In this document: positions 1 through 26,422 of the stretch, piece after piece
Layout of the letters: each line of letters opens with the position of its first letter
Position numbering within the stretch: the stretch's first letter is position 1
Assembly (NCBI GenBank): GCA_021791135.1
Contig: JAJYXD010000076.1
Span: forward strand, 1-26,422
Origin: a bacterium
GTDB taxonomy: Bacteria; Patescibacteriota; Minisyncoccia; UBA6257; GWB1-50-10
DNA length: 26,422 bases
Reading direction: 5' to 3'
Translations under genes and position numbers: made by a program
Notes under the pieces: generated by a model
What the model was told of the DNA's origin: nothing
Seen by the model: only the letters and a program-made list of their open reading frames with translations
Databases searched by the model: none

Positions 1-20
1 TGGCGAAATGTCCTACTTTG

Positions 21-107
21 CGGAGGCGGAAGGATTCGAACCTTCGAGGGAGTTGCCCCCCTAACATCTTAGCAGGATGCTGCCTTAAACCACTCGGCCA
101 CGCCTCC
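21..107 (-). tRNA. tRNA-Ser(GCT)
   Basis: Reverse complement folds as GGAGGCG acceptor, GCATC-CT-GCT-AA-GATGT anticodon arm, long variable arm and GAAGG-TTCGAAT-CCTTC T arm; CCA not encoded. Confidence 0.95.
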
Positions 108-203
108 CCGCCAATTGAGGGTAACCGAAATGGCTAACGTGTTCAAGTTCAGGCGTGTGGTATATTTTACTCATGCCCGATCCTTAGTGAGTTGGAAAGA
201 ACT

Positions 204-731
204 ATGCGTACTTGGATTATCATTTTCATCATTCTTATCATGGGAACCGCGGGGTATTTCCTCTTTTCCGAACGGACAACAATCGTCACATCAAAAAGTT
301 GCGACGCGGACAATGCCGCGCGGTTGAATATAATAACCGCCTTCACTAAAGACTGGCCCGAGTTCGAGAAGACCATCAAAGAACGTCCCGCTCTTGGATC
401 TACGGTGTGGGGCATCCCCTACAACTTCCAATTCATTGGAAACAACAGGATGCTTATTTCCTTCGAAGACGGCCACGTAACACTCGCCTCCGTCATCCAA
501 TACAAATGTAAAGACGAAAACCCACAAGGATTTTCCATAGCCGAGACGCTCACCGACTACCCATTCAGTGAAGCGGTATGGAACGATATTCATAACCAGT
601 ATGGCGACGACAAGAGTTTCGGTGTTTATTCTTATACTAAGTCTATTTTCAGAAACGGTGCGCCGGTCCAGTACGACACCTGGACCGAGGTTCCCGAGAA
701 TATTTTTATTTTGCACCCGAAAGGGTACTGA
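204..731 (+). CDS. Hypothetical protein with N-terminal membrane anchor or signal peptide
   Basis: ORF 192..731; ATG at 204 gives MRTWIIIFIILIMGTAGYFLF followed by a soluble domain with 2 Cys. Confidence 0.75.
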   Translation: MRTWIIIFIILIMGTAGYFLFSERTTIVTSKSCDADNAARLNIITAFTKDWPEFEKTIKERPALGSTVWGIPYNFQFIGNNRMLISFEDGHVTLASVIQYKCKDENPQGFSIAETLTDYPFSEAVWNDIHNQYGDDKSFGVYSYTKSIFRNGAPVQYDTWTEVPENIFILHPKGY

Positions 732-739
732 AATTCAAT

Positions 740-1132
740 ATGTCCAAACCAAAAGAAGGAACGACACGGGATGGGAAGTTGATGCACTTTTCCGCTGGCG
801 CGATTATCGAGCGCGATGAAAAGTATCTTTTGATCGATCGCGCCATACCACCTTTCGGGTTTGCGGGGGTCGCGGGGCATGTCGATGAGGGAGAGGGCGG
901 GCGCGAGGCAGTACTACGAGAAATAAAAGAATGTTCGATGAAGTGTTGTAAGGGCCGCGGAGGTATGTGTAACGGCGCGGCAAGCGGGGTGTACGGCCTC
1001 GGGCTTATCGGTGCGGCAATCTACTTCATAGGACAAGCGACGACCTTCTGGATGGGCGTGCTTGGAGTTCTTAAAGCGATCGTCTGGCCCGCGATGCTCG
1101 TGTACGAGCTTCTCAAATTCCTGAACGTATAG
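740..1132 (+). CDS. Chimeric ORF: truncated NUDIX hydrolase N-half fused to a 64-aa two-TM membrane protein (second start at ATG 938)
   Basis: GHVDEGEGGREAVLREIKE is a Nudix box lacking its terminal ExG; then MKCCKG...GVYGLGLIGAAIYFIGQATTFWMGVLGVLKAIVWPAMLVYE. Confidence 0.65.
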   Translation: MSKPKEGTTRDGKLMHFSAGAIIERDEKYLLIDRAIPPFGFAGVAGHVDEGEGGREAVLREIKECSMKCCKGRGGMCNGAASGVYGLGLIGAAIYFIGQATTFWMGVLGVLKAIVWPAMLVYELLKFLNV

Positions 1133-1136
1133 AAGA

Positions 1137-1415
1137 TTACTTTCCTTTTCCCTTCTTCTCTTTTATCCTCTCGTCCAATCGGATCATCTCTTTAGTATTG
1201 ATGAGCGTGTGGAGCAGCGGAAGCAACTCTTGTTCTTCTCTAATGTCCGGCGTCCGCGAAAGATCCGCAAACCGTTTGAGTCGTTTCGAAAATACCGAGT
1301 AGGTTGTCAGAAAATAATCCTCGAGGTCTACTTGTTGTTTTTCTTCCGGTTCATCGCGAAGGATAAACGACGGGAATGTCGTTGTTCCGCATGAAATAAC
1401 GTAGTCCGTGATCAT
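1137..1415 (-). CDS. Hypothetical protein, 92 aa, directly downstream of radC
   Basis: ATG 2 nt after the radC stop suggests coupling; no recognisable motif. Confidence 0.45.
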   Translation of the reverse strand: MITDYVISCGTTTFPSFILRDEPEEKQQVDLEDYFLTTYSVFSKRLKRFADLSRTPDIREEQELLPLLHTLINTKEMIRLDERIKEKKGKGK

Positions 1416-1417
1416 GG

Positions 1418-2176
1418 TTATGGTTTCGGCATAATGCTCGTGAACGTCTTCTTGGTGACGATGACGTGATCGAGCACCTCGATGCCCATGAGCTTTCCGG
1501 CCTCGACGAGCTGCCGGGTAATCACAAGATCCGCATCGCTCGGCGCAACGACACCCGAGGGATGGTTATGCGCGAGAATGACGGCCGATGCGGAGTGTTC
1601 CACTGCGGGCAAAAACACCTCGCGCGGGTGAATAATATTTGCGGTCAAGCTGCCGATCGAAATTATTTCATCGTGCACGAGATGATAATGTGCGTTGAGA
1701 TACAACCCCCGTAGGTGTTCTTTCGGCAAGTCCGCCATATCTTTCAAATATTCGTATACCTGGCGCGACGTACGAAGAAAAAGGGGCTTCCCTCCCTTCG
1801 CGGGTTCGAAAAATCTTCGTCCCAGCTCAAAGCAGGCAACCGCCTGACACGCTTTTGTGGTCGGAATACCGAGCGCTTTTTGGATCTTTTTCGGATCCTT
1901 CTCGTTCACGATTGCCTTATTTCCGTACTCTTTCAAAAGGCGTTTCGACATCGCGAGCACGTCCTCTTTTTTCGAACCGACGCCAAACACGATCGCGAGG
2001 AGTTCGCTCACGGACAGCGCGTCGGGTCCGTATTTCATAAGTTTCTCGCGCGGTTTCTCTTCCTGCGGGAGATCGCGGATTTTCAAAACATATTTTTTCT
2101 CCCCTTCCCCCGATATGAGATCGGTGTCGGAGAGGAGATAGGAGCGTGTCGCGGTTTTTGTGGCAGTGTCCGCCAT
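1418..2176 (-). CDS. radC: RadC/JAB-domain protein
   Basis: PREKLMKYGPDALSVSELLAI N-terminus; E...HPREVF...ILAHNHPSG..APSDADL..T..L..AG.LMGIEVLDHVIV JAB motif; likely start ATG 2176 with TATAAT at 2189-2194 (-). Confidence 0.93.
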   Translation of the reverse strand: MADTATKTATRSYLLSDTDLISGEGEKKYVLKIRDLPQEEKPREKLMKYGPDALSVSELLAIVFGVGSKKEDVLAMSKRLLKEYGNKAIVNEKDPKKIQKALGIPTTKACQAVACFELGRRFFEPAKGGKPLFLRTSRQVYEYLKDMADLPKEHLRGLYLNAHYHLVHDEIISIGSLTANIIHPREVFLPAVEHSASAVILAHNHPSGVVAPSDADLVITRQLVEAGKLMGIEVLDHVIVTKKTFTSIMPKP

Positions 2177-2340
2177 TTCTTTACTTTTATTATAGCACGC
2201 AAGCGCCCGTGTCCACGGAAAAAGGAAAAATAAAGTTATCCACTTTTCTATCAAGGCCCGGCCTCGATAGATTGGGATAGAAGAGATTTTCTCTTTTTGC
2301 TTTTATTTACTGGAAAGCCCATTTGTACTATGGTAAAAAC

Positions 2341-3213
2341 ATGAATCAAGGTCCTGAGACACCAGAAGTAGGCACCTTAGAGGGTGTCGACGCAACCGAA
2401 CAAGTTGTAGAGCAGACCGAAACGGAACCGGGAACTCAAGAAAATCTGCCTGAAAATACTATAGAGAAACCTTCAGAAATAGAGATAACCAAAACCATTA
2501 ACGAGATCAACCGCATCGATCGGGAGTTTTTTGATGCCCAAAAATCAGCCGCCGAGACGCAGGCAAAGATCTCGGAATTGGAAGAAAAAATGGGGATACC
2601 GTCGAACGGCGGAAAATCGCCCGCCATTGAAGCTCAGAACGAGAGAATAAAGCGACTCGGGGAACTCAAAAACGAACTGGATCAGAAAAAAGAGGAGTGG
2701 ATAACACAATACGGCCGCGAGAATCTGCCTGACGGAATCGCTCTGGATGACAATGAAGGAAACCGAGAAGCAAAGGGCCTCACCTTAGAAGACAAACCAA
2801 ATTCCGAACTGAGCGAACAGGAAAAGAAGGAGGATGCGGAACTTCGCAAGCAATTGATAAAAGCATGGCAATCGGATTCGGTTAAACATTTTGAAGAAGC
2901 GATGTGGGGAGATTGGAAGTCGGAGAACGTGATAAATCTTGAGTTTGCTATACAGCTTATGAAACAACGCGTGCCGGAAGCGATAGAAGCAGAAGCAAAG
3001 GACTTTTTGAGCGGCTTGGTGGAGGAACCGTCATTTTCGACTATCTGGATAAAATGGAAGGTTTCGTCTCGTCCAGAAGAAACCCTTGGTAAGTCGGGCT
3101 GGATTAGTAACCTAGACATCACCTTCGACGACGAGATTCAGGAAATTGCCAACGAAAGCGATATAAAAAATGGAGAAAAAGAAGAATCCGGAGTCGACTC
3201 CAAAGCCGCATAG
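2341..3213 (+). CDS. Acidic hypothetical protein with coiled-coil segment
   Basis: Long ORF (track 2323..3213), Glu-rich, heptad-like region AETQAKISELEEK...RLGELKNELDQKK; start ATG 2341 assumed. Confidence 0.75.
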   Translation: MNQGPETPEVGTLEGVDATEQVVEQTETEPGTQENLPENTIEKPSEIEITKTINEINRIDREFFDAQKSAAETQAKISELEEKMGIPSNGGKSPAIEAQNERIKRLGELKNELDQKKEEWITQYGRENLPDGIALDDNEGNREAKGLTLEDKPNSELSEQEKKEDAELRKQLIKAWQSDSVKHFEEAMWGDWKSENVINLEFAIQLMKQRVPEAIEAEAKDFLSGLVEEPSFSTIWIKWKVSSRPEETLGKSGWISNLDITFDDEIQEIANESDIKNGEKEESGVDSKAA

Positions 3214-3217
3214 AAGT

Positions 3218-3739
3218 ATGAATAAGAAAGTAATCGTTTTGACCGTGGTGCTCGTTGTGATTATCGGGGGAATTTTCTATTTCTCACAACAAAAACCCCA
3301 AGAGGCGTCAGCGCCCGCCCCACAAGAGACCGTTCCGACGACCGACGAGCAGGCGATAAGAAATCTCATCTCGCAATTTGGCGACAAGATGAAGACAATT
3401 TCTCTTCTTGCCCCGAAAAACGAACTCATCAAATCGATCGAAGACAACTACGGACCTTACATTTCTCCGGAGCTTCTCGCCGGATGGAGGATGCATCCCG
3501 AGTGGGCGCCGGGGCGGCTCACTTCAAGCCCGTGGCCCAGTAGAATAAAAATTCTTCTTCTCGAACGCCAAGACAACGGATCGTACGAAGCCCAAGGCAA
3601 GATCATGGAAATGACAAGCGTGGAAGAAGCGGGTGGAGGAGAGATCGATTCCGGACAATATGCCGCCCTGAAGATAAGAAAACAGAACGACAAGTGGATC
3701 ATCACCGGCTTTACGAAGGCCGTCCCGCAACAACAGTAA
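3218..3739 (+). CDS. Secreted or membrane-anchored hypothetical protein
   Basis: MNKKVIVLTVVLVVIIGGIFYF signal/TM, Pro-rich linker, globular domain with PGRLTSSPWP. Confidence 0.8.
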   Translation: MNKKVIVLTVVLVVIIGGIFYFSQQKPQEASAPAPQETVPTTDEQAIRNLISQFGDKMKTISLLAPKNELIKSIEDNYGPYISPELLAGWRMHPEWAPGRLTSSPWPSRIKILLLERQDNGSYEAQGKIMEMTSVEEAGGGEIDSGQYAALKIRKQNDKWIITGFTKAVPQQQ

Positions 3740-3842
3740 TCACTCCTATGCTTCATAATGCACGAGTAAAAACCTGGTCCGGATTCGTACACAACACTTC
3801 CTTTCTTTCCAATCGATAGGACGGATTTTTACCGCGTCGTTT

Positions 3843-3870
3843 CCGCCCTATTGGGCGGTTTTTGCTTTTT
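3843..3870 (+). terminator. Intrinsic terminator immediately upstream of yhhQ
   Basis: CCGCCC-TATT-GGGCGG followed by TTTTTGCTTTTT. Confidence 0.75.
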
Positions 3871-3876
3871 ACTTAT

Positions 3877-4536
3877 ATGACACAACTCACAGAACAATCT
3901 CACAAAAAAATAACTATCGCGCTCGCACTCTATCTCACCTCCCTCTTCGCCGCGAATACGCTGGGGTTAAAAATCATGCCGTTTCTCTTCGGTTCCCATC
4001 TTTCCGTCGCGGTATTTTCGTTCCCCATCGTTTTTCTCATGACGGACGTCATAGGAGAAGTGTTCGGGAAGCGCATCGCCAAGTTCTTCGTGCTCGCAGG
4101 ATTCGTGAGTACCGCGCTCTTCATCGCCTACTCGTTTCTTTCGCTCGCGATGCCATGGTTTCTTGAGGGCGAATGGGCGAGGGCGGGATACGATCAGATA
4201 TTCGGCGTCTCAATTCGCGTCGCCGTCGGATCGCTTGTGGCGTTTCTCGTCGCGGAGTATCAGGATGTGTTCTCTTTCTTTTTCTTCAGGGCAAAATTCG
4301 GGACAAAACACTTTTGGCTCCGTTCCAACCTCTCCAACGTGTGGTCCCAGCTCCTCGACAGCGTTATCTTTATGCTTATCGCCTTCGCGGGAATCTATCC
4401 GTGGGCCACGCTCATGAGTATAATCATCACGTGGTGGCTCTTTAAGGTCGCGATGGGGGTCCTTTATACTCCCCTTTCTTATCTTGGCATCTATCTTCTT
4501 CATGATCATACGACCAGTCAAAACCAGGGTGTTTAA
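3877..4536 (+). CDS. yhhQ: Queuosine precursor transporter (VUT/YhhQ family)
   Basis: AANTLGLKI, FPIVFLMTDVIGEVFG, GSLVAFLVAEYQDV, WLRSNLSNVWSQLLDSVIF; about 6 TM helices. Confidence 0.9.
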   Translation: MTQLTEQSHKKITIALALYLTSLFAANTLGLKIMPFLFGSHLSVAVFSFPIVFLMTDVIGEVFGKRIAKFFVLAGFVSTALFIAYSFLSLAMPWFLEGEWARAGYDQIFGVSIRVAVGSLVAFLVAEYQDVFSFFFFRAKFGTKHFWLRSNLSNVWSQLLDSVIFMLIAFAGIYPWATLMSIIITWWLFKVAMGVLYTPLSYLGIYLLHDHTTSQNQGV

Positions 4537-5230
4537 GGAGGGCGAGAATCTCCTTTCCTTCATCACGCGTTATGTAAGAACAATTCCCGAACGGTCGGTG
4601 ATTGTCGTTACGTCGAAGATTGTCGCGCTCGCGGAAAAGAGAACTGCGATTATTGAAAATCGCGGGACAAAAGTAGAACTGATCCTCAAAGAAAGCGAGT
4701 TCGCCATACCGACGAAGTACGCGTGGCTCACCATAAAAGACAGGATGGTAATGGCGTCCGCCGGCATCGACGAATCGAATGCAAACGGCAAGCTGATACT
4801 TTTGCCGAATGACAGTTTCAGAACGGCGCGTATCGTCAGGAAGAAACTCAAGGAGGAGTATCGCGTGAAAAATCTCGGCGTACTCATCACCGACAGCCGC
4901 ACGATACCGCTTCGTGCCGGAGTGACGGGAGTGGCGCTGGGGTATGCAGGTTTCCGCGGTATCAAGGATAATCGAGGCACGCCCGATATATTCGGAAGAA
5001 AATTCCACTTCTCCCGCACGGACGTGGCGGACAGCTTAGCGACTGCGGCGGTGCTCACGATGGGCGAAGGGAGAGAACAAACGCCGATCGCAATTATAAA
5101 AGAAGCGCCGGTTGTGTTTTCGAATATGACAAAACGAAACGAACTCTCGATCAGCATCGAGGACGACATGTACCGACCGCTCTTCGAGAAGCTACCAAAA
5201 ACGCAAAAAAGGAAAGGGATTAACAAATAG
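4502..5230 (+). CDS. Coenzyme F420-0:L-glutamate ligase (CofE)-like protein
   Basis: VVTSKIVALAE, SAGIDESN, VLITDSRTIPLRAGVTGVALG, DVADSLATAAVLTMGEGREQTPIAII match the CofE family; start overlaps yhhQ by 35 nt. Confidence 0.82.
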   Translation: MIIRPVKTRVFKEGENLLSFITRYVRTIPERSVIVVTSKIVALAEKRTAIIENRGTKVELILKESEFAIPTKYAWLTIKDRMVMASAGIDESNANGKLILLPNDSFRTARIVRKKLKEEYRVKNLGVLITDSRTIPLRAGVTGVALGYAGFRGIKDNRGTPDIFGRKFHFSRTDVADSLATAAVLTMGEGREQTPIAIIKEAPVVFSNMTKRNELSISIEDDMYRPLFEKLPKTQKRKGINK

Positions 5231-5260
5231 ACGCGTCTTCTGGTATGCTTACCATCAAAT

Positions 5261-5899
5261 ATGGCGCTTCAAGCAACCCACATACGATTTGCGATCGAGA
5301 TGAAGGATAAGTGTTCCCCTTCGAACCTTGAAGAATTTATTGCAGGGACCGTTTACCCGGACAGCAGGTACGTGACAAACACCCCAAGAGAGCTGACTCA
5401 TCTTCATGATTTTATGGAGTGGGATCTCAATAAAATTGATGATTTCAAGAAAGGGTGGTTTCTGCATCTCCTCTGCGACAAGGTTCAGGAAGAAACAACG
5501 CTCAAACTTTTTCCGGATATATTTTCGAAAGAGGGGAAGCAATATGACGAGGGGTGGGCGAAATACACGGTTATAAAGATGCTTCAGGATTTCTACGAAC
5601 TGGAAAATTTCGATCTGAAACCATATCTTCCTTATTTGAAACACGCAAGAAATCCGAATGGTGAAGATATAGAAAAAATAAAGTGGCACAATCAAATATT
5701 TTCAGATATGTACACCGAGCAAGAGAAAATCGAATTAGAAGACCATCTCCCGATATCAAGAAAATTGGGAGCAAGCGAATCGGTGATAGAAAGTTTAAAG
5801 AAGTGGACGGAGAACTTTCGAGCGGATACGGCAATCATGGAAAAAATCCAGAGAATGTATCCCGAGATGATACGCCTCGCCCGAGAGAGGATACAATAG
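5261..5899 (+). CDS. Putative metal-dependent hydrolase (zinc-dependent phospholipase C-like motif pattern)
   Basis: TH...G...PD...TH...G..LHLLCD arrangement of His/Asp ligands. Confidence 0.55.
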   Translation: MALQATHIRFAIEMKDKCSPSNLEEFIAGTVYPDSRYVTNTPRELTHLHDFMEWDLNKIDDFKKGWFLHLLCDKVQEETTLKLFPDIFSKEGKQYDEGWAKYTVIKMLQDFYELENFDLKPYLPYLKHARNPNGEDIEKIKWHNQIFSDMYTEQEKIELEDHLPISRKLGASESVIESLKKWTENFRADTAIMEKIQRMYPEMIRLARERIQ

Positions 5900-5903
5900 G
5901 AAT

Positions 5904-7121
5904 ATGGATTCCGAAACGAAAAATCCTCCCAAGGCCGCAAGAAATAGGAATGTCTTTTTCGTCGGGCTTTTGAGCTTCTTCGGCGGCATCAGCCAGGATG
6001 TGTTTGCACCGATTCTCCCGATCTACCTCACGACGGTTTTGGGGTTCGATAAGGCGTTCGTCGGAATCGCCGAAGGGCTCGTCACCGCGAGCGTAAATAT
6101 TTTCAAGGTGCTCGCGGGGTACTTCTCCGATAAATTCAAAAAACAAAAACCAATCATCTTCGTCGGTTATTTCTTCTCGATGGCCGGTCGGGTACTCCTC
6201 GCGCTCGTGACCTCGGGCGCGGCAGTCATTGGACTTCGGGCACTCGACGGAATCGGGAAAGGAGTGAAGGATCCGCCGAAAGACGTTTTGATCGCCGGAT
6301 CGGCGGCGAAAGAAACACGCGGGAAGAGTTTCGGAATCGCCCGGATGCTCGACACGCTCGGTTCGGTCGCGGGACCGCTTATTCTCTTTCTTCTCCTCTA
6401 CCTTCTCCAGGAAAGTGCGTCGCTCTATCACTACATTCTTCTTTTCAGCGCGATTCCCCTTCTCATCACGCTTTTCGTGCTCGTGACGAAAGTAAAAGAA
6501 ATACCGCAAGTTGTTCCGAACGCGAACGTAAGCTCAACAGAGAAAGTACGTAAGGGAAAACTCCCGAAATCGTTTTATCTCTTCCTCTTCGTCGTAGTCA
6601 TCTTCACGCTCGGCAATTCGTCCGATGCCTTTCTTATTCTCCGGGCAAGTAACCTCGGTTTCACGCTCCTTGAGATTCCACTCGTGATTGCGCTTTTCAA
6701 TCTCGTGTATGCCGCGGCCGCAGTGCCTTTCGGATCACTCTCCGACAGAATAGGACGCATCCCCACCATGCTTATCGGTTGGTCCGCATTCGCGGTCGTT
6801 TATCTCGGTTTCGCGCTTGCCGGACAGGCCTCGCTCGTCTGGCTTCTCTACGGTTTCTACGGCATCTACTACGCGACAAGCGAAGGTGTCGCGAAGGCGT
6901 TTCTTGCGGACATGGTGGGCACCGAGTACCGCGGGCGCGCATTCGGCATTTACGGTACGACGATCGGACTCGCGACGCTTCCCGCGAGTTTCTTTGCGGG
7001 GTTTCTCTGGGACAAGTTCGGGCCGCACATGCCGTTTTATTTCGGTGCCGTCATGGCGGGGATCGCCGTGATTCTTCTCTTTTCTTTTTCGCGGTACTTC
7101 AAACGCGCGGAGACAGCATAA
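5904..7121 (+). CDS. MFS transporter
   Basis: About 12 hydrophobic segments; GYFSDKFKKQKP and GSLSDRIGRIP motif-A copies. Confidence 0.92.
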   Translation: MDSETKNPPKAARNRNVFFVGLLSFFGGISQDVFAPILPIYLTTVLGFDKAFVGIAEGLVTASVNIFKVLAGYFSDKFKKQKPIIFVGYFFSMAGRVLLALVTSGAAVIGLRALDGIGKGVKDPPKDVLIAGSAAKETRGKSFGIARMLDTLGSVAGPLILFLLLYLLQESASLYHYILLFSAIPLLITLFVLVTKVKEIPQVVPNANVSSTEKVRKGKLPKSFYLFLFVVVIFTLGNSSDAFLILRASNLGFTLLEIPLVIALFNLVYAAAAVPFGSLSDRIGRIPTMLIGWSAFAVVYLGFALAGQASLVWLLYGFYGIYYATSEGVAKAFLADMVGTEYRGRAFGIYGTTIGLATLPASFFAGFLWDKFGPHMPFYFGAVMAGIAVILLFSFSRYFKRAETA

Positions 7122-7141
7122 ACCATTGGTGTCCGGATTAC

Positions 7142-7165
7142 GGAGGCTCAGCCTCCTTAATTTTT
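7142..7165 (+). terminator. Intrinsic terminator after the MFS gene
   Basis: GGAGGC-TCA-GCCTCC then TTAATTTTT. Confidence 0.6.
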
Positions 7166-7187
7166 ACTCTTGTTATCCGTTTTCCGG

Positions 7188-7819
7188 TCAATACCTTGGA
7201 AACGTTTTGAGTAGTTCGATCGGCGTCTTCATCCCAAGTCCCATGTGCGGTCGTTCGGAGTTGTAGTAGCGGAGATACTCGGGAATCTCCTTCTTCCAGA
7301 CCAGAATCCGTTTCGTGAACCACCTCGAGAATTCAGGCCCGTGATCCGACTGGAGGGTATTGAACGGGAAGGGAGCGATCTTTCGTGCCTCGTCCACGAA
7401 TCGGAGACTCCTCCATGTAGTCATCCCCATCGTGGGAAGGACGTACGCCTATCGGGAGTACACATCGATCAGGGTGTAGAGTCCGAGCCGTTCACGAAGA
7501 TCCCCGTCGTGTACGGTGTCGATTTCAACGAGGATTCCCGGGCGTTCCGGCATGGGTCTCGGAGGATACTGGTGCCACTGCTTTTGGGGAGAGAACCGTG
7601 ATATGCCGTGTCGGGAAAGCGTTCGTTTGACCGAGGAGAGGGAGATGTGAATCCCTTCCTCACGCAACCGATGAAGCAAAAGCTCCGCACACTGGTTCCG
7701 TTCCTTACGGGGGAAAGAATGCGTTCCACCACCTCCCGTACTCCCGACCCGGAACGAACCATTCGTACCGCCTCCATCCGAAGACGGGGCAACCTCTTGT
7801 TGGTTTCATACATACCCAT
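7188..7819 (-). pseudogene. Transposase pseudogene
   Basis: Frameshift near 7700, in-frame TAG at 7449-7451, and apparent deletions after the HTH start and in the C-terminal catalytic region. Confidence 0.8.
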
Positions 7820-7851
7820 ATTCTATCCCGCAGGTGTTTCCAGGCTATTGA
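7188..7851 (-). mobile_element. Degenerate IS481-like (rve/DDE) insertion sequence with 16-bp terminal inverted repeats
   Basis: TIRs TCAATACCTTGGAAAC (7188-7203) and GTTTCCAGGCTATTGA (7836-7851), 14/16 complementary; internal transposase fragments LPRLRMEAVR, LVEIDTVH, YTLIDVYSR, LQSDHGPEF, YYNSERPHMGL. Confidence 0.8.
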
Positions 7852-7932
7852 ACCATTACGCTAAAATTGACATACGGTAGAAATTTGTTTACAGTGCGGT
7901 CAAACAGAAACTTTATAAAGGAGGAGCTGATT

Positions 7933-8358
7933 ATGACAACACAACAGGTACGGCACGGCGGGGGGAGTTTTCTATTTTTTCGTTCGTTCATTATCGTGGC
8001 TATTCTATATCTCGTTATTGCTGCAGCGATGGCTACCAATTACAGACCATGGAATGTCTCAACTCAACAGATCTTTTTCGTCGGTCTAATCGCCATTTCC
8101 GCAGTCATGTCAATTTCTTATCCGCTCGGCAGAAAACTGAACTGGAGCAGAACGAAATTCCTGGAGAGAGAAGTACAGAAATATGATCGCCTAATACAGG
8201 CCTATTCTCAATGCAAGGACACATATAGCGTCGTGTTGAAATCGGACTATGAACATATGAAAGCAAGTGCGAAATTTCATCTGGAAGCACTAACGAGTAC
8301 GGGAAAGAGGAGAATTATCAACGGCCTTTTCATTATTGCCGCGATAGCTGTGTACTAG
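7933..8358 (+). CDS. Membrane hypothetical protein, possibly frameshifted with its true end at 8482
   Basis: AGGAG SD before ATG 7933; 2 N-terminal TM helices; a third TM cut by TAG, with hydrophobic continuation in the +1 frame. Confidence 0.65.
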   Translation: MTTQQVRHGGGSFLFFRSFIIVAILYLVIAAAMATNYRPWNVSTQQIFFVGLIAISAVMSISYPLGRKLNWSRTKFLEREVQKYDRLIQAYSQCKDTYSVVLKSDYEHMKASAKFHLEALTSTGKRRIINGLFIIAAIAVY

Positions 8359-8491
8359 CGGGTTCTTGTTTGCGGCGTTTGCACAAAAAGAGGCGGCGCG
8401 GGACGTCTTTCCTGTGGTCTCTGTAATCCTTTTCATATTGTTAATCTTCTACATTGCTTGGCGCATAAAAAGAAGGGCGTAAAAACAAATT

Positions 8492-8536
8492 TTATCTACG
8501 ACGGGACTTGAAATTCAGGTCCCTTCGATGTTTTTA
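8492..8536 (+). terminator. Probable terminator hairpin
   Basis: GGGAC-TTGA-AAT-TCAG-GTCCC followed by TTCGATGTTTTT. Confidence 0.5.
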
Positions 8537-8566
8537 TACAGTTTTCTTTTCTTCTCTCCTCTGTTT

Positions 8567-8669
8567 ACCCCGTTAGACTCTGAAAATTTCATTCTTTACA
8601 ATCAGAGATAAGAAATATGTAATCAACACACACAGTAAGTTCGTTCTTGAGGTAAGAGTCTAACGTGGT
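8567..8669. promoter_or_regulatory. 14-bp inverted repeats enclosing a sigma70-like promoter
   Basis: ACCCCGTTAGACTC (8567-8580) and GAGTCTAACGTGGT (8656-8669), 13/14; TTTACA-N17-TGTAAT at 8595-8623. Confidence 0.55.
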
Positions 8670-8682
8670 TTACAATAAGTAG

Positions 8683-10458
8683 GTGAATCAGGAAAACGAA
8701 GCTTGTCAAAACTGTAAATCCGAGTTTACGATCGAACCGGACGATTTTGCGTTCTACGAGCGCATCCAGGTGCCGCCGCCGACGTTTTGCCCCGAGTGCC
8801 GCCTCCAGCGGCGTTTTATGTTCCGAAACGAACGGCACCTCTATAAACGTACGTGCGACAACTGCAAAAAATCGATGCTTGCGACCATTCCAAACGAAAG
8901 TCCGTACAAGGTATTCTGCGGCTCGTGTTGGTGGGGCGACAAGTGGAATCCACTCGACTATGGCAGAGCATATGATCCGAAGAGACCTTTCTTCGAGCAG
9001 CTCAAGGAACTTTTTCTCGACGTTCCCGTTGTGGCGCTCGGTAATAACTATCCCACGCTTACCGACAGCGAGTACGTGAATGAAACCGGGTCCGCAAAAA
9101 GTTGTTATCTTATCTTCGATGCGGATTTTTGTGAACACGTGCGTTACGGCACCCGCCTCACCTCCATCAAGGACTCGATGGATCTCTTGAGCGTAAACGA
9201 ATCGGAACTTTGTTACGAAGATGTGAACTGCCGCAAGTCGGCGCGCCTTTTCTTTTCCGAGGACTGCAGTGACTGCATCGACGTGTACTTTTCGAAAAAC
9301 CTTGCCGGATGCACCAACTGCTTCGGGTGCGTGAACCTCCGGAACAAGAGTAATTATCTTTGGAACAATCCGCTCTCCGCGGAAGAATATCAGAAAGAAA
9401 TCGGGGTGTTGAAAAACATTCTTGCCACCGCGAGCGGAGCGGAAGAACTTCGCAGGAAGGCAAGAAAAATATGGGAATCGGTGCCGCATAAGTTCCTTCA
9501 CGGATTCAACAACGCGAACGTCTCCGGCGACTACCTCTACAACTCGAAAAATGCGAGGGATTCTTTCCAGGCGCGCGGACTCGAAGACTCAAGGTTTTGC
9601 CAGCTTATCAAGGACGGAGGAGTGAAAGACGCCTACGATTACACGATCTGGGGCAGCAACGTACGGCTCGTATACGAATGCATTGATGTGGGGGCGGGGG
9701 CGAATAACGTAAAATTCAGCTTTGTATGCGCGCTCGGCAACACGATGAATACCAATTATTCCGTCTGGTGTCTCGATGTGGCGAATCTCTTCGGCTGCAG
9801 CGGCATCAGAAATAAAAAGTACTGCATTCTGAACCGCGAGTATTCGCCCGAAGAATATGAGATTCTGCGGAAACAAATTATCATCGATATGGAACGGAAC
9901 CCCTACGTCGATTCGAAAGGAAGGGTATGGAAGTATGGGGAGTTTCTTCCTTACCATTTTTCTTTCTACGCCTACAACGAGACGGACGCGTTCGAGCATT
10001 TTCCGATCGACAAATCGACGGCAATCGAGAATGGCTGGCGATGGCGCGAGGAAACGCCGCCGGAACATCCGATTACGACAAAGGCAGGAGAGTTACCGGA
10101 GAAAATCTCCGACGCGAAAGATGAAATCACCAAGGAAGTCATCCAATGCGCCGTCTGCGGGCGTGGCTACAGGATTATTCCCGCGGATCTCGACTTTCTG
10201 AGGAGATTCTCGTCTCCCCTCCCCCGGCTTTGTCCGAACTGCCGACATACGCGGCGTTTCGAACGGATGAACCCGATGCGGTTATGGACGAGAAAATGTC
10301 AGTGTGACGGGAAGAGTTCAGAGCATGGTATGTACGCAAATATTGGGGTTCATGCTCACGGCGATACGTCATGTCCTAACGAATTCGAGACGAGCTATGC
10401 GCCCGATCAGCCGGAAATTGTATACTGTGGAAGTTGTTACCAAACGGAAGTAATATAA
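8683..10458 (+). CDS. Cys-rich putative zinc-binding protein, paralog 1
   Basis: N-terminal CQNC...PPPTFCPECR; central CSDCIDVYFSKNLAGCTNCFGCVNLRNK repeats; C-terminal CPNEFETSYAPDQPEIVYCGSCY. Confidence 0.9.
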   Translation: MNQENEACQNCKSEFTIEPDDFAFYERIQVPPPTFCPECRLQRRFMFRNERHLYKRTCDNCKKSMLATIPNESPYKVFCGSCWWGDKWNPLDYGRAYDPKRPFFEQLKELFLDVPVVALGNNYPTLTDSEYVNETGSAKSCYLIFDADFCEHVRYGTRLTSIKDSMDLLSVNESELCYEDVNCRKSARLFFSEDCSDCIDVYFSKNLAGCTNCFGCVNLRNKSNYLWNNPLSAEEYQKEIGVLKNILATASGAEELRRKARKIWESVPHKFLHGFNNANVSGDYLYNSKNARDSFQARGLEDSRFCQLIKDGGVKDAYDYTIWGSNVRLVYECIDVGAGANNVKFSFVCALGNTMNTNYSVWCLDVANLFGCSGIRNKKYCILNREYSPEEYEILRKQIIIDMERNPYVDSKGRVWKYGEFLPYHFSFYAYNETDAFEHFPIDKSTAIENGWRWREETPPEHPITTKAGELPEKISDAKDEITKEVIQCAVCGRGYRIIPADLDFLRRFSSPLPRLCPNCRHTRRFERMNPMRLWTRKCQCDGKSSEHGMYANIGVHAHGDTSCPNEFETSYAPDQPEIVYCGSCYQTEVI

Positions 10459-10464
10459 CAAATC

Positions 10465-12192
10465 ATGAACACCGAAACACGCACCTGTAAGAATTGCAAT
10501 CAAAAATTCATAATCGAACCGGACGATTTCTCGTTCTATAAAAAGATTGATGTGCCGCCGCCGACATTTTGTCCGGACTGCAGACAACGGCGACGGATGA
10601 CATGGCGCAATGATTATCATTTTTACCCGCGTGAGTGCGCGCTATGTGAAAACCGGGTGCTTTCCATTTATTCTCCCGACAAGCCGGCTCCGGTATACTG
10701 CCCCAAATGCTGGTGGGGAGACAAATGGGATGCAAAGGACTATGGAAAGTCGCTCGATACTAACGAGCCGTTCTTTCCACAATTCAAGGCATTACTCAAT
10801 AAGGTACCGACACTCGCCATCTTGAACGACGACGGGATCGCAAGCGTCAATTGCCAATACACAAACTACTTCGCACTCGGGAAGAACTGCTATATGGTCA
10901 TCAACTCATGGAAAGTCGAGGAGTGCATGTACTCGGTCTGCCTCGTGAGAGCGAAGAACGTGCTCGACTCGGCGGTAATTCTCGAGGGCGGCGAACATCT
11001 CTATCACGCGATCAACGTCGAGGGGTCATTTCACTCCCGCTACGTATTCAATTCCGTGGGCCTCATGAACTGCGCGTACTGCTACGACTGCCGGAACTCG
11101 TCGAACTGTTTCATGTCGATCGGACTCCGCAACAAACAGTATTGTTTTAAGAACGAACAATATCGGAAAGAAGAGTACGAGAAGATCCTCGAGGATTACT
11201 CACTTCACACATGGAGCGGCGCGGAACGGGCGCGAAAAGAATTCAAGGAACTTATCCTCCATTACCCGCGGAAGTTCGCGAACATCACGACGAGCGTAAA
11301 TTGCACCGGGAACTATCTCATGAACTCGAAGAACGCGAAACACTGTTATATCACCGTCCGGGTCGAGAACTCGAAATACTTTGAACGAGGCGATACGATA
11401 CGGGACAGCTACGATTGCTTGAGTGGAGGCGAGCAGGAGCTGTGCTACGACTCCATCAATCCCGACAACTCCTATATGACGCTTTTCACGAGCTACTGTC
11501 ATAAGGACAACGACGTGCGCTACAGCGACAGCTGCCAATCGTCGGAACACTGTTTTGGGTGCGTAGGGCTAAAGAGCGCCAAATACTGCATCTTGAACAA
11601 ACAGTATTCAAAAGAAGAATACGAGAAGACCGTTCCTCTTCTCGTGAAAAAAATGAAGGAGCGCGGGGAGTATGGAGAATTTTTCCCCTCTACACTCTCC
11701 CCTTTCTGCTACAACGAGTCGGTCGCACAGGACGAATTTCCGAAAGAGAAGAGTGGGGCCGTGGGAGAGGGGTTCTCGTGGCAGGATAATTTCACTAAGA
11801 CGGAGGGAAAAGAAACTCTTACGGATATTCCCGACAGCATCGATCAAGTCACCGACGATATTCTCCAAAACGTCTTGTCTTGTATCGCGTGCAAAAGGAA
11901 TTATCGCATCACGGAGCAGGAACTCCGTTTTTACCGACAAAACAGAATTCCCGTTCCCCGCGCATGCTTTTTCTGCCGACTCACCGAGCTTTATAAAGAA
12001 CGCGGCCCCGTGCACCTCTGGATTCGCAGGTGCCAATGTACGGGAGAAAAGAGCAGTAACGAAGCATATAAAAATACTATTGGGCATTTTCACGGCGACA
12101 AACCTTGCCCCAATGAGTTCGAGACAAGTTACGCTCCCGATCGGCCGGAGATCGTATATTGCGAGCAGTGCTATCAGGCGGAAGTAGTATGA
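10465..12192 (+). CDS. Cys-rich putative zinc-binding protein, paralog 2
   Basis: Same architecture: CKNC..PPPTFCPDCR, CAYCYDCRNSSNCFMSIGLRNK, CPNEFETSYAPDRPEIVYCEQCY. Confidence 0.9.
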   Translation: MNTETRTCKNCNQKFIIEPDDFSFYKKIDVPPPTFCPDCRQRRRMTWRNDYHFYPRECALCENRVLSIYSPDKPAPVYCPKCWWGDKWDAKDYGKSLDTNEPFFPQFKALLNKVPTLAILNDDGIASVNCQYTNYFALGKNCYMVINSWKVEECMYSVCLVRAKNVLDSAVILEGGEHLYHAINVEGSFHSRYVFNSVGLMNCAYCYDCRNSSNCFMSIGLRNKQYCFKNEQYRKEEYEKILEDYSLHTWSGAERARKEFKELILHYPRKFANITTSVNCTGNYLMNSKNAKHCYITVRVENSKYFERGDTIRDSYDCLSGGEQELCYDSINPDNSYMTLFTSYCHKDNDVRYSDSCQSSEHCFGCVGLKSAKYCILNKQYSKEEYEKTVPLLVKKMKERGEYGEFFPSTLSPFCYNESVAQDEFPKEKSGAVGEGFSWQDNFTKTEGKETLTDIPDSIDQVTDDILQNVLSCIACKRNYRITEQELRFYRQNRIPVPRACFFCRLTELYKERGPVHLWIRRCQCTGEKSSNEAYKNTIGHFHGDKPCPNEFETSYAPDRPEIVYCEQCYQAEVV

Positions 12193-13955
12193 CAAATACA
12201 TCCGAAGAAAAAATCTGTCAGAACTGTAAACAGCCGTTCGTCGTCGAACCGGATGATTTTTTGTTCTACAAAAAGATTAACGTTCCACCACCGACGTTTT
12301 GTTGGAAGTGCCGCTTTCAAAGACGACTTGCGTGGAGAAATGAACGCACGCTATTCCGAGGTAAAAGCGCAAAGTCTGGAAAGGAAATCCTGACGATAGT
12401 ACCCCCTAATTCGAAAATTTCTGTATTTGATGAGAGTGAATGGTGGAGTGATTCGTGGAATCCACTGGAGTATGGGAAAGAATATGATTTTTCTAAACCT
12501 TTTTTTGAACAATTTGCCTCCCTGCTTAGATCAGTTCCTTTTATGAGTCGTAATGTGACCCAGATGGTAAACAGCGACTATAGCGCAAACTCCGGCTTCC
12601 TGAAAAATTGCTACCTGCTCTTCAATGCCACCTCGGACGAGGATTGTGCGTACGGAGTCGGGGTGAATTCCTCACGATTTTGCTTCGATAATTGCAACAT
12701 CGAGAAATGCGAGCGATGTTATCAATCATTCTGGATAACGAGCTGTTACCAGACACATTTTTCCATACAATGCACTGATTGCGTAAAAGTGATGTTTTCG
12801 AAGAGTTGTCGCGGATGCAGCAACTGTATTGGATGTGTGAATCTTACGAATAAACAATATTGCATCTTCAACATTCAATATTCAAAAGGCGAGTATGAAA
12901 GAAGAGTTTCTAGTTTCAGGCTCGACACATGGACCAGGTTACTCAAGATGGAAGAGGAGGCCCATCGAATGTGGTTGTCATTTCCCAATAGATACATCCA
13001 AGGAACCCACAATATTAACGTAACCGGTGCTTATGTAACGGATTCAAAGAATGTGAAATGCGGGTATTTCATACGGGAAAGCAAGGATTGTAAATACTGC
13101 CAATATCTACAAGATCCCCACAATGAAGACGCTCACGATATAACTATCTGGGGAGGTAACATCCAACTCTCATATGAAAATGCTCTTTGTGGTTACGGCA
13201 CGGCTCGCACTAAATTTTGTATTAATTGCTACGACGAAATACATGATTTGGAGTATTGTGCATTTTCGGGTTCGTCGTCGGACCTTTTTGGGTGTGTCGG
13301 TCTCCGCAATAAACAGTATTGCATCTTGAACAAACAATACGACAAGGAAACGTATCACAATCTAAAGAAGAAAATCATCAATCATATGAATATACTCCCT
13401 TACACCGACAAGAGGGGAAGGGTTTACAAGTACGGTGAATTCTTTCCAATAGAACTATCTCCTTACGGCTATAACAACACTATCGCAATGGAACATTTCC
13501 CCATGACAAAGGACGCACTACTACAAGAAGGTTACGGCTGGATAGAAAATGATACACACTCCTTCAGTGCTACACTAAAGGCAAATGATCTTACAGACTC
13601 GATAAAAGACGCGGAAGATAAAATTCTCGATGAGTTCATAACTTGTTCGGAATGCGAATCGGTGTTCCGTGTTATAAAGAGCGAATTAGTGTTTTTAAGA
13701 GAAGAGGGAATCCCCCTCCCGAGAAGCTGCGCTGAATGCCGCCACAAGAAAAGGATTTTGAACAGGGAGAAAGCCTTTCTTTTCGCACATAAATGTGGAT
13801 GTACCGGAACGGTATCGAGAAACGGGGAGTATAAGAACAATATCAATCATTTTCACGGTAACAACCCGTGCCCGAACGAATTCGAAACCTCGTATTCCCC
13901 CGATCGACCGGAAATCGTGTACTGCGAGCAGTGTTATCAATCTGAGATAGTATAG
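12189..13955 (+). CDS. Cys-rich putative zinc-binding protein, paralog 3
   Basis: ATG 12189 overlaps the upstream TGA (ATGA); same motif set. Confidence 0.9.
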   Translation: MTNTSEEKICQNCKQPFVVEPDDFLFYKKINVPPPTFCWKCRFQRRLAWRNERTLFRGKSAKSGKEILTIVPPNSKISVFDESEWWSDSWNPLEYGKEYDFSKPFFEQFASLLRSVPFMSRNVTQMVNSDYSANSGFLKNCYLLFNATSDEDCAYGVGVNSSRFCFDNCNIEKCERCYQSFWITSCYQTHFSIQCTDCVKVMFSKSCRGCSNCIGCVNLTNKQYCIFNIQYSKGEYERRVSSFRLDTWTRLLKMEEEAHRMWLSFPNRYIQGTHNINVTGAYVTDSKNVKCGYFIRESKDCKYCQYLQDPHNEDAHDITIWGGNIQLSYENALCGYGTARTKFCINCYDEIHDLEYCAFSGSSSDLFGCVGLRNKQYCILNKQYDKETYHNLKKKIINHMNILPYTDKRGRVYKYGEFFPIELSPYGYNNTIAMEHFPMTKDALLQEGYGWIENDTHSFSATLKANDLTDSIKDAEDKILDEFITCSECESVFRVIKSELVFLREEGIPLPRSCAECRHKKRILNREKAFLFAHKCGCTGTVSRNGEYKNNINHFHGNNPCPNEFETSYSPDRPEIVYCEQCYQSEIV

Positions 13956-13969
13956 ATTAGGTTCTCCTA

Positions 13970-14049
13970 TCGCACCGCGCTCCTCCGAACGAGGGTAAGA
14001 CTCGGCCAAGCGGCCCGGAGCGCCCGAGCTGAGGAGGAGCGCGGTGCGA
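13970..14049. repeat. GC-rich 17-bp perfect inverted repeat with structured 46-nt interior
   Basis: TCGCACCGCGCTCCTCC (13970-13986) and GGAGGAGCGCGGTGCGA (14033-14049). Confidence 0.85.
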
Positions 14050-14051
14050 AG

Positions 14052-14081
14052 TTGCTATTTCCGACGACAATTCGGTATAAT
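14052..14081 (+). promoter_or_regulatory. sigma70 promoter for pyrH (probably leaderless mRNA)
   Basis: TTGCTA-N18-TATAAT, 7 nt before ATG 14089, no SD. Confidence 0.6.
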
Positions 14082-14088
14082 CCTCTCG

Positions 14089-14781
14089 ATGCGATATCCC
14101 ATCGGAAAAACGGTCGTGATCGCCCTCGGGGGATCTGTTATTTATCCCGATGCGATCGATATTTCGTTTCTCCGTGAGTTCAAAAAATTCGTGTTGTCGT
14201 TCACCCCAAAAGGGTGGCGTTTTGTTTTGGTAACGGGCGGAGGACACGTAGCCCGCGTGTATCAGCAGGCGGCGGCCAAACTCACGGTACTTACCGATGA
14301 AGATCAGGATTGGCTCGGCATTCACGCAACGCGCACGAACGCCCATCTCATCAGAACCATCTTTAGAGACATCGCGAATCCCGTAGTGGTGGATGCACGA
14401 CACAAGGTCAAAGCACTGACCCACCCCGTGACCGTGGGAGGGGGTTGGCATCCGGGCTGGTCAACCGACTACGTCGCGCTCGCGCTCGCAAGTGATCTCC
14501 ACATTCCCGAGGTAATCATTGCGGGAAAGCCGGCGTATGTGTACGACAAGGATCCCCACAAGTTCAAAGGAGCGAAGCCGATTTCAGAGTGTTCATGGAA
14601 GGAATATCAAACTCTTATTCCAAGGAAATGGTCTCCCGGGTTTCACTCCCCCGTCGATCCGATCGCGGCGAAACTCGGAGCAGAAACCGGCACGCGCGCG
14701 ATTATCGTAAACGGAAAAGATTTGAAGAATCTCAAAGCACTCCTACTCGGCAAGGATTTCGAGGGAACAATTATCTCTTAG
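14089..14781 (+). CDS. pyrH: UMP kinase (short, archaeal-like type)
   Basis: VIALGGSVI, LVTGGGHVARVYQ, DWLGIHATRTNA, GGWHPGWSTDYVA, YVYDKDP, PVDPIAAKL. Confidence 0.92.
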   Translation: MRYPIGKTVVIALGGSVIYPDAIDISFLREFKKFVLSFTPKGWRFVLVTGGGHVARVYQQAAAKLTVLTDEDQDWLGIHATRTNAHLIRTIFRDIANPVVVDARHKVKALTHPVTVGGGWHPGWSTDYVALALASDLHIPEVIIAGKPAYVYDKDPHKFKGAKPISECSWKEYQTLIPRKWSPGFHSPVDPIAAKLGAETGTRAIIVNGKDLKNLKALLLGKDFEGTIIS

Positions 14782-14832
14782 CGGCGCGGACTGGAAGAAA
14801 ATAGGAAAGCCGCATATAATGCTTCAGTTCTT

Positions 14833-14904
14833 GGTCCCGTCGTCTAATGGTCAGGACAGTGCCCTTTCACGGCATAAATAGGGGTTCGATTCCCCTCGGG
14901 ACTA
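14833..14904 (+). tRNA. tRNA-Glu(TTC)
   Basis: GGTCCCG/CGGGACT acceptor, GTGCC-CT-TTC-AC-GGCAT, AGGGG-TTCGATT-CCCCT. Confidence 0.95.
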
Positions 14905-14985
14905 CAAATTGAAATGCTCACTCTCGTGGTGGGCATTTCGATTTCTATATTCCCCTTAAAGTCGCAACGTTGTACAATCAAACCA

Positions 14986-15462
14986 ATGACGCAAGAGCAA
15001 AAGAACGAAATCAGGTGGGAAGCCGCCGAGTACGAATTCGTGCCGAAAAGTACAAAGTGGCATACAGAAATCGGAGTTGCAACGCTTGTACTTGTAGGTA
15101 TCGCCCTTTGGCAGCAAAATTTCTTTTTTGCAATCTTTATTTTAATCGCAGGAATCATGGTGGTAATTCTCGGAAACCGTCATCCGGAGATAATCGAGTT
15201 CGTCCTGAACGAAGACGGGATTCACATCGGTGAGGCGGCCTCTTACCCCTTCGAGAAACTCGAGAGTTTCAGCCTCCGCGAACGACCACATCGCTCCGAT
15301 GAACTTATTTTAAAAAGAAAGACCGCGATGAACCAACTCATTCATATCCCCATCGAACCGGAGATGGTGGGTAAAATGCGTTCTTTTTTGGAAGAACACC
15401 TTCCCCAGGAAGAACACGAGCCCTCGGTTCTCGAAAGTATCACGGACCTCCTCGGGTTCTGA
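14986..15462 (+). CDS. Conserved membrane hypothetical protein (2 TM plus soluble domain)
   Basis: IRWEAAEYEFVPKSTKW, TM pair, then IEFVLNEDGIHIG..YPFEKLESF; TACAAT 7 nt before ATG. Confidence 0.8.
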   Translation: MTQEQKNEIRWEAAEYEFVPKSTKWHTEIGVATLVLVGIALWQQNFFFAIFILIAGIMVVILGNRHPEIIEFVLNEDGIHIGEAASYPFEKLESFSLRERPHRSDELILKRKTAMNQLIHIPIEPEMVGKMRSFLEEHLPQEEHEPSVLESITDLLGF

Positions 15463-15506
15463 ACTTTGCTCGTCCCCGATTTTGATGTAGAATCAAAATC
15501 TGAAAA

Positions 15507-15578
15507 GTCCCCATAGCTCAACGGATAGAACGCAGCCCTGCGAAGGCTGAGATCGAGGTTCGATTCCTCGTGGGGACA
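15507..15578 (+). tRNA. tRNA-Arg(GCG)
   Basis: GTCCCCA/TGGGGAC acceptor, CAGCC-CT-GCG-AA-GGCTG, CGAGG-TTCGATT-CCTCG. Confidence 0.93.
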
Positions 15579-15641
15579 CAAATATAATCTTGTTTGGTAA
15601 GGGGATTAGTAATCCTCTTCTTGTTCATATATGATTAGACT

Positions 15642-16325
15642 GTGGTTGACTTAAAATTAGTAGAGCCGAAAGATTTTTGGTATGTGGTTGGTCTTATAGT
15701 CACTGATGGTAACCTAAGTAAGGATGGGAGACATATTGATATCACATCAAAAGAGATATCTCATCTTGAGAAGGTAGCGAACGCCTTATTTTTCAAAAAT
15801 CCCATTGCTTCAAAATACAGCGGAAGAAATAGAGAAAAGACTTATTTTCGTTTACAATTCAGCGATGCAAAGCTTTATAGATATTTGCAAAATATTGGTA
15901 TTACTCCTCGAAAATCACTAACGTTGCGCGATATTAAAATCAATGAAAGATATTTCAGAGATTTTCTAAGAGGGGTTATTGACGGAGATGGGTCGATCTG
16001 TGTATGGAAACATAGAACCAACGGACACCAGCAGTGGTCACTTAGAATAGTTTCTGCTGCACCAATATTCAGTAAGTGGATAAAGGAAGAAATAGAAACA
16101 CACTATAAAGTGAGGGGTCGATTGCATGTCCGCGCACATGATGAAAAGAGAAATAATCTTCATATAATAAAATTCGGAAAATTGGCAGCGAAGGTAATCT
16201 TATCTGATATATACTATAAAGGCGCGCTCTTTTTAGATTCGAAACACAAAAGACATTTAGAATGTTTACAAGATGAATCTAAAATGATTAAATACGGTGA
16301 AGTTCTAAGAGCCCGGGTGTCGTAA
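15642..16325 (+). CDS. Double-motif LAGLIDADG homing-endonuclease-like protein
   Basis: YVVGLIVTDGN and FLRGVIDGDGS motifs; AT-rich; ends 15 nt inside tRNA-Leu. Confidence 0.88.
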   Translation: MVDLKLVEPKDFWYVVGLIVTDGNLSKDGRHIDITSKEISHLEKVANALFFKNPIASKYSGRNREKTYFRLQFSDAKLYRYLQNIGITPRKSLTLRDIKINERYFRDFLRGVIDGDGSICVWKHRTNGHQQWSLRIVSAAPIFSKWIKEEIETHYKVRGRLHVRAHDEKRNNLHIIKFGKLAAKVILSDIYYKGALFLDSKHKRHLECLQDESKMIKYGEVLRARVS

Positions 16326-16396
16326 TAGGTAGCCGAGAGGGACTTAAAATCCCTTGGAGATAATACTCCGTGCCGGTTCGAGTCCGGCCCCGGGCA
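16311..16396 (+). tRNA. tRNA-Leu(TAA)
   Basis: GCCCGGG/CCCGGGC acceptor, AGGGA-CT-TAA-AA-TCCCT, long variable arm, GCCGG-TTCGAGT-CCGGC. Confidence 0.95.
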
Positions 16397-16397
16397 C

Positions 16398-16429
16398 AAA
16401 AAGAAAATCCCTTTCGGGGTTTTTCTTTT
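16398..16429. terminator. Bidirectional terminator between tRNA-Leu and def
   Basis: A-run, AAATCCC-TTTC-GGGGTTT, T-run. Confidence 0.65.
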
Positions 16430-16979
16430 ATACTCTTTTCTCGAGTTCTTTTTGTGTTACAAGCGTCCGCATGTCATCCATCCGGTCTACGTAGAGGATA
16501 CCGTTCAGGTGATCTATTTCGTGCTGGAAGACGCGGGCGTGATATCCCTTAAGTTTTCTTAAAATTTTCTTTCCCGAAGCATCTTCACACTCAACCGTAA
16601 TTTCTTTATATCTCGGCACGAGACCGCGGACACTTTCCAAACTTAAACATCCTTCCCAGTCGTACTCCATCTTCCTGGAGTGCGAGATGATTCTCGGGTT
16701 TACGATAACGGTTTTTGCGAGCGGTGCTGCGTCGGGGCGTAGCTTTGTCTTCCTGGCCTCGATTACCGCAAACGACATATCCCTCCCCACCTGCGGGGCG
16801 GCAAGCCCTACGCCGTTTGCGGCGTGCATCGTGGAAAACATCTTTCTTACGAGCGCGGTAAATGTTCTCGTACGGAGCATGGCCGCGGGGATTTTTTTCT
16901 GCTTTTTTCTTAGAATCGGGTTCCCGAACTGGGTAATCCGCAATACTTTTCCGGATGGGCTTTGCTTCTTTTTCTTCAT
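16428..16979 (-). CDS. def: Peptide deformylase
   Basis: GVGLAAPQVG, EGCLS and QHEIDHLNG motifs. Confidence 0.97.
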   Translation of the reverse strand: MKKKKQSPSGKVLRITQFGNPILRKKQKKIPAAMLRTRTFTALVRKMFSTMHAANGVGLAAPQVGRDMSFAVIEARKTKLRPDAAPLAKTVIVNPRIISHSRKMEYDWEGCLSLESVRGLVPRYKEITVECEDASGKKILRKLKGYHARVFQHEIDHLNGILYVDRMDDMRTLVTQKELEKRV

Positions 16980-16996
16980 ACCCAAAGAATACCACG

Positions 16997-18763
16997 TTAT
17001 CCCTCGTCGCTGAACTGAAGATCGTGAAGGCGCTTGTAGGTCGGGCTCTTTTTCAGCAATTCTTTATGTTTCCCTATCGCCTCGATCTGATTGTCTTTGA
17101 ATACTACAATCGCATCGGCGCGAAGAATGGTCGAGAGACGATGCGCGATGATAATCGACGTTCTGTCTTTCACGAGCGCATCGGTCGCCTTACTGATCAA
17201 TCGCTCGCTCTCCGTATCCAGATGACTCGTCGCCTCGTCCAAGATGAGAATCCTCGGATCCCGAAGTACCGCGCGCGCGATACCGACCCTCTGGCGCTCG
17301 CCGCCCGAAAGTTTGATGCCGCGTTCTCCCACGAGTGTCTCATATCCCTTCTCGAGTTCCAAAATGAAATCGTGCGCAAGCGCCGTTTTTGCGGCGTTCT
17401 CGATCTGGGTTTTTGAAACACTGGGCTGTCCATAGGCGATGTTCTCCGCGACGGTTCTCGAAAAGAGATCTACTTCCTGCGGCACGACCGCGATCTGGCG
17501 GCGCAGGCTCTCCTGCGTCACGTCGCGAATGTCGACGCCGTCGATCGAGATTGTTCCTTTTTGCGGATCGAATGACCGCAAAAGCAGATTAATGAAGGTG
17601 GTTTTACCGCTTCCCGATCTTCCGACAAGGGCGACGGTTTTCCCGGCGGGAATCACGAGATTGATATCCTTGAGCGCCCATTGCTTGTCATTTCGATACG
17701 CGAACGAAACATTTTTGAATTCGATCTGCGTCTTGAGCGACGGCAGGTCGATCGCGTCGGGTTTGTCGTTTACCATCACCGGCTCGTCGAGCACCGCAAA
17801 CAATCGTTCCACCCGCGTCGCGTTGCGCCGTAAGCGCGGGAAGATAATCGAGAGCTGTGCGAGCGGCTGATACGCCATGTTTTGAAGGGTGATGAAAAGC
17901 ACGAACTCGCCGATCGTCGCCGTGCCGTTAAACACGAACCATGCGCTTAAGAGAAGTACCGCAACGCGCCCCACGGTCGCAATCGTTGTCTGCACGTTTT
18001 CGACGACTCCCCACAGGCGTTCCGCGCTGTATTGGATCTCGCGCGCTTCGATTAAAAGCAGTCGTTCGTGTTCCGTTTCTTCTTTTTCCTGTGAGAACTT
18101 TTTTACCGTAAGCACGTTTCCCGCAACGTCGTACAGTTCTCTCGAGACGTTTTCGAACGCGTCGTTCGCGCGCTGTTCGATCTCGTAGATCTTCTTCGAC
18201 AGGCTTCTTGTTATGAAAAAATACACCGGGAACGGCACGAGCACCGCGAGCGCGATCCACGCATTTTCGTAGAGCAGCGCGCCGAAAGTGCCTACGAACA
18301 CCACGAGCGGCGGAAGCAGATTCTGCCCCATAATGTCGTTCAAAATCACCCAGACGGCGGTGCCGCCGCGCTCGATGCGGCCGATAATCTGCCCGCTCGA
18401 AGAGCCGTGATGAAAGAGCGCGTGCAGCTTGAGATACTTCTCGAATGCCGCATTTCGTATCCTGTCCTCTACTTTCGTCACGAACTTAAAGAGATGGTAG
18501 TTGTAGGCGGACTGGACGCTGCTACTTACGACGGTCGCCACAAGAATCCCAAGCGCGGAGTATAAAAGCACATTTATGGGGAGCGGTCCTCCGCTTTTAA
18601 GGAAGTTCGTCAACGAATCGATGAGAGATCGTGAAATGAAGGGTACCGCGATATTCGCGCCTTGGGACACCACAATGAGCGCAAACAAAAAAAGAACCGT
18701 GCCTTTTCGGTGTTTTGCAAGCGCGAGAACGCGCCGAACCGTTGATGGTTGCTTTACTGACAT
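16997..18763 (-). CDS. ABC exporter, fused permease and ATPase (MsbA-like)
   Basis: N-terminal TM domain; Walker A GRSGSGKT, LSGGERQR signature, ILILDEATSHLD, IIIAHRLST. Confidence 0.95.
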   Translation of the reverse strand: MSVKQPSTVRRVLALAKHRKGTVLFLFALIVVSQGANIAVPFISRSLIDSLTNFLKSGGPLPINVLLYSALGILVATVVSSSVQSAYNYHLFKFVTKVEDRIRNAAFEKYLKLHALFHHGSSSGQIIGRIERGGTAVWVILNDIMGQNLLPPLVVFVGTFGALLYENAWIALAVLVPFPVYFFITRSLSKKIYEIEQRANDAFENVSRELYDVAGNVLTVKKFSQEKEETEHERLLLIEAREIQYSAERLWGVVENVQTTIATVGRVAVLLLSAWFVFNGTATIGEFVLFITLQNMAYQPLAQLSIIFPRLRRNATRVERLFAVLDEPVMVNDKPDAIDLPSLKTQIEFKNVSFAYRNDKQWALKDINLVIPAGKTVALVGRSGSGKTTFINLLLRSFDPQKGTISIDGVDIRDVTQESLRRQIAVVPQEVDLFSRTVAENIAYGQPSVSKTQIENAAKTALAHDFILELEKGYETLVGERGIKLSGGERQRVGIARAVLRDPRILILDEATSHLDTESERLISKATDALVKDRTSIIIAHRLSTILRADAIVVFKDNQIEAIGKHKELLKKSPTYKRLHDLQFSDEG

Positions 18764-18867
18764 AAGACCTATTTATAACGAACTAAAGGCGAAAAAGTTT
18801 CTTGGCGGAGAGGGTGAGATTTGAACTCACGAAATCCTTTCGGATTTACCAATTTTCCCGCACAAAG

Positions 18868-18954
18868 CGGAAGGTGGAGGATTCGAACCTCCGAGAGAAT
18901 TTCTCCTCTACCGCATTTCAAGTGCGGCGCATTCGACCACTCTGCCAACCTTCC
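18868..18954 (-). tRNA. tRNA-Ser(TGA) nested inside the interrupted tRNA-Ser
   Basis: GGAAGGT/ACCTTCC acceptor, CCGCA-CT-TGA-AA-TGCGG, long variable arm, GGAGG-TTCGAAT-CCTCC, G73; no encoded CCA. Confidence 0.93.
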
Positions 18955-18970
18955 GCTTTGGGCGGGATTG

Positions 18971-19019
18971 CGATTTGTACCTAAAAATTCTACGTGAGCT
19001 TGAATTTTTAGACAAATCG
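18971..19019. repeat. 18-bp AT-rich hairpin with a 2-nt bulge inside the tRNA insertion
   Basis: CGATTTGT-ac-CTAAAAATTC-(11 nt)-GAATTTTTAG-ACAAATCG. Confidence 0.85.
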
Positions 19020-19065
19020 GGAACAAGACCGGCGCATTCGGCCGGGCTCTGCCACCTCTCCGTTG

Positions 19066-19138
19066 TGGACCGTATCGGGCTCGAACCGACGACCTCTTCG
19101 ATGCCATCGAAGCGCTCTACCAACTGAGCTAACGGCCC
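19066..19138 (-). tRNA. tRNA-Ala(GGC)
   Basis: GGGCCGT/ACGGTCC acceptor, CTTCG-AT-GGC-AT-CGAAG, GTCGG-TTCGAGC-CCGAT. Confidence 0.95.
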
Positions 19139-19815
19139 GCTATCACTTCTATTGCTTTCAGTATGTCATTTAAAACCCAAGACGAAAAGAAATCAATCCT
19201 GCAAACCCCTTTATATTCTGGCTTCCTAGATTTTTTACCTACTGTTCTTGGATCAATTCTCGCTTTGTAAAAGCTGCCAAGGGGGATCTTGGTAATACTG
19301 TGCCAATACTGTTCCAACTCTTTTACATTTTGGTCGGCTCTACATTGAACTGTACATCGGAATTTCGACTCATCAATTTTATAACACCTCCTGAAAAGTC
19401 CCAAAAACAACTTTATTACTCTAGGATTAGAATTCCCAAATGTGAGCGTACTGTGCTTAGGATTTTTTGTTCCCTCTCCTAAATAAAGAGTGATGAGAAC
19501 AAGTTTAGCAATATTATTATTCTTGAGTAAGCTCGCCAAATGCTTATTATCCTCAAACAGTTTTGCTAAGAAGCGGGCTCTTTTCTCTTCTCTCACTTTT
19601 TTTGCTTCTTCTCTCCCTTTTGCCATTTTTAGGTTCTGTCTTGTTTTCAAAGTAATTTTAAGTTTTCTTGATAACTCAAATTCTCCGAACCACAAAGATA
19701 GGGTGCTTTTAGGTATTTTGGTACCGAGATAACTATTTATCTCCGAGTAAGTTTTGCTGCTTGTACGCAGATTTATTGCTCTGCTTTTAAAGTGCGAGAA
19801 GTTAGAACGGGACAC
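19129..19815 (-). CDS. HTH plus single LAGLIDADG-like domain protein
   Basis: N-terminal HTH-like KTYSEINSYLGTKIPKSTLSLWF; LITLYLGEG motif, then LTFGNSNPRVIKLFL; likely GTG start at 19815; stop lies 10 nt inside tRNA-Ala. Confidence 0.72.
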   Translation of the reverse strand: MSRSNFSHFKSRAINLRTSSKTYSEINSYLGTKIPKSTLSLWFGEFELSRKLKITLKTRQNLKMAKGREEAKKVREEKRARFLAKLFEDNKHLASLLKNNNIAKLVLITLYLGEGTKNPKHSTLTFGNSNPRVIKLFLGLFRRCYKIDESKFRCTVQCRADQNVKELEQYWHSITKIPLGSFYKARIDPRTVGKKSRKPEYKGVCRIDFFSSWVLNDILKAIEVIAGR

Positions 19816-19821
19816 ATCTGA

Positions 19822-19850
19822 ATTGTACCCCCGGTTTACCCATGTCGCAA
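19822..19850 (-). promoter_or_regulatory. sigma70 promoter for the LAGLIDADG-like ORF
   Basis: TTGCGA-N17-TACAAT, 6 nt before GTG. Confidence 0.55.
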
Positions 19851-19879
19851 GCAACTCAACTGCCTTTCTATTCTTGGTG

Positions 19880-19951
19880 TGCGCCCACGAGGGATCGAGC
19901 CTCGGACCTTTTGCGTGTCATGCAAACGCTCTACCACTGAGCTATGGGCGC
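19880..19951 (-). tRNA. tRNA-Val(GAC), atypical C54
   Basis: GCGCCCA/TGGGCGC acceptor, TTTGC-AT-GAC-AC-GCAAA, T loop CTCGATC. Confidence 0.88.
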
Positions 19952-20021
19952 TCGCGTTTTTCTAATATATCAGGAGACGCGTTGCGAGACAAGTTGATTT
20001 CAATTATAACTATTAATGTTT

Positions 20022-20093
20022 GCCCTCGTAGTTCAATGGAAAGAACTGCTCACTCCTAACGAGCCAATCGAGGTCCGATTCCTCGCGAGGGCA
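20022..20093 (+). tRNA. tRNA-Arg(CCT), atypical C55 and A31-C39 mismatch
   Basis: GCCCTCG/CGAGGGC acceptor, GCTCA-CT-CCT-AA-CGAGC, T loop TCCGATT. Confidence 0.85.
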
Positions 20094-20139
20094 CTAAATT
20101 GCCTCGTAAAGCAAAATCTGATAGCGTAAATCACCAGAA

Positions 20140-20229
20140 GGAGGGTTCGCATAGTGGTCTAGTGCGGCGCACTCGAAATGCGCTTGGGGAGAAATCCCCT
20201 CACAGGTTCAAATCCTGTACCCTCCGCCA
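20140..20229 (+). tRNA. tRNA-Ser(CGA)
   Basis: GGAGGGT/ACCCTCC acceptor, GCGCA-CT-CGA-AA-TGCGC, long variable arm, ACAGG-TTCAAAT-CCTGT, G-CCA. Confidence 0.95.
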
Positions 20230-20235
20230 GTTAGG

Positions 20236-20359
20236 AAATATCCGAACGGAACTGGCTGGGCTCGGCGGGCGGAATTCCCCCCACGCCCCCCTTCCGCCCG
20301 CCTCGCCTTGCCTGCCCGACCGAAACTCTTGAGTGAAGGCGGGAACCGGAGCGGAAAGG
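20236..20359 (+). repeat. Left 124-bp inverted repeat
   Basis: Base-by-base identical to the reverse complement of 21747-21870. Confidence 0.95.
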
Positions 20360-20513
20360 CAAACTGCCAAAGAACCTGTCAAAAATGTCGGCTTGAACTT
20401 TATTTTGGCCAGAAGCGGGCTTTTCTTTTCTGAATTGAAATAAATCATAAAATTTGATAGTATGATACTGATAGTGTATCAAATCATTTTAATACTATCA
20501 AAATACTGCGAGT

Positions 20514-20720
20514 ATGGCAATTGGAAATAACATAGGCGAAAATATCAAGAAACGCCGAACGAAAATGGGGCTTTCGCAAGAGGATTTTGCCCAAAAGTCA
20601 GGCGTGAAATATACGACACTTACCAAGATTGAAAGCGGAGTCATCAAAACGCCGTCTGTGATTATGGTAGAAAAAATCGCGAAAGCCCTCGGCGTTTCTA
20701 TTGAGGATTTATTGAAATAA
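20514..20720 (+). CDS. XRE-family HTH transcriptional regulator
   Basis: NIKKRRTKMGLSQEDFAQKSGVKYTTLTKIESG...PSVIMVEKIAKALGVSIEDLL. Confidence 0.93.
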   Translation: MAIGNNIGENIKKRRTKMGLSQEDFAQKSGVKYTTLTKIESGVIKTPSVIMVEKIAKALGVSIEDLLK

Positions 20721-20721
20721 T

Positions 20722-21184
20722 ATGGACTGGATTACAATAATTTCTATTATTATATCTCCAATACTCGCATTCCTTTTGTGGAGTATTTATGGATTTATCA
20801 AATATAAGCGAAACGAGGGTGAAGCCAAAAAAAATAATTCATCAGTGCGTATCAAAAGGAATGCCTTTGGAAAAAGCTGTTTTGCTAACTTCCTCCAACC
20901 TTAACGAGAGTCATAAACTTGGCTTAAGTCCAAATACGATAAACATAGTGGCTAGCAAAATCTCTGGACTGACAGCAAAAATGGATTCGGATAATGTGAT
21001 AGAGATTTACGCAACATTTTTGCACAGGTATTTTTTTGAAACGGATTCATTAAAAACCTCGGCGGGAATTTCTGACACTCAAATTTTATACGCAATCGAA
21101 TCTATGGAATTTAATGAGCGGAACGGGTATTTTGTTCTCAAGCCAGATCACGGAGAAAAAGACGATCCGAAATATCCACGCTAA
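20722..21184 (+). pseudogene. Membrane-anchored hypothetical protein split by an A8 run (ORFs 20722..20904 and 20789..21184)
   Basis: Removing one A from 20827-20834 joins MDWITIISIIISPILAFLLWSIYGF...EAKK to IIHQCVSKG... giving 153 aa. Confidence 0.6.
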
Positions 21185-21190
21185 ATCTCT

Positions 21191-21718
21191 ATGGACAAAA
21201 CGAAAATTACAACAAAAGAATTCGTACAAGGATTACTTTATACTTTGGTAAAATTTTCTAATCATTTTTATGAAGATTTTGGTGCGCGTGCGATGGTAGC
21301 ACTTGGAATTAAACTTGATGTGGGGCAACTAGTAACTTTAAAAAGAGAAGTTTACATGATCAACATGTGGATTACATCTAAAATTTTGAGTCCAGATAAA
21401 AAAATTCTCGACGAATTCCATAAGAAATATCTTTTTGCTCATGCAGACATGGCCAAGACTGAACAGGGGGAAATCGATTTTCCAAAAATTGCTGAAAAAG
21501 AATTGCATGAAAGATACGCTAAATATTATGCTGATTGGAACGATAAGGGTAGCGAGCAATTTATTTTGGCAATGACTATGCTTGAATATATGCTCAATAA
21601 AGGGCAGCCCGATAAACGTTTTGTGCGTATAGATTTACAATTTTTTGTTATTCAACACATTTATGGGATGATGAAATTTATTATGGATTTCAGGGAAAAG
21701 CATGAAATTATTGATTGA
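21191..21718 (+). CDS. Hypothetical protein, 175 aa
   Basis: Intact AT-rich ORF 6 nt after the upstream stop; no motif recognised. Confidence 0.75.
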   Translation: MDKTKITTKEFVQGLLYTLVKFSNHFYEDFGARAMVALGIKLDVGQLVTLKREVYMINMWITSKILSPDKKILDEFHKKYLFAHADMAKTEQGEIDFPKIAEKELHERYAKYYADWNDKGSEQFILAMTMLEYMLNKGQPDKRFVRIDLQFFVIQHIYGMMKFIMDFREKHEIID

Positions 21719-21746
21719 ATGCCGCCAAAGAAAAACTTGAAATCGT

Positions 21747-21870
21747 CCTTTCCGCTCCGGTTCCCGCCTTCACTCAAGAGTTTCGGTCGGGCAGGCAAGG
21801 CGAGGCGGGCGGAAGGGGGGCGTGGGGGGAATTCCGCCCGCCGAGCCCAGCCAGTTCCGTTCGGATATTT
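21747..21870 (-). repeat. Right 124-bp inverted repeat
   Basis: Perfect reverse complement of 20236-20359. Confidence 0.95.
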
Positions 21871-21987
21871 TCAAACAGACACCGCAACATAAAAACCTTT
21901 TAGATCAAAAAAAATCGCTCAAAAATTATTTTTTTTCTAAAATCCTGAAATTTTTTTCGATTTTCGTATTTTTCTCAAAAAACAGAG

Positions 21988-21996
21988 TTATCCACA
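21988..21996 (+). promoter_or_regulatory. Single consensus DnaA box
   Basis: TTATCCACA, 22 nt upstream of TATAAT (22019-22024). Confidence 0.5.
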
Positions 21997-22107
21997 GATT
22001 TTCGCAAATCAAATAATCTATAATAAGAGAGTAGAGGAAATGAATGCGATTGGTGGTCGACGATCCAACGTTCATTTCGAAATTCAATGAGCTACGGCTC
22101 GAAAGAA

Positions 22108-22173
22108 ATGGCAAAGAAAAAAGTAAAGAAGGCCGCTCCGAAAAAGAAGAGGGCCTCAAAGAAGAAGAAATAG
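22108..22173 (+). CDS. Lys-rich micro-ORF MAKKKVKKAAPKKKRASKKKK (28 aa if ATG 22087 is used)
   Basis: Read directly from the sequence; below the 60-aa track cut-off; lies between a TATAAT box and a strong terminator. Confidence 0.6.
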   Translation: MAKKKVKKAAPKKKRASKKKK

Positions 22174-22182
22174 TCTTTTTCC

Positions 22183-22213
22183 ACCCACCCCTCAAACCGA
22201 GGGGTGGGTTTTT
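22183..22213 (+). terminator. Intrinsic terminator
   Basis: ACCCACCCCTC-AAACC-GAGGGGTGGGT-TTTT. Confidence 0.85.
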
Positions 22214-22235
22214 GCTTATTTGCTACAATAAACCT

Positions 22236-23282
22236 ATGAGAAAAGAACACTCGAGAATCATCAGGACCGTGAGAAACGTAATGCCGACCGTGGTCTCGAT
22301 CGTACTCACAAAAAGCATCAACGACCTAAAGAAAGAGCTCCCGAAGCTTAAAAGGAAAGGAGGGGAAAAAACGGAGCTGGTCATCCCTCAAGAAAAGATC
22401 GACGCCCATGGGATGGTACAGGTGGGAGGCGGATCCGGCTTTATCGTCGACCCGCAAGGCATCATACTCACCAACAAACACGTGGTGAACGAACCCGATG
22501 TCACCTACATGATAATCACTAGCGACGGAAAGGAATATCCCGGTGAAATCTTGGCGCGAGATCCTCTAAACGACGTCGCCATTCTGAAGATCAAGCCGGA
22601 AGTAAAACTTCCGGCAATCAGTTTGGGAGACTCCGACACACTGGAGCTGGGACAGACGGTGCTCGCATTCGGAAATGCGCTCGGACTTTTTAAAAACACG
22701 GTCTCACAGGGCATCGTTTCGGGCCTCTCCCGATCGGTTGAAGCGAAGGCCGATGCGCAAGCGCCGACCCAGGAACTTCGCGGACTCATTCAAACCGACG
22801 CGGCAATCAATCCAGGTAACTCCGGAGGACCGCTTGTGGATGTTTTCGGGAGAGCGATCGGCATCAATGCAGCAGTCGTCGTCGGTGCACAGAATATCAG
22901 CTTTGCGATTCCCGTGAAAGCGGCATGGCACGACATAAAAGATCTACAGGAACACGGGCGAATACGGAAACCGCTCTTCGGAGTTCGTTACGTAATCTTG
23001 AATCACGACACGAGCGAGAAAATGAAACTGCCCGTCGAGTACGGCGCATACGTCACGAAAGAACACTCGTTCGACAACGCGGTCGTTCCGGGAAGCCCCG
23101 CCGCGCAAGGCGGAATCTGCGAACACGATATCATTCTTTCCTGGAACGGCAAAAAGATCGCGTCGGAATCGACACTTCAGGATTTTCTTGAAGACTGCGA
23201 GGTGGGAGAAAAAGTTACCCTTTCCGTACTAAGGAAGGGGAAGTCCTTCGAGACGAAAGTAACGCTTGCTGAAAGGAAGTAG
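22236..23282 (+). CDS. HtrA/DegP-family serine protease with one PDZ domain
   Basis: GSGFIV, ILTNKHVV, DVAILKI, IQTDAAINPGNSGGPL; PDZ region with GSPAAQGG; TG-C-TACAAT extended -10 just before ATG 22236. Confidence 0.93.
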   Translation: MRKEHSRIIRTVRNVMPTVVSIVLTKSINDLKKELPKLKRKGGEKTELVIPQEKIDAHGMVQVGGGSGFIVDPQGIILTNKHVVNEPDVTYMIITSDGKEYPGEILARDPLNDVAILKIKPEVKLPAISLGDSDTLELGQTVLAFGNALGLFKNTVSQGIVSGLSRSVEAKADAQAPTQELRGLIQTDAAINPGNSGGPLVDVFGRAIGINAAVVVGAQNISFAIPVKAAWHDIKDLQEHGRIRKPLFGVRYVILNHDTSEKMKLPVEYGAYVTKEHSFDNAVVPGSPAAQGGICEHDIILSWNGKKIASESTLQDFLEDCEVGEKVTLSVLRKGKSFETKVTLAERK

Positions 23283-24224
23283 TTAGTAGATGTATTGATC
23301 CACCAAGAGCCCTTCCTTATCGAAGAGCTGGATCTTGTCGTGGCTCGAATCGAAGAAAAGGGTACTTCCGAGCCATACCCTCCACTCATTGGAGAAGAAA
23401 TCCGCATTGGAAGAGAACTTCTGATAGCATCCCGTGTAATTGAAACGATTCAGAAACTCCCTGCATGCGGATTCGTATGAGATGCTGTTCAGTTGGGCGG
23501 TACTGGGGGCGCTGCATCCGCCAAGCGAAAAGATGATGTTCTGACAGTTGCCGGAGAATCCCGCAATCTCCGAACGATCGTACATATTGGGGCAGTACGA
23601 CGAGAGCGGCGGATTGAATTTATAGGTGGAGTTCAGATATCCTATGCACTTGTTCATCCTGAAGTTTTGGCCGAGCGGACTTGCCGAGCTGTAAAAGATC
23701 GCCTGCGCGCCCGGAGCAAGAACAATGTCGCCCGCGGAGGAAAGTCCGGAAGGGCCGTAATTCGAGATTGCCTGCGATATCAATACGTCACCGCGGTTCG
23801 ATCGCACTCTCCATCCCGTAATATCGATCCCCTTTTTTTGCGACCAGTCCGACTGAAGCGTAAATTGTCCCACCGAAGTCCAGCTCCACATCGGAGAGAC
23901 ACCGCTTATTCTTACGGATCGATAAAAAGAGGAAATCTGATCGATGGTAAACCCGGTGGGAGGAGTAATATTCGGACGTTGCGGTTCCTGGCTGGTGTTT
24001 TGATTCGATCCCTGATTGTTTTGTGCGTTATTTCCTAATCTGGTGTTACTCACGCCGTTCGATGTGGTGGGTGCTTGCCTGCCGTATCCCTGGGGAACTT
24101 CGTATTGAACCTTAAACAGAGATCCAACTTTGTTGTACTGGATTCCTCCTTTCAAATACGCGAATGCGTTATAGATCGCGATTATGATAATAACGAGTAC
24201 GATGATCCAAAAGACGTTCTTCAT
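23283..24224 (-). CDS. Membrane-anchored hypothetical protein, lamin-tail-domain-like
   Basis: N-terminal TM, Asn/Gln linker, IDITGWRV...IVLAPG...DKIQLFDKEGLLVDQY; Cys pairs. Confidence 0.7.
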   Translation of the reverse strand: MKNVFWIIVLVIIIIAIYNAFAYLKGGIQYNKVGSLFKVQYEVPQGYGRQAPTTSNGVSNTRLGNNAQNNQGSNQNTSQEPQRPNITPPTGFTIDQISSFYRSVRISGVSPMWSWTSVGQFTLQSDWSQKKGIDITGWRVRSNRGDVLISQAISNYGPSGLSSAGDIVLAPGAQAIFYSSASPLGQNFRMNKCIGYLNSTYKFNPPLSSYCPNMYDRSEIAGFSGNCQNIIFSLGGCSAPSTAQLNSISYESACREFLNRFNYTGCYQKFSSNADFFSNEWRVWLGSTLFFDSSHDKIQLFDKEGLLVDQYIY

Positions 24225-24229
24225 GGGGG

Positions 24230-26422
24230 TTAGAGCACGAAATTAACGAGACGGTCTTTTACATATACTACCTTTTTCGGCGTTTTTCCTCCAATTATTT
24301 TATTCACCGCCGGATGCTGAAGTGCGAGCGCGCGTGCTTTATCTTCGTTTATGCCGCGTTCCGCCTCCACGGTTGCCCGATGCTTTCCATTTACCTGCAC
24401 CACGAGTGAAAACGTCTCCGCGACGATGAGACGGGCATCATACCGCGGCCAAGGACTTCGATGTATTGATTTTTTCTCTCCCGTTTCCGCCCACAGTTCC
24501 TCGGAGAGATAGGGAGCGAAAGGAGCAATAAGACACAAAAACATTTTATACTGCTCTTTCGTAACGCTCTTTGCCCCCTCAAATTTATTGAAAAGAATCA
24601 TGAGCGCGCTGATCGCCGTATTGTAATGGAGTGACTCTATGTCCTCGGTCACTTTCTTTACGGTGTAGTGGAGGAGCTGCTCAATCGACGGGTCTTTTTT
24701 ATTCGCAAACTTTCCTTTTAATGCTTCCTTGAACTTCCATATTCGATCAAGAAAACGCGTGATTCCCAGGATTCCCTGATCCCTAAAGTCACCTCCCTGC
24801 TCAAAGGGCGCAAGAAACATAAGATAGGTGCGGAACGCATCGGCGCCGAATTTTTTGATGTACTCGTCGGGATTCACCACATTTCCTTTCGATTTGGACA
24901 TCTTCGCGCCGTCCTTGATAAGCAGTCCGTGTGCCCTGAAGAGCGGGAACGGCTCTCCGGTCTTTGAGGGGAGGTTTAAAAGTTTCATATCACGAAGGGC
25001 GAGCGCGACAAACCGAACATAAAGAAGATGGAGTACCGAGTGCTCCGCTCCGCCGATATACATATTGACCGGCAGCCAGCGTTTCGCTCTTGATGCGGCG
25101 AGCGGTTCCTTTTTGTTTTTCGGATCGATATAACGAAGGTAGTACCACGCGGAATCGAGAAACGTGTCGGAAACGTCGGTTTCGCGGCGGGCTTTTCCTT
25201 TGCACCCGGGGCACCGCACCTCATAAAACGACTTTGCGGAGGCGAGCGGCGACTCGTCTTTTCCCTTCGGTCTAAAGTCCTTCACGAAAGGAAGTTTTAC
25301 GGGAAGATCTTTCTCCGGAACGGCGTACCATCCGGGCATTCCTTTCTGTTCTCCTTTTCCTTCTGCGGCGCACGCATCGCAGTGAATCATCGGAATCGGC
25401 GGACCCCAGTATCTTTGGCGCGAAATGAGCCAGTCGCGGAGACGATATTGTGTCGTGCGAACTCCTCCGACAAGTTTTGTAATTTCCCATTTCGCTTTTT
25501 CGGAGTCCATTCCGTCGAACTCTCTCGAATTCATGAGCACTCCACTTCCTTCATATAATTCGTCTTTTTCGCCGCCGGAAATGACTGCGCGGATCGGCAT
25601 ATCAAATTTCTTCGCAAACTCAAAATCGCGCTCATCATGCGCCGGTACGGCCATGATCGCGCCTGTACCATACCCAGAGAGTACATAGTCCGCAACAAAT
25701 ACCGGAATCTCTTCGTTGTTTGCGGGGTTAATTACTTTTATCCCTTTGAGTTCAACGCCAGTTTTTTCTTTATTCTCTATTCTTTGCTCTTCGGTTTTCT
25801 TTTCAGCCTTGCGTACATATTGCTCAACTTCGTCGTAATTTGAAATTTGAAATTTGAAATTTGAAATTAGGTTATGCTCCGGCGCCAAGACCATGTAGGT
25901 AGCACCGAAAAGCGTGTCGGGTCTTGTGGTAAAAACCTTTATTTTGGGGACAATTACATCCAGGAGTTCGGGGAACTCCTCCGTCTTCATGTCCTTTAGG
26001 GTAAAGTGCCCATTGTTCTTCAGGTTTATTAATTTACCACCAAGCTTTGTATGTACTTCCTGCACACTCCGGATAATATTCTTATTATCATTATCCGAAT
26101 AAAATAGTACGACTTCATTGAAGTACTTCTTAAGCGACGCATCGAACACAAAATCCTTCAGACCGCTTAATCTCAGATACTTTTCCGACTTAATGATCGA
26201 CGGGGCAACCAGAATCAATTTGTTCACTTTTCTCTTGTTCTCTGCGAGCCACCTTAGCAAGAACGCGGTTCCCGCACTATGACCCACGAGGATGGAATCT
26301 TCGTTAATTTCGTTTTTTTCAAAAACCTTTTTCCATTTGCCGTAATCAGGGATCCAATCCTCGGGATACAAATCATTGGATACCTCAATGCCACTCTTCT
26401 CCAAGCTCGCTTTAAGCCACGG
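24230..26422 (-). CDS. leuS: Leucine--tRNA ligase (5'-partial) with a fused RBBP9/YdeN-type alpha/beta hydrolase domain
   Basis: VFTTRPDTLFG, GYGTGAIMAVPAHDERD, LRDWLISRQRYWG, KMSKSKGN, VVQVNGK; frame stays open past the window edge; upstream segment has PWLK, LVGHSAG, YSDND, GHF. Confidence 0.95.
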   Translation of the reverse strand, partial: PWLKASLEKSGIEVSNDLYPEDWIPDYGKWKKVFEKNEINEDSILVGHSAGTAFLLRWLAENKRKVNKLILVAPSIIKSEKYLRLSGLKDFVFDASLKKYFNEVVLFYSDNDNKNIIRSVQEVHTKLGGKLINLKNNGHFTLKDMKTEEFPELLDVIVPKIKVFTTRPDTLFGATYMVLAPEHNLISNFKFQISNYDEVEQYVRKAEKKTEEQRIENKEKTGVELKGIKVINPANNEEIPVFVADYVLSGYGTGAIMAVPAHDERDFEFAKKFDMPIRAVISGGEKDELYEGSGVLMNSREFDGMDSEKAKWEITKLVGGVRTTQYRLRDWLISRQRYWGPPIPMIHCDACAAEGKGEQKGMPGWYAVPEKDLPVKLPFVKDFRPKGKDESPLASAKSFYEVRCPGCKGKARRETDVSDTFLDSAWYYLRYIDPKNKKEPLAASRAKRWLPVNMYIGGAEHSVLHLLYVRFVALALRDMKLLNLPSKTGEPFPLFRAHGLLIKDGAKMSKSKGNVVNPDEYIKKFGADAFRTYLMFLAPFEQGGDFRDQGILGITRFLDRIWKFKEALKGKFANKKDPSIEQLLHYTVKKVTEDIESLHYNTAISALMILFNKFEGAKSVTKEQYKMFLCLIAPFAPYLSEELWAETGEKKSIHRSPWPRYDARLIVAETFSLVVQVNGKHRATVEAERGINEDKARALALQHPAVNKIIGGKTPKKVVYVKDRLVNFVL
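25837..25868. repeat. Heptamer tandem repeat (AATTTGA)x4.5 inside leuS
   Basis: Encodes ISNFKFQISN in frame. Confidence 0.9.

Follow-up and report, generated by a model that had tools for sequence, protein, structure and literature searches.

When a complete tRNA gene lies inside the anticodon loop of another, are two tRNAs made from one interrupted precursor, or has the inner gene taken the place of the outer one? This question is raised by a locus in the window (the whole 26,422-nt stretch of DNA analysed here) in which a tRNA-Ser(TGA) gene is enclosed by the two halves of a second tRNA-Ser gene. A sequence-only reading of the locus had proposed that a single transcript may yield both tRNAs, the outer halves being rejoined by an RtcB-type ligase after release of the inner tRNA. 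Our analysis confirms the nested arrangement; the splicing interpretation is not supported. The nest is probably the result of a recent break-and-replace insertion of a tRNA-carrying mobile cassette, in which the inner gene works and the outer gene is a remnant.

A tRNA-Ser gene nested in the anticodon loop of another

All features of the nest lie on the minus strand of the window. ARAGORN identified nine tRNAs in the window and Rfam eight, and near the nest both programs called just tRNA-Ala(GGC) (19138-19066) and the inner tRNA-Ser(TGA) (18954-18868; 60.4 bits). The outer tRNA was missed by ARAGORN even with intron options, the inner gene alone being called, which agrees with the earlier expectation that standard scans would report only the latter. 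When positions 19061-19024 were joined virtually to 18855-18803, ARAGORN returned a clean tRNA-Ser with a fully paired acceptor stem (GGAGAGG/CCTCTCC, 7/7), a T stem of 5/5, a long variable arm, a 5-bp anticodon stem including two G-U pairs, G73 and an encoded CCA. The 5′ part (19024-19061; nt 1-35) comprises the acceptor strand GGAGAGG, the D arm and the 5′ strand of the anticodon stem, and terminates in CCGGT CTTG, which corresponds to C32 U33 U34 G35. The 3′ part (18803-18855; nt 36 to 76) provides AAA, the 3′ strand of the anticodon stem, the variable arm, the T arm, CCTCTCC, G73 and CCA. The outer gene is flawless in every stem, and a functional gene would look likewise. It begins 4 nt past the end of tRNA-Ala(GGC) (19066-19138), and because the latter is directly upstream, the two are probably co-transcribed. 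The inner tRNA-Ser(TGA), which forms the cargo of the cassette described below, is presumed to be the working gene.

Taken alone, the junction in the window fits an outer anticodon of either GGA or TGA. With the boundaries that hold across the family (exon ..CTTG | TTCCCG .. GCGGGA | AAA..), the loop reads C32 U33 U34 G35 | A36 A37 A38, giving TGA, the same anticodon as that of the inner gene. A cassette-free allele of the outer tRNA-Ser would carry the uninterrupted sequence ..GGTCTTGAAATTGG... The two junctions, ..GGTCTTG|TTCCCG.. and ..GCGGGA|AAATTGG.., share no direct repeat. The outer and inner genes have short identical runs in their 5′ halves, and compensatory changes distinguish their acceptor and T stems; they are therefore not recent copies of each other. 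In the predicted fold of the 259-nt nest (z = -7.3 relative to shuffled sequences), the inner cloverleaf stands on a 12-bp extension of its own acceptor stem, alongside a long hairpin and the acceptor stem of the outer gene.

The inserted cassette, delimited by the family consensus, spans 168 nt from TTCC to GCGGGA (18856-19023), one nucleotide more than the 167 nt originally given. Read 5′ to 3′, it opens with TTCC and a hairpin on a fixed 8-bp foot, continues through CAAT to a complete tRNA wrapped by a helix, and closes with CGGGA. The hairpin (18971-19019) combines a conserved foot, CGATTTGT/ACAAATCG, with a self-complementary top that varies, and contains a sigma-70-like promoter directed toward the inner tRNA (18987-19015; TTGTCT, 17 nt, TAGAAT), identified by consensus match only. 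The leader strand of the wrapping helix, CCCGCCCAAAGC (18955-18966), pairs with 18867-18857 and covaries across loci with the trailer strand, CTTTGTGCGGG (18857-18867), after which one A closes the cassette. TTCC, the hairpin and CAAT thus intervene between the 5′ junction and the helix, and that single A does so at the 3′ junction.

There is no ORF in the cassette, which contains one tRNA and two helices, and the 81 nt outside the tRNA are wholly used by the hairpin and the 12-bp helix. Its ends have just a 5-nt inverted match (TCCCG/CGGGA), and target duplication is absent. An Rfam scan of 18750-19150 with E-values up to 10 returned the tRNA and chance hits only, with no family matching the insert; the same database gave no Intron_gpI core (P3-P9) there, and folding and inspection revealed no bulge-helix-bulge, with its two 3-nt bulges on either side of a 4-bp helix, at the cassette junctions. 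In these respects the sequence-only reading was correct: the non-tRNA remainder could not accommodate a group I or II core, and both a bulge-helix-bulge and a duplicated tRNA half are absent. A terminal pairing, TTCCCG/CGGGAA, was considered and dropped, as only the internal leader/trailer helix covaries, for example as CCTGT/ACAGG in locus L052. The wrapping helix may persist for RNA processing or for single-stranded DNA structure.

A widespread family of gene-less cassettes

The cassette in the window is a member of a widespread gene-less family in Parcubacteria-type CPR bacteria. The hairpin pattern (CCGATTTGT, 15-60 nt, AYAAAYCG) matched 52 of the 401 genomes of the order, and a reversed-pattern control matched 5 genomes. 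A longer exact pattern was found on more than 117 contigs of CPR MAGs named as Parcubacteria or Paceibacterota. We analysed 130 non-redundant copies, 61 of which have a same-strand tRNA cargo immediately after the hairpin. Our literature searches found no published description of tRNA-carrying nested cassettes.

In the consensus, the 5′ exon runs to nt 34 or 35 of the outer tRNA, finishing in ..TTG, ..TTA or ..TTC, and is followed in the common form by TTCC, the same hairpin foot with its variable top, and CAAT; then come CCCGY-NN-AAAG-C, a complete tRNA, C-TTT-NN-RCGGG-A and the remainder of the outer tRNA. The junction motifs, hairpin foot and wrapping helix recur in more than 100 other genomes. 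Covariation of leader and trailer is evident from native pairs, whose mode is 11-12 matches of 12 where non-native combinations average 8.4, and is exemplified by CCCGT-AT-AAAG with CTTT-AT-ACGGG and CCTGT-GA-AAAG with CTTT-TC-ACAGG. The interior of the hairpin covaries as well and is still self-complementary in 115 of 128 distinct versions. The hairpin of the window is 94% identical to a copy ahead of a tRNA-Gly cargo in a different genus, and the inner tRNA-Ser(TGA) is 94% identical to the cargo of cassette L168.

Eight cargo types occur among the 61 cargo-bearing copies: Ser GGA (24), Val TAC (11), Ser TGA (10), Gly CCC (7), Ser CGA (3), Ser GCT (3), Arg GCG (2) and Thr TGT (1). Further copies have opposite-strand cargo (Cys, Ala and Val CAC), and others are cargo-less (for example L034 and a copy on contig C17 of the host genome). 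Cargo and target share an anticodon, and cargo-bearing copies outside tRNA genes are rare. Insertions occur in either strand of tRNA genes, some of them in the T loop (L069, L132 and L169); the left flank is TTG (50 copies) or ATG (26) in 76 of the 130, with TTA, TTC and GTT also represented. A promoter-like motif (TTGnnn-N16-18-TAnnnT) lies inside the hairpin of 31 of the 61 cargo-bearing copies. The hairpin is found in both orientations relative to the tRNA, and the reverse-oriented copies present TTGCGA-N17-TAGAAT/TAAAAT, again by consensus match only, aimed at their own cargo. Since both orientations have a promoter-like site toward the cargo, the hairpin appears to be a DNA-level module rather than an RNA signal.

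Fate of the interrupted genes

To what extent the outer genes survive was assessed by virtually splicing all 61 cargo-bearing copies and submitting the products to ARAGORN. An outer tRNA with the anticodon of the cargo was recognised in 17, junction-dependent other calls were made in 4, and no outer tRNA was found in the remaining 40. All 17 recognisable outer genes match their cargo in anticodon. Split tRNA halves around a complete tRNA, which the sequence-only reading had thought worth seeking in CPR genomes, can be made out in these 17 copies. Explicit junction tests were used here instead of brute-force splicing with free junctions, which gave mostly chimeras of outer and inner halves.

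Outer shells decay, and nests reach several levels. At many loci the 5′ half is present and the 3′ half is missing, truncated or re-interrupted. Three-level nests exist at L052 and L048; the middle shell of L052 is of the same tRNA type as the inner gene of the window and has an unpaired anticodon stem, and at L077 this type forms a dead outer shell. Decayed outer genes and three-deep nests with decayed middle shells are the pattern predicted by serial replacement and are hard to square with splicing. When the bare-hairpin copies were searched, none yielded a restored tRNA upon removal, the only products being chimeras with neighbouring cargo. One candidate for a cargo-free intron in an intact tRNA, L043 (G160), was ruled out; it carries an odd tRNA-Ser(CGA) cargo.

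The host genome (G000) is a MAG of about 0.6 Mb in 90 contigs, estimated to be 87% complete. It contains uninterrupted Ser genes for GGA (contig C33), GCT, CGA and TGA, the last being the inner gene, and thus the outer gene is a fifth Ser gene and no isoacceptor is missing. The suggestion that the outer gene supplies a missing isoacceptor fails, because Ser(GGA) is uninterrupted on C33 and the outer gene reads TGA. It had also been argued that a recent pseudogene would be indicated by the lack of a spliced product together with an uninterrupted isoacceptor elsewhere and a lack of homologous loci; such an isoacceptor is present, whereas homologous loci are abundant. Searches of the 87%-complete genome gave no match to RtcB (PF01139; controls matched in 10 of 14 genomes) or to EndA (PF01974; controls matched in 4 archaea). 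The genome has two further hairpin copies, on contigs C17 and C25 near contig ends, and a second nested tRNA, Val in Val, on contig C87.

In a genome of the same genus (G002), the hairpin and outer halves are absent, and a few bases after tRNA-Ala(GGC) comes a plain tRNA-Ser(TGA) with 97% identity to the inner gene of the window. Judged by sequence comparison, the inner tRNA represents the usual resident type in the genus. Among plain genes, a tRNA-Ser(TGA) of G006 is nearest to the outer gene (81% identity, with matching acceptor and T stems), and the outer gene therefore represents a genuine tRNA-Ser(TGA) lineage and not a chance pair of halves. With as many as 3 mismatches allowed across the 46 nt of the spliced junction, no empty site of the outer tRNA was found in 96 family genomes, and we therefore infer, rather than see, insertion into a previously intact gene. 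Rearrangement has affected the locus too. Relative to G002, where it abuts tRNA-Ser(CGA), the ABC-transporter flank downstream has moved to the present locus, with breakpoints at tRNA-Ser gene ends, and in G003 this flank borders on a degenerate tRNA-Ser end. The difference between G000 and G002 reflects either gain of the shell and cassette in the former or loss of the shell in the latter, which could proceed via deletions between similar tRNA ends.

How, then, do the competing explanations fare? If the insert were a true intron with a nested gene, the 259-nt region would be a single precursor from which both tRNAs become functional, with RNase P and a 3′ nuclease, or an RNase III-like enzyme acting on the wrapping helix, making the cuts and a ligase rejoining the outer halves. 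The perfectly intact outer tRNA is in keeping with this, as are a fold that brings the outer halves together around a self-contained domain, a junction-adjacent helix that covaries as a processing signal might, and the 17 of 61 outer genes that can still be recognised. However, neither RtcB nor EndA was found in the 87%-complete genome and the insert matches no ribozyme, the outer tRNA would merely duplicate the anticodon of the cargo in a genome of about 0.6 Mb, and an RNA signal would not tolerate the two orientations in which the hairpin is found. The 40 unrecognisable outer genes, the decayed middle shells of the deep nests and the failure to find a cargo-free copy in an otherwise intact tRNA point the same way, and we consider this explanation, and with it the proposal of one precursor yielding two tRNAs, to be unlikely. 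A variant, in which the outer tRNA-Ser is still made through an undescribed protein-dependent cut at the covarying helix followed by religation, so that the cassettes would be true mobile introns with the cargo as a bonus, seems to us distinctly improbable.

A second alternative is movement as single-stranded DNA. Here a non-autonomous IS200/IS605- or REP-like element would be moved by a Y1 (HUH) transposase into exposed loops of tRNA genes, with only cargo-matching insertions surviving. Two structure-conserved hairpins near the ends, the lack of target duplication and long terminal repeats, and an insertion point that follows TG in 76 of the 130 copies, whichever strand of the tRNA gene is entered, are what such an element would show, and a 237-aa frame matching Y1_Tnp is located on contig C21 of the host genome, with three more in G358, a genome that holds five copies. 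Yet Y1 (PF01797) is not enriched, being found in 14 of 52 hairpin-bearing genomes compared with 113 of 401 overall, and was accordingly dropped as the engine of the cassette. Untargeted movement also predicts cargo copies outside tRNA genes, where they are rare, and selection alone would have to account for the anticodon match in all 17 recognisable outer genes; this route is therefore unlikely. A local rearrangement or duplication among clustered tRNA-Ser genes, involving no mobile cassette, might explain the displaced ABC-transporter flank with its breakpoints at tRNA-Ser ends, the degenerate tRNA-Ser end abutting that flank in G003 and the identical runs shared by the two 5′ halves. It is highly improbable given the same junctions, foot and helix in over 100 other genomes with eight cargo types and the compensatory stem differences between outer and inner genes, while differing tRNA types and flanks exclude a single vertically inherited locus. 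Finally, the fragmentation of the MAG into 90 contigs and the position of the C17 and C25 hairpins near contig ends might raise suspicion of an assembly chimera of two strain variants, but the locus lies inside a 26-kb contig, and with one design of junction shared by more than 100 independent assemblies, misassembly is so very unlikely as to be negligible.

Candidate movers, parallels and implications

No recurring protein family was detected within 1.5 kb of the cassette copies. In the window, a free-standing ORF of 241 aa (19129-19854, minus strand) is situated outside the cassette, between tRNA-Val and tRNA-Ala, and is one of two LAGLIDADG-like ORFs in this tRNA cluster. Its nearest Atlas clusters are annotated as 'Homing endonuclease LAGLIDADG domain-containing protein' and are of CPR origin (feature score 0.96); there was no Pfam match, and a PDB sequence search gave no useful match. 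The product is probably an HTH protein with a LAGLIDADG-type homing endonuclease domain, and as a candidate trans-acting nuclease it is a lead only. Small GIY-YIG ORFs are found inside or beside nested tRNA shells at L039, L055, L069, L073, L110 and L141. At L073 the ORF sits in the D loop of a dead outer tRNA-Ser; at L055, L110 and L141 it has an orphan 5′ half on one side and a full tRNA on the other; and at L039 a bare double hairpin is followed by the ORF and then by a helix-wrapped tRNA-Gln. The host genome itself has four small GIY-YIG frames, two of them beside tRNA genes (contigs C89 and C83), and the one on contig C5 is wrapped by CCCGTTAGAGAT/ATCTCTAACGGG, nearly the helix that surrounds the tRNA-Val cargo on C87. 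By association, these tRNA-linked GIY-YIG and LAGLIDADG nucleases are candidate movers of the cassette. No integrase gene is present inside the 168 nt, PF00589 genes being located elsewhere in the host genome (C51 and C35), and a crossover at G|TT by an integrase or of the attC type was dropped, as the right junction does not fit.

Several known systems resemble the cassette in part. Prophages, ICEs and islands that rely on tyrosine integrases enter tRNA genes, including a class with an anticodon-loop sublocation, as reportedly set out by Williams in Nucleic Acids Res in 2002. Like the cassette, such integrative elements target tRNA genes, often in the anticodon loop, keep up the tRNA supply through incoming tRNA sequence and leave arrays of orphan tRNA pieces upon serial insertion. 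In contrast to these elements, which are kilobases long, encode an integrase, replace the 3′ part of the gene and leave a direct repeat, the cassette has 168 nt and no ORF, brings a whole tRNA, produces no repeat and orphans both halves. Group I introns reside in the anticodon loops of cyanobacterial tRNA-Leu(UAA) and of proteobacterial tRNA-Ile and tRNA-Arg, and the smallest known group I core needs about 200 nt. The cassette is similarly an intervening sequence in a bacterial anticodon loop, but it has no core and no Rfam match, its 81 non-tRNA nucleotides form two plain helices, and the family includes both orientations. Disrupted tRNA genes of archaea and algae comprise bulge-helix-bulge introns at many positions as well as split and permuted tRNAs, and rely on the splicing endonuclease EndA and a ligase. 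They share with the family interruptions of the anticodon, D and T loops and helices that flank the inserted part; they differ in that here EndA and ligase were not found, a bulge-helix-bulge is lacking and outer genes decay.

Among mobile DNAs of comparable size, MITEs, REP/PATE sequences and the mitochondrial double-hairpin elements of Allomyces, reportedly described by Paquin et al. in 2000, are also tiny and protein-free, with two hairpins and many scattered copies. We know of none that carries a tRNA in a hairpin or sits in a tRNA gene of the same anticodon. Unlike a MITE, the cassette has only the 5-nt TCCCG/CGGGA ends and no target duplication. Its fit to IS200/IS605-like elements is partial, with covarying hairpins and no duplication on the one hand, and a variable left flank and no Y1 co-occurrence on the other. 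A parallel in mode of spread may be SegB of phage T4, a homing nuclease of the GIY-YIG type whose recognition site is a motif in the tRNA T arm and which drives the inheritance of tRNA genes (PMC2330249). The segB gene is placed among tRNA genes and is inherited along with its tRNA neighbours; the small GIY-YIG ORFs seen here are likewise located in or beside nested tRNA shells. SegB differs in acting through homologous-repair replacement that creates no nested interrupted tRNA genes, whereas the cassette of the window contains no nuclease and the CPR GIY-YIG proteins are putative nucleases.

The features of the break-and-replace family are found in the window, where the outer halves fit together and enclose an inner tRNA of the same anticodon wrapped by leader and trailer, and beyond it, where other tRNA genes in other genomes show the arrangement too, along with decayed shells and nests of several levels. 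Under this reading, the cassette would land in a loop of a tRNA gene with the same anticodon, here between nt 35 and 36 of the resident tRNA-Ser(TGA), destroying that gene while its cargo takes over. Transcription of the cargo would start from the promoter-like site in the hairpin, come from read-through of tRNA-Ala, or both, and RNase P together with 3′ processing would free the tRNA. The outer halves of the window would be a remnant that is not rejoined, and a recent one, since they are still intact. We envisage spread at the DNA level, into those tRNA genes of relatives that are still unbroken, with the tRNA halves serving as homology arms, probably aided by the small GIY-YIG and LAGLIDADG homing nucleases that crowd the tRNA clusters of these genomes and would cut tRNA genes; interruption by the cassette would in turn shield a tRNA gene from such nucleases. 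As the cargo offers a new target in its turn, nests would build up by repeated insertion. A homing-like spread is favoured on account of these associations.

If the outer genes were spliced instead, the family would represent a new bacterial RNA-processing pathway. If, on the other hand, break-and-replace insertion is the true account, selfish DNA has settled in an essential, conserved and often single-copy gene, where it would be tolerated because it supplies a working copy of the gene that it breaks. This would explain the turnover of tRNA genes and the shells of dead copies in such tiny genomes, the under- and misreporting of CPR tRNA loci by tRNA scanners, and the crowding of CPR tRNA clusters by small GIY-YIG and LAGLIDADG nucleases. 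The shells would then constitute a natural record of successive gene replacements, each of them an older allele.

A second nested tRNA and multi-level nests

The genome holding the window contains a second nested tRNA, a tRNA-Val locus at positions 2315-2497 of contig C87 (L211:116-298 in the extracted loci), in which the D loop of one tRNA-Val(TAC) houses a second, complete tRNA-Val(TAC) at 2348-2420. The inner tRNA is wrapped by a 13-bp helix, CCCCGTTAGATTT/AAATCTAACGGGG, and the outer tRNA-Val(TAC) was recovered by ARAGORN once the insert had been taken out. The conserved hairpin of the cassette is absent from this locus. The leader of the wrapping helix was also found in a further extracted locus, L171.

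Nesting of tRNA-Ser can extend over several levels, as seen at L052:1460-1960 (contig C43 of genome G358) and at L048 (contig C71 of genome G288). Two 5' halves stand in series in the L052 nest, each followed by a hairpin element, and then come the innermost tRNA and the matching 3' halves in reversed order. The D loop of the middle shell of this nest additionally contains an insert, CCCGCC-AGA-GGCGGG.

Reversed and bare hairpins, and a different insert

Copies of the hairpin element also occur in other arrangements in the genome holding the window. The minus strand of contig C25 (5497-5693; L212:98-294) shows the hairpin element reversed, after an orphaned tRNA 5' part (nt 1-30). Where the cargo would stand, this copy has a small UUCG hairpin; beyond it come a piece identical to the anticodon loop of tRNA-Val(CAC) and then a full tRNA-Val(CAC). 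The same layout was seen with tRNA-Ala(CGC) in genomes G002, G006 and G008. Contig C17 (7741-7810; L021:301-370) has, in an intergenic spacer close to a contig end, a bare double-hairpin copy with neither tRNA halves nor cargo.

A different conserved structured insert, with the motif ..GGGTCGGGRAAAC..CCCGTG.., was found at L025:480-610 (minus strand), L026:480-610 and L204:1400-1500. Remnants of outer tRNA-Ala and tRNA-Ser in G002, G008 and G003 seem to have their T loop split by this insert.

Rearranged surroundings of the nested tRNA-Ser locus

Relative to G002, a relative from the same genus, segments 16997-18802 and 20140-20235 of the window are rearranged, and the breakpoints coincide with the 3' ends of tRNA-Ser genes. 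In the window, the ABC-transporter gene and the flank upstream of it come after the nested tRNA-Ser locus; in G002 they come after tRNA-Ser(CGA). Directly after tRNA-Ser(CGA), positions 20236-21870 of the window are GC-rich and differ from the G002 flank.

Two tRNA-tRNA spacers of the window are each filled by one free-standing ORF, at 15642-16325 on the plus strand (LAGLIDADG_3 match, 25.9 bits) and at 19129-19854 on the minus strand (likeness to CPR LAGLIDADG clusters, in Atlas features only). The Val-Ala spacer in G002 measures about 20 nt, and a gap of about 740 nt is found at another place in the G002 cluster.

GIY-YIG and Y1 transposase frames

An 86-aa GIY-YIG ORF on the minus strand of contig C5 of the genome holding the window (100-700; L213) is enclosed by AATCCCGTTAGAGAT .. 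ATCTCTAACGGGA. Compared with the tRNA-Val cassette of C87, the ends of this wrapping are identical and the helix is nearly so. Upstream of the ORF lies a further helix, CCCGCGC..GCGCGGG, followed by AAAACCCTCC.

Contig C21 of this genome (4700-5500; L214) carries an open frame of 237 aa with a match to Y1_Tnp (PF01797, 47.5 bits). Classic IS200 TnpA is far shorter than such frames of about 240 aa, which are present in 113 of the 401 genomes of the order.

Follow-up and report, generated by a model that had tools for sequence, protein, structure and literature searches.

The window, that is, the whole 26,422-nt stretch of Patescibacteria DNA that we analysed, carries on its minus strand a tRNA-Ser(UGA) gene that is interrupted in its anticodon loop by an insert containing a second, complete tRNA-Ser(UGA) gene. 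The insertion junction, CTTG|TTCCCG, lies after position 35 of the outer gene. The 5' part of the outer gene begins 3-4 nt past the upstream tRNA-Ala(GGC) gene, and the same spacing is found in genome G034, from another genus, and in the congener G002. The window also encodes a bacterial-type LeuRS and an HtrA-like protease; the genome to which it belongs comprises 598 kb in 90 contigs and is 87% complete. Below, P1 denotes the hairpin in the insert, P2 the helix that closes around the inner tRNA gene, and cargo the inner gene itself. The features of the locus are as follows.

19138-19065, minus strand: tRNA-Ala(GGC), the upstream neighbour of the interrupted serine tRNA gene
19024-19061, minus strand: outer tRNA-Ser(UGA), 5' part (positions 1-35, last bases CTTG); with the insert cut out, the whole gene matches the syntenic tRNA-Ser(UGA) of G034, which is uninterrupted, at 91% identity
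19023-18856, minus strand: the insert, one copy of the element, 168 nt, with no ORF
19020-19023, minus strand: left end of the element, the TTCC tail of the near-invariant TTCCCG
18971-19019, minus strand: P1 hairpin, from folding; 18 bp with a 2-nt bulge, AT-rich; the 8 bp at the base are invariant (CGATTTGT/ACAAATCG) and the apex varies
18987-19015, minus strand: promoter-like site within P1 (TTGTCT, 17 nt, TAGAAT), a sigma-70-like match directed at the inner tRNA
18968-18970, minus strand: CAA linker joining P1 to P2, invariant in the family alignment
18955-18967, minus strand: P2 5' strand, TCCCGCCCAAAGC, supported by covariation; its final C pairs with G73
18868-18954, minus strand: cargo, a complete tRNA-Ser(UGA) without an encoded CCA, presumed to be the working gene (ARAGORN; Rfam, 60.4 bits)
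18856-18867, minus strand: CTTTGTGCGGGA, which serves as the 3' strand of P2 and as the right end of the element; across the family, covariation links its base to the P2 5' strand
18803-18855, minus strand: outer tRNA-Ser(UGA), 3' part, with CCA encoded; 98% identical to G034 over 48 nt

P2 pairs positions 18967-18955 (TCCCGCCCAAAGC) with positions 18868-18856 (G73 of the inner tRNA through CTTTGTGCGGGA). Among its 13 positions, only 18961 x 18862, a C x T mismatch, is unpaired, and the discriminator base of the inner tRNA, G73, is matched by C18955. Counting the 7 bp of the inner tRNA's acceptor stem, the helix has 19 bp across 20 positions. Unconstrained folding of the locus as RNA gave -115 kcal/mol (z = -7.8), with none of 200 shuffles as good; folding of the insert as DNA gave z = -8.1, again with 0/200 shuffles as good. 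The RNA and DNA folds both yielded P1 and the P2-acceptor helix. A sequence-only reading of this DNA had described TTCCCG at 19023-19018, CGGGAA at 18860-18855 and an 18-bp bulged hairpin at 19019-18971, all of which are present at those positions, and had proposed a continuous helix of ~19 bp with a C-T mismatch and a paired G73, which is borne out by the pairing and by the unconstrained folds. Its argument that this much complementarity is not random is supported, with many compensatory changes in both stems (see below).

Both insert junctions were spanned without mismatch by unitigs from runs of two studies, showing that the locus is no artefact of chimeric assembly. The nested arrangement was present throughout in contigs of four DNA runs, with no allele lacking the insert or the hairpin, and the remaining joints in these contigs were traced to unrelated tRNA genes. 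We also looked for alleles that lack the hairpin alone, and found none.

The site TTGTCT/TAGAAT in P1 is the sole sigma-70-like match in the 600 nt around the locus. A promoter-like arrangement of this kind occurs in 13 of the 34 sense-cargo copies of the element, against 1.8 expected, with all of these copies coming from one P1 subfamily rather than from the family as a whole. We take the site only as a lead, a candidate for a promoter that might drive the inner tRNA.

Conservation and covariation of the two stems

The stems of the insert recur in related sequences, and both covary. All 112 distinct P1 sequences fold as one hairpin. Among 17 cargo-less copies, 95.9% of P1 cells are paired, and nine of the ten variable pairs have changed on both sides; when the partner columns were slid, pairing fell to 27-44%. 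Double-change cells in P1 number 41, against 13 expected, and none of 500 shuffles reached 41. For the 13 positions of P2 in 40 distinct cargo copies, 94% of cells are paired (79% after shuffling), and the 75 double-change cells, where 22 are expected, were matched by none of 1000 shuffles; because the sequences of the family share descent, the shuffle counts for P1 and P2 overstate independence, but the variety of pair types is still clear. The extension of P2 next to the tRNA alternates between AAAGC/GCTTT, ATGGC/GCCAT, ATTGC/GCAAT, ATAGC/GCTAT and others, and position -1 tracks the discriminator base N73 (C:G, n = 22; T:A, n = 8; A:T, n = 7). P2 position 7, which is the C-T mismatch in the present copy, is unpaired in 22 of the 40 copies and is a family trait. 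Homologous loci thus keep the extended pairing, down to the match of position -1 with N73 and the weakness at the mismatch position. Counts of G:T versus A:C pairs on the folding strand were 36 vs 3 in P2 of sense-cargo copies and 9 vs 4 in P2 of antisense-cargo copies, were mixed in P1, and leaned to the opposite strand in whole cargo-less elements, a pattern that is conflicting overall and confounded by shared descent.

The continuous helix of the sequence-only reading is, in our judgement, likely to be P2 stacked on the acceptor stem of the cargo, and its TCCCG repeat likely to be the left end of the element together with the P2 5' strand. That reading had offered two other accounts of the repeat, on both of which variation at the base of P2 bears directly. 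In copies with TCCGCC/GGCGGA or TCCCC/GGGGA, the 3' end has changed along with the internal strand, while the 5' TTCCCG is constant even where the P2 strand is TCCGCC, TCCCC, TCCTG or TCCCA. The first account is a folding switch, in which the 3' CGGGA would alternate between the internal TCCCGC and the 5' TTCCCG and thereby control access of RNase P. Both pairings are indeed possible in the copy studied here, and the -1:G73 pair is real and conserved. However, the 3' end covaries with the internal strand only, so the alternative pairing is lost in the P2-variant copies, which keep 5' TTCCCG and in which the alternative helix is reduced to ~3 bp with P2 intact; in addition, the minimum-energy and centroid folds use P2 only. 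We therefore consider a switch very improbable.

In the second account, P1 came later and TCCCG is its 5-bp target duplication; spelled out, P1 would have entered a simpler TCCCGC...GCGGGA hairpin as a unit of its own. P1 is homogenised within a genome among elements of different cargo, which hints that the left module is exchangeable. Nonetheless, the two TCCCG copies differ from one another in the TCCGCC, TCCCC and TCCTG subfamilies, in which the 5' copy is constant; nearly all copies found through P1 have a P2 partner; and no family site has P2 and cargo without P1. Both TCCCG copies move with the element to unrelated sites and, because the 5' TTCCCG is fixed across P2 variants and wholly different targets, they are parts of the element. 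A later insertion of P1 with target duplication is thus scarcely credible.

Element family, targets and cargo tRNAs

The hairpin and the long helix are probably the pair of conserved stems that characterise a small mobile element of DNA, common in the ultra-small Patescibacteria. Copies form a family with fixed ends and the layout TTCC, P1 (base CGATTTGT/ACAAATCG, apex free), CAA, and P2, in which TCCCGC...GCGGGA closes the helix and provides the right end. The copy in the window has TTCCCG and the P1 base CGATTTGT/ACAAATCG (19023-18971), a motif that is invariant in the family alignment, followed by CAA and then P2 with its TCCCGC/GCGGGA base as the right end (18970-18955, 18867-18856). The left end is TTCCCG whatever the target in nearly all of the 115 family copies that we kept, with TTTCCG or TTACCG in a few. 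Of 96 genomes from the same bacterial family, 31 have the left end with P1, and a species-representative collection yielded the exact core motif in at least 117 contigs, almost all of them from Patescibacteria. The search for further copies of the hairpin thus yielded many in relatives and two in this genome, both cargo-less (C17:7746-7825 and C25:5589-5663). The copy on C25 lies in a tRNA-Val(CAC) fragment with an intact second tRNA-Val(CAC) gene alongside. Cargo-less copies in other genomes similarly lie in fragments of 5S rRNA genes (G003, G073) or tRNA-Lys genes next to an intact second copy, and others occupy a spacer between genes that is conserved from genus to genus.

The element is found at unrelated sites, namely in tRNA-Val, Gly, Cys and Ala genes, in 5S rRNA genes and in intergenic DNA. 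The bases 5' of the insertion point (CTTG, TTTA, CTTC, ATTG, AATG, AATC or GGTT) have a weak [A/T]-T-N motif ahead of that point and nothing else in common. In the present copy, insertion was into a hairpin loop, one base past TT, with no target duplication. The same GCGGGA end stands ahead of exon 2 in Val, Gly, Cys, Ala, Arg and Thr hosts, and the GGA that had been assigned to exon 2 of the serine gene is the last three bases of this conserved 3' end. The implied GGA anticodon of the outer gene is not supported either: in G034, the outer-type tRNA-Ser(UGA) at the same position is uninterrupted and has the loop CTTGAAA (UGA), and a separate tRNA-Ser(GGA) gene exists on contig C33 of this genome. 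The left end and P1 are 93-95% identical between this genome (G000) and G036, G009 and G062, which represent genera whose LeuRS is only 65-70% identical to that of G000. Since the P1 apex is free to vary across the phylum, this near-identity in distantly related genera points to recent horizontal spread.

The spread of the family also bears on a reading with no dedicated element at all, in which breaks made by homing endonucleases would be repaired from foreign alleles, the inverted repeats being passive quasi-palindromes kept by template switching. Consistent with such scars, free-standing LAGLIDADG-like and GIY-YIG genes adjoin tRNA genes here and in some related loci, a second nest (contig C87) has a perfect 13-bp inverted repeat without P1, and tRNA-Ser(UGA) alleles are mosaic and heterogeneous between genera. 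By contrast, the same 60-nt core, with invariant TTCCCGATTTGT and ACAAATCGCAATCC, occurs at unrelated targets in many Patescibacteria lineages, indicating that the copies are not independent repair scars. Moreover, G-T wobble cells and the recurrent mismatch at P2 position 7 persist, although template switching would erase them, and no nuclease gene is a constant neighbour. We consider repair scars quite improbable as the source of the stems.

Among 1431 ORFs around ~110 copies of the element we found no constant partner, with no protein recurring in more than ~15 loci, and no transposase, recombinase or nuclease that tracks the element across these loci. The genome has one weak 234-aa Y1_Tnp gene, which lies between glycosyltransferase genes with no element near. 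We rejected a Y1 transposase as the mobiliser; its distribution in the bacterial family does not match that of the element, with Y1_Tnp absent from the element-bearing genomes G009, G073, G075, G068, G113, G090 and G106 and many Y1_Tnp genomes having no element. Homing by a TnpB guide RNA was rejected because no TnpB was found. Within the window, a LAGLIDADG_3 ORF lies at 15642-16325, and an ORF at 19129-19854 looks related to it and has a 32%-identical homolog in the same position in L091. Small GIY-YIG genes of this genome adjoin tRNA-Gly(UCC) and tRNA-Gln. Nuclease genes beside tRNA genes, which are not constant partners of the element, may drive allele replacement.

The loop of P2 holds either a few nucleotides or one complete tRNA. 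Cargo tRNAs are Ser (UGA, GGA, CGA, GCU), Val UAC, Gly CCC, Arg GCG, Thr UGU, Cys GCA and Ala CGC, and the Cys GCA, Ala CGC and some Ser CGA cargoes are reversed with respect to the element. Wherever the case can be interpreted, the cargo is cognate, its isoacceptor type and its orientation being those of the host-gene remnant. The copy in the window follows this pattern, with inner and outer genes that are both Ser(UGA), an acceptor stem that stacks on P2, and position -1 paired with N73. G036 has a three-level Ser(UGA) nest with decayed shells, and it has three elements with ~95% identical P1 and three different cargoes, a combination that requires either cargo exchange or gene conversion of P1. 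In G027, the tRNA-Ser(UGA) gene combines segments of the outer and the inner type; mosaics of this kind are what recombination between homologous halves predicts, if nests resolve in that way. Between neighbouring genera, tRNA-Ser(UGA) identity is 62-75%.

Element boundaries and the outer genes

All eight outer genes that regain the anticodon of the cargo do so when the cut is TTCCCG...GGGA, with no other offset and no duplication. Most outer genes have decayed: after precise in-silico excision, 13 of 46 are still tRNA-like and 33 are not, and those counted as intact number 8 to 13 of the 46, about a fifth to a quarter. In the present copy, excision at the family boundary leaves a rejoined outer anticodon loop of 6 nt, a boundary one base earlier gives Ser(UGA), and a GGA reading of the rejoined anticodon requires different cuts at both sides. 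The outer gene here, which was missed by the tRNA finder (ARAGORN), is nearly intact, with both changes in the 3' strand of the anticodon stem still forming G-U pairs.

The inner and outer genes match different relatives. The inner gene is 97% identical to the uninterrupted tRNA-Ser(UGA) of the congener G002, in which the inner-type gene stands alone at the same position, and the outer gene matches the allele of another genus (G034, 91%). In a second congener, G001, there is no tRNA-Ser(UGA) gene beside tRNA-Ala(GGC). On the simplest expectation the inner gene would look foreign and the outer native, whereas the opposite is seen here; we infer that an old, ancestral nest may have been resolved in G002, which would account for the inversion.

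The state of the outer genes is central to an alternative in which the insert is a new class of bacterial tRNA intron. The three-way junction of the anticodon stem, P1 and P2 would be cut at both ends and ligated by a Patescibacteria activity, such that one transcript would yield two molecules of tRNA-Ser(UGA), the inner one, a passenger of the intron, freed by RNase P and RNase Z. Compensatory changes keep both stems, as expected of a spliced structure, and the invariant stem bases resemble a recognition module; these bases are identical in either orientation, and therefore an RNA-binding factor could recognise sense and antisense copies. The 8 to 13 outer genes that are intact after precise excision also fit splicing, as does the outer gene here, which retains its encoded CCA and whose altered anticodon-stem pairs are still G-U. 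However, the 33 outer genes that are not tRNA-like and the decaying shells of nests do not, and working splicing would make a replacement cargo needless. Copies without cargo are found between genes, and in remnants that have an intact second copy next to them. RtcB (PF01139) and EndA (PF01974) gave no match in this 87%-complete genome, nor was there a ribozyme match: the part of the insert that is not tRNA is 81 nt, and a group I ribozyme core gave no Rfam match even at E up to 10. The rejoined loop at the family boundary is also just 6 nt here. Overall, we regard splicing of the insert as unlikely.

A proposed route of tRNA gene replacement, and known systems

We consider it likely that 19023-18856 is one copy of a conserved, non-autonomous double-hairpin element that breaks tRNA-Ser(UGA) and supplies its replacement. 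The element in the anticodon loop would inactivate the older tRNA-Ser(UGA), and the cargo tRNA would take over its function. Entry would be as DNA, at loop sites in hairpin-forming RNA genes, mostly with TTN just 5' of the insertion point. Copies in single-copy tRNA genes would survive only when they bring a cognate tRNA; because targets share only a weak motif, the case for cognate targeting is an argument from selection or recombination. Filled alleles could then spread between relatives by homologous recombination, possibly with help from the LAGLIDADG-like and GIY-YIG genes that stand free next to tRNA genes in this genome. P2 would hold the ends of the element adjacent regardless of cargo size and, in the transcript, would help the inner tRNA to fold correctly instead of mispairing with the outer halves, to which it is homologous. 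The paired leader should hinder RNase P, and RNase III, which this genome encodes on contig C57, could open P1 and P2 ahead of end maturation. Type A RNase P RNA was not detected in this 87%-complete genome. Against replacement of a broken gene stand the lack of any mobility enzyme that tracks the element, the weakness of the target motif, the three different cargoes behind ~95% identical P1 in G036, the native look of the inner gene, and the nearly intact state of the outer gene here.

Full-text searches of the literature turned up no account, for Patescibacteria, of tRNA-in-tRNA nests or of the present motif, and the family lacks the defining features, as tested, of MITEs, of IS200/IS605 derivatives, and of group I and archaeal introns. 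We rejected classification as a MITE, since the ends have only a 5-nt TCCCG/CGGGA symmetry, restorable sites show no duplication, and ~110 loci include neither an ORF-bearing copy nor a recurrent transposase. IS200/IS605-derived PATEs and REP/RAYT repeats have asymmetric ends and subterminal hairpins, and insert 3' of a short motif without target duplication. The present element resembles them in its asymmetric ends, its hairpins, the lack of target duplication and its insertion 3' of a short motif; unlike PATEs, it has no fixed tetra- or pentanucleotide target, no Y1 co-occurrence and no TnpB, and its second hairpin houses a whole gene. Archaeal bulge-helix-bulge introns and bacterial group I introns of tRNA genes lie in or near the anticodon loop and have a helix that joins their ends. 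The element likewise sits in the anticodon loop, with its ends brought together by a helix. Unlike archaeal introns, it comes without EndA or RtcB and its outer genes decay; no bulge-helix-bulge geometry was apparent.

Integrative elements with tRNA genes as their targets span kilobases and bring an integrase gene. They duplicate no more than the 3' or 5' portion of the tRNA, and their attachment site restores the end of the gene. In both cases the inserted DNA offsets damage to an essential tRNA gene, but the insert described here is 168 bp, has no integrase or other ORF, and brings a complete second tRNA gene. SegB of phage T4 is a free-standing homing endonuclease of tRNA gene clusters. In systems of that type, as at this locus, clusters of tRNA genes are the setting for selfish DNA and for the replacement of alleles, and here too nuclease genes lie beside tRNA genes; no nuclease, however, lies within the element or is constantly linked to it. 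Mitochondrial double-hairpin elements (DHEs) are known from Allomyces, other chytrids and Schizosaccharomyces and are short, non-coding pairs of adjacent hairpins that lie between genes and inside rRNA genes, are near-identical between species, and have no known mobility enzyme (Paquin et al., 2000, as cited in PMC10085805). The element described here also consists of two adjacent hairpins and is short, dispersed and conserved between species, a likeness of architecture only, with no sequence relation expected; DHEs are GC-rich, organellar and without cargo, and neither replacement of the gene that they interrupt nor a preference for cognate tRNA anticodon loops is described for them.

If the replacement of broken genes is as proposed, a structured 60-nt module that encodes no enzyme has spread into tRNA and 5S rRNA genes in much of the Patescibacteria, and has escaped the lethality of hitting single-copy tRNA genes by carrying a spare copy. 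This would be a third route to persistence in essential RNA genes, beside the splicing of introns and the end-restoration of integrative elements. It would also explain the low tRNA-Ser(UGA) identity between neighbouring genera, the outer pseudogenes that tRNA finders miss, and the crowding of tRNA loci here with homing-endonuclease-like genes. The invariant stem bases could serve as bait for the mobilising enzyme, and the core motif would enable annotation of the family.

Copies of the element outside the window

The element, a double hairpin in which P1 is followed by a helix, P2, with a loop that is either empty or occupied by cargo, was also observed without cargo elsewhere in the source genome, G000:

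G000 C25:5589-5663, antisense: cargo-less copy of the window's element within the 5' fragment of a tRNA-Val gene
G000 C17:7746-7825 (L002:1506-1585): cargo-less copy with a P2 of TCCGC/GCGGA, in the spacer between two minus-strand genes

An intact tRNA-Val(CAC) gene lies ~20 nt beyond the C25 copy. Just downstream of the C17 copy is an ORF whose start, judged by eye only, we take to resemble that of triose-phosphate isomerase, and the same kind of spacer holds copies in other genera (loci L143, L151, L203, L204 and L206).

The element was also found in hosts other than tRNA genes. In the related genomes G003 (L049) and G073 (L042), it lies antisense within 5' fragments of the 5S rRNA gene, inserted in both cases at a conserved site between CC and CATTCCGAAC; an intact 5S gene follows these fragment copies at ~40 nt, and G073 contains several stacked 5S fragments. 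Further copies share another insertion point:

L093, L106 and L178: elements x12, x25 and x98, inserted after GGCTATATG in a conserved host gene

This host gene is probably non-coding, and the P2 loop of all three copies carries a cargo of ~75 nt that is not a tRNA.

Nuclease-like ORFs near tRNA genes and the element

We observed nuclease-like ORFs adjacent to tRNA genes, both in the window and on other contigs of the same genome:

Window 15642-16325, + strand: free-standing nuclease-like ORF in a tRNA-tRNA spacer, with a LAGLIDADG_3 match (25.9 bits)
Window 19129-19854, - strand: free-standing nuclease-like ORF in a tRNA-tRNA spacer, with an LYLGEG motif
G000 C89:7376-7582 and C83:2-157 (L215, L216): small GIY-YIG ORFs (86-90 aa) adjoining tRNA-Gly(UCC) and tRNA-Gln(UUG)

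A Pfam search with ORF 19129-19854 gave no match; a homolog with 32% identity occupies the equivalent position in L091. GIY-YIG ORFs of 89 aa, comparable to those in G000, lie near the element in 8 of the ~110 neighbourhoods compared. Separately, residues 31-138 of the window's LeuRS ORF (24230-26404, - strand), N-terminal to the editing domain, match Ser_hydrolase / alpha-beta hydrolase.

Nested tRNA genes and tRNA-Ser alleles

The related genome G036 contains a deeper nest:

L004:1508-1870 (G036 contig C43): three-level nest

It includes a 95%-identical copy of the window's element and its cargo, the latter interrupted in the anticodon loop by a second element that itself carries another tRNA-Ser(UGA); the D-arm of the middle tRNA is degraded. 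Among neighbouring genera (L028 in G027, L020 in G034, L003 in G002), tRNA-Ser(UGA) genes have pairwise identities of only 62-75%, and that of G027 is a mosaic of segments of the window's outer and inner types. tRNA-Ser(CGA) looks alike in G000 and its congener G002.

Another tRNA-in-tRNA nest lies outside the window in G000, at ~2315-2500 of contig C87:

G000 C87:2348-2420: intact inner tRNA-Val(UAC), between the arms of a perfect 13-bp inverted repeat, CCCCGTTAGATTT / AAATCTAACGGGG

The host is another tRNA-Val(UAC), with an encoded CCA, and the inner gene is placed in its D-loop. Inspection of this locus revealed no P1 hairpin, and we therefore conclude that the tRNA-Val nest is a member of an element family other than that of the window.
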